A DNA stretch of 64,000 nucleotides from Eledone cirrhosa (GCA_964016885.1 OZ024759.1:19530001-19594000); one strand, 5' to 3'; positions 1-64,000 are shown, counted from the stretch's first letter. Program-made: numbers and translations. The notes: a model not told the origin generated them from the sequence alone.

Positions 1-555
1 GGAGGGGGAATATTAGGTGTAGTGTTGGCGGATCTCGGGAAGCATGGAGGCCTTAAAGGATGCAGTGTCTCGACAGCTAACAACTGATGCAGGTAGTTTA
101 TTCCATGGAGGTTTTAAAGGATGCAGTGTCTCGACAGCTAACAACTGATGCATGTAGTTTGTTCCATGGAGGCCTTAAAGGATGCAGTGTCTCAACAGCT
201 AACAACTGATGCATGTAGTTTGTTCCATGGAGGCCTTAAAGTATGCAGTGTCTCAACAGCTAACAACTGATGCATGTAGTTTGTTCCATGGAGGCCTTAA
301 AGGATGCAGTGTCTCGACAGCTAACAACTGATGCAGGTAGTTTGTTCCATGCTTCAGCAACTCTGAGCGTGAAAAAATGTTCCCGAAAGTCATGGGAACT
401 GTGCTGTTTTCTAACCTTGTGGACATGTCCACGTGTGTTAGACACATGGAAATCAAAAAGGTACTCATGGTTGTTGTTGGCAAGATGGTTAACAATTTTG
501 TGGGTGTTTACCAAGTCAGTTGCCAGGCGTCGGAGCTTCAATGTATCCATGCCCA
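1..555 (-). mobile_element. CR1/L2-group LINE 3' fragment (RT C-terminus)
   Basis: Minus-strand translation LRRLATDLVNTHKIVN...NTRGHVHKVRKQHSSHDFREHFFTLRVAEAWNKLP matches the TRGH..K / FFxxRVxxxWNxLP motifs of CR1-type ORF2 ends. A near-identical copy lies at 21076-21722. Confidence 0.85.
43..347. repeat. 61-bp tandem repeat, 5 copies, derived from the LINE 3' end
   Basis: CATGG unit starts at 43, 104, 165, 226 and 287. The same segment is single-copy in the element at 21117-21180. Confidence 0.9.
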
Positions 556-609
556 GGGATACATGGGCATGGATACATTGTAATAAATGTTCGGTAAACC
601 GATACGGTC

Positions 610-640
<31 letters not shown>

Positions 641-904
641 CATACACACACCACCCTTCTACCTTGCCCATACAGAAGATGGTCATCCGTCTTTTCCGCC
701 ACCTATAGTCAGATCCCTCCATCTCACCTATTTTTCCACCCCCACCCCTCCCTTCATTTAAGTGCATTTGTAATCTTTGGAACCTACTGATCCGCAGTGC
801 CCCCCCCCAACTCATCTCCTAGATCCCACCACGCTGTCATACATGCATCTTTATCTTCAATACCACCACCCTTTTCCATCCCAATGGCTGGTCCTTCCAG
901 GTTA

Positions 905-1676
905 GGGACTCCTTAGCTACCGTCTATTTTGATTGCCCTGCACTTTTTTATACAGCTGTTGTCTTTCATGCGCATCACATGACCATACCAATGTAGTCTT
1001 CTCTCGAGTAAACAGCATCTGATCCCTCTTATTCCTAATTTCTCACTTAGTTCGTTTATGCTTTGCCGTTCACGTATATTACTATTACACATCCAACGGA
1101 GCATGCAACCTTCGTTCCTCTCCAGTCTGCGTAGATCCTCTGCACGTAATGCCTATGTCTCACTGCCATGTAACATTGCTGTTCGTATGCAGGCATCATA
1201 CAACCTGCCTTTTATTTTTAGAGAGAAACCTTTAGCGGCCAATAGTGGTATAAGCTCTCTGAACTTTTTCCATCCCGTTCTGACTCTAGCTACTGTACTT
1301 TCAGAGCACCCTCCACCACTGCTGAGTTTGTCACCCAGGTAACGGAAGCTGTCCACTATTTCTATAGAACCATCTGGGCAATAGAATGAGCTGGTATCCT
1401 GTGGGCACTTGCTACTACTTATTGCACCTGAGCACCAGCCACATATAAAATCTATATTCTTAGTTAGCTTACTTGTGATCCCACTACATCTTTTATGCAC
1501 CCATACTTTGCATTTGGGACATAAAATGGAGTTTCTGCCTACTCCTTTCCTACACACTGAACATGGCCATTTCCTAGAGGGGACCAGTGCCCTATTTTCC
1601 TTCCTACATACTAGAACTTTAGTCTTAGACAAGTTAATTTTAAGGCCTTTTGATTCTAGGCCATGCTTCCATGTTT
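905..1676 (-). mobile_element. RTE-clade LINE fragment (RT C-terminal half)
   Basis: ORFs 1153-1740 and 913-1104 give GLKINLSKTKVL, FRYLGD, WKKFRELIPLL, MLHGSET and ERRLHWYGHVMRM, separated by an in-frame stop. Confidence 0.9.
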
Positions 1677-1977
1677 GATATATATATATAATTGGTGTTG
1701 AATGCTTAAGGCGTCCATATGCGGTAGGCCGTATGAGCACTCGATGCTCTCATAGAGCAGAGTATGATATCACATAGGAAAATCTGCTTCGTAGAATCAA
1801 GACGAATCTGAGGACCTTGCGATTTTCAGAGTCAGGTTCGATCATCAAATCAATCGTGCCTCTTTTTTTCTGTGATATATATATATATGTAGAAGTTCTA
1901 TTTAAATTGTTGGGATACAACAAGCAAATATTTTTATAACTGATATAAAGCACTCAACAAATTATTGGAGTAAAAAT

Positions 1978-2287
1978 ACGATATATTAACAAATGGAAAC
2001 TATATTTATAAAACCATATTTATTTCATTATACATATTTCAAGGACATCAAGTTAAATTATGGTGTGCTTTCATCAGATAAAATATAATATAGAGCAGTT
2101 TTATAAATAAATATTGACATACCCTTAAAGTCACATTCTTTAAGGGTATGTCAATATTTATTTATAAAACTGATCTATATTATATTTTATCTGATGAAAG
2201 CACACCATAATTTAACTTGGTGTCCTTGAAATTGTATAATGAAATAAATATGGTTTTATAAATATAGTTTCCATTTGTTAATATATC

Positions 2288-2289
<2 letters not shown>
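1978..2289. repeat. Near-perfect inverted repeat (about 153-bp arms, 7-nt loop)
   Basis: ACGATATATTAACAAATGGAAAC...TACCCTTAAAG, loop TCACATT (2131-2137), then CTTTAAGGGTA...GTTTCCATTTGTTAATATATCGT, with only a few mismatches. Confidence 0.95.
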
Positions 2290-2322
<33 letters not shown>

Positions 2323-2377
2323 CAAACACAATTTCTGCTTTCACTCTGAAGCAGGATCTTCTGAAACTGTGCTATAT

Positions 2378-3045
2378 ATCATCATCATCGTTTAACATCC
2401 ATCTTCCACACTAGCATGGGTTAGATGGTTTTGTCCTACTTGAGGTAAGATTGATCAGGAAACCATGTCTCCCTCGTACAGAACTGTTTCTGGCAGGTTT
2501 TCTACGGCTGGATGCCCTTCCTAACACCAACCACATTTACAGTGTTGATTGGGAGCCTTTTTACCATGTCTCCTACACAACCACTTTACAGTGTGGACTG
2601 GGTGCATTTTGTCATGTCACCTACACGACCACTTTACAGTGGACAGAAATGGGAGGATGCTGTAGGGTGTGTGGGGGTGGGGTGTGTTGGAGGTGGGGTG
2701 TGTGGGGGTGGGGAGTATATTGGGCTAAGAGGTGCCTACTAACTGTAGGTTTAACTTCGTATGTAAGGGAAGGCGGGTCTTCTGTATCACTGTATAGCGC
2801 CAAAGATCTTGATCCAGTGACATTGTCTTAGAGAGGTGTAAGTGAGCAAGGTGAGTTTTTATCACCTCATCCCAGGTTTTTCTTGATCTACCCACTCCGT
2901 AGCTTCCATTAATTTTGATTGTTCTGCACTTTTTTATACAGCTGTTGTCCTTCCTATGTATCACATGTCCATACCAATGCCATCTCCTCTTCTGCACACA
3001 ACATTTGATACCTCTTATGCTTAGTCACTCTCTCAATTCGTTTAT
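2378..3045 (-). mobile_element. RTE LINE 3' end with UTR and (GAT)n tail
   Basis: ORF 2725-2997 contains RWHWYGHVIHRKD..GRSRKTWDEVIK. The tail reads CATCATCATCG on the + strand at about 2380. Confidence 0.8.
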
Positions 3046-3159
3046 ATTGCTGTGCTGATGGTAATTGAGAGAAGGTCATGTATGCAGCGACTGCATTTGA
3101 AGATGTCCTTCTCTGGTGTTACATGGTCTTTCAAGACCGAAGTATTCCAGTAATGATAA

Positions 3160-3560
3160 TAATTGTTTCTACGTTAGGCACAAGGCCAACAATTACCCAG
3201 TGTATTACTGGTACTTTATTTTATCGACCCCGTAAGGATGAAAGGCAAAGTTAAATAATATTAATAATTGTTTCTATGTTTGGCACAAGGCCAGCAATTA
3301 CACAGTGTATTACTGGTACTTTATTTTATCGACCCCGTAAGGATGAAAGGCAAAGTTAAATAATATTAATAATTGTTTCTATGTTAGGCACAAGGCCAGC
3401 AATTACACAGTGTATTACTGGTACTTTATTTTATCGACCCCGTAAGGAAGAAAGGCAAAGTTAACCTCGGCGGGATTTGAACTCAGAACGTAAAGGACCG
3501 TAACTCTGTGCCGTAAAGCATGTTGTCTGACGCTCTACCAATACTGCGAATCCACGCCCT
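3160..3560 (-). mobile_element. tRNA-derived SINE family B with its 3' half present three times in tandem
   Basis: ATTGTTTCTA..GGCACAAGGCC..GTACTTTATTTTATCGACCCCGTAAGGATGAAAGGCAAAGTTAA occurs three times. A B-box-like GAGTTCAAATCCC lies on the minus strand at about 3472-3484. Confidence 0.8.
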
Positions 3561-3564
3561 AATA

Positions 3565-3671
3565 ATGTGTGTGTGTGTGTATCTGTGTGTGTATTTGTGT
3601 GTGTTTCTGTGTGTATGTGTGTGTGTGAGTGTGTGTGTGTGAGTATGGAGGTGTGTATGTGTATATATATA

Positions 3672-3704
<33 letters not shown>

Positions 3705-3711
3705 GTGTGTG

Positions 3712-3743
<32 letters not shown>

Positions 3744-4015
3744 TATATATATATTACTGTGGTGTTTGTTTTGTTATTCCTGTTGACCGTTTACACACAT
3801 AGATAGATACATACACACATCTATATAGCTAGATACACACACACACACACATCTATATAGATAGATACACACACACACATATATAGATATACACACACAC
3901 ATATATATATAGAGATAGATACACACACACACATATATATATAGAGATAGATACACACACACCAACACACACACACACATATATAGATAGATTAGATAGA
4001 TACACACACACATAC

Positions 4016-4110
<95 letters not shown>

Positions 4111-4219
4111 TATATATTTATAGATACACAAGCAGCGAAAAGCGGACGTAAAATAAACTGGAAAAAATGAAAAATGAAAAAATACACACACATACACACA
4201 CACACATATATATATAGAT

Positions 4220-4252
<33 letters not shown>

Positions 4253-4900
4253 GATACACACACACACACACACACACATATATACAACAATATCTTCATT
4301 TAATGTCCATTCTACTTGTGTGTGTGTTGTTTTCTTTACTTCTCCATCAAACCAAACCATCTGCTCCTAGATATCTGTAGAAAGTGTACATTTTGCTGCT
4401 TCACACCTGAAGCACATCAATAATTCATTGTTTTACAGGTGTTTATGTGTGCTTGTTTCTTCCCCTCTCTGTCTATGTCCTCCTATGTGTCTCTCTCTCT
4501 CTCCCTCTTTCTCTCTCTCTCTCTCCCTCTTTCTCTCTCTCTTTCTCTATCCCTCTCTCTCCCCTCTTTCTCCCTCTCTGTCCCCTCTTTCTCCCTCTCT
4601 CTACCCCCTCTTTCTCCCTCTTTCTCCCTCTCTCTCCCTCTCTCTACCCCCCATCTCTTCCCCCCTCTCTCCCCCTCCCTCTCTCTCTCTCTCTCTCTCT
4701 TCCTCATCTCTCTTCCTCACCTCTCTCCCTCTCTTCCTCCACCACCCCTTCTCCCCCCTCCCCCTTCTCCCCCTCCCTCCCTCTCTATCCCCCCTCTCTC
4801 CCTCTCCCCCCTCGTTCCCCATCCCCCTCTCTCCACCCCCCCTCTCTCTCCACCCCCCTCTCCTCCCTCTCTCTACCCCCTCTCTCTCATACAAATATAT
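3565..4900. repeat. Compound (CA)/(TA)/(CT) microsatellites and a CT-rich tract
   Basis: Direct inspection. Confidence 0.9.
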
Positions 4901-5783
4901 TGATAGTGGTAGAACATCAAAAAGAAATTGACAAAAAGAGAGAGATAATGATATGATATTTAATATGGAAAAAAATACAAACTTATTTTGAAACTTTAAA
5001 TTTACAATCTTTTTAAAAAAAAAACAATTTCAAAATAACAAAAATAAAAAGATATAATATGGATGTCATTAGTTTTATGCGTTCTTTGTATCAAATAAGA
5101 AATGTGTTATGATGACAAATATATAATATAAAAGGTCAACAACAATTTTTATACACACTTGCCATTGTAATATCTTTATTCATTTTTGTATTATACATAT
5201 TTTATTGTTTCATCTAATTAAAATAAACGAACAAGGTAGTGTACAAAGTTTTTTGAAAATATATGAATTTTCTGACAAAACCAAATTTCCCAACAATTTT
5301 TTTATTTTTTTAATTTTTTTTCTTATATTTAAAATTTTTTTATTTTATTTTTTATTTTATTTTTTATTTTATTTTTTATTTTATTTTTTATTTTACTTTT
5401 TATTTTATTTTTTATTTTATTTTAATTTAATTTAATTTAATTTAATTTTATTTTATTTTATTTTATTTTTTCTATTTTTATTTTTTCTATTTTTATTTTA
5501 TCTATTTTTATCTATTTTTATTTTTTTTTATTTTCTTTTGTGTGTATTTTATAATTTTCTTTTGGGGAGTGGGTGCAACTACATCTCTACACCGTCACCA
5601 TCCCTAGCAATACACCACTGATATACATCATTTATATATACATCATCAACAATCATCATCATCTATATAGGTAACATCATCCATGCCAACACAGTCTTTG
5701 CTCAAATAAAGAAAATAGAAAAGAATTCTATATGGCATTGGATGTTAGGTGGAAATAGTAATTTTTTATATATGTGTGTGTGT

Positions 5784-5952
5784 CATCATCATCATCATCA
5801 TTTCATTTTATGTCCACTTTCTCCCTGCTTGCAAGGGTGAGACGGGAACTGAATCTGGCTTGATTTCTACAGCTGGATGCCCTTCCTAACACCAACCTCA
5901 TTTACAGTGAGTGCTGGGTGCTTTTTTTGCCGTGGAATGATAGGGACCCCAG
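5784..5952 (-). mobile_element. SINE family A, 3' fragment
   Basis: (CAT)n followed by CCCTGCTTGCAAGGGTGAGACGGGAAC...GGATGCCCTTCCTAACACCAACC, as in the full-length copies. Confidence 0.8.
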
Positions 5953-6057
5953 AGAGTCATTCCAGATAGAGCCGCTACTTCCCCGAGTTGAGAGATCACA
6001 GCTCCGCTCCGATACAATGGGTATGTGGTTATAATGTCTCGTGGGAAATAATCGCTG

Positions 6058-8738
6058 GAGTCACTCCAGGTAGGGCAGCTACTTCTCCGCATTGAGAGAT
6101 CACAGCTCCGATACTATGGACATGTGGTTAGAATGTCTCAGGAAATAATCACTGGAGATGTTTGTCGCTCAGAGATTAGAGAGTCACTCCAGGTAGGGCA
6201 GCTACTTCTCCGAATTGAGAGATCACAGCTCCGATACTATGGACATGTGGTTAGAATGTCTCAGGAAATAATCGCTGGACAGATTTGTCGCTCAGAGATC
6301 AGAGAGTCACTCCAGGTAGGGCAGTTGCTTCTTCGAATTGAGAGATCACAGCTCCGATACTATGGGAATGTGGTTAGAATGTCTCAGGAAATAATCGCTG
6401 GACAGATTTGTCGCTCAGAGATCAGAGAGTCACTCCAGGTAGGGCAGTTGCTTCTTCGAATTGAGAGATCACAGCTCCGATACTATGGGAATGTGGTTAG
6501 AATGTCTCAGGAAATAATCGCTGGACAGATTTGTCGCTCAGAGATCAGAGAGTCACTCCAGGTAGGGCAGCTACTTCTCCGAATTGAGAGATCACAGCTC
6601 CGATACTATGGACATGTGGTTAGAATGTCTCAGGAAATAATCGCTGGACAGATTTGTCGCTCAGAGATCAGAGAGTCACTCCAGGTAGGGCAGCTACTTC
6701 TCCGAATTGAGAGATCACAGCTCCGATACTATGGACATGTGGTTAGAATGTCTCAGGAAATAATCGCTGGACAGATTTGTCGCTCAGAGATCAGAGAGTC
6801 ACTCCAGGTAGAGCAGCTGCTTCTTCGAATTGAGAGATCACAGCTCCGATACTATGGACATGTGGTTAGAATGTCTCAGGAAATAATCGCTGGACAGATT
6901 TGTCGCTCAGAGATCAGAGAGTCACTCCAGGTAGAGCAGCTACTTCTCCGAATTGAGAGATCACAGCTCCGATACTATGGGAATGTGGTTAGAATGTCTC
7001 AGGAAATAATCGCTGGACAGATTTGTCGCTCAGAGATCAGAGAGTCACTCCAGGTAGGGCAGCTACTTCTCCGCATTGAGAGATCACAGCTCCGATACTA
7101 TGGGAATGTGGTTAGAATGTCTCAGGAAATAATCACTGGAGATATTTGTAGCTCTGAGATTAGAGAGTCACTCCAGGTAGGGCAGCTACTTCTCCGAGTT
7201 GGGAGATCACAGCTCCGATACTATGGGAATGTGGTTAGAATATCTCAGGAAAGAATCACTGGAGATATTTGTCGCTCAGAGATTAGAGAGTCACTCCAGG
7301 TAGGGCAGCTACTTCTCCGCATTGAGAGATCACAGCTCCGATACTATGGGAATGTGGTTAGAATGTCTCAGGAAATAATCACTGGAGATATTTGTAGCTC
7401 TGAGATTAGAGAGTCACTCCAGGTAGGGCAGCTGCTTCTTCGAATTGAGAGATCACAGCTCCGATACTATGGGAATGTGGTTAGAATGTCTCAGGAAATA
7501 ATCGCTGGACAGATTTGTCGCTCAGAGATCAGAGAGTCACTCCAGGTAGGGCAGCTGCTTCTTCGAATTGAGAGATCACAGCTCCGATACTATGGAAATG
7601 TGCTTAGAATGTCTCAGGAAATAATCGCTGGACAGATTTGTCGCTCAGAGATCAGAGAGTCACTCCAGGTAGGGCAGCTGCTTCTTCGAATTGAGAGATC
7701 ACAGCTCCGATACTATGGGAATGTGGTTAGAATGTCTCAGGAAATAATCGCTGGACAGATTTGTCGCTCAGAGATCAGAGAGTCACTCCAGGTAGAGCAG
7801 CTGCTTCTCAGAATTGAGAGATCACAGCTCCGATACTATGGGAATGTGGTTAGAATGTCTCAGGAAATAATCACTGGAGATATTTGTCGCTCAGAGATTA
7901 GAGAGTCACTCCAGGTAGGGCAGCTACTTCTCCGAATTGAGAGATCACAGCTCCGATACTATGGGAATGTGGTTAGAATGTCTCAGGAAATAATCACTGG
8001 AGATATTTGTCGCTCAGAGATTAGAGAGTCACTCCAGGTAGGGCAGCTACTTCTCCGAATTGAGAGATCACAGCTCCGATACTATGGGAATGTGGTTAGA
8101 ATGTCTCAGGAAATAATCACTGGAGATATTTGTCGCTCAGAGATTAGAGAGTCACTCCAGGTAGGGCAGCTACTTCTCCGAATTGAGAGATCACAGCTCC
8201 GATACTATGGGAATGTGGTTAGAATATCTCAGGAAAGAATCGCTGGAGATATTTGTCGCTCAGAGATCAGAGAGTCACTCCAGGTAGGGCAGCTGCTTCT
8301 CCGAATTGAGAGATCACAGCTCCGATACTATGGGAATGTGGTTAGAATGTCTCAGGAAATAATCGCTGGACAGATTTGTCGCTCAGAGATCAGAGAGTCA
8401 CTCCAGGTAGGGCAGCTGCTTCTTCGAATTGAGAGATCACAGCTCCGATACTATGGGAATGTGGTTAGAATGTCTCAGGAAATAATCGCTGGACAGATTT
8501 GTCGCTCAGAGATTAGAGAGTCACTCCAGGTAGGGCAGCTGCTTCTCCGAATTGAGAGATCACAGCTCCGATACTATGGGAATGTGGTTAGAATGTCTCA
8601 GGAAATAATCGCTGGACAGATTTGTCGCTCAGAGATCAGAGAGTCACTCCAGGTAGGGCAGCTGCTTCTTCGAATTGAGAGATCACAGCTCCGATACTAT
8701 GGACATGTGGTTAGAATGTCTCAGGAAATAATCGCTGG
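6058..8738 (+). repeat. 123-bp tandem array, about 22 copies, derived from an RTE LINE RT C-terminal segment and open as a 906-aa ORF (6124-8844)
   Basis: GAGTCACTCC recurs at 6058, 6181, 6304 ... 8641, exactly 21 x 123 bp apart. The unit encodes RSEIRESLQVGQLLLRIERSQLRYYGHVVRMSQEIIAGQIC (41 aa) with the RTE LRxxGHVxRM motif. Confidence 0.95.
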
Positions 8739-8940
8739 ATGGATTTTATGGACAAAACCAACAGACAGGAGACCCAGGGGTAGACCCTTAGCAAGATGGT
8801 TGGATAACATCCATGAACTTGGCTGGTCACGCTTAGGGATCTAGCAGGATCGGTTGGAAACGGTTGCTACTGACAGGACCTGCTGGAAGGAGTGTTTGAG
8901 TGTCCCCATGACCCTGTTAGGACTAAGTGGGCTAAGAAGA
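8739..8940 (+). mobile_element. Single-copy RTE LINE 3' end continuing from the array
   Basis: WTKPTDRRPRGRPLARWLDNI...*...DRTCWKECL contains the RTE RPRGRP..W.D motif. Related copies lie at about 14690-15480, 42720-42890 and 44640-44975 on the minus strand. Confidence 0.85.
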
Positions 8941-9169
8941 AGTTGTTGTTGTATATTTGTTGTTGTTGTTGTTGTTGATTATCATCATCATCATCGTGTA
9001 CCTGTTTTCACTGATAGCAAGGGTTGTTGTATATTTTGCTATTTTTGTTGCTATTGTTGTTGTATATTTTTGCTATTGTTGTTGTTTTATATATTTTTGC
9101 TATTGTTGTTGTATATTGCTGTTATTGTTGTTTATTTTTTGTCCATCTTTCTCCTGTTGTTATTTTTTT

Positions 9170-9195
9170 ATTTCTTCTTCTTCTTCTTCTTCTAG
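9170..9195 (+). promoter_or_regulatory. Putative splice acceptor of a 5'-UTR intron of the GPCR
   Basis: A (TTC)n polypyrimidine tract ends in CTAG 7 nt before the ATG at 9203. Confidence 0.5.
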
Positions 9196-9202
9196 TTTCA
9201 CA

Positions 9203-10234
9203 ATGGATGTTATTCAGAAGATGGAACAGAACATAAAGATACACAATGACACAATAGCAAGATTCAACCAGACATTATCAGTTAAAGATTTCCAGGATAT
9301 TCTATCTGAGAATAACCATTGGATGGAACCAGCGACCGAAGTGTGTCTGATAGTAGCTTATTCACTTGTAATGATATTTGGTATCGTTAGTAACTTCCTT
9401 GTCTGCTATGTCGTATATCGAAACAAACAACTATGGTACCCACTCAATTTCCTTATAGTTAATTTGGCTGTTTGTGATGTCTTTCTTAGTTTCAGTCTGC
9501 CATTGACGCTATCAAAACTGATTCTACAGTTCTGGATATTTGGCAATGTCATGTGTAAGATTACATCAGCAATGCAGACTTTGGTGACGTTTGTGTCTAC
9601 GTTCACGATTGTGTCAATCGCCGTCGAACGTTACCACATCATCGTCAACAACAGAAACCGGACGAAGACGAAAAGTGTGATTGTCGTGAACAACATTTTG
9701 ATAATCTGGACGACATCTCTCTGTCTAAGCATCCCCATGTTTATATTCCACCGTGTCGACAAAAAAGAGATCATCCCGACGCTGTTAGTGTATGAGATAT
9801 GTATAGAGACGTGGTCATCCTATGTAGCTCGTGCTACCTTCACGTCATGTCTTGTGCTGCTACAGTATTTATTCCCGTTAATAGTGATAATTGCGATGCA
9901 CTACCAAATCTACAACTTCCTGCGACAGCAGATCCTAAAGAGCTTCATCTACGACAAACGGACAATAAAGATATACAAACGCAACAAGAGGAACCTCATA
10001 ATTCTCACAACAACCACAATGACCTTTGCCATCACATGGCTGCCTGTCACCATATTAAATGTTCTGGTTGACTATGACTACCGGCTTTTCGGTGGCGCCA
10101 ACTTCAACCTCACCTATTCCATATGTCTTTTGATAGCCATCAGTTCTGTTTCAATTAATCCTATTGTCTATGGATTATTAAATAGCAAATTTAGGGCAGC
10201 ACTTTCTGACATATCGCCATTCACCATGCTTTAA
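9203..10234 (+). CDS. Class A (rhodopsin-like) neuropeptide GPCR, NPY/NPF-receptor-like, intronless CDS, 343 aa
   Basis: Seven hydrophobic segments. Motifs: SN (TM1), NLAVCD (TM2), WIFGNVMCK (ECL1), ERY (TM3), CIETW (ECL2), TWLP (TM6), NPIVY..LNSKFR (TM7/H8). N-glycosylation sequons NDT and NQT in the N-terminus. The likely start is MDVIQK at 9203; the upstream extension in the ORF track is microsatellite. Confidence 0.93.
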   Translation: MDVIQKMEQNIKIHNDTIARFNQTLSVKDFQDILSENNHWMEPATEVCLIVAYSLVMIFGIVSNFLVCYVVYRNKQLWYPLNFLIVNLAVCDVFLSFSLPLTLSKLILQFWIFGNVMCKITSAMQTLVTFVSTFTIVSIAVERYHIIVNNRNRTKTKSVIVVNNILIIWTTSLCLSIPMFIFHRVDKKEIIPTLLVYEICIETWSSYVARATFTSCLVLLQYLFPLIVIIAMHYQIYNFLRQQILKSFIYDKRTIKIYKRNKRNLIILTTTTMTFAITWLPVTILNVLVDYDYRLFGGANFNLTYSICLLIAISSVSINPIVYGLLNSKFRAALSDISPFTML

Positions 10235-10256
10235 GGAAGAAAGTGGGTTTTGCAGA

Positions 10257-10458
10257 CAGGGCTGTATTAAACCCATGCCTAGGACCTCCATCCTCCACTT
10301 AACCCCATCTGCAGAGACTTTTTGGTTTAACTAGCCACCTTTGGCATATCAATCTTTCACTGCACTATAGCAAAAATAATACAAAAAAAAAAAAAAAATT
10401 ATTTCATGGGGGTCCCTAGGCTTTTAGCCTAGTCGTCCTTATGAATAATATGGCCCTG
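10257..10458. mobile_element. hAT-type MITE with 8-bp target-site duplication
   Basis: TIRs CAGGGCTGTATTA / TAATATGGCCCTG. TTTGCAGA flanks both sides (10249-10256 and 10459-10466). Confidence 0.85.
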
Positions 10459-10903
10459 TTTGCAGAAAAGGATTCCCTAAAAACAGATGATTTCAATTTA
10501 ATTGATGCCTTCAACAAAACAATGTATGTATTACCTTAACTGTATTTCCCCTGACTTTTTGAAATGTTATAATAGTATATATAATACATACTAGTAAAAG
10601 TTAAATATACCAATGAATATTATATACACATATCATCATATATATATAAATATATATATACACACATCCATACTTGTTTAAATGATATATAGAATATTTT
10701 ATTTTATATATCCCAAATTGAAAAACTATTAATATTTTGTACATATATATAGAACAAATAATATATATATATATATATATAGAACAAATAATATATATAA
10801 TATATATATATATGTATGTATATGTATTCAGTACGTCCATTTCAGAATAATTCTAAGAGTGAATGGGTATATAAACCCACCATGTTTCCTTGTGGTTGTT
10901 AAC

Positions 10904-10968
10904 ATGATATACACCCCTTCTGATGAGGGTCCAATTAGGTCTGAAAATCAATTAAAGGTGTCTATCAT
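10904..10968 (+). ncRNA. Degenerate minimal hammerhead-ribozyme-like motif
   Basis: ATGATATACACCCCTT-CTGATGA-GGGTCCAATTAGGTCT-GAAA-A-TC-AATT-AAAGGTGTCTATCAT: catalytic core boxes with a flanking helix I. Confidence 0.4.
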
Positions 10969-11315
10969 TTTTTTTCAATTTACAGGGAAACTCATATTTT
11001 CTTGCATGTTTACATGCCTACATATTTGAAATGTGTATATTTACATACATATTGGTGCAATCTCAGTTACCCACATTGTATTTATACAGATATATGTATA
11101 TATAGGTATGTATGTATCATTTTTATCATTTGTCGTCCAATTTCCCTGCTATATATACACATATATCTCTCTATATACATATAAGTTTATGTATACATTT
11201 GAAATACACACACACACACACACACACACATATATGTATATACATACACACATACACACTGTGAAATACATTGCACAAATATGGAGAGATAACTGTTATA
11301 CACTCAGGTAAATCA

Positions 11316-13042
<1,727 letters not shown>

Positions 13043-13393
13043 AACACATCATAAAGTCTTAAATGGACAGTTGATCCTGTTCAGTTCATTTCTGCTGTGA
13101 TACACTCAAAGATATTGCCCCATGGTGGGATACTTTGTTGAAATAAATAAATATATTGGAGATAAAAGAAGAGTATGATAAGGCCCGAAAACTTTACTAA
13201 TTTTTATCTGTGTGACTTTTGAAAAAAAAACTGGGCCTGAAGGTTGTTATTATGGTGTGATTAGAACTTGTACCTCCAGGTTTCTGAAACAGTTGTCTGT
13301 CAGATATAAAGTGTCACTTTTGCTTTCCTATGGCACCTGTTTAAAACTATTGAAGGTGTGTGGCTTAGCGGTTAGGGTGTTTGGCTCATGGTC

Positions 13394-13836
13394 TTAACCC
13401 TTTAGCATTCACATTATTTTATATATACTATATATACTATATATACAGTGGATTGGCAGTATTGGTAGAGGGTCAGACACCATGCTTTGACGTATAGCGT
13501 TACGGCCCTTGCCATTCTGAGTTGAAATCCCGCCGAGGTTAACTTTGCCTTTCATCCTTACGGGGTCGATAAAATAAAGTACCAGTAATGTACTGGGTAA
13601 TTGCTGGCCTTGTGCCAAAAATAGAAACAATTATTTTATATATACTATTATATTTTCATGGTAAAGGCTTTACCTTGCATAATTATCTCACATAATATCG
13701 AATCTGAGATTTCGATGTTATTTATTTTGAGATCAATACCTTAACATCAGTTTGAACAACCAGTTACAGCCAGTTTCAACAGAAAGAGGTAGAGAATTCT
13801 GGCTGGTTTTGGCCGGTTTGAACACTCAAGGGTTAA
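13394..13836. mobile_element. piggyBac-like MITE (TTAA-CCCTT...AAGGG-TTAA) with a nested family B SINE (about 13447-13632)
   Basis: Ends are TTAACCCTTTAGCATT and CTCAAGGGTTAA. The body is shared with copies at 16258, 42119 and 54929. Confidence 0.7.
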
Positions 13837-14689
13837 GGTCATGAGTTCGATTTCTGGCTGCTGGTTGTGTCCTTTAGCCAGATACTCTGTTTTACATTGC
13901 TCCAGGCCACTCCCTGTGTCATGCTGCATCTCCCTGAGAACTCCATTAAGGGTGCACATGCTTGTGGAATGCTCAGCCAGTTGCATGTTAATTTTATGAG
14001 CAGGTTCTTCCATTGATGATATTAATGGAACACTAGCCATTGAAACCAATGGAGATCCAACACACACATATTGAATGCTTTGTTGTTGCTGTTGTTATTT
14101 TTAACCCTAGGTGAGTCCTGGTCCAGAAGACCTGTGATCAAAGACAATTTATTCATGTTTATTCCATCTCATCATTTCGACACATTATAGCGCAACAGAA
14201 TAACTTTATCTAATCCCCCGAGCTATAAGCCCCTCCCTACCCCTCACCTTTTCTTTAACAATAGGATGGTGTTAAATTGAGGGATATTTCCAGCTGCTAT
14301 TGCTATCAAGTGAAGCTACTACATAGAGGCTTTCCCATTATGTCTATTAGCTGTGTACCTAATATGAGTACTGGGTTCAAGATGTGAACCCTGATCCTCT
14401 TTTATTCTATGGTTGGTGGAGGGTCACCAGATGATCCATGCTCATCCCTGCAACCCACTACATTATAGAGTTGATGGTGTTTTTGTTGAATTTCAGTTTG
14501 TTTGTTTTTATGCTAGGATTATCAGTGTTTGTGCCAACTCTTAACTATGATCATGAATCTTGAGCCAACTCTTAACTATGATCATGAATCTTGAGCCAAT
14601 GACCGAAAGAATACAATTGTTGAGACACCAGCCATGATTTTCCACCATCAGTATCAAGCCTGATCGATGTCAGAGAGCCCGAAAAAGTT

Positions 14690-15520
14690 AAGTGTGCTCT
14701 CATGTTTCTTCAGTCCTTTATATTTCTGAGGGTGTCATGAGGCATCGACATCTCACATGCCTTCCTGAAGGTCCTATCAGGAGCAACCATCTCCAATTGA
14801 TCTGGCTGGATCCCCAAGCGAAACCAGCCAAGCTCATAGATGTTATTCAACCATCTTATTCAGTAACTACCTGTGGCTCTCCTACTTGTTGGTTTTGCCC
14901 TGTGAAATCTGTGAAACAGTTCTTTCCTGAGACATTCCGACCACATGTCCATAGTATCAGAGCTGTGATCTCTCAATTTGGAGAAGTAGTTGTTCAACCT
15001 GTAGCATCTCCCTGATCTCTGAGCTAAGTACTCTATTGAGTAATGTTACTCCAAAGACTCTTCAGAGGAATCCCATTTTGGTCACTTGTATTCCCGGTCA
15101 TATTTTTTTTGTCATTACCCAAGATTCATGACCATAGATAAGGGTTGGCATGAAAACCAAATTGAAGATAGAAAGTTTGGCTTTTACGCCTAGCTCCCTT
15201 CTTCTGATTACTGATTACTGAAGCTCATGCAACACTGCACCAGCTTTTGCAATTCTTGCTCTTAATTCAACTTCCTGCCTTCCATCACTCGTTAACATGG
15301 CCCCGAGATACTTGAACTTGATATACTATCTTCTGAAATTGGATCAGTGGTTTGGCTGACCTTAGAAAACCATGTAGGGTTGGGTATTGGCTGGTAAATT
15401 TGGCTTTTATATCGAGCTCCCTTCTTCTGGTGACCAAATGTTGAAGCTGGTGCATTACTCTACCAGTGCCTGCAATTATCGTACATAATTCAGCTTCCTG
15501 CCTTCCATCACTTGTGAAGC
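14690..15520 (-). mobile_element. Degraded RTE LINE fragment, same family as the 123-bp array
   Basis: CCACATGTCCATAGTATCAGAGCTGTGATCTCTCAAT is the reverse complement of part of the array unit. Confidence 0.75.
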
Positions 15521-15686
15521 CCCCCTTCCCCCCCCCCCCCCACCCCCACCCCAGGGAAGGTTTACAGTATTTATAATTTTCTTTAGAAATATGGTAATGA
15601 AAGGGGAAATTCTAACAACTTTGCTACTTATAAATTATTTAAAGAAACTGGTTAGCTACAGTGGACACTGGAGAGAAAGAGAGAGG

Positions 15687-16075
15687 GTGTGTGTGCAAGT
15701 GTGTGTGTGTGCATGTGTGTATGTCTGTGCGAGTGTGTGTGCATACGTGTGTGTGTGTGTGCGAGTGTGTGTATGTGTGCGTGTGTGTTTGTGCATGCAT
15801 GTGAGTGTGTGTGCATGTATGCATGTGTGTGTGCAAGTGTGTGTGTATGTCTGTGTAAGTGTGTGTGTGCATGTGTGCATGCGTGTGTGCGTGTCTGTGC
15901 ATGCATGTGAGCATGTGTGTGCATGTATGCATGTCTGTGTGTCTGTGTGTGTTTGTGCATATGTCTGTATGGGCGTGTGTGTGTGTGGGCATGCGTGCGT
16001 GTACATTTGTGCCTGTGTGTATGCATGTGTGCATGTGTGTGCATGCATGCAGGCATGTGAGTATGCTTGTGCATG
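15687..16075. repeat. (TG)/TGCA compound microsatellite
   Basis: Direct inspection. Confidence 0.9.
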
Positions 16076-16257
16076 GTATGTCCAGACTGTCCCAGTCCAT
16101 ACCATTTCATTCGTCACTGTATGTTGTAGTGTCAGTTTTCAGTTTAATGAGGGACAGGCAGGGAGTGGGGGTTGATGGGGGACAGGCACGGAGTGTGTAT
16201 GTGTGTGTGTGTGTGGGGGGGGGGGGTTTACTGAAAACACAGATATATAAATCACGT

Positions 16258-16646
16258 TTAACCCTTTAGCATTTACATTACTCTATATACTTCATCATAC
16301 ATAATAATCTCACAGAATATTGAATCTATGAGATTTTGATATTATTTAGATTGGCAGTATCGGTAAAGGATCGGTCGCCATGCTTTGACGCATAGAGTTA
16401 CGGCCCTTGCCATTCTGAGTTCAAATTCCGCCGAGGTTAACTTTGCCTTATCCTTACGGGGGTCGATAAAATAAAGTACCAGTAATACACTGGGTAATTA
16501 CTGGCCTTGTGCCAAAAGTAGAAACAATTATTTATTTTGGGAATAATACCTTAACATAAGTATGAGCAGCCAGTTACAGCCAGTTTGAACAGAAAGAGGT
16601 GAGAGAATTCTGGCTGGATATGGCCGGTTTAAATGCTTAAGGGTAA
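16258..16646. mobile_element. piggyBac-like MITE with a nested family B SINE (about 16347-16530)
   Basis: TTAACCCTTTAGCATT ... AATGCTTAAGGGTAA. Confidence 0.7.
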
Positions 16647-16967
16647 GAGGTTTAGTTGACAACCTCTCTGCTGCCAAAGGACCATTAGTACAGAACTGAC
16701 AACGGGTTAAACACAATAAGTTGAAGGAGCTTCTTCATGGCCAATAGATATGCTAGAAATGGTTGCATGATTTTCCTCAAGTTAGCCCCTACCATCTTAT
16801 AAAAACATGTGAAGTCATAGGCCTGTTTATTTAAGGTACGGGTGATGTAGGCATTATACATATAACAGCAACAACAACAACAATTGCTTAATGCAGTCAA
16901 TAACCTGGAGAGTGAGGCATGAATTCCACTACGCACACAACATAGCCTTCACTTTGAGATGCAAAGC

Positions 16968-17010
<43 letters not shown>

Positions 17011-17244
17011 TGCAAACTCTAAGAGTACTGCAATAGCTTGTCAGATTATAGAGTTTGGTGCACTTTTAGGCTATGGCCAGCCACACAAACCTGTAACATA
17101 CCCTGAACAAGCAATGAAGGTTTTTTTAAGTGGGGGAAAGGTCTTGCACTCGACTAATCCCACACTCTGATATATATATAATATATATATAATATATATA
17201 TAATTATATAATTATATATATATATATATATATATATGGAGGCA

Positions 17245-17559
17245 CATCATCATCATTTCATTTTACGTACACTTTCTCCCTGCTTGCAAGGGTGAGACGG
17301 GAACTGAATCTGGCTTGATTTCTACAGCTGGATGCCCTTCCTAACACCAACCTCATTTACAGTGAGTGCTGGGTGCTTTTTTGCCGTGGCACCTCCATGA
17401 CCACTTTGCAGTGGAATGATAGGACCCCTGTCCCTATCATCTCATTTCTACAGCTCAGTAAACTGGAGCAATGTGAAATAAAGTGTCTTGCTCAAGGAAA
17501 CAACACATCACCCGGTCTGAGAATTGAACTCACAACCTTTTGATTGCAAGGCCAATGCT

Positions 17560-17565
<6 letters not shown>
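17245..17565 (-). mobile_element. SINE family A (tRNA head, RTE-type tail)
   Basis: Near-identical to the copies at 19971, 27265, 29217, 33585, 48469 and 55824. Confidence 0.85.
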
Positions 17566-17614
<49 letters not shown>

Positions 17615-17828
17615 AAATCATTAGGAAAGGGCTTTCCTGATGATTTCCTTCGAATGAAACATTTCTAGTCTTGTAGAAGCCATTTCTATCTTAAATCTTG
17701 TATATACTCTATGTATTGGGTACCTTACTTACTGTGGTTATTCTCGATTGAACCCGGTACTCACATATCTGTGTGTGTGTATATATATACACAAACACAC
17801 ACATTCACATATATATATATATACACAA

Positions 17829-17879
<51 letters not shown>

Positions 17880-18349
17880 AACATATATATATATACATAC
17901 ATACATATATATATATATATAGGTAAAAGGTAAACAGAAATATATATATATATTTATACACAAACATACATACATGTATTCAATGCTGAGCCAGCAACCG
18001 AATGACCTTGCAACACAGTGACCCCGTGACACTGTAACATTTTGACACCTATGACCTTGTGACATATATAAACTTCCATATATATATATATATATATGGA
18101 AGAACATATCTGAGAAACAGCTTGTGTACACAATCACCCATCAATATTCATTATATATATAGGAAATATTTTATATACGCACATTCTATCAATTGATTGA
18201 TTGTTTATTGTTATCGTTAAGTCCAGATCAAGCAGAATCATGATCAAAATCACTCCATCCATGACCATCCTGAATGAGTACATTGTTCTATATGTCCTCA
18301 TATTTGTTTTCATTTTTGTTTTCCATTTTTTTTTTTAATTTTAAAAACA

Positions 18350-19020
18350 GTAATGATTTGAAGGAGACTTGGTGGTGCTATTTCTAGCAGACTAGATGTT
18401 CACATAGAAGACCAGAGGCTCGAATGCTCTCTCATTGTGTCAACATCAAATTGATCCTGTAATTTGTATGATTTGAGCGAGATTTGGTAGTGGTGCTACT
18501 TCTAGCAGACCTATTGCCCACATAGATGTTAAGCGGGTCTCTCATTGTATCAACATCAAATTGATCCTCTAATTTGTATTATTTGAGGGAGATTTGGAAG
18601 TGCTGCTACTTTTAGCAAACTTATTGCCCACATAGAAGTACAGAGGGTCTCTCGTGTCAACATCAAAATGTACCTCTGATTTGTATGGTTCGAGGAAAAT
18701 TTGGTAGTGGTGCTACTTTTAGCAAACTTATTGCCCACATAGAAGTACAGAGGGTCTCTCGTGTCAACATCAAAATGTACCTCTGATTTGTATGGTTCGA
18801 GGAAAATTTGGTAGTGGTGCTACTTTTAGCAAACTTATTGCCCACATAGAAGTACAGAGGGTCTCTTATTGTGTCAACATCATATTGAATCTATAATATT
18901 GTGTTTTGAAAGACAAAGTATTATTTGAAGGAGATTTGGTGGTGCTATTTTTAGCAGACTAATTGCCCACATTGAAGGTAAGAGGTATTCTCGTTGTGTC
19001 AACATCATACTAATTCTATA
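18350..19020. repeat. About 107-bp minisatellite, about 6 copies, central copies identical
   Basis: Unit GAGGGTCTCTCGTGTCAACATCAAAATGTACC...CCCACATAGAAGTACA. The duplicated ORFs at 18556 and 18663 are 107 bp apart. Confidence 0.9.
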
Positions 19021-19307
19021 ATATTGTGTCGTAAATGATACACTGTAAAAATTACCTTGCCTGATGATCCACAAGAAAATACAAGAAATATTAAAAAATA
19101 TATATATGCATACACATACACACATTCACACATAAGAATATATACAAACACACATACATACACACCCACATACAAACACACACATATATACGTACATATA
19201 TATAAATCATCATTTTACGTCCGCTTTTCCCTGCTTGCAAAGGAATAGTATATAGTATATAGTAATAATAAATGTGAAGACTAAAATCCGAAGAGGGCTC
19301 GATAGGG

Positions 19308-19342
<35 letters not shown>

Positions 19343-19970
19343 GATATTAACAAATATATATTTACATATATATATATATACGATATTAACAAATATATAT
19401 TTACATATATATATATATATAAAACCGTAGCGCAAATATTTATTATAAGAACAGATTAAAGTTTAAGCAAAGTCATTTTACAGTCATTTAATCTGTTCTT
19501 ATAATTATATAAATAAATACATATATATATATATACACATGTACACATATATAAATACATACATATATGTACTTATTTACGTACATAAATATCCAGACAC
19601 ACACACACACGCATATATGCAAACACATGTACATGCATATATACACACAGTCATATACAAACCCATGCACACTCAAAGACACATACATAGACACCAAATA
19701 CATACACACATATATAAACAAACACATATATGCACACATACATACATGCATATCCATAGACACATATATACATTCACATGCACACACATACATATATATA
19801 CACACTAAACTATGCTTACATACATTTCCTTCCTTGTTAAAAAAAAACAGATAATATTAAACAAACGTTCCTATTACCCACTCTACTACCCTAAGTATTG
19901 AGTACTTTGGTGCGTTATCGTCCATCTGGTTCCTTGCCACATTTCCTTCGTTATATATATATATATATAT

Positions 19971-20352
19971 GGAGGCACATGGCTTAGTGGTTAGAGCATT
20001 GGCCTTGCAATCGAAAGGTTGTGAGTTTAATTCTCAGACCGGGTGATGTGTTGTTTCCTTGAGCAAGACACTTTATTTCACATTGCTCCAGTTTACTCAG
20101 CTGTAGAAATGAGATGATAGGGATTGAGGTCCCTATCATTCCACTGCAAAGTGGTCGTGGAGGTGCCACGGCAAAAAACACCCAGCCCACACTGTAAATT
20201 GGTCATGTAGGTGCCACGGAAAAAAGCACCCAGCACTCACTGTAAATGAGGTTGGTGTTAGGAAGGGCATCCAGCTGTAGAAATCGAGCCAGAATCAGTT
20301 CCCGTCCCACCCTTGCAAGCAGGGAAAAGCGGACATAAAATGATGATGATGA

Positions 20353-20355
<3 letters not shown>
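19971..20355 (+). mobile_element. Full-length SINE family A
   Basis: tRNA-like head GGAGGCACATGGCTTAGTGGTTAGAGC...GAGTTTAATTCTC (A/B boxes), central CCTTGAGCAAGACACTT, and 3' CCCACCCTTGCAAGCAGGGAAAAGCGGAC..(ATG)n shared with RTE 3' ends. Confidence 0.88.
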
Positions 20356-20411
<56 letters not shown>

Positions 20412-20622
20412 GTGTATATATGCACATATATATATATATATACTTGAAGATAAGGCGAGAAATATGTGACCCTATTCGAGTATATATATATATATATATA
20501 TATATATAATCCATATATATATATATCATCATCGTTTAACGTCCATCTTCCATGATGATGATGATGAAGATATATATATATATATATACCTAAATATACA
20601 CACATATACATATATATACACA

Positions 20623-20719
20623 CAGGGTGTCCAAAAAATGTATATACTTTGATCAACTGTACAGGCAATATTTATTAGAATGCTGTTGACGTGTGTATAC
20701 ATTTTTTGGCAACACGCTG
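20623..20719. mobile_element. Tc1/mariner-type mini-MITE
   Basis: TIRs CAGGGTGTCCAAAAAATGTATA / TATACATTTTTTGGCAACACGCTG. A sister copy lies at 40035-40111. Confidence 0.65.
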
Positions 20720-20729
20720 TGTCTGTGTG

Positions 20730-20790
<61 letters not shown>

Positions 20791-20999
20791 AATATGTTGA
20801 AAAGGTAACACACCAGTGCGTTATCAATAGTGTTGTCTGAAATGTATAGCCTTACACACGCTGATGAACTGAGACTAACCCATTACTTTCAACAAATTAT
20901 TGATGAAACATATCTTTGGATTTGTACGTGTGTTATAATAATAATGAAATTATTGTGTAAAGTTATCAGGTGCACTACAACTCGTCAAAGGTGCATGTG

Positions 21000-21722
21000 T
21001 AGTACATAGAATAATACACAAATGTCAGGGAAGTGAATAGTGTATGAGTCATAGTATACATGTGTGTGTGTGTATGGAGGGGGAACATTAGGTGTAGTGT
21101 TGGCGGATCTCGGGAACCATGGAGGCCTTAAAGGATGCAGTGTCTCAACAGCTAACAACTGATGCAGATAGTTTGTTCCATGCTTCAGCAACTCTGAGCG
21201 TGAAAAAATGTTTCCGAAAGTCATGTGAACTGTGCTGTTTTCTTACTTTGTGGGCATGTCCACGTGTGTTAGACACATGGAAATCAAAAAGGTACTCAAG
21301 GTTGTTGTTGGCAACATGGTTAACAATTTTGTGGGTGTTTACCAAGTCAGTTGCCAGGCGTCGGAGCTCCAGGGAAGCAAGGCGCTCAGAGTATGGTAGA
21401 TGCCTGATGGAGGGTATTCGCTTGGTTGCACATCTCTGAACAGTTTCCAGGCGGTCAATGTCCTGAGCAAGATAGGGGTTCCAGACTGGTGATGCAAATT
21501 CTAAGTGTGGTCGCACCATAGCTGTATACAGCCTTAAATAGATATCTGGAGAGCGGCTGACAAAGGTCTTGCTGAGTGATGCTAAGACACCCTCGGCCCT
21601 CTTGACAATTTTAGAGACGTGCCTCGTCCAACGCAAATCGCTGCTGACCGTAATGCCCAGGTCACGTTCACAGGAAGACTTCTTGATATTAGTGCTGTGG
21701 AGGGAGTATGTGGACACTGGGT
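21000..21722 (-). mobile_element. CR1-type LINE 3' fragment
   Basis: ORF 21145-21717: ERDLGITVSSDL, LYTAMVRPHLEFASPVWNPY, LETVQRCATK, YSERL, FFTLRVAEAWNKL. Confidence 0.92.
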
Positions 21723-21976
21723 TATATAGTTATAGAGGTATTTATTTACGCTTTAATTTATATTTTTAATTATCGTGTCTATAGTCTGCCTTTCATAGGT
21801 CATAGATTCCATACACTGGTGGTTTTTTCCCTGTATTATTGATAACGCACTGTATATCTCTCTCTAGTGTGTTACCTTTTCAACATATTGTATTTTAAAA
21901 AGTTCAGGATCTCTTCTCCTTTGAGCACATTATTTACAGGGAATAGCGAGGGCCTATGGCTCTGTTAATTTATCGT

Positions 21977-22007
<31 letters not shown>

Positions 22008-22261
22008 GTACATATATACATATTGAAGACAAAATGCGGTTTGGCATTGAGGTTATTATTGATTATACCCAATTAGGACTGTTTCACAAATGGCCGGCTC
22101 AGAATCCATGTAAATGTTATAACAGTCGTAACTAGGTCTAATCAATAAAGAGACCCTAATGAGAAGCCTTATTTTGTTTTTATTATATACACTCTGCCAT
22201 AGTATTGATTGCGGTTTTGGTGCCATCCTCAGTAAATCAAGAATCTACTAAACCACTAATA

Positions 22262-22423
22262 TATCTCTCTTGTTCTTTCTTGCTCTATCTTTCTATCTCT
22301 CTTTCTATCTTTTTCTCTGTTTCTCTCTCTCTCTCTGTCTCTATCTCTCTCTCTGTCTCTCTGTCTCTCTCTACTTCTCTCTCTCTCTGTCTCTCTCTCT
22401 CTCTGTCTCTCTCTCTCACTCTG

Positions 22424-22457
<34 letters not shown>

Positions 22458-22666
22458 ACTCTGTCTCTATCTCTCTGTCTCTAGCTCTCTCTCTCACTCT
22501 GTCTCTATCTCTCTGTCTTTAGCTCTCTCTGTCTCTAGCTCTCTCTCTCTCTAGCTCTCTCTGTCTCTCTCTCGCTCTCTTTCTCTCGCTCGCTCTCTCT
22601 CTCACTGTGTGTCTCTCTCTCTCTTTCTTTTACTCTCTCTCTTTCTTTCAGTCTCTCTCTCTCCAT

Positions 22667-22714
<48 letters not shown>

Positions 22715-22824
22715 GCAAAAGCACAATCAACTCTAAGCGGCCATCTTTATTTTTCATATGACGGGCTGAATGATTTGGGATCCAGAACCCAACGAAAAGT
22801 ACCTGTTTATGTCACAGTTGTAAC

Positions 22825-22890
<66 letters not shown>
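22262..22890. repeat. (CT)n, (TA)n and (CA)n microsatellites
   Basis: Direct inspection. Confidence 0.9.
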
Positions 22891-22892
<2 letters not shown>

Positions 22893-23534
22893 TATATAAT
22901 AATTACTGAAATATTTCCAAAAAATAACCATCCTGCTCATGAATCATGGGAAATGGATGTAAAACTGAAAAAAAAAAAGATTAAAAAAGTAATAATACTA
23001 AATAAATATATTAAAATTCTTAATAATAATCTCTTGTTCATCATTAACCAACAGTATAATTGCAATAAGAAAAAATATTATGTTTCCTTAAGTATATATG
23101 TTCTCTTTTTGTCTTTAGAGTTTATTTTTGACTAGTCACCCTCCCGGTGGCAAGGTTGTAAAGAAAAGAAAATCATTGTCATCTCTTGTGTAAGCATTCA
23201 TCCTTTTGAATCATAAGAATGTATGTATGTGTGTATGTATGTTCTCTTTTTCTCTTAATTTAGAGTTTATGTTTGACTGGTCACCTTCCCGGTGGCAAGG
23301 TAGGAAAGAAAATATTTTTGACTGGTCACCTTCTTTGAATTGTAAGAATATATGTATGTATATATATATTTTGTGAAATTACCTGCCTTTGTTTGAACTC
23401 TCGAACAATCTTCAGAAATGAAACCAAAATCAACTACCAGAGGCCATCTTTATTATTTGTTTATAACAGGCTGAATGAGTTGATGTGAAGGCCCAGATTA
23501 AACTTAAGTACCTGTTTATGTCAATGTTGTAACT

Positions 23535-23836
23535 ATCATCATCATCATCATCATACATCCGCTTTTCCCTGCTTGCAAGGGTGGGACGGGTCTTATTCAG
23601 CACAGCATCTCTCCACTCGTCACGGTCCCTCGTCATCTCCACCATGAGCTTCAATGATCTGAGGTCTGTTCTCACCACCTCCGCCCATGTTTTTCGTGGT
23701 CTACCTCTACCACGTCTTCCTTCAACTGGCATTTCCTGGCACTTCTTCACCCATCGGTCATCCTCCATGCGCATCACATGTCCATACCACCTCAGTCTCC
23801 TCTCCCGTACACTACATTCTATCCCTCTCAGACACA
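23535..23836 (-). mobile_element. RTE LINE 3' end with (GAT)n tail
   Basis: RERRLRWYGHVMRMED..GRRGRGRPRKTWAEVV..DRDEWR. Nearly identical to 46647-46945. Confidence 0.92.
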
Positions 23837-24032
23837 TATATATATATTTAATATAGAAATGACTTCTACAAGACTAGAACTATTTCATTAGAAGGAAATC
23901 ATCAGGAAAGCCCCATATATATATCTATGTATATTTGTATGTATGTATTCAAAATAGGGGCTGCGTAGGAACAAATATAATGGAAAAAACAATGGAAAGA
24001 TAGACAGTCTCATCTATATATCTATATATATC

Positions 24033-24075
<43 letters not shown>

Positions 24076-24149
24076 CCACCAGGAAGGTGGCCAGTCAAAA
24101 GTAGACACTTAATTAAGAGAAAAAGAGAACATACATACGTATATGTATG

Positions 24150-24189
<40 letters not shown>

Positions 24190-24433
24190 TACTTATACGT
24201 ATGTATGTTCTCTTTTTCTCTTAATTTAGTGTCTACTTTTGACTGGCCACCATCCTGGTGGCAATGTTGTAAAGAAATGGAAATTTTAATCCTCTCTTTG
24301 TGTAAGCATTCTTCCTTTGAATCATAAGAAATATATATATATATATATATATATATAACGAAGGAAATGTGGTAAGGAACCAGATGGACCATAACGCACC
24401 AAAGTACTCAATACTTAGAGTAGTAGAGTGGGT

Positions 24434-24461
<28 letters not shown>

Positions 24462-24464
<3 letters not shown>

Positions 24465-24984
24465 GGTTGAGGAAAAAGTTTGTGCGCCATTTTAAAATAA
24501 TGATTTTTTATGCAAGAATTTATTCAAAACCAACTATTCTTCAAAATAAAGACCATCATTGTCCACGACCTTCTGCCAACGACCTGCAAGGTTTCGGATT
24601 TGGTCAAGGTACCAATCCTTCGGCTTTGAATTGAAAAATTCTTAACAGGATTCTACAACTTCATTGAATGACTCAAATCGGCGACCTTTCATGAAGTGCT
24701 GCATTGATCGGAAGAGACTCTAGTCAGATGGAGCATCATCTGGACTATAGGCTGGATGCAGCAGAACTTCCACACTGTCCAATTCTTCAATCTTGTTGTT
24801 GGTCTTTCTGGCGGTATGCGGCTTTGCCTTGTCTTGTTGAAACAAAGCGCGTTTTCGACGAACAAGACTTGGGTACTTTTCAACCAGCGCATCGTAGACT
24901 CGATCAAGTTGCTCGCAGCAAAGTTCAGCGTTGATGGCGTGACCATTATTTTAACACGGCACACAAACCTTTTCCTCAACCTAA
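24462..24984 (-). mobile_element. Internally deleted mariner transposon (about 520 bp) with TIRs and TA target sites
   Basis: TA-GTAGGTTGAGGAAAAAGTTTGTGCGCC ... GGCACACAAACCTTTTCCTCAACCTAA-TA. The minus strand encodes LFQQDKAKPHTA...LLHPAYSPDDAPSD*SLFRSMQH, matching the mariner HDNA and YSPDLAPSD regions. Confidence 0.9.
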
Positions 24985-25170
24985 TATTATTATATGATTG
25001 TTAAACTATCTCTCTTTCCATCTAATCATATGGCTCACTAGTCTAACAACCTATATGTATTGAGCACTCTAACCTTCTCTATATTGGCTAGTAATCGGCA
25101 TAACTAATCACCTTTCTTTCCCCTTGATTAGCTTATTTGTTTTTTATCTTGTTTATATATATATATATAT

Positions 25171-25635
<465 letters not shown>

Positions 25636-26569
25636 TATTGACCAACCAATCACCAATCAAATTACTTGTCAAAAAACCTGGCATTTCGAGCCACTTTTTC
25701 CATATAAAACAAGTAACATTCAGAGACCAACCAGATGTGAGAGAAACCACAGACCCTCCATCTCAACTCTACTTTTGAAAAGCAGAATAACTGCGAAATC
25801 AGTAAAGGAACCAAATAAATATATATATATTTTTTTTAAATAAGACTCCAGTTGCATTTTCGATTTCATCTTTTTTTCTTTATACTTTCACTCGTGTAGG
25901 ACACCTTGGTTATTTTTCATTTTGTAAAAAAAATCTCACTTTCTAATATATATATATAGTGTTAGAAGGTAAGGCAACACAAACAAGAGATGGGCAGTTT
26001 CCCTTCATCAGTTGTCTACTACGGGTCATGGATGTTTCAGCACATTATAGACAAACATACCAATAAGAGGGGGAAACACAGGACAATGGCGCATGTAAGT
26101 AACCGAGAAGAAATCCATGACCCGTAGTAGACAACTGACGAAGGGAAACTGTCCATCTCTTGTTTGTGTCTGAATTACTCATGCGTGTTTTTTTCTCCCC
26201 AGTTTTTTTCTCATTTTCCCCATTCTTTTCTCATCTCTCTTTACTTTCTATTTATCTTCTATTTCTAACTATCTTCTGATGAAGGACTAGTGTACAAAAC
26301 ATTAAGATTCTCTTCCTGCTATTTCAAGCATTAAACTAATATATTTCTTCCATGTAATCTGTGACGTTTGTTTGGTTAAGAGATGGCAACATTAATGGAC
26401 CTGTTATTTTTCTCTAAAAACATTTTTTCCAATTCCACCCCGCCCATCCCTTCAGACTTTCTAATTCTCTGTCCTTCATCGTCACTGCCATGTCCTGCGT
26501 CTCCAAGAGACCAGTGTCTGTCCTTAAGACATCAATATATATCCACCTCATTCTCTTCTAGTCTGCCCT

Positions 26570-27112
26570 AGTATTACTGCATAGCACCAAAGATCTCGAT
26601 CCAGTGACATTGTCTTAGAGAGGTGTAAGTATGCAAGGTCAGCTTTTATCACCTCGACCCAGGTCTTCCGACTCCATAGCTTCCATCAATTTTGATCGCT
26701 CTGCACTTTTCTATACAGCTGTCGTCTTTCATATTTACCACATGACCATACCAACGCAATTTCCTCCATAGTAAAATGCCTCTGAACCCTCTTATGCCTA
26801 ATTTCTCCCTTAGTTCATTTACGCTTTGCTGTTTCATAGTTACGTCCCTTTACGGTCTGAGTTCAAATCCCGCCGAGGTTGACTTTGCCTTTCATCCTTA
26901 CGGGGTCGATAAAATAAAGTACCAGTAATGCACTGGATAATTGCTGGCCTTGTGCCTAAAGAAGAAACAATTAGTATTACATATACATCGAAGCATGCAT
27001 GCTGCGTTTCTTTCCAATCTGCGTAGATCCTCTGTACACAATGCCCAGGTCTCACTACCATGTAACATTGATGTTCGTATACAAGCATCATACAATCTGC
27101 CTTTCATTTTTA
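26570..27112 (-). mobile_element. RTE LINE fragment interrupted by a family B SINE (about 26836-26972)
   Basis: KGRLYDACIRTSMLHGSETWALC...LRWYGHVVNMKD, with SINE B sequence in the middle. Confidence 0.8.
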
Positions 27113-27264
27113 TAATATACATGTACTATATATATATACATTATATAATATAATATATATGTACAATAAATATATATACACAGACACATTATATATCATC
27201 ATTGTCATCATCACCATTTAACATCCATTTTTCCATGCTAGCCTGGGTGCCTGAGTTATATAAT

Positions 27265-27608
27265 CATCTCATCTCATCATCTCATTTTACGTCCACTTTT
27301 CCCTGCTTGCAAGGGTGGGACGGGAACTGATTCTGGCTTGATTTCTACAGCTGGATGCCCTTCCTAACACCAACCTCATTTACAGTGAGTGCTGGGTACT
27401 TTTTTGCCGTGGCACCTCCACGACCACTTTGCAGTGGAATGATATGGACCCCAGTCCCTATCATCTCATTTCTACAGTTGAGTAAACTGGAGCAATGTGA
27501 AATAAAGTGCCTTGCTCAAGGAAACAACACATCACCCGGTCTGAGAATTGAACTCACAACTTTTTGATTGCAAGGCCAATGCTCTAACCACTAAGCCATG
27601 CGCCTCCA
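27265..27608 (-). mobile_element. SINE family A
   Basis: Full-length match to the other family A copies. Confidence 0.85.
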
Positions 27609-27733
27609 TTGTATATATATAATATATGCATGTGCCTCCATAATATATATATAATATATGCATTATATAATATATATGTATTATATATATGTATTATATA
27701 TATATATATACATTATATATATATTATATAATT

Positions 27734-27777
<44 letters not shown>

Positions 27778-27794
27778 AATTATATAATATATAG

Positions 27795-28035
27795 TGAAGG
27801 CGCATGGCTTAGTGGTTAAAGCATTGGGCTTGCAATCGAAAGGTTGTGAGTTCAATACTCGGACCAGGTGATGTGTTGTTTCCTTGAGCAAGACACTTTA
27901 TTTCACGTTGCTCCAGTTTACTCAGCTGTAGAAATGAGTCCCGGCCTGCCCACCCAGCCAGTGGGGTGGCGTTATCTTACGGCTAAAACAGCACGCCAGC
28001 CAACTGGCGCCCGACAGACTGGTCGGTCAAGGTGA
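27795..28035 (+). mobile_element. SINE with a family A head but a different 3' part
   Basis: GAAGGCGCATGGCTTAGTGG...CAGCTGTAGAAATGAG, then an unrelated TCCCGGCCTGCCC... segment. Confidence 0.7.
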
Positions 28036-28246
28036 TATATATATATATATATATATGTATATATTATATATATATGTATATATATATGTATATATATATA
28101 TGTATATATTATATAATACATATATATGTATATATAAATATTATATAATACATATATATATAAATATTATATAATACATATATATATATATATATATTAT
28201 ATAATACATATATATGTATATATATATTATATAATACATATATATA

Positions 28247-28710
28247 TATCTATCTAAGGCGGGTAAAATTCCCGAGATCCATGGACGAGTTCTCTCCAGC
28301 GGTCTCTGTCCCTCATTATCGCTGCCATATCCTGCATCTCCAACAGACCAGTGTCTGTCCTTAGGGCATCAACATATGTTAACCTTGGTCTTCCTCTTCT
28401 AGTGTGTCCATGTAGGGGCTCCCAAAGGAGCACTGAGTGCAATGTCAACTCTGGATGTCGGTGAGCATGTCCAGCTAACCTCAGTCTCCTCTGTGTCACT
28501 TTTGAGCTGACTTTTGGGATGCTCCCATACAGCTCTGAGTTTTTCATCCTCAGTGTATACTGATTAATGTTCAGAGCCATCCTCAGCATTCTCGTGTAGC
28601 ACCCATCCACCATCTGAGTGAGTCTCTTGGTCAGTGTCCAAGTCTCAGACCCATACAGCAGCACAGACTCCACTACAGCAATGAAGAGGCGGATTTTCAG
28701 GTCTCTACGA
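28247..28710 (-). mobile_element. RTE-group LINE 3' end (second lineage, (TAGA)n tail)
   Basis: ESVLLYGSETWTLTK..RRLRLAGHAHRH..RRGRPRLTYVD..DRDRWR. A near-identical 3' piece lies at about 42275-42452 (+) and a degraded one at about 26460-26570. Confidence 0.9.
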
Positions 28711-29216
28711 ATATATATATATATGTATTATATATATTATATAATACATATATATGTATATATATATTATATATTATATATAATATATAATATATAATAT
28801 ATATATATTATATAATACATATATAATACATATATATATGTATTATATATATTATATAATACATATATATGTATATATATATTATATAATACATATATAT
28901 GTATATATATATTATATAATACATATATATGTATATATATATTATATAATACATATATATGTATATATATATTATATAATACATATATATGTATATATAT
29001 ATCATATATTACATATATATTATATATATGTATATATACATATGATATATATGTGTATATAGATATATATTATATAATGGTTTCTGATATAGGCACAAGG
29101 CCAGCAATTTCTGGGGAGGGGAAAGTCGATTAAATCGACCCCAGTGCATTACTGGTTCTTTATTTTATCGACCCCCATAAGGATGAAAGGCAAAGTTAAC
29201 CTCGGCGAGATTTGAT

Positions 29217-29568
29217 ATCATCATCATCATCATCATCATCATCATTTTACATCCGCTTTTCCCTGCTTGCAAGGGTGGGACGGGAACTGATTCTGGCTTG
29301 ATTTCTACAGCTGGATGCCCTTCCTAACACCAACCTCATTTACAGTGAGTGCTGGGTGCTTTTTTGCCATGGCACCTCCACGACCACTTTGCAGTGGAAT
29401 GATATGGACCCCAGTCCCTATCATCTCATTTCTACAGCTGAGTAAACTGGAGCAATGTGAAATAAAGTGTCTTGCTCAAGGAAACAACACATCACCCGGT
29501 CTGAGAATTGAACTCACAACCTTTCGATTGCAAGCCCAATGCTCTAACCACTAAGCCATGTGCCTCCA
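29217..29568 (-). mobile_element. SINE family A, abutting a family B fragment at 29077-29215
   Basis: Sequence identity to the other copies. Confidence 0.85.
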
Positions 29569-30233
29569 TATGCCTTGATATATATTATATATCATGTGCC
29601 TTGATATATATTATATAATACATATATATTATATATTACATATATATATTATATAATACATATATATTATATATTACATATATATATTATATAATACATA
29701 TATATTATATATATGTGTGTGTATATATATATATATTATATAATGCATACATATATATATATATACATATATATATACATATATATATATATTTACACTA
29801 TATATATATAGGTGTGTGTCTGGCCATATTTGTCTTTACTGCAATATTTTCAAGGTCGATAAATAAAGTGCCAGTCCAGAACTGGTTTTGATTAATTCAT
29901 TTTCAATTCCCCTTTCTCTCCTTTTCTCTCCTTTTCTCTCCTTTTCTCTCCCTTTCTCTCTCTCCCTTTCCCTCTCCCTTCCCCCTTTTCTTTCTTTCTT
30001 TCCTTCTCTCCTCCCCTGTCCTCTTTCCTCCATATCTCTCCCTCGACTCTCTCCCTCCTCTGCCCCCCCCCCCCCGCCTCGCCCCCTCCCCCATCTCTCC
30101 CTCACCCCCTCCCCCATCTCTCCCTCACCCCCTCATCCACTTTCTGTCTTTTCCCTTCTCTCTCCCCTTTCACTGGAATAAAACCAATCCACCATTTTCA
30201 GACAGATTTATAGAATCTATGCAGCTGCAGTAA

Positions 30234-31600
30234 GCAACAACAACAACAACAACAACAACAACGGCAGCAGCAATAACTGCAACAGAAGAAGCAGCAGGAG
30301 CAACAGCAGCTACAACAGCAACACCACTACCACCAACCACAACACCACCACCACCAACCACAACAACAGCAACACCACCAACAACACCATCACTACCAAC
30401 AACAGCAACACCACTACCACCAACCACAACAACAGCAACACCACCAACAACACCATCACTACCAACAACAGCAACACCACTACCACCAACCACAACAACA
30501 GCAACACCAACCACAACAACAGCAACAGCAACACCACCACCACCACCACCACCACCAACCACAACACCACCACCACCAACCACAACACCACCACCACCAA
30601 CCACAACAACACCACCACCAACCACAACACCACCACCACCAACCACAACACCACCACCACCAACCACAACAACAGCAACACCACCACCAACACCACCACC
30701 ACCAACCACAACACCACCACCACCAACCACAACAACAGCAACACCACCACCAACACCACCACCACCAACCACAACACCACCACCAACAACCACAACAACA
30801 GCAACACCACCACCAACACCATCACCACCAACCACAACACCACCACCACAACCACCACAACAGCAACACCACCACCAACACCACCACCACCAACCACAAC
30901 ACCACCACCAACAACCACCACAACAGCAACACCACCACCAACACCACCACCACCAGCCACAACACCACCACCACCAACCACCACAACAGCAACACCACCA
31001 CCAACACCACCACCACCAACCACAACACCACCACCAACAACCACAACAACAGCAACACCACCACCAACACCATCACCACCAACCACAACACCACCACCAC
31101 CAACCACCACAACAGCAACACCACCACCAACACCACCACCACCAACCACAACACCACCACCAACAACCACAACAACAGCAACACCACCACCAACACCATC
31201 ACTACCAACAACAGCAACACCACCAACCACAACACCACCACCACTACCATCAACACCAGCAACACCACCACCAACAACAGCAACACCACCACCACCACCA
31301 CCATCAACACCAGCAACACCACCACCAACAACATCAACACCACCACCACCATCACCAACAACAACAACAGCAATACCACCAACAACAGCAATACCACCAA
31401 CAACAGCAATACCACCAACAGCAACACCACCACCGACCACAACACCACCACCACCACCACCACCACCACCAGCAACAACACCACTACCACCACCAGCAAC
31501 AACACCACCACCACTACCACCACCAACAACAACACCACCACCACTACCACCACCAACAACAACAACACCACCAACAACAACAACAACAGAAGCAGCAGCT
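30234..31600. repeat. Compound (ACC)/(AAC)/(AGC) trinucleotide minisatellite with higher-order blocks
   Basis: The + strand is almost only A and C. Blocks such as ACCACAACAACAGCAACACCACCACCAACACC recur. Confidence 0.9.
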
Positions 31601-32082
31601 ATGTGTAATAAAAATTGATCATTTTTAGTGAATAATTCCAACAGGGAGAGTTGTCTGGCTTATATAAATATGTAGTTATTCCCAATTTAACACTTGTAAT
31701 ATATTTCAGGGTATTGTGTATTGTGTCCCTAGGGAATGGCAAACATTTAAATCAGGCAACAGTCTGTCTTAATTAACTTTTGATTCCCATCCAAATCTAC
31801 CGACTTCAATGTAATCACCATGGAATAAATCTTATCTTATATATATATATATATTTATATATTTCGTTTCTGAATTTGTTTAGCAAGATTCTTTATCTGA
31901 AAACGTGTGTTGAAACCGATATTGTTATACTTTGGGAGGGTCATGTTGCCAATAAGAAACACACGCACCAGTTGCTTTCACTTCAATTTATTATAAATTA
32001 AATTTATAAATTTAGGAATTTATAAATTTCCGGTTAGTTGGTTGGTTGGTTGGTTCCACAACCAGACGATTGTTCATATATT

Positions 32083-32125
32083 GTCAAAGTTCTTTCGTCA
32101 CACATTCTGTGACCTCTTCAGTGAC
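32083..32125 (-). ncRNA. Minimal type I hammerhead-ribozyme-like motif
   Basis: Minus strand GUCA-CUGAAGA-G-GUCAC-agaaugu-GUGAC-GAAA-gaac-UU-UGAC: intact core, helix I GUCA/UGAC, helix II GUCAC/GUGAC. Confidence 0.55.
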
Positions 32126-32224
32126 TGGGGATTATTTTCTTTGTTTTTGTGCCTCTCCTTTGTTCTGTCCTATGCCATTATATGTATATATATATATATT
32201 TTGATTTTTTTTTTTATATTTATT

Positions 32225-32465
32225 TTTATTTGTACCCCTTCCACCGTTTTTCCTCGCCGCCCCCCCCCCCCCTTTTTTTTTCTACATGTCTCTCCCTCAC
32301 TCCCCTACACACCCTTGGAACTCTCTTCCCACACACTTTTCGCCTGAAGAAGGGCTTATGCCCGAAACGTCGTTCCCCACCACCACCCCACTCGCAAGAG
32401 CGTGAAACTAATAAACCTTTGTTCATACTGCCTCTCTGTTTTGTTCCCGTTCCATTTTTCACTAT
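32225..32465 (+). mobile_element. Penelope-like terminal-repeat fragment containing a minimal hammerhead core (32344-32371)
   Basis: CTGAAGA-AGGGC-TTAT-GCCC-GAAA-CG-TC followed by AATAAA. A near-identical copy of about 200 bp lies at 49085-49300. Confidence 0.55.
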
Positions 32466-32552
32466 GTATATATATGTGTATATATATGTATATATATATG
32501 TATATATATATGTATATATATATATATGTATATATATATATGTATATATATG

Positions 32553-32583
<31 letters not shown>

Positions 32584-32584
32584 G

Positions 32585-32615
<31 letters not shown>

Positions 32616-32841
32616 GTATATGTGTATATATATGTATATATATATATGTGTATATATATGTATATATATATATGTGTATATATATGTATATATATATATG
32701 TGTATATATATGTATATATATATATGTGTATATATATGTATATATATATATGTGTATGTATATGTATATATATATGTATGTGTATATGTATATATATATA
32801 TATATATGTATATGTATATATATATGTGTGTGTGTATATGT

Positions 32842-32895
<54 letters not shown>

Positions 32896-32900
32896 ATGTA

Positions 32901-32937
<37 letters not shown>
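32463..32937. repeat. (TA)/TG compound microsatellite
   Basis: Direct inspection. Confidence 0.95.
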
Positions 32938-32938
<1 letters not shown>

Positions 32939-33303
32939 GCTGGTAATAATAAATATTACCCAATTACAAGTAAGAAAATGGCTGAATGTAAAATACCAAT
33001 GTAAAATAATATATATTAAGAAAAAACAATTAAGTTTCATTTAGATATTTTTTTTATTTATTATCGAACTGTTACATACGTTTCACAGATGATTGGCTCA
33101 AGGTTACCTATGGACCTGACCTCAGCATCAATCTGCTTGTCAGTCTTGGTGATTCAACAGAAAACAGAATATACACTGTGGCTATGCTTTAAGTACTCAT
33201 ATTGACACCACCATCATTAATTCACTGAATCACCTATATATATATACTCTTTTACTCTTTTACCTGTTTCAGCCACCCGGCTGAGGCCATGCTGGGGCAC
33301 CGT

Positions 33304-33346
<43 letters not shown>

Positions 33347-33584
33347 CATCATCATCATCGTCGTTTAATGTCTATCTTCCACGCTAGCATGGGTTAGACG
33401 GGAGTTGTCCCACTTGAGGCAAGATTGGTCAGGTAACTGTGTCTCGCTCGTATAGGACTATCTGGCATGTTTTCTACGGCTGGATGCTCTTCCTATCACC
33501 AACCACATTTACAGTGTGGACTGGAAGCTTTTTACCGTGTTATCTATACAACCATATTACAGCATGGACTGATATATATATATA

Positions 33585-33933
33585 TCATCATCATCATCAT
33601 CATCATGTCATTTTACGTCTGCTTTTTCCCTGCTTGCAAGGGTGGGACTGGAACCGATTCTGGCTTGATTTCAACAGCTGGATGCCCTTCCTAACACCAA
33701 CCTCATTTACAGTGAGTGCTGGGTGCTTTTTTGCCGTGGCACCTCCACGACCACTTTGCAGTGGAATGATAGGGACCCCAGTCCCTATCATCTCATTTCT
33801 ACAGCTGAGTAAACTGGAGCAATGTGAAATAAAGTGTCTTGCTCAAGGAAACAACACATCACCCGGTCTGAGAATTGAACTCACAACCTTTCGATTGCAA
33901 GGCCAATGCTCTAACCACTAAGCCATGTGCCTC
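33585..33933 (-). mobile_element. SINE family A, flanked by RTE-tail fragments at 33345-33570 and 33950-34125
   Basis: Sequence identity to the other copies. Confidence 0.85.
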
Positions 33934-34237
33934 GATATATATATAATCTACACTGTAAATGTGGTTGGTGTTAGGAAGGGCATCCAGCTGTAAAAAACCT
34001 GCCAGAGACGCTTCCGTGCGAGCGAGATACGATCTCTTGACCATTCCCGCATCAAATGGAACCAAACCGTCTAACCCATCCTAGCGTGGAAGATGGACGA
34101 TGATATATATAACGATGATGATGATATATATCTCAGATAGGGTGTGGTAAAAACCAAGTAGACCATAACTCACCAGAGTACTCAATACTTGGGGTAGTAG
34201 AAAAGATTCAGGACCCCCGACGGCTGAGTTCGAAACG

Positions 34238-34361
34238 GCCGAAGCTCAGCCGAAGCTCAGCCGAAGCTCAGCCGAAGCTCAGCCGAAGCTCAGCCGAAGC
34301 TCAGCCGAAGCTCAGCCGAAGCTCAGCCGAAGCTCAGCCGAAGCTCAGCCGAAGCTCAGCC
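34238..34361. repeat. Perfect 11-bp tandem repeat (GCCGAAGCTCA) x 11
   Basis: Direct count. Confidence 0.95.
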
Positions 34362-34733
34362 ATCAAAATCCTGAATCTTTTGGATTGTAATGTCCAGTTT
34401 CGGTAGGTTCACCAGAGTAGGTACTAGATGCGCAGTTTCCAGTAAGTATAGATGTGTAGAACTAAGCAGAGTGTAATAACAATAAAAAGGACGATTTGTT
34501 ATGTCTTCATTACGTTTATTGATTAGTGATGTGCGTTTCGCTATTGATCAGCTCAAGGTTTGATCTGTATCGATCTAGACCAACCTCTGAGGTTTGACAA
34601 GTTTTTGATTTCTGAGTCAGGCTAGATCAATACATATCAAACCTTGAGCTGATCAATAACACAACGCATGTTACTACTCAATAAACGTAATGAAGACATA
34701 TAAAATTGCCCTTTTCATTATTATATATATGTG

Positions 34734-34766
<33 letters not shown>

Positions 34767-34825
34767 GTATAAGTGAAATGACAGGAGGCCAAATATGTTG
34801 AACTTCCTTAATTTCTTTATTGTTG

Positions 34826-34890
34826 CAAACACTATACACATTTCAGTGGCCAGGTTGTGTAAGAACCCGGTGACCTCATCAGGTGTAAAT
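34826..34890 (-). ncRNA. Minimal hammerhead-ribozyme-like motif with extended helix II
   Basis: Minus strand ACAC-CUGAUGA-GGU-ca-CCGGGUU-cuuacac-AACCUGG-cc-ACU-GAAA-ugug-UA-ua-GUGU. Confidence 0.5.
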
Positions 34891-35096
34891 TGTGTAATAG
34901 TTGTATTTATGTGTATGTATATATATATATATATATGTTTCCTAAAATGCTCACATGGTTAAGTCTTTAGAATAAGGGACTGTCCATTTTTCTGTTGTTT
35001 TTTTTCATTGTCTTTGTCCTGTGCAGCCCCTATTTTGAACATATACATATGTATATACAAATGTATATATACACTCACACAATATTATTATATTAA

Positions 35097-36080
<984 letters not shown>

Positions 36081-36540
36081 CAAGGGTTTCTAATTCCGGT
36101 GCAATACCAAAAGATTGGATTCAGTTAATGGTGTGACGTAAATTTTATTTCAAGGGAGAGAACTCATGATAGACTATTTGGTTTGTGAGATATTGAAGAA
36201 ATGCAGTATTAAGTACTAGCAAGTTTACATGAGAATCAACTGAATCCACACACACACACATTTATTTTTATTATAAAAAAAAAAACATTGTGATTTTGCA
36301 TCATTAAAACTTTAAAAGAATATTTCGAGTTTGGCCTTCTTCAGTTTTTTGCTTTTAAAAAAAAATTATATATTTAACTCCGTTTCTGCACCATCTATGG
36401 CATACCACATCTACGATGGATGATTTTCATTACGTCGCGTACTTAAGTTTATTATATAATGATTAGCTGACATAAATGAACAGATCTACCCATTGGTAAA
36501 CCACACAACTTAAATTGGGGTGTATCTATCTATTTATCTA

Positions 36541-36577
<37 letters not shown>

Positions 36578-39391
36578 AGTTCATTCGTGAACGAAAACAA
36601 ATTTATGAAGATATAGCTTGAGTTTTGTATCATGGGAGTTCCTCCTGTAAATAAACAAGAGTATCTGTAGAGTAATAAATTGTTCTTAAAAAATATATTA
36701 ATCTTTACTAGGGTATTCTCGTGGTCAACATCCAGTCCACTCTGTCGGGCGGTCGTTTTGGTGACACGATAAAAAAAATACCAAGTTCATCCTGTCAGAT
36801 TGTTTTGGTGTCACGATAAAAAGCACCAAGTCCACCCCGTCACTCATTTTGGTGACACGATAAAAAACACCCGGTCCACGCTGTAATGTGGTTGGCTTTA
36901 GGAAGGGCATTCAACCGTACAAACCAAACCAGAAACAGTTCTGTACCCTAGAAGACTATTTAGTTGGCCTTCATGGTAGCACCAACCCCGTGTTAATCTG
37001 TAATCCCCTATGGTTTCGTAAGGCAACCACTCTGATGTCTGCACCGTAGAGCGGGGCTGGGTGAATACTGAGTTGACCTTAATGGTAGAAGTGGTTCTGA
37101 CCTGGTTGTCAGGCTTCGGGGACACAAGTCGAGACTGGGTCCCCTGTGTGAAGGTGTCTGACCACCGAAAGGGTCAAAATACTTAACTCCTTAGGTGCAA
37201 TAATGTATGTGAAAACAAAAAATAAACAATATAAAAAAATCAAACATAACAGTTGTATTCGAGGGTGGGTTGACTATGAAGGAGTGATGCTAGAGCTGTA
37301 AAATCTAGCATGCATTAATTTCAACTCTATCCAGGTACTATGTTGAAAAATAAATCTTATTTGGTCATTCCATGATAGTATCTTGGTCAGCCTATGAACT
37401 TTTCATCTGGCCCTCGGATGTATAATAATGATTTCTGATTTATGCACAAAGCCAGCAATCGGAAAGGGAGGGGAAAGTCTATTAAATCGAAGCCAGTACA
37501 TTACTGGTACTTTATTTTAACGATCTCGTAAGGATGAAAGGCAGACCTCTGTAGTTACGCTTACCTGTTTGACCTTACCTGGATATCGTAAATAAAAGCA
37601 ATAATGGAGAAATAGAAGATAAAAAAGATTTATATTTAGAAATGGCAGATTATTAAATGTAATATAGGTGAATATAGTTCACACTCCTTTTGTCTTGTCT
37701 ATCTAATCAGTACCTTCACATCGTTTACACTCACACACACATATATATATATTTCTTCGTTGTACTGTCGTTTGCTCCGTTATTTCTGTTTATATTTTAC
37801 ATATTTATTATTAGCACATATTAAACGTTTAAGCAAACCATTTCTGCTTTCACCCTAAAGCGAGATCATTGCAAATATTTGCTCTACGGGTTTAAGAGTA
37901 TGTGTGTGCGCGCTTACACAAAACGTAGGGTGTCGAGGGAAACTGAAATAGGAAGGCCCGTCCAACCCACGCAAACTTGGAAACGTGGACGTAAAATGAT
38001 GATGATTCACACTTTATACACAAACTTTATATACACACTTTATGCACAAACGTTATGCACATAATCAACGCTTATCACTGTTTTTAATTACCCAGTCAAC
38101 ACATATTTATGCTGGTGCCAAGATAATACACCCAGTCTAGTTTGAAAGCGGTCGTGCTGAGGCCACGATAAATTGCATCCAGAGCAACTCTTCAAAGTTG
38201 CAGCGCTGACGATAAAAACGGCAATAAAGTATAAATTGAAATAAAGTGTCTTGCTCAAGAATTTAAAGCGTCGCCATGAATCGAACACTCGACCGTGAGC
38301 CAAACACTCTCATCATTACGGCCACGCGCCATCAGGGACTCTACACTTAACAGTCGGCAGTTGGTTTATCGCGTTCTATGACAAACACGCATTCATTTTA
38401 TTTAATATAAATAAAATTTTCATATTTTTCGTGTCATTAAAGACAAAAGACAAACGTAGAAACTAAGCCAGAAAGAAGAAAATATTTTTAAAATCTTAAA
38501 GCTCGAATCTGATTGGCTAACATGGTTTGCCGCCATACTTAACTCTCTTGCTTCTAAATTTTCTCTTCCCCTTTCAATTACTTTTACCTTTATTATTATT
38601 ATTCTCGCTGGCCCGTTCTTTTTTTTCTCTGATCGTATATATAAAACATACATATATATAAATATATGTATATACGGAAGTATATATATGTGTATATGTA
38701 TGTACATATGTATGTAGCATATATTTTTGGTTTTATCCCGAGGTGGTTAAAAATATACGAATTCTAAGAAAACAAAAGCACATTTGCCAGCGTATAGTCA
38801 ACTATTTTAACCCATTTCTGAGGGCTTAAAGATCACCTATATATATTTAATATTTATATATATCTATATATTCATGCATATATTTAACTTTATGTATTTT
38901 TCTACATACATCTAGCTATTATATATTTATACGTATAATATAATATATAAATATATATATCTCTATGTGACTATATATAAATATCTGTGTATGTATCTAG
39001 CTCTATCTCTATATAGACAGAGCACAGCGGATTTATTTAAACGAAAACGGAACCAAACAGACCACAGATATTTCTATAATATATAATATAATATAATATA
39101 TATATATATATATAAATAGTTTTTGGATCGGCCTACAAAGAGGTAAGTTTCTAAGTTTATAATTTATTCCGATTGTTTTTAACTTTCTGGTTGGAGCCAC
39201 TATTGGGCTAGAAAGCTGATCGATGATATTGGCAGAAAAGTGATACGGGTATAAATATATATGTGTATATGGATATACTGGCATTGATAAATATGGTGGG
39301 TCCGTCAACTCCTTATTATATATGTATATATATATATGTATATTAATGAAAAGATTTTTATAAACAAAATTAAGCACTGCTAACTGTATAA

Positions 39392-39423
<32 letters not shown>

Positions 39424-40034
39424 TGAGAAGATTTTTGTAAACGAAATCGAGTACTGCCAAATGTGTGTGTATATATATATATATATATATGAATATTTAC
39501 TCCAGATCTGTCGAGTGCTCTGAATCAGTTATAAACATTTATATTTGTTGTATTTCCAACAAATTAAATATCCCTTCTACTTATATATATATATGTGTGT
39601 GTGTATGCATGCGTACACACATACACATATATATATACATACACATACATATGTGCGTAATATATATATATATATAATGTAGGAGGTGAGTTTTATTGTA
39701 GCACAATAAAGCAATGCAAATATCGGATAAATAGCACTGAACAGTTTATTGGACTGGAGTATAAATAAGAAGAAATTATATATATATATATATATATCAG
39801 CAGAGATTATATATATATACATTAATTTGTTACGTCTACTCTTTTTATTTGATTCGGTTATGTGTGTGTGTATATATACACACACAGGTATCGGGTAACA
39901 AACAATTCAAGAATGATCGCAACTCGGGTGTAGGATGACAAGAGCAATAAACTTTCTCTCTATATATATACACTCACCTATGTATATGTTTGTGTTTGCG
40001 TTTATATATATATGTGTGTGTGTATGTTTATCTG

Positions 40035-40111
40035 CAGGGTGTCTCCCAAAAATGTTTACATGCTTTTATTAGAATGCTCTTGAAGTGTGTATACATTTTT
40101 GGGACACCCTG
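40035..40111. mobile_element. Tc1/mariner-type mini-MITE
   Basis: CAGGGTGTCTCCCAAAAATGT ... ACATTTTTGGGACACCCTG-TA. Confidence 0.65.
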
Positions 40112-40125
40112 TATATGTGTATATA

Positions 40126-40190
<65 letters not shown>

Positions 40191-40411
40191 ATAATAATAA
40201 ATGTGAAGACTAAAATCCAAAGAGGGCTCGATAAGGATAAATAAATATTAAATATATAAGAACCCTAGAGCAAATATTTATTAAAATAACAGATTCTTTG
40301 CTTAAACTTTAATCTGTTATTTTAATAAATATATATACATATGTATATGTGTATCACACCTCAATAAACTTAATGATGATATTTAGACACCTCGTACCTA
40401 CTCACTATATA

Positions 40412-40467
<56 letters not shown>

Positions 40468-40939
40468 TATATACACACACACACATATATAAAGGGTAAA
40501 ATTGTAACTAATCGTAGAGAGGTATATAGGAGATTATATGAGTGCAAATTAGTTTTATATATACACACAGACACAGAGATGCAGGTAACAAACGGAGCGA
40601 TAAGACTAATCGATCAATCGATATATATGTATAGAAATATTACTAGCTCAGACCATCATTCAACTTAGTACCCTGCAAAAAAAAAGTATAGTGTAGATAT
40701 TATTTTAAGGATTCCCTGCCCTACATTTCAGATCTGTGTTTCGCTACAGTATAAACTTGATCATAGGGCGGAGATTAAACCCCTCTCTTATATATATATA
40801 TATATAAATATATATATATTCAAATGGAGTTTTTTTACTTTTGCTATATATATGTATAATGGGGATTTAGATCGATACTGCTAAAAGCATAGAAGCCATC
40901 GTAATGTGTGTATATGTGTATATATATATGTATATAGTA

Positions 40940-41395
40940 ATAATAATTGTTTCTACTTTTGGCACAAGGCCAGCAATTATCCAGTGCATTACTGGTAATA
41001 ATAATTGTTTCTACTATTGGCACAAGGCCAGCAAATACCCAGAACATTACTAGTACTTTATTTTATCGACCCCGTAAGAATGAAAGGCAAAGTTAACCTC
41101 GGCGGGATTTGAATAATAATAATAATAAATGTGAAAACTAAAATCTGATAAGGATAATATATATATATATATATAAACCGTAGAGAAATTTTTTATTAAA
41201 ATAACAGATTAAAGTTTAAGCAAAGAATCGCTGCTTTCACCCTTAACGGGATCTTCACATTTATTATTATTATTATTATTATTATTAATCCCGTCTAGGT
41301 TAACTTTGCCTTTCATCCTTACGAGGGCGATAAAATAGAGTACCAGTAATACACTGGGTAATTGCTGGCCTTGAGACAAACGTAGAAACAATTAT
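40940..41395. mobile_element. Two head-truncated family B SINE fragments in opposite orientation
   Basis: 40940-41113 (-) and 41285-41395 (+). Confidence 0.7.
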
Positions 41396-42118
41396 TATTA
41401 TTATTACTATTTGGCCCTTCGGTTGAGCACTCCTTGCAGAAACAACACCTTAATATATATATCTATATAAACGATTTATGTAATATCAGCATCTTTTTTA
41501 AATATTCTTATACACACACACACACGTCTTTATATATATGCTTTGGAAACAAATTTTTTATAACAGTTGAGAAAAATGTTTAATGCAGCGTATAATGAAA
41601 AAAAAATCTATTATATGAATCTAAACTATAATAAAGTAAGGAGTATTTATAAATATATATATGTATATATTCTTTTGTTTACTATTTTTTACAAAATGGG
41701 TATTTGAGAGAGCAGCCGGGCAGGTTTTTGTAAGGGGTGTGGTTTAAACGGTTAAAGTTAAGTTCTATTCAGTGAGTTTCTCAAGAATCCGTCCTGTGTT
41801 TTATTTGTCTTCAAATATATCAATCAACGCTACCGTTTGACTTTCACCATCGACCTCATCACTTTTGCTAATGTCTAAACATTTTTTTTTTTTTTTCTTT
41901 CATTGATACGAACCTGGCACCAAGCCACCTCTGTTTCTATAAAACAAAACCCTCTCGCTTTTAAAGGGTTCTTATTTAATTAAAGTTAAGTTTTTCAACT
42001 TAATCAGATAATATAACACGTGTTTGTATATTTTGTAACTTAAAAAAAAAAAAAACTTATACATATATACATACATGATGGCTGCAACTCGATTTTGAGT
42101 AATGCTGTCGCTTGATAC

Positions 42119-42482
42119 TTAACCCTTTAGCATTTAAACCGGCCATATCCTGTTCAAATTGGCCGTAACTGGCCACTCATACTTATGTTAAGATATTGTT
42201 CTCCAAATAAATATCAAAATTTCATAGATTTGATATTATATGAGATAGCTATGTGAAATAAAGCGTTTACCATGAGAGCCCCTACATGGACACACTAGAA
42301 GAGGAAGACCAAGGTTAACATATGTTGATGCCCTAAGGACAGACACTGGTCTGTTGGAGATGCAGGATATGGCAGCGATAATGAGGGACAGAGACCGCTG
42401 GAGAGAACTCGTCCATGGATCTCGGGAATTTTACCCGCCTTAGATAGATAGATATAGAGTAATGTAAATACTAAAGGGTTAA
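42119..42482. mobile_element. piggyBac-like MITE with a nested RTE 3' fragment (about 42275-42452)
   Basis: TTAACCCTTTAGCATTTA ... TAAATACTAAAGGGTTAA. The insert matches the reverse complement of 28250-28420 and ends in TAGATAGATAGA. Confidence 0.8.
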
Positions 42483-43224
42483 GCATGAGCAGCACAGTCG
42501 TGGCTTTTTAGTCTTGCTAGGGACTTGCACAGACGTTGCAACAACGAAGGCCTCTCAAATACATAGAATGGATTTCCTATATCAGTCATGTTGTTATAAT
42601 AATAAAGTTCCCTTCCCAGTCATGGGTTCTAACCCTACATCTGTCCCCGTTATTTCTCCAAAGTTACTCACCCATTTAATCCTGTAATTTGTACATACAT
42701 GCTTAACATTAAACTATTCTTCACCCACATATTCCTGAGAGGGTCGGGGGGGGGGGGGGGGGGCAGAGTCTTCAAACACTCCTTCCAGTGGGTCCTGTCA
42801 GAAGCAACCGTCTCCAAAGGATCCGGTTGAATCCCCAAGCGTGAACAGCCAAGTTTATGGATGTTATCCAAACATCTTGCTTGGGGTCTACTAAAACTAT
42901 TTAAATATTATTTTTAACCCGAACACATTAAACTATAGGGTTTCTCTAATGCAAACCCATTTTGTATGATTGTTCATATAACCATTAATTCTGTTATATA
43001 TGGGCCTCACATGTGGCAGTAATCAGCATAGGCTATAGGGTTTCTATTATGCAAACCACTGATTTATGAAAACATATCTTAGTTTGCATGATTGCTTATA
43101 TATCCAGCAATCCTGGTTTATATGGCCTCCCATGTGGCAGTAATCAAGTTAGGCTATAGGCTTTCTCTTTTGCAAACTATGGATTTATTAAAATATATAT
43201 CTGTTTGTATGACTGTTTATATAT

Positions 43225-43908
43225 CCAGAATGGCGCAAGTATGGTCAGCTTGCAACAAGATGGATGAGTTTGGCGCTCAAATCTTTCCAACCACACCAAA
43301 ATAAGTTTCTTCCAAGTAACAATTCAACCAATCTTGCTATATGGAGGTGAAACATGGACGCTTACACTCGCCTGCTTCAACGCATTCAGAACATAAGCTG
43401 GCGACACCTGAATTTGAGAGAGATATATGCCCACGCATATCTGTTGTACGTTAAAGGAGAGTAAGATTTGCTGGCCACTGCCATCGTGCCACCTATGAGG
43501 CTGTGTCCCCGTTAGAGCTTTGGCAACCACAAGCAGTCACTAATAGCAGGGGGCGCAAGCTCTGCTATCCCGATTTGCTGGCCACTGCCATCGTGCCACT
43601 TCTGAGGCTGTCCCCCCATTAGTGTTTTGGTAAACCACAAGCAGTCACTAATAGCAGGGGGCGCAAGCTCTCCTATCCTGATTTGCTGGCCACTGCCATC
43701 GTGCCACCTCTGAGGCTGTGTCCTCATTAGAGCTTTGGCAACCACAAGCAGTCACTAATAGCAGGGGGCACAAGCTCTCCTATCCCGATGTCATCTCCAG
43801 AGATTCTGCTATTGAAATCCAGGATTTGGCAACAGCAATGAACGACAGACCCACTTGGAGATCAATTGTTGAGTCTATTTCAGCTGAGGCCACAGGATGA
43901 TGATGATA
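43225..43908 (+). mobile_element. RTE-group LINE 3' fragment with an internal 107-108-bp triplication (43465-43790)
   Basis: QPILLYGGETWTL, RFAGHCHRA (three times), DLATAMNDRPTWRSIV, and a GATGATGAT tail. Confidence 0.8.
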
Positions 43909-44639
43909 TATGGCATACCAATCCTGAACTCCAAAAATTAAATACTTTCAACACTATTGACAGCACTGGTCCACTAGTTTTATATAAGAACCGTCTGTTA
44001 AGCTACTATCTTAGTAATGTAATAATCAAAATTTTAGTAAATTCTTCATTTATTAATTGAAATTAAAAGTATGTCATGAGAAATACGGCCACGGAAGTGT
44101 GTGTGTGATGCATTTTTGGCAGCTTAGTGGACTAGAGCAATGTGTAATACGTGGGTAGGCTGACCAAGATACTCTCATGGAATGACCAAATGAGGTTTAT
44201 TTTTCTACATAGTCCCTGGAAAGAAACAATGCAGTTATTAATAAGAAGAGTTGAAATTAATGCATGCAAGATTTCACAGCTCTTGCATAATCACTCCTTC
44301 AAAGTCAGCCTATGACCAAGATACTCTCATGGTATGATCAAATGAGATTTATTTTTCAACATAGTCCCTGGAAAGAAATAACGCAGTTATTAAGAAGAGT
44401 TGAAATTAATGCATGCAAGCAAGATTTCCATAGCTCTAGCATCACTCCTTCATTGTCAGCCATTGAACTTTTCAGCTGACCCTTGTAAAATATCTTTGTC
44501 GAAGCACCATGGCGAGTGAAGGGATATTGTGTTGGAAAAGACCCATCCACCTCGTGCAAGCACAGAAAAGTCAATGATGATAATATATAGTGCTGAGCAC
44601 TTCTTTTTCTTCTTCTCATCGCCCTACTTATTACTGGGA

Positions 44640-45395
44640 GGGCTATGAGGGCAGAGTCCTTAAACACTCCTTCCAGCAGCTTGTGTCAGAAACAAGTGAT
44701 TCGGTTGCTTCCCCAAACAAGACCAGCCAAGATCATGGATGTTATCCAATCATCTTGCTGAGGGTCTCTTGCCAGTTGATTTTTACCTGTAAATTCTGTC
44801 CAGCTATTCTTTTTTGAGACATTCTAACCACATGCCCATAGTGTCTGAGCCGTGATCTCTCAATTTGGAGAAGTAGTGGAGTATCTCTCTGATCTCCGAA
44901 CTACGCACTCTATCGAGTAATATTACTCCAAATACCCTTCGAAGGAACCTTATTTCATTCGCTTGTATTTCACTTAAGAACCTATCAACAGATTGGTAGT
45001 AACTGGTAAAGGATTGGACATTATGCTTTGCAGCATAGTTACAACAGTTTATGTTCTGAGTTCATATCTCGCCGAGGTTAGCTTTGCTTTTCATCCTTAC
45101 GGGGGTCGATAAATAAAGTACCAGTAATGCACTGGGGTTGATGTAATCGACTCACCCCCTTAAAATTGCTGGCCTTGTGCCTAAATCAGAAACCATTATT
45201 ATATTTAGCTGGTGGTGGATTGGCTGTATCGGTAGAACGTCGGACACCATGCTGTGCAGCATAAAGTTATGACCCTTTACGTTCTGAGTTTGAAATCCCG
45301 CCTGAGGTTAACTTTGCCTTTCATTCTTACGGGGGTCGATAAAATAAAGTACCAGTAATGCACTGGGGTAATTGCTGGCCTTGTGCCAAAAGTAG
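44640..45395. mobile_element. RTE fragment (-, 44640-44975) followed by two family B SINEs (+)
   Basis: Homology to 8739-8900 and to the other family B SINE copies. Confidence 0.75.
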
Positions 45396-45769
45396 CTGGA
45401 TGTGAGACAAGTCAAAGCTGGGCTCGCTGCTGGCAAATGATTTTAGCATGTAACACCTTTTTGCATGTTAGCTACTAATTACCAAAACTGGGTGTATTTT
45501 CAGGTGTTACTTCAATTTACCAACTAACAGCTGTTACCCCACCCAGCTACATTTTACCTTTTCATTTGCTAGGTGTAATTTGCAGTATCAATTAGACGAA
45601 GCTTTGGAATCTCTCACAAATCATACTCTGCCTTTTTTAACCCATTCGTGACTATATTTCTAATGAAATGAGATTTTATCATCATCATCTTTATGTTGAC
45701 TGTTTCATGGGATAGAATTATTCTAATTAAAAACTACGTGTACACACATTTGTGTGAGTATATGTATTT

Positions 45770-46580
45770 GCATATGGAAAAAGTTCAGAGAGCTAATACC
45801 GCTGTTGGCCACCAGGGTTTTTTTTCTAAAAATGTAAGGCAGATTGTATGATGCATGTATACGAACGGCGATATTATATGGTAGTGAGTCTTGGGCATTG
45901 TGTGCTGAAGACCTGCGTAAATTAGAAAGAAATGAAGCTTGCATGCTCCGATGGATGTGTAATAGTAATATGCGTGAAAGGCGAAGCATAAATGAACTAA
46001 GAGGGAGACTAAGCATAATAGGTATCAAATGTTGTGTTCTGGAGAGGAGATTGCATTGGTATGGACATGTGATGCGTATGAAGGATGACAGCTGTATAAA
46101 AGAGTACAGGGCAATGAAAATTGATGGAAGATGCGGAGTGGGTAGACCAAGAAAAACCTGGGACGAGGTGATAAAAACTGCCCTTGCCCACCTACATCTC
46201 TCTAAGACAATGACACTGTATCGAGACCTTTGGTGCCATACAGTTGTACAGAAGACCCGACTACCATTGCATACAAACCTACAGTCAGTAGGCACCTCTT
46301 AACTCAATGTACACCCTACCCCATCATCCCTCTCCCGTTCCGTCCACTGTCGATGACACAACAGTCCACACTGTAAGGTGGCCGTGTAGGAGACACGGTG
46401 AAAAAGCTCCCACTTCACACTGTAAATGTGGTTGGTGTTAGGAAGGGCATCCAGTTCTAAAAAGAAAAAAAAAAAACCTTCCGTGCGAGCGAGACATGTT
46501 CTCTTGACCATTCCCGCATCAAATGGAACAAAACCATCTAACCCATGCTAGCGTGGAAGATGGACGTTAAACGACGATGG
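45770..46580 (+). mobile_element. RTE LINE 3' part with UTR
   Basis: ORF 45844-46302: LYGSESWALC, ERRLHWYGHVMRMKD, GRPRKTWDEVIK. The 3' end reads GGACGTTAAACGACGATG. Confidence 0.88.
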
Positions 46581-46646
46581 TGGTGGTGGTGGTAGTGGCA
46601 GCGGCAGCGTATGGATGTAGGCGGTAAATTGGCAGAGTCGTTAAGA

Positions 46647-47520
46647 TCATCATCATCATCATTTTACGTCCGCTCTTTCCCGCTTGCAAGGGTGGGACGG
46701 GTCTTATTCAAAGCAGCATCTCTCCACTTGTCACGGTCCTTCGTCATCTCCACCGTGACCTTCAACGATCTGAGGTCTGTTCTCACCACCTCCGCCCATG
46801 TTTTTCGTGGTCTACCTCTACCACGTCTTCCTTCAACTGGCATTTCCTGGCACTTCTTCACCCATCGGTCATCCTCCATGCGCATCACATGTCCATACCA
46901 CCGCAGTCTCCTCTCTCGCACACTACATTCTATCCCTCTCAGACACAGTTTCTCTCTCAACACATCCATGCTTGGTCGTTCACGCACATTGACACTGCAC
47001 ATCCAATGGAGCATGCTTGCCTCATTTCTCTCCAGCCGTCTCATATCCTCTGTAGTTACTGCCCATGTCTCACTACCATGCAGCATCGCGCTCCTCACAC
47101 AGGCATCATATAACTGGCCCTTCGTACGCAGGGAGAAACCCTTCTTCGTCAGCAGAGGAAGCAGCTCCCTAAACTTCTTCCAACCTGTCATTATTCTAGA
47201 TACTATGGCCTCGGAACACCCCCTCCCATGCTAATCTGATCTCCTAGGTACAGGAAGCTATCCACCATTTCTATAGCACCCGCCTGCATTTGAAAAATGT
47301 GTCTATCAATGCGACTTCTACTGTCTAATTTCCCTGTACATCAACTGCATACGTATTTCTCCCTACCTGTCAGTTTGCCTGCTATCCCGCTACATCTCTT
47401 GTGTACCCAGGATCTGCATTGTGTGCATTTTATAGACATTATGCCAGTTCCTTTTCTGCATATCGAACATGGTCATTTCCCTGACGGAATCAGAGTTTTG
47501 TCCTCTTTTCTACTTTTCTA
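46647..47520 (-). mobile_element. RTE LINE 3' part with (GAT)n tail
   Basis: ORF 46664-47191: GWKKFRELLPLL, MLHGSETWAV, RLRWYGHVMRM, GRPRKTW. An upstream WPCSICRKG Cys-rich segment is also present. Confidence 0.92.
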
Positions 47521-48011
47521 AGATGTCAGAGAGAAATCCCGCCGTGGTCAACTTTGCCTTTCATCCCTTCGAGGTTGATAAAAAAAGTACCAGTCCAGTA
47601 CTGGGGTTGATTCTTCCTCTTTAGAAAAATCAGCTGTGTTCAGACCTGAAGAGGGTTGGCCACCGCCATATGACGGTGCCTCTACAGGGAGTTATGAGAT
47701 CTTCATCCTTTATCCTTATATACAAAAGGACGACTATGTGAAAAGTGTGATGCTGCAGAGGACATGTGTAGACTGTAGAGAAGTGGAGCAACCATGCTCC
47801 GTTGGATGTGCAATGTAAGTGTGAGAGAGGGGCATAGCTTGGACGGTTTGATGGAAAAGCTGGGTTTAAGAGGGTCCATGGATTGATGACCACCAATCAA
47901 TCCATGCATGACAGTCTCTCATCACCACATTCATGTTGTCAAAGAGAAGAGATAAAGTCTGATACACCTTTGTACCAGTATCATTGTTGTTTATACATAC
48001 TCTGTGTGTGT

Positions 48012-48805
48012 CATCATCATCATCATCATCACCGTTTTACGTCAATTCTTCCACACTAGCATGGGTTAGACGGGTTGTCCTCTTGTGGGCAATGCCAGGT
48101 CGGGTGACCTTGTCTTGCTCATACGGGAACTGATTTTGGCTTGATTTCTACAGCTGGGTGCTTTTTTACCATGGCGCCTACAGTGTGAGGGAGTGGGGGC
48201 ATATTGTCCATATGCTTCAGCTTTGGCTTTTACCCATGGGAACTCGGGTCTTCTGTATTACTGTGTGATGCCAGAGGTCGCGGTCCTGTGTCGTCGCCTT
48301 TGCGAGGTGCAATTGGGCCAGGTCTTCTTGGGTCTCCCCACTCCAAGGCTTCTATCGACTTTTAGTGCTCTACACCTTTTTATGCAGCTGTCATCCTTCA
48401 TACGCATCACATGTCCATACCAACGCATCCTCCTCTCCTGCACACAGCATTTGATTCCTCTTATGTATGGAGGCACATGGCTTAGTGGTTAGAGCATTGG
48501 CCTTGCAATCGAAAGGTTGCGAGTTCAATTCTCAGACCGGGTGATGTGTTGTTTCCTTGAGCAAGACACTTTATTTCACATTGCTCCAGTTTACTCAGCT
48601 GTAGAAATGAGATGATAGGGACTGGGGTCCCTATCATTCCACTGCAAAGTGGTCGTGGAGGTGCCACGGCAAAAAAAGCACCCAGCACTCACTGTAAATG
48701 AGGTTGGTGATAGGAAGGGCATCCAGCTGTAGAAATCAAGCCAGAATCGGTTCCCGTCCCACCCTTGCAAGCAGGGAAAAAATGGACGTAAAATGAAATG
48801 ATGAA
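48012..48805. mobile_element. RTE 3' fragment (-) with a family A SINE (+, 48469-48805) inserted
   Basis: ERRMRWYGHVMRMKD on the minus strand. The SINE head GGAGGCACATGG starts at 48469, and RTE sequence resumes at about 48815. Confidence 0.82.
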
Positions 48806-49084
48806 TGATATGTGCAGTCTCTCTCTCAATTCGTTTATGCTTTGCCGTTCGCATTCGTCATTTTAAAGTTTGCTTTCCCTGCTAGCAAGAGTTGGACGGG
48901 TCCATGCAGACTAAGTCAGTACTAAAGCAGAACCACTCATCTTCCAAGCAGGCCAGGGATATGTGCCTCGCTTATGTATGGCCTCATGTTTCACTGAGGA
49001 CTAAGGAGAGGTTTTCATGTCTTTGACTCTACTGAAGGTCCTCTCAACCCTTTATATGGGAATATATGCTTTTATATTTAATTT

Positions 49085-49420
49085 CATTTGTACCGTTTCC
49101 TCTCACCCCCTTTTGTCTATGTCTCTCCACCACTCCCCTACACACCCTTGGAACTCTCTTCCCACACACTTTTCGCCTGAAGAAGGGCTTATGCCCGAAA
49201 CGTCGTTCCCCACCACCACCCCACTCTCAAGAGCGTGAAACTAATAAACCCTTGTTCGTACTGCCTCTCTGTTTTGTTCCCGTTCAATTTTTTACTATAT
49301 ATATTCGTTTTTTTTACTAGACTACCTTTTATTGTCTGTGTCTATCTATACTTTGTGATCCTGTCTCTATTTTTGTACTCCTGAAGAAAGGCCAGAGCCC
49401 GACACGTCAGACTTTTCAAT
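49085..49420 (+). mobile_element. Penelope-like repeat fragments with two hammerhead-like cores (49177-49204 and 49381-49408)
   Basis: CTGAAGAAGGGCTTATGCCCGAAACGTC and CTGAAGAAAGGCCAGAGCCCGACACGTC. Confidence 0.5.
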
Positions 49421-49607
49421 ATAAAATGTAAAAGTAAGACATTTTGTACCTGTTTTGTCTTTTTCTTGAATTATATATATTTATGTACGTCGTCATCATT
49501 TAACAGCCATTTTCCCTGTCTGCATGGGTTGGATGGGTTGTCATGTTATGAGACGGATCAGGTGCAGAGACCACGTCTTGTTCGTGTGGATCTGTATATA
49601 TACAATT

Positions 49608-49885
49608 ATCATCATCATTTTGTCCGTTTTTCCCTGCTTGCAAGGCTGGGACAGGCCCTCTTCAGCTCAGCATCTCATTTCTCACGGTCCGTCGTCATCT
49701 CCTGTGAGCTGCAACGATCTGATGTCAGCTCTCACCCCCATGTTTTCTGTGGTCTTCCTCTACTGCATTTTCCTTCCACCGGGATTACTTGTCACTTCTT
49801 CACCCAGCGGTCATCGTCCATGTGCATCACATGGCCATACCAACACAGTCTTCTCTCCTGCACACTACAGTCTATTCCTCTTATA
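49608..49885 (-). mobile_element. RTE LINE 3' fragment
   Basis: CATCACATGGCCATACCAACACAGTCTTCTCTCCTG reads QERRLCWYGHVM on the minus strand; a (CAT)n tail is present. Confidence 0.75.
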
Positions 49886-50757
49886 TACAGTTATATACAA
49901 TATATATTCACACTACAGTCTATTGCTCCTATATACACAGTTATATACACTATATATTTACACTACAGTCTATTCCTCCTATATACACAGTTATATACAA
50001 TATATATTCACACTACAGTCTATTGCTCCTATATACACAGTTATATACACTATATATTTACACTACAGTCTATTCCTCCTATATACACAGTTATATACAA
50101 TATATATTCACACTACAGTATATTCCTCCTATATACACAGTTATATACACTATATATTTACACTACAGTCTATTCCTCCTATATACACAGTTATATACAA
50201 TATATATTCACACTACAGTCTATTGCTCCTATATACACAGTTATATACAATATATATTCACACTACAGTCTATTCCTCCTATATACACAGTTATATACAC
50301 TATATATTTACACTACAGTCTATTCCTCCTATATACACAGTTATATACAATATATATTCACACTACAGTCTATTGCTTCTATATACACAGTTATATACAA
50401 TATATATTCACACTACAGTCTATTGCTCCTATATACACAGTTATATACAATATATATTCACACTACAGTATATTCCTCCTATATACACAGTTATATACAA
50501 TATATATTCACACTACAGTATATTCCTCCTATATACACAGTTATATACAATATATATTCACACTACAGTATATTCCTCCTATATACACAGTTATATACAA
50601 TATATATTCACACTACAGTATATTCCTCCTATATACACAGTTATATACAATATATATTCACACTACAGTATATTCCTCCTATATACACAGTTATATACAA
50701 TATATATTCACACTACAGTCTATTGCTCCTATATACACAGTTATATACAATATATAT
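49862..50757. repeat. 50-bp minisatellite, about 18 copies, seeded at the RTE truncation point
   Basis: Unit CACTACAGTCTATTCCTCCTATATACACAGTTATATACAATATATATTCA. Confidence 0.95.
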
Positions 50758-51136
50758 GAAACAAAGAAATACAAAAGTACAAAATTTTATTTCATTCAAT
50801 CTTAGAAATGACGATAAAAAGTGTATTGGACGTAAGTCCACCAGGAAAAAGCAACACGGAGAGAGGAGAGTGGAATAAAAACAACAACAAACAAATGAAA
50901 CAAACAAATGAAAAATTGAGTGCGAGTGGCATGGGGGGGGGGGGGGGGTTGATGGAGAGTCCAGATGTATCATTACAAGGGGTGACAGAGGAAAGGATGG
51001 AGTGTCTGGGATGGATAAGGTGGAGTTCATTTTGAGGGTATGGGGTGTTGTGTGTGTGAGATCTTGTTTAAGTATCTATGGTCGTGTGTGTGTGCTGGGA
51101 AATGTAGTCAGATTGGGCTGGGGGGAGGGTATCCTC

Positions 51137-52816
51137 TCCGAGTGAAGTCTAGCCCTGCCTTGAGCCTGGGGCTCAAGATCATGGGTTCAACTGCACAGAT
51201 GGTAGAGAAAGGGAGTGTTTGATATCAGTGGAGTGGGATGTAGTGAAGTCAGGGTTGGAGTAAGGTAAGAGTTAGTGGGTTTAAAGGATGAGGAGGAGGA
51301 GGAGGGGTCATGAGAGTAAGGAGTTGAGCTGCTCCAGGGTGAGAAAGGAGTTGGTATGCTCCAGGGTGAGAAAGGTGTTGAGCTGCTCCAGGGTGAGAAA
51401 GGAGTTGATCTGCTACCAGATGAGAAAGGGGTTTAGCTGCTACCAGGTTGAGAAAGGGGTTGAGCTGCTACCAGGTTGAGAAGGGGGTTGAGAAAGGGGT
51501 TTAGCTGCTACCAGGTTGAGAAAGGTGTTGAGCTGCTACTAAGTTGAGAAAGGGGTTGAGCTGCTACCAGGTTGAGAAAGGGGTTGAGAAAGGGGTTGGC
51601 CTGCTCCTGGGTCAGAAAGGTGATGCCAATACAGTCGTTAACGGTTGTATAGCTTGGCGATGGAGCCAGTGGAGTGGGCAAAAATTTGGATCACAAAGAT
51701 TTGGGTCACAACATAAACAACAAATAGGTTGTCATTGTTGCGGCCCAATCTTGTGGCCATCCCGGAAAATCACCCAAGAAAGAGAAAAAACAGTTTAGGG
51801 TGAGGATCATCTCGGCAAGGTAAATGAAGGTGAAAGTAGTGGGGTGGGATATTGATAAACAAAAATATCTTGCTCGTCCTCGAGTTCCTTTCTCTTCTCC
51901 ATCTGTCTCTCTCCTTCTCTGAGGTTGATTTAGCTGGTGTCAGGCCTGGGGACCGTTATTAAGGGTTACAGAATTTGTTTGTAGTATTCCCTTCAAATTC
52001 GTTTCGTTCAAATTCTGCTGAGGTCAACTTTCACTTTCATCCTTTTGGGATAATAAAATATCTGTCCAATACAGGAGTCACTTTTTCATCTGTCCATTTT
52101 TCTCCCTCTCCTTTTCCAGGGTTAAATCAGTTATTGTCAATACCTGGAGAGGTTTGTGATGGCATCAGAATCTGTTTGTAGCATTCCGTTCAAATCCATT
52201 TTGTTCAAATTCTGCCAAGGTCGACTTTTGTCTTCACATTTATTTTTGTGGGATTGATAAATAATACCAATCCAGTACTGGTGTTCTTTTTCAACCATCT
52301 CTATTGTTTTCTCTGTTGCTTCTCCTCCATGGTTAAATTGGCTGTTGTCAGACATGGAGAGGGTTGGGCTGTCAGGTTTTAAATGCCCAAGTTGCAACGT
52401 TTGTTATGACAGTGTACATAACGACTCCAACAAAAGCGCTGGCCTCATTTCAACATCTTTACAGATGCGATTGTTTTGTAAAAAGAAATTAAAACATATT
52501 TGTAAAAACAATTAAAACATAGATTACATACTGAACTCAGAACATTTCTCCCACTCTGGCGTTTCGTGTGAGATTTAGCACCTTTCACTTTAATATTGAT
52601 GTAATGTAGCTTCAGTCGGCACAGATCTTTAAAACATGAAGCTGTAGGTGTGGCATTACATCACAGTTACTCATTGGTGTCTCAGGGTAACCTCTTGTTG
52701 AGTACCCTAACCTTAGTAGACATTGTGGTTCTTTGTGCAGTTAAATTTTTCAATTTTTCAACACATGACCATTATGATGTCATAAGCTAAAAATTCAAAA
52801 CTGGCTTATGTGTGTG

Positions 52817-52830
<14 letters not shown>
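51137..52830 (+). repeat. Left arm of a large inverted duplication
   Basis: Reverse complement of about 58620-61480 and 57350-57465. ORFs 51975-52181 (+) and 59160-59366 (-) differ by one residue. Confidence 0.93.
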
Positions 52831-52861
<31 letters not shown>

Positions 52862-53041
52862 ATGTATATATATATATATATATGTGTGTGTGTATATATA
52901 TGTGTGTATATATATATGTGTATGTTTTTACAAAACAATCGCATCTATATGTGTATATATATATGCGTGTGTGTGTGTGTATATATATATATGCGTGTGT
53001 GTGTGTATATATATATGTGTGTGTGTGTGTATATGTATATG

Positions 53042-53210
53042 TGAAGGCGCATGGCTTAGTGGTTAGAGCATTGGGCTTGCAATCAAAAGGTTGAGAGTTC
53101 AATTCTTGGACTGGGTGATGTGTTGTTTCCTTGAGCAAGACCATTTATTTCACGTTGCTCCAGTTTACTCACCTGTAGAAATGAGATGATAGGACTGGGG
53201 TCCCTATTAT
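53042..53210 (+). mobile_element. SINE family A, 5' part
   Basis: GAAGGCGCATGGCTTAGTGGTTAGAGC head. Confidence 0.8.
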
Positions 53211-53339
53211 TAAATTACCCAAGACACCTCGAACAAGATATACCTTGGAGGAGGCCAGCTAAACCTGCATAGGTGTGAGCTGTCACGCACGCACGCACGC
53301 ACGTGTGTGTGTATAAATATATACATCTGGCTGCCCCTG

Positions 53340-54080
53340 GGGACTTCTATACTTGGTGAAGACTAAAATCCTAATAAGTAGAAAGGAAAACAAGGCCCAG
53401 ATCCCTTCAGGGTAATGGCATTGCCCAGTTTGCAGGAAGAGAGTGGGTAGTAATTCAATCCTATGTCCCAAATACAAATTATGGGTATACAAATGATGTA
53501 GAGGGATCTCAGGTAGGCTAGCAAATAAAGTAGGTTTTATATGTTGCTGATGCTTTGTTTCCCTTTCTACTTACGAGAATGTTAAGCTATGCTTCCTGTG
53601 GGTATTATAGTAGAACTCTGTGGCAGGGGCCAGAAGTACAGGTTGACCACACAAAAATCCCCCTTTTGCTTGATCATTTTTTCACGTCAAAATGCATTTT
53701 TTCGCTGGACAGTTATATCATCATCATCATCATCATCATCGGGTTTAGCGTCCGTGTTCCACGCTTGCATGGGTTTGGACGGGGGTTTTCCCACTTGGGG
53801 CAAGAATGGTTGTCTTGCTCGCATAGTCTGGCGGGTTTTCTACAGCTGGATGCCCTTCCTAACACCAACCACATTTACAGTGTGGGGCTGGGAGGTTTTT
53901 ACCGTGTTGCCTACACGGCCACATTACAGCGTGGACTGTCTGGCGGGTTTTGTACAGCTGGATGCCCTTCCTAACACCAACCACATTTACAGTGTGGGGC
54001 TGGGAGGTTTTTACCGTGTTGCCTACATGGCCACATTACAGCGTGGACTGTGTGTTTTTTTTGTCATGACACCTACACGA
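53340..54080. mobile_element. RTE fragments: Cys-rich segment (+, 53340-53550) and tail (-, 53717-54080) with an internal duplication of about 112 bp
   Basis: KTKILISRKENK..WHCPVCRKRVG; (CAT)n tail; TGGCGGGTTTT...CAGCGTGGACTG occurs twice. Confidence 0.7.
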
Positions 54081-54142
54081 TCTCATTTGTTTCGGCCTAG
54101 ATGTTGTGGGACCAACATAACTTTACATTGAAAGGGGCGGTA

Positions 54143-54569
54143 TCTATCTATATATTACTAAAACTCTGTGATTGATTGCTTGCTTGTCTGTAATGTAATA
54201 CAGCCAAAAGGGCACATAATGGGAAAATACTTTGAAAGGAAGTTGACCCTGAAATGCGAATACAAATGGAATAAAACAAGTTTCGCGTAAATCGGTGCAC
54301 GGGTTCCTGAGATACAGGGTTTTTCCGGGTACCTTCATAAACAGAGAGATAGTGGTTATGATAGAGGGAGAGAAGACAGAGAAGGAGAATGGAAGAGAGA
54401 GCTGTTGGTGGTGTTGTGTTTATATATATACATACATACACGTATATATATGGGCCTTCCAGTTTCATTTCATATTATATACATGTCTGTGTATACTTTA
54501 ATTATTTAGAAATTATTTTTAAGTGAACATGATTTAAAAAAAATATTTTGAGGTGAACGAGTGGTCTAG
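54143..54569 (+). mobile_element. Probable non-autonomous Helitron
   Basis: A|TCTATCTATATATTACTAAAAC 5' end and GAGTGGTCTAG|T 3' end fit an A-T target with TC...CTAG termini. The subterminal hairpin is not clear. Confidence 0.5.
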
Positions 54570-54928
54570 TATCATTTGATAGTTCTGGATGTAAACTTTC
54601 CTCCAATGTACTTTTGGTCAAAATCCAACACTTACATAGCATGCCAGATCCTCTCTGTCACCATTGTATTTTCACCCATTTACAACTTTTGTCCCATTTT
54701 CGTTTTTTTACTGTTGAATGGTAACGCTAGTTGTAGTTCAATGTGCTGGAGCATAACTCAATTTGTGTTGAAAATGATACAGCCATTGGAGTACTTTTTC
54801 AGGGGAAGGGAAAAGTTGATTAAATCGATGCCAGTACATAACTGGGACTTGTTTTATAAAGGCAAAGTTAACCTCGGCAGGATTTTCAAAAATAATGTAA
54901 ACAATATACAAAAAGATGAGAAAATACA

Positions 54929-56190
54929 TTAACCCTTCAGCTTTTAAACAGGCCGTATCCAGCCAGAATTCTTTTGCCTTTTTCTGTTAAAACTGGCCAT
55001 AACTGCTTGCTTGTGCAAACGTTAAGGTATTGTTCTCGAAATAAATAATATCAAAATCTCGTAGATTCGATATTATGCAAGATAATTCTGTGAGGTAAAG
55101 AATGCTAAAGGGTTAAACCAGCCATATCTGGCCAGAATTATCTCACCTCTTTCTGTTCAAACCGGCTGTAACTGGCCACTCATACTTATGTTAAGGCATT
55201 GTTCTCGAAATAAATAATATCAAAATCTCGTAGATTCGATATTATGCAAGATAATTCTGTGAGGTAAAGAATGCTAAAGGGTTAAACCAGCCATATCTGG
55301 CCAGAATTATCTCACCTCTTTCTGTTCAAACCGGCTGTAACTGGCCACTCATACTTATGTTAAGGCATTGTTCTCGAAATAAATAATATCAAAATCTCGT
55401 AGATTCGATATTATGCAAGATAATTCTGTGAGGTAAAGAATGCTAAAGGGTTAAACCAGCCATATCTGGCCAGAATTATCTCACCTCTTTCTGTTCAAAC
55501 CGGCTGTAACTGGCCACTCATACTTATGTTAAGGTATTGTTCTCGAAATAAATAATATTAATATCTCATAGATTGAATATTATGTGAGGTAAAGGATTTA
55601 CTGTGAAAATACAATAGTATATATAATGTAAATGCTAAAGGGTTAAATCGACTGGATCCGGTCAGAACTATTTCACCTTTTTCTGTTCAAACCGGTCGTA
55701 ACCGGCTGCTCATATTGATATTAAGGTATTGTTCTCAAAATAAATACTATCAAAATCTGGTAGATTCGAAATTATGTGAAATAAAGCATTTACTGTGAAA
55801 ATACAATAGTAAATATAGAGTAATCATCATCATCATCATCATCATTTTACGTCCACTTTTCCCTGCTTGCAAGGGTGGGACGGGAACTGATTCTGGCTTG
55901 ATTTCTACAGCTGGATGCCCTTCCTAACACCAACCTCATTTACAGTGAGTGCTGGGTGCTTTTTCGCCGTGGCACCTCCACGACCACTTTGCAGTGGAAT
56001 GATATGGACCCCAGTCCCTATCATCTCATTTCTACAGCTGAGTAAACTGGAGCAATGTGAAATAAAGTGCCTTGCTCAAGGAAACAACACATCGCCCGGT
56101 CTGAGAATTGAACTCACAACCTTTCGATTGCAAGGCCAATGCTCTAACCACCAAGCCATGTGCCTCCTAATGTAAATGCTAAAGGGTTAA
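54929..56190. mobile_element. Tandem array (169-bp period) of the piggyBac-like MITE, last copy interrupted by a family A SINE (55824-56166, -)
   Basis: AATGCTAAAGGGTTAA at 55101, 55270, 55439, 55631 and 56175. A single left end TTAACCCTTCAGC at 54929. Confidence 0.85.
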
Positions 56191-56644
56191 GAAAATATTG
56201 GTTTCCGATTTAGACACAAAGTCAACTTTTTTTGTCATAAGGGTGTGTACCCAGTGTGCAGTACCGGATTTAGGACAAATGAGGCCTTGTGCTAGTTAAG
56301 TTGTAAGGCCCCAAACATTTTAAAAATTAATCATGAAAAATTTTGGGCGCTGGAAGATGGGATCCGCCTTGGTCAATGGGGTCATCTACTTAAATGCACC
56401 TTAGCACAATGGTAAATTCAGTGCAGTCAATGTATTACTGGTACTTTATTTTATCAATCCCCTAAAGGTGAAAGGTAAAGTTAACCTCAGTGGGATTTGA
56501 ACTCAGATAGTATAGAGACATAACTCTATGCCACAAAGCATGATGTCTGCTATATATATACATACACACACATGCTTACATACATACACACTTATAAATA
56601 TATACACATATATTCTAGTTTTAAATTTTTAGCTTATGACATCA

Positions 56645-56740
56645 TATATATATGTATATATATATGTATTATATATATATATATATATATGTGTATTATA
56701 TATATATATATGTATTATATATATATATATGTATTATATG

Positions 56741-56787
<47 letters not shown>

Positions 56788-57089
56788 GTATTATATATAT
56801 ATATATATATATGTATTATATATATATATATATATATGTATTATATATATATGTATATATGTATATATATATATATATATATGTATTGTATATATATATA
56901 TATGTATTGTATATATATATATATGTATTATATATATATATATATGTATATATGTATATATATATATATATATGTATTGTATATATATATATATGTATTG
57001 TATATATATATATATGTATTGTATATATATATATATGTATTATATATATATATATATGTATATATGTATATATATATATATATGTATTG

Positions 57090-57120
<31 letters not shown>

Positions 57121-57126
57121 GTATTG

Positions 57127-57157
<31 letters not shown>

Positions 57158-57231
57158 GTATTGTATATATATATATGTATATATATATATATGTATTGTA
57201 TATATATATATGTATATATATATATGTATTG

Positions 57232-57287
<56 letters not shown>

Positions 57288-57300
57288 TATATATATACAC
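56645..57300. repeat. (TA)/ATGTATT compound microsatellite
   Basis: Direct inspection. Confidence 0.95.
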
Positions 57301-57699
57301 ACACACGCATATGTAGATACATACAAACATATATATATACACACACGCATATGTACAAACATACATATATACACACATATGCTAGTTTTGAATTCTTTGC
57401 TTATGACATCATTTATGACATCATAATGCCATGAGTTGAAAAAATAAAAAATCTACCTGTACAGATTGTGTCATTTCACAGCGTCTCAGCAACGGTGAAA
57501 GTTCCTCAAAAGCTCTTTAGGAAAATATTTCTTTACAGCTTAAGGAAATTCATTGCATAACAGCCTAGTAAAGGTTTTATTTCTGAACTTCAGGAAAAAT
57601 CCATCATTTGAAACAGCAGCTAAGTGAAAAGTTTTTGATAACAACCCAGAGTAAGTTGATTTTATAACCCTCTGGGTGGTTATTTTAGTACAGTTCAGT

Positions 57700-58435
57700 G
57701 AAAGTTGTTTTATTACTGCAGCTCGAAGTTTTTTTCTGATAACACCACCCCATTGAAAAGTCCATCTTTAACATCTGATAACATCTCAGTGGAAGGTTTT
57801 TGTAACTGCAGCTCAGTAGAAGGTTTTTTCTGATAACACCACCCCATTGAAAAGTCCATCTTTAACATCTGATAAACATCTCAGTGGAAGGTTTTTGTAA
57901 CTGCAGCTCAGTGGAAGTTTTTTTCTGATACACCACCCTATTGAAAAGTCCATCTTTAACATCTGATAAACATCTCAGTGGAAGGTTTTTGTAACTGCAG
58001 CTCAGTGGAAGTTTTTTTCTGATACACCACCCCATTGAAAAGTCCATCTTTAACATCTGATAAACATCTCAGTGGAAGGTTTTTGTAACTGCAGCTCAGT
58101 GGAAGTTTTTTTCTGATACACCACCCCATTGAAAAGTCCATCTTTAACATCTGATAACATCTCAGTGGAAGGTTTTTGATGAAAGCTCTGAAAGTTGTTT
58201 TATAACTACAGCTAAGTGAAAGCTATTTTATAACTACAGATCAGTGGAAGTTTTTTTCTGATACCACCTCAAGATAACTACAGATCAGTGTAAGTTTTTT
58301 TCTGATACCACCTCAGGATAACTACAGCTAAGTGAAAGTTATTTTATAACTAGTTCTAATTTTAGAACAGATCTGAAAGTTTTTTTCTGATAACACTACC
58401 TCAGGAAAAGTCATCTTTAAAATCTGATAACAGTG
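57700..58435. repeat. About 94-bp tandem repeat, about 5 near-identical copies plus degenerate flanking copies from about 57480
   Basis: ACTGCAGCTCAGTGGAAG...CCCATTGAAAAGTCCATCTTTAACATCTGATAAACATCTCAGTGGAAGG. The duplicated ORFs at 57862 and 57956 are 94 bp apart. Confidence 0.9.
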
Positions 58436-58443
58436 AAAATCAA

Positions 58444-58656
58444 ATGGCCAACTTTGATGACATTGAAGAGCTAGAGATTGGTGAGTGTATTGAAGTTGAA
58501 CTGAGGGATGGATTAAAGTCTATTACGATGATTAGAGCACCGACTCCCACTTTTATGGAACGTCTCCAAATGGCCGTGGTAAAAAAGAAGAAGAAACTTC
58601 AATACTACTTTACTCGCTTTACCACACGGTCTACAAAGGTGAGGAGGAGGAATTGA
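58444..58656 (+). CDS. Candidate small ORF or first coding exon, unknown protein (70 aa, or 65 codons if spliced at 58638)
   Basis: AAATCAAATGG start context, non-repetitive protein-like composition (acidic N-half, KKKKK basic stretch), and a phase-0 donor-like AAG|GTGAGG at 58638/58639. No family recognised. Confidence 0.4.
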   Translation: MANFDDIEELEIGECIEVELRDGLKSITMIRAPTPTFMERLQMAVVKKKKKLQYYFTRFTTRSTKVRRRN

Positions 58657-61480
58657 GTTACACTACCTGTGTAACTGATGTAATGCCACACATACAGCTT
58701 CATGTTTTAAAGATCTGTGCCGACTGAAGCTACATTACATCAATATTAAAGTGAAAGGTGCTAAATCTCACACGAAACACCAGAATGGGGCTGAGTTCAG
58801 TATGTAATCTGTTTTAATTGTTTTTACAAATGTTTTAATTTCCTTTTACAAAACAATTGCATCTATAAAGATGTTGAAATGAGGCCAGCGCTTTTGTTGG
58901 AGTCGTATGTACACTGTCATAACAAACGTTGCAACTTGGGCATTTAAAACCTGAGCCCAACCCTCTCCATGTCTGACAACAACCAATTTAACCATGGAGG
59001 AGAAGCAACAGAGAAAACAATAGAGATGGTTGAAAAAGAACACCAGTACTGGATTGGTATTATATTTATCAATCCCACGAAAATAAATGTGAAGACAAAA
59101 GTCGACCTTGGCAGAATTTGAACAAAATGGATTTGAACGGAATGGATTTGAACGGAATGCTACAAACAGATTCTGATGCCCTCACAAACCTCTCCAGGTA
59201 TTGACAATAACTGATTTAACCCTGGAAAAGGAGAGGGAGAAAAATGGACAGATGAAAAAGTGACTCCTGTATTGGACAGATATTTTATTATCCCAAAAGG
59301 ATGAAAGTGAAAGTTGACCTCAGCAGAATTTGAACGAAACGAATTTGAAGGGAATACTACAAACAAATTCTGTAACCCTTAACAGTCCCCAGGCCTGACA
59401 CCAGCTAAATGTACCTCAGAGAAGGAGAGAGACAGATGGAGAAGAGAAAGGAACTCGAGGACGAGCAAGATATTTTTGTTTATCAATATCCCACCCCACT
59501 ACCTTCACCTTCATTTACCTTGCCGAGATGATCCTCACCCTAAACTATTTTTTCTCTTTCTTGGGTGATTTTCCGGGATGGCCACAAGATTGGGCCGCAA
59601 CAATGACAACCTATTTGTTGTTTATGTTGTGATCCAAATCTTTGATCTAAATTTTTGCCCACTCCACTGGCTCCATCGCCAAGCTATACAACCGTTAACG
59701 ACTGTATTGGCATCACCTTTCTGACCCAGGAGCAGGCCAACCCCTTTCTCAACCTAGTAGCAGCTAAACCCCTTTCGGGTTGAGAAAGGGGTTTAAACCT
59801 ACCCTTTCGGGTTGAGAAAGGGGTTTAGCTGCTACCAACCTGGTAGCAGCTTTCTCAACCCCCTTCTCAACCTGGTAGCAGCTAAACCCCTTTCTCAACC
59901 GGTTTTTGAGAAAGGGGTTTAAACCTACCCTTTCGGGTTGAGAAAGGGGTTTAGCTGCTACCAACCTGGTAGCAGCTTTCTCAACCCCCTTCTCAACCTG
60001 GTAGCAGCTAAACCCCTTTCTCAACCGGTTTTTGAGAAAGGGGTTTAAACCTACCCTTTCGGGTTGAGAAAGGGGTTTAGCTGCTACCAACCTGGTAGCA
60101 GCTTTCTCAACCCCCTTCTCAACCTGGTAGCAGCTAAACCCCTTTCTCAACCGGTTTTTGAGAAAGGGGTTTAAACCTACCCTTTCGGGTTGCTGCTACC
60201 AACCTGGTAGCAGCTTTCTCAACCCCGTTCTCAACCTGGTAGCAGCTAAACCCCTTTCTCAACCGGTTTTTGAGAAAGGGGTTTAAACCTACCCTTTCGG
60301 GTTGAGAAAGGGGTTTAGCTGCTACCAACCTGGTAGCAGCTTTCTCAACCCCCTTCTCAACCTGGTAGCAGCTAAACCCCTTTCTCAACCGGTTTTTGAG
60401 AAAGGGGTTTAAACCTACCCTTTCGGGTTGAGAAAGGGGTTTAGCTGCTACCAACCTGGTAGCAGCTTTCTCAACCCCCTTCTCAACCTGGTAGCAGCTA
60501 AACCCCTTTCTCAACCGGTTTTTGAGAAAGGGGTTTAAACCTACCCTTTCGGGTTGAGAAAGGGGTTTAGCTGCTACCAACCTGGTAGCAGCTTTCTCAA
60601 CCCCCTTCTCAACCTGGTAGCAGCTTTCTCAACCCCCTTCTCAACCTGGTAGCAGCTAAACCCCTTTCTCAACCCTCTTCTCAACCTGGTAGCAGCTAAA
60701 CCCCTTTCTCAACCCCTTCTCAACCTGGTAGCAGCTAAACCCCTTTCTCAACCCCCTTCTCAACCTGGTAGCAGCTAAACCCCTTTTCAACCCCTTCTCA
60801 ACCTGGTAGCAGCTTAACCCCTTTTTCAACCTGGTAGCAGCTAAACCCCTTTCTCAACTTAGTAGCAGCTAAACCCCTTTCTCAACCCCCTTCTCAACCT
60901 GGTAGCAGCTAAACCCCTCCCCTTTTTCAACCCCTTTCGCAACCTGGTAGCAGCTCATCCTCTTTTCTCAACCTCTTTCTCAACCTGATAGCTCAACCCC
61001 ATTACTCAACCTCTTTCTCAACCTGGTGGTAGCAACTCCTTACTCTCATGACCCCTCCTCCTTCAAACCCACTAACTCTTACTCCAACCCTGACTTCACT
61101 ACATCCCACTCCACTGATACCACACAATCCCTCTCCTACTATCCCTTTTTCTACCGTCTACTCTCGGACTAACTCTTTCTCTACTCTCGGACTATCCCTT
61201 TCTCTACTCTCTGACTATCCCTTTCTCTACTCTCTGACTATCCCTTTCTCTACTCTCGTACTATCCCTTTCTCTACTCTCGGACTCGGACTAACTCTTTC
61301 TCTACTCTCGGACTATCCCTTTCTCTACTCTCTGACTATCCCTTTCTCTACTCTCGTACTATCCCTTTCTCTACTCTCGGACTATCCCTTTCTCTACTCT
61401 CACCCTGTCCCTTTCTCTACCGTCTGTGCAGTTGAACTCATGATCTTGAGCCCCAGGCTCAAGGCAGGGCTAGACTAATC
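58620..61480 (-). repeat. Right arm of the large inverted duplication, with expanded internal repeats
   Basis: Reverse-complement match to 51137-52730. Confidence 0.93.
59760..60600. repeat. 126-bp tandem repeat built from self-inverted subunits, about 6.5 copies
   Basis: CCGGTTTTTGAG recurs at 59899, 60025, etc. Each unit contains AAACCCCTTTCTCAA and its reverse complement, plus GCTGCTACCA-ACC-TGGTAGCAGC. Confidence 0.9.
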
Positions 61481-64000
61481 ACTCGGACTATCCCTTTCTC
61501 TACCGTCTGTGCAGTTGAACTCATGATCTTGAGCCCCAGGCTCAAGGCAGGGCTAGACTAATCACTCGGACTATCCCTTTCTCTACCGTCTGTGCAGTTG
61601 AACTCATGGTCTTGAGCCCCAGGCTCAAGGCAGGGCTAGACTAATCACTCGGACTATCCCTTTCTCTACCGTCTGTGCAGTTGAACTCATGATCTTGAGC
61701 CCCAGGCTCTAGGCAGGGCTAGACTAATCATTCGGACTGCCCCTTTCTCTACCCTGTCTCTTTCTCTACCGTATGTGCAGTTGAACTCATGATCTTGAGC
61801 CCCAGGCTCAAGGCAGGGCTAGACTAATCACTCGGACTTCTCTTTCTCTACCTTCTCTACCGTCTGTGCAGTTGGACTCATGATCTTGAGCCCCAGGCTC
61901 AAGGCAGGGCTAGACTAATCACTCGGACTATCTCTTTCTCTACCGTCTGTGCAGTTGAACTCATGATCTTGAGCCCCAGGCTCAAGGCAGGGCTAGACTA
62001 ATCACTCGGACTTCCCTTTCTCTACCGTCTGTGCAGTTGAACTCATGATCTTGAGCCCCAGGCTCAAGGCAGGGCTAGACTAATCACTCGGACTATCTCT
62101 TTCTCTACCGTCTGTGCAGTTGAACTCATGATCTTGAGCCCCAGGCTCAAGGCAGGGCTAGACTAATCACTCGGACTTCCCTTTCTCTACCTTCTCTACC
62201 GTCTATGCAGTTGAACTCATGATCTTGAGCCCCAGGCTCAAGGCAGGGCTAGACTAATCACTGACTATCTCTTTCTACTGTCTGCAGTTGAACTCATGAT
62301 CTTGAGCCCCGGGCTCAAGGCACTCTAGGCACTCTAGCCCTGCCTTGAGCCTGGGGCTGAAGATCATGAGTTCAACTGCACAGACGGTAGAGAAAGAGAT
62401 AGTCCGAGTGATTAGTCTAGCCCTGCCTTGAGCCCCTGGGGCTCAAGATCATGAGTTCAACTGCACAGACGGTAGAGAAAGGGATAGTCCGAGTGATTAG
62501 TCTAGCCCTGCCTTGCTGGCTCAAGGCAGGGCTAGACTAATCACTCGGACTATCCCTTTCTCTACCGTCTGTGCAGTTGAACTCATGAGCTAGACTAATC
62601 ACTCGGACTTCCCTTTCTCTACCTTCTCTACCGTCTGTGCAGTTGAAGCCCTGCCTTGAGCCCCTGGGGCTCAAGATCATGAGTTCAACTGCACAGACGG
62701 TAGAGAAAGAGATAGACCGAGTGATTGGTCTAGCCCTGCCTTGCAGGCTCAAGGCAGGGCTAGACTAATCACTCGGACTCTCTTTCTCTACCGTCTGTGC
62801 AGTTGGAACTCATGATCTTGAGCCCCAGGCTCAAGGCAGGGCTAGACTAATCACTCGGACTTCCCTTTCTCTACCTTCTCTACCGTCTGTGCAGTTGAAC
62901 TCATGATCTTGAGCCCCAGGCTCAAGGCAGGGCTAGACTAATCACTCGGACTATCTCTTTCTCTACCGTCTGTGCAGTTGGAACTCATGATCTTGAGCCC
63001 CAGGCTCAAGGCAGGGCTAGACTAATCACTCGGACTTCCCTTTCTCTACCTTCTCTACCGTCTGTGCAGTTGAAGCCCTGCCTTGAGCCCCTGGGGCTCA
63101 AGATCATGAGTTCAACTGCACAGACGGTAGAGAAAGAGATAGACCGAGTGATTGGTCTAGCCCTGCCTTGCAGGCTCAAGGCAGGGCTAGACTAATCACT
63201 CGGACTCTCTTTCTCTACCGTCTGTGCAGTTGGAACTCATGATCTTGAGCCCCAGGCTCAAGGCAGGGCTAGACTAATCACTCGGACTTCCCTTTCTCTA
63301 CCTTCTCTACCGTCTGTGCAGTTGAACTCATGATCTTGAGCCCCAGGCTCAAGGCAGGGCTAGACTAATCACTCGGACTATCTCTTTCTCTACCGTCTGT
63401 GCAGTTGGAACTCATGATCTTGAGCCCCAGGCTCAAGGCAGGGCTAGACTAATCACTCGGACTAACTCTTTCTCTACCGTCTGTGCAGTTGAACTCATGA
63501 TCTTGAGCCCCAGGCTCAAGGCAGGGCTAGACTAATCACTCGGACTTCCCTTTCTCTACCTTCTCTACCGTCTGTGCAGTTGAACTCATGATCTTGAGCC
63601 CCAGGCTCAAGGCAGGGCTAGACTAATCACTCGGACTATCTCTTTCTCTACCGTCTGTGCAGTTTTGATTCCCAGGCTCAAGGCACTCTAGCCCTGCCTT
63701 GAGCCTGGGGCTGAAGATCATGAGTTCAACTGCACAGACGGTAGAGAAAGAGATAGTCCGAGTGATTAGTCTAGCCCTGCCTTGAGCCCCTGGGGCTGAA
63801 GATCATGAGTTCAACTGCACAGACGGTAGAGAAAGAGATAGTCCGAGTGATTGGTCTAGCCCTGCCTTGCAGGCTCAAGGCAGGGCTAGACTAATCACTC
63901 GGACTATCTCTTTCTCTACCGTCTGTGCAGTTGAACTCATGATCTTGAGCCCCAGGCTCAAGGCAGGGCTAGACTAATCACTCGGACTTCCCTTTCTCTA
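61130..64000. repeat. 23-bp subrepeat tract (61130-61420), then an 83-bp satellite with internal inversions running off the window end
   Basis: CCGTCTGTGCAGTTGAAC at 61420, 61503, 61586, etc. The unit contains the hairpin CTTGAGCC-CCA-GGCTCAAG. Reversed blocks lie at about 62334-62515, 62647-62743, 63074-63171 and 63687-63870. Confidence 0.93.

What the first reader, a model, noticed from the sequence alone, without database searches (positions are those of the whole stretch)
51137..64000. Foldback-like giant inverted duplication with modular, internally repetitive arms
Seen in sequence: about 1.7 kb at 51137-52830 is a high-identity reverse complement of 58620-61480 plus 57350-57465. The mirror ORFs 51975-52181 (+) and 59160-59366 (-) have symmetric coordinates and differ by one amino acid. 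Each arm is modular: an outer 83-bp unit, an array of ~28-bp GGTTGAGAAAGGGGTTTAGCTGCTACCA subrepeats, and about 1 kb of unique sequence. The roughly 4.5-kb spacer holds only SINEs, MITEs, a probable Helitron and microsatellites. Established: long TIRs made of internal tandem repeats define Foldback-type elements (Drosophila FB, Galileo, some Mutator-like elements). Inference: this is either an undescribed non-autonomous foldback transposon or a recent inverted segmental or gene duplication.
Basis: partly seen in the sequence, partly recalled or inferred. Interest (0 to 1): 0.75.

Follow-up and report, generated by a model that had tools for sequence, protein, structure and literature searches.

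The report
Inverted gene duplicate leaving RNA-editing fossils
The two mirror-image arms are copies of a small, likely protein-coding gene rather than the ends of a jumping element; they likely fold the RNA into a double strand, and a copy on another chromosome carries A-to-G changes in exactly that stretch, likely RNA edits written back into DNA.

Summary
The inverted repeat is real but is not a foldback transposon. Only a 1.1-kb core is near-identical (1035/1052). The arms stay alike at 77-93% out to 49494 and to about 67390, beyond the window, with ragged ends and no target duplication. Related copies on two other chromosomes have no inverted partner within 50 kb. The 'spacer' hides an intact 70-codon ORF (58444-58656), deleted from the left arm. 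It belongs to a family of 17 loci, 7 with an open frame, and has no database homologue. Outside the core the left arm is the outgroup to the right arm and the two remote copies; inside, it groups with the right arm. That is the signature of recent gene conversion in an old inverted duplicate. The C22 copy carries A>G at 42 of 251 adenines in the core against 19 of 429 elsewhere (P 1e-7), with G depleted 5' of the changed base as in ADAR editing. The C13 copy shows a weaker skew and ends in poly(A). Most likely RNA from the inverted pair was edited and retroposed. Expression, protein function and the inverted arrangement in single molecules are untested.

The parts
49494..49910 (-). LINE fragment beyond the left copy's 3' end, shared with the right copy (67042-67390, outside the window) and with C22
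   Evidence: 73% local match; 239/281 to the right arm, and the left arm lacks a deletion that the right arm and C22 share
49861..50757 (-). 50-bp tandem array (18 copies) grown from the junction between gene end and LINE piece; one copy in the right arm
50709..51136 (-). left copy, distal block with the AATAAA site (motif match at 50782); not homogenised
   Evidence: 82% for 50709-50822; 121/154
51137..51214 (-). single 83-bp unit of the left copy
51299..51620 (-). short 28-bp subrepeat array of the left copy, all units in one direction
51590..52673 (-). left core: inferred gene-conversion tract, 98.4% identical to the right core; inferred pairing partner for editing
52682..52730 (-). remnant of the last codons of the ORF; the rest of the ORF and the upstream array are deleted from this copy
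52734..53040 (-). left copy 5' block: palindromic motif at 52774 beside a CA/TA microsatellite, the shared 5' boundary of the family
53041..56600 (.). true spacer: fragments of common repeats, a 169-bp tandem array and a young 350-bp insertion about 96% like other copies
56614..57424 (+). right copy 5' end: motif copy at 56634, 630-bp TA-rich microsatellite, doubled motif at 57401 and 57413
57425..58443 (+). upstream region with tandem units (94 bp x 4.8 at 57725-58178), related to the 25-mer arrays of the other loci; absent from the left copy
58444..58656 (+). intact 70-codon ORF: acidic N-terminal half, basic C-terminal half predicted as one helix (37-64)
58668..59745 (+). right core (likely 3' UTR, with two decayed SINE-like pieces); the only block in which the C22 copy shows the A>G excess
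59738..61045 (+). expanded 28-bp array with local flips (22 forward, 6 reverse markers), built as 126-bp higher-order units
61131..61420 (+). 23-bp array (11 copies)
61405..64000 (+). 83-bp array with local flips (41 forward, 8 reverse markers); continues to about 65690; AATAAA site at about 66995; homology to C22 to 67835

Best explanation
The arms are two head-to-head copies of one member of a 17-locus family, likely a small single-exon gene, duplicated locally long ago, whose 3' cores were likely homogenised later by gene conversion and likely pair in RNA, so that ADAR-edited transcripts were likely retroposed to C22 and C13. Shown: inverted homology; ORF open in the right copy and deleted in the left; conflicting relationships inside and outside the core; sense-strand A>G excess confined to the core of C22; poly(A) at the end of C13. 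Inferred: conversion ran mainly right to left. A plus-strand transcript through the left core supplies the complementary strand, in cis across the 6-kb gap or in trans. ADAR edited the duplex, and a LINE reverse transcriptase copied the RNA in the germ line. The protein, with its acidic disordered N-half and basic amphipathic helix, most likely works as a small binding peptide in germ cells, on chromatin, a membrane or a partner protein; this step is weak.
For: Conversion: left-right identity is 1035/1052 in the core, but 47/61 (5' block), 121/154 (distal) and 239/281 (LINE piece) outside; Fisher P 2e-30. In the core 32 sites group left+right against C22+C13. In the distal and 5' blocks 19 and 8 sites are private to the left arm, with 1 left+right site each. 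Gene: an ATG-to-stop frame with the same C-terminal motif stands at 7 of 17 loci. A at -3 and G at +4 occur in 6 of 7. The three nearest ORF-bearing copies align with in-frame gaps only, while 15/21, 9/17 and 17/21 core indels are not multiples of 3. Simulated neutral survival is 0.02-0.24 per copy. dN/dS is 0.16-0.48 in the 31-codon C-terminal block among these three. AATAAA is followed by a T-rich stretch. Editing: right arm to C22, A>G at 42/251 A in the core against 19/429 in five pooled non-core blocks (P 1.3e-7), T>C 7/204 against 15/442. Polarised with left, right and C13: A>G 18, T>C 1. G stands 5' of 3/40 changed against 62/201 unchanged adenines (P 0.0016); PMC2873906 gives 7.85% against 30.3% for ADAR (passages). 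The C22 ORF, which has no partner in the left arm, has 1 A>G among 21 private changes. None of 12 distant copies is skewed (lowest P 0.18). Retroposition: C13 ends in an A-run about 15 nt past the AATAAA position; several copies start inside the upstream array, and C3a has an inverted 5' piece. PMC5625713 (passages): octopus hyper-edits heavily, mostly on neighbouring inverted repeats.
Against: C22, the clearly skewed copy, has no poly(A) and no target duplication, and runs about 840 bp past the AATAAA site. C13 has no target duplication either. The C13 skew is weak: 29 against 9, P 0.02, not significant over 16 copies, with no 5'-G depletion. Both remote copies start at the TA microsatellite, so no copy preserves the read-through transcript. 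A 6-kb loop is long for cis pairing (recalled). The arms were homogenised after C22 split off (1.6% against about 7%), so how well they paired at the time is not known. C22 and C13 share 5 derived non-A>G changes in 146 ORF sites, which fits a shared ancestor as well as two independent retrocopies. Among the four distant open ORFs dN/dS is 0.73-1.34, and 4 open of 13 may be neutral survival. The A>G sites of C22 were not checked in reads. No homologue was found in any protein collection searched.
Confidence: 0.58

Rival explanations
1. Non-autonomous foldback (Mutator- or Galileo-like) DNA transposon: the arms are its terminal inverted repeats, cut and pasted as a pair.
For: Long inverted arms with internal tandem repeats of unequal number, as described for Tetris (PMC4079207 passages). 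A second inverted pair of family members exists, on C1, 38 kb apart.
Against: 2 of 2 close relatives are unpaired in 50 kb. The 83-bp unit occurs in arrays only at C20, C13 and C22. No target duplication. The outer ends are ragged and less alike than the inner core. The C1 pair faces the opposite way and shares flank beyond the motif.
Confidence: 0.05
2. The whole unit is a low-copy selfish non-autonomous retroelement with its own small ORF and internal promoter; the arms are two neighbouring insertions or a local duplicate, later converted. The editing part of the model is unchanged.
For: A common 5' boundary at a CA/TA microsatellite in 12 loci that keep the motif (7 exact pattern matches). 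A star-like tree of distant copies, most with broken frames. A tandem array ahead of the ORF.
Against: Only 17 loci were found in 3.0 Gb (a lower bound). Each of the three nearest copies gained its own ORF changes (14, 12 and 9 of 146 sites) without a stop or frameshift, which points to selection on each genomic copy. No match to a mobile-element domain in Pfam.
Confidence: 0.2
3. Inverted duplicate with gene conversion as above, but C22 and C13 arose by DNA-level duplication, and the A>G excess comes from another strand-biased mutation process or from cDNA-templated conversion of the core alone.
For: C22 carries sequence beyond the poly(A) site and has no tail or target duplication. The skew is limited to the same block that was converted between the arms.
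Against: Transcription-linked asymmetry should affect the whole transcribed unit, yet non-core blocks are balanced (A>G 19, T>C 15, G>A 14, C>T 21). The 5'-G depletion fits ADAR. C13 has a tail.
Confidence: 0.12
4. Assembly artefact: two haplotypes, or a chimeric fold-back read, placed as an inverted pair.
For: No listed contig spans both arms. Right-only contigs have depth 2-4.2 and left-only ones 3.9-7.4 (depth is not a copy number).
Against: The arms differ by 15-23% outside the core and by a 1.1-kb deletion, far more than alleles or a chimeric read would. Both arm-specific sequences occur exactly in read contigs.
Confidence: 0.05

Closest known systems
Foldback transposons such as Tetris (PMC4079207, passages read) and Galileo (search listing only)
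   Same: Long inverted arms with internal tandem repeats of variable number around a middle part.
   Different: No target duplication, no common termini, relatives unpaired, and the arms are copies of an ORF-bearing unit facing head to head.
Palindrome arms kept alike by arm-to-arm gene conversion (mammalian sex-chromosome palindromes, recalled; PMC13688818 seen as search listing only)
   Same: Inverted paralogues with a homogenised tract near the spacer.
   Different: The tract is only 1.1 kb, the flanks are 15-23% diverged, and one arm has lost its ORF.
ADAR hyper-editing of neighbouring inverted repeats (PMC5625713, PMC2873906; passages read)
   Same: Clustered one-strand A>G with G depleted upstream, on a long inverted duplex.
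   Different: Here the changes are read from genomic DNA of a remote copy, not from RNA; the duplex is a duplicated 3' region, not a pair of abundant SINEs.
Deaminase-edited retroelements fixed in genomes: APOBEC G>A in LTR elements (PMC4866542, PMC2873906; passages read); ADAR-type A>G in avian retroviruses (recalled, and named in earlier scan notes)
   Same: Edits made on an intermediate become heritable DNA after reverse transcription.
   Different: The edited copy is of a likely host gene with an open frame, the putative source duplex is still in place, and the edits stop where the partner arm is deleted.
Lineage-specific retrogene families evolving by birth and death (recalled)
   Same: Dispersed single-exon copies, many broken, one with poly(A), some 5'-truncated.
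   Different: No intron-bearing parent found; most copies keep a promoter-like 5' motif and sequence past the poly(A) signal.

Membership tests
Foldback transposon | long inverted arms with internal tandem repeats | tested here: met
Foldback transposon | dispersed copies with paired arms and shared outer termini | tested here: not met
   C22 and C13 unpaired in 50 kb, 2 of 2; ragged ends
Foldback transposon | 8-10-bp target-site duplication | tested here: not met
   best matches at two candidate pairs of ends were 8 bp of CAT microsatellite and 6 bp
Foldback transposon | a transposase-bearing partner that shares the termini | not tested
   no defined termini to search with; the 83-bp unit led only to C20, C13, C22 and one weak hit
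Inverted duplicate under gene conversion | tract of high identity with a discordant phylogeny | tested here: met
Inverted duplicate under gene conversion | arrangement seen in single molecules | not testable with these tools
   only short contigs and RAD reads were served
Protein-coding gene | frame kept under divergence | tested here: met
   3 of 3 ORF-bearing near copies and 7 of 17 loci open; in-frame gaps
Protein-coding gene | dN/dS below 1 | tested here: inconclusive
   0.16-0.48 in the C-terminal block of near copies, 0.73-1.34 over whole ORFs of distant copies; few sites
Protein-coding gene | transcribed and translated | not testable with these tools
   no RNA run was served
Retrocopy (C13, C22) | poly(A) at the cleavage site | tested here: inconclusive
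   present in C13, absent in C22
Retrocopy (C13, C22) | target-site duplication | tested here: not met
   none of 8 bp or more at either copy; both 5' ends lie in microsatellite
Fossil ADAR editing (C22) | one-strand, polarised A>G excess | tested here: met
Fossil ADAR editing (C22) | G depleted 5' of the site | tested here: met
   3/40 against 62/201 in C22; not met in C13, 4/21 against 60/204
Fossil ADAR editing (C22) | confined to a region that can form a long duplex | tested here: met
   core against non-core P 1.3e-7; the core is the block matched by the inverted arm
Fossil ADAR editing (C22) | same sites edited in present-day RNA | not testable with these tools
   no RNA run was served

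The most novel reading that the evidence does not exclude
A dead inverted copy of an orphan germ-line gene acts as a built-in antisense partner, renewed by gene conversion. It makes ADAR hyper-edit the live gene's 3' UTR, and the edited RNAs were written back into the genome as new intact genes on other chromosomes: heritable RNA editing of a host gene family, with the source duplex, the edit boundaries and the daughters all still readable.
Probability: 0.35. Interest if true: 0.75.

Novelty: new variant of a known kind. Interest (0 to 1): 0.55.

Why it matters
Cephalopods edit RNA more than almost any animal, and whether such edits feed back into the genome is an open question. Here the likely source duplex, the unedited parent and an edited daughter can all be compared. 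The fossil A>G positions predict which adenines should be edited in today's germ-line RNA, which one RNA-seq data set can test. The locus also exposes an unannotated small-protein family whose coding letters change several times faster than their flanks. It is a caution too: conversion can make an old gene duplicate look like a young foldback element.

Tried and rejected
Foldback transposon: rejected. Mirror ORFs as genes: rejected, frameshifted in C13 and C22. Protein homologues: none in Pfam (4 proteins, E up to 1), in the word-indexed search (6-sequence alignment, lengths 35-167), by exact look-up (0 of 6) or among 1.84 billion representatives. The Atlas gave no answer. AlphaFold gave one helix at mean pLDDT 60.5, pTM 0.33; a fold search was not run, since a single helix is uninformative. 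Rfam on 49000-64000: 43 matches, all below gathering score, hairpin or microsatellite look-alikes; no ribozyme. No RNA holder listed. RAD reads covered almost nothing of the arm. CpG decay does not explain the fast ORF: 8/72, 3/71 and 4/57 differences are of that type. The ORF as an internal exon was considered for a donor-like stretch in two copies and rejected, because it is not kept in the others and start and stop are. Ten paper searches were run. None listed a paper on this family, or on an ADAR-edited retrocopy traced to its source inverted duplicate. The library lacks most subscription journals and only listings were seen, so this is not proof of absence. Supplements were not read. Earlier scan notes held nothing near this place or like this sequence.

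Full report
Setting. The window is G000:C20:19530001-19594000 in a 3.0-Gb animal genome. I read it as an octopus from recalled repeat families and from earlier scan notes; no call named it. SINE and LINE labels below are recalled. Copies are named by contig; L and R are the left and right arms. Coordinates above 64000 continue the window into fetched DNA.

Observation. 51590-52691 matches 59746-58657 in reverse with 1055 matches, 18 mismatches and 46 gap columns. The modules exist but are unequal: 1 against 49 83-bp units and 4 against 28 markers of the 28-bp unit. Homology continues outward at 50709-50822 with 66965-67087 (82%) and 49494-49910 with 67042-67390 (73%). Contigs from one sample (three runs, one study, possibly the assembly's own source) match L-only and R-only sequence exactly; none spans both arms.

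Not a foldback. The core search gave 54 matches from 40 scored of 1039 candidates, so counts are lower bounds. The two close relatives, C22 and C13, have the same modules in the same order as R and no inverted partner in 50 kb. The 83-bp unit forms arrays only at C20, C13 and C22. Tetris-type foldbacks are defined by paired arms with 8-10-bp duplications (PMC4079207, passages).

What the arms carry. R holds an ATG-to-stop frame at 58444-58656 that L has lost; only its last codons remain at 52682-52730. DNA, protein and pattern searches gave 17 loci on 9 contigs. Seven have an open frame of 67-95 residues; in C3a a deletion alters the end. The rest are broken or truncated. All seven have a basic C-terminal half and an acidic-leaning N-terminal half and share an F-T-x-R-x-T motif. 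The model shows one helix at 37-64, with hydrophobic moments of 0.35-0.60. Twelve loci keep a palindromic motif just after a CA/TA microsatellite, and nine show an AATAAA-type 3' site. R, C22 and C13 differ by 26-34% in the ORF yet align with in-frame gaps only; simulated neutral survival is 0.02-0.24 per copy. Against this, the four distant open frames show dN/dS near 1. No homologue was found.

Why the core looks young. L and R share 1035/1052 in the core but 47/61, 81/87, 121/154 and 239/281 in the 5', linker, distal and LINE blocks. Outside the core L is the outgroup (19 and 8 private sites); inside, 32 sites join L and R against C22 and C13. L also keeps the unshortened LINE piece and a 5' motif like that of the distant copies. 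So L and R are old paralogues with a recent conversion tract, most simply copied from R to L. This is inference from the site patterns.

The editing fossil. Against R, C22 has A>G at 42 of 251 adenines in the core and 19 of 429 in five other blocks (P 1.3e-7), while T>C is 3.4% in both. With C13 as a further outgroup the count is 18 A>G to 1 T>C. With the other copies as outgroups it is 35 to 7 (16 of 17 loci aligned, C5b left out because it lacks the region). G precedes 3 of 40 changed and 62 of 201 unchanged adenines, close to the 7.85% and 30.3% given for ADAR in PMC2873906 (passages); PMC5625713 reports the same depletion in invertebrates and very high hyper-editing in octopus (passages). 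The excess is missing in the ORF and the 5' block, which L has deleted, and fades toward the outer end of the core. C13 is weaker: 23/237, no neighbour bias. It shares 8 sites with C22 where 2.6 are expected and ends in an A-run about 15 nt past the AATAAA position. None of the 12 distant copies, nor L or R, is skewed.

Mechanism. Step 1, shown: an inverted local pair exists in the assembly. Step 2, strongly inferred: conversion homogenised the core. Step 3, inferred: plus-strand RNA across L pairs with the R transcript, and ADAR edits the duplex. Step 4, inferred: a LINE reverse transcriptase copied such RNA in the germ line, stopping at or starting from the TA microsatellite, to give C13 and C22. 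Step 5, weak: the peptide is a germ-cell binding factor. Open problems: C22 has no tail or target duplication; the homogenisation seen today postdates C22; C22 and C13 may share an ancestor (5 non-A>G shared changes in 146 ORF sites).

Unexplained. The ORF changes much faster than its flanks, even at silent sites: 5/15, 7/17 and 6/19 fourfold sites differ, against 12-13% in the core. On the R branch alone it is 14/146 against 3/280. CpG decay does not account for it. Positive selection with multiple hits, or exchange of the ORF between paralogues, are the candidates.

Novelty. Each ingredient is known, and earlier scan notes report ADAR-type fossils in transposons of this genome (unchecked AI notes). 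What differs here is a likely host gene, and edits that stop at the edges of an identifiable inverted partner. Verdict: new variant of a known kind; interest 0.55.

Noticed in passing
window 59738-61045 and 61405-65690: The 28-bp and 83-bp arrays of the right arm contain locally flipped units (6 of 28 and 8 of 49), whereas the arrays at C22 and C13 run in one direction; the flips arose only in the copy that has an inverted neighbour.
   Followed up: partly
window 57403-58888: Right-arm-only contigs have about half the depth (2-4.2) of left-arm-only contigs (3.9-7.4) in one sample; the ORF-bearing arm may be heterozygous or present on one haplotype only. Depth is a weak measure here.
   Followed up: partly
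L047/L058 and L101/L085 (G000:C1:312422049 and 312461983): A second inverted pair of the same family, about 38 kb apart, facing tail to tail, about 85% alike; one frame open, one broken; no A>G skew.
   Followed up: partly
L046 (G000:C28:94236300-94239400) and L105 (G000:C5:48967279-48969630): The 25-bp unit upstream of the ORF has grown to arrays of about 3.1 kb and 2.3 kb, satellite seeds from a gene's 5' region; the copy at C3:129351682 has almost no array.
   Followed up: partly
L039-L040, L045-L046, L091 (G000:C28:92.97, 94.24 and 95.51 Mb): Three family members within 2.5 Mb; two share one frameshift and are nearly identical, the third is open.
   Followed up: partly
window 52930-52950: A 20-bp piece of the core sits inverted inside the left microsatellite, a sign of template switching.
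   Followed up: no
window 6058-8746: A 123-bp x 22 tandem array, 96% alike, that looks like an amplified LINE fragment.
   Followed up: no
window 30319-31588: A 1.27-kb CAC-rich array with a 21/63-bp period and extreme strand skew.
   Followed up: no
window 55821-56177; also 17245, 27261, 29223, 33575, 48462: A young 350-bp dispersed repeat, 95-98% alike, with at least six copies in the window, one inside the spacer.
   Followed up: no
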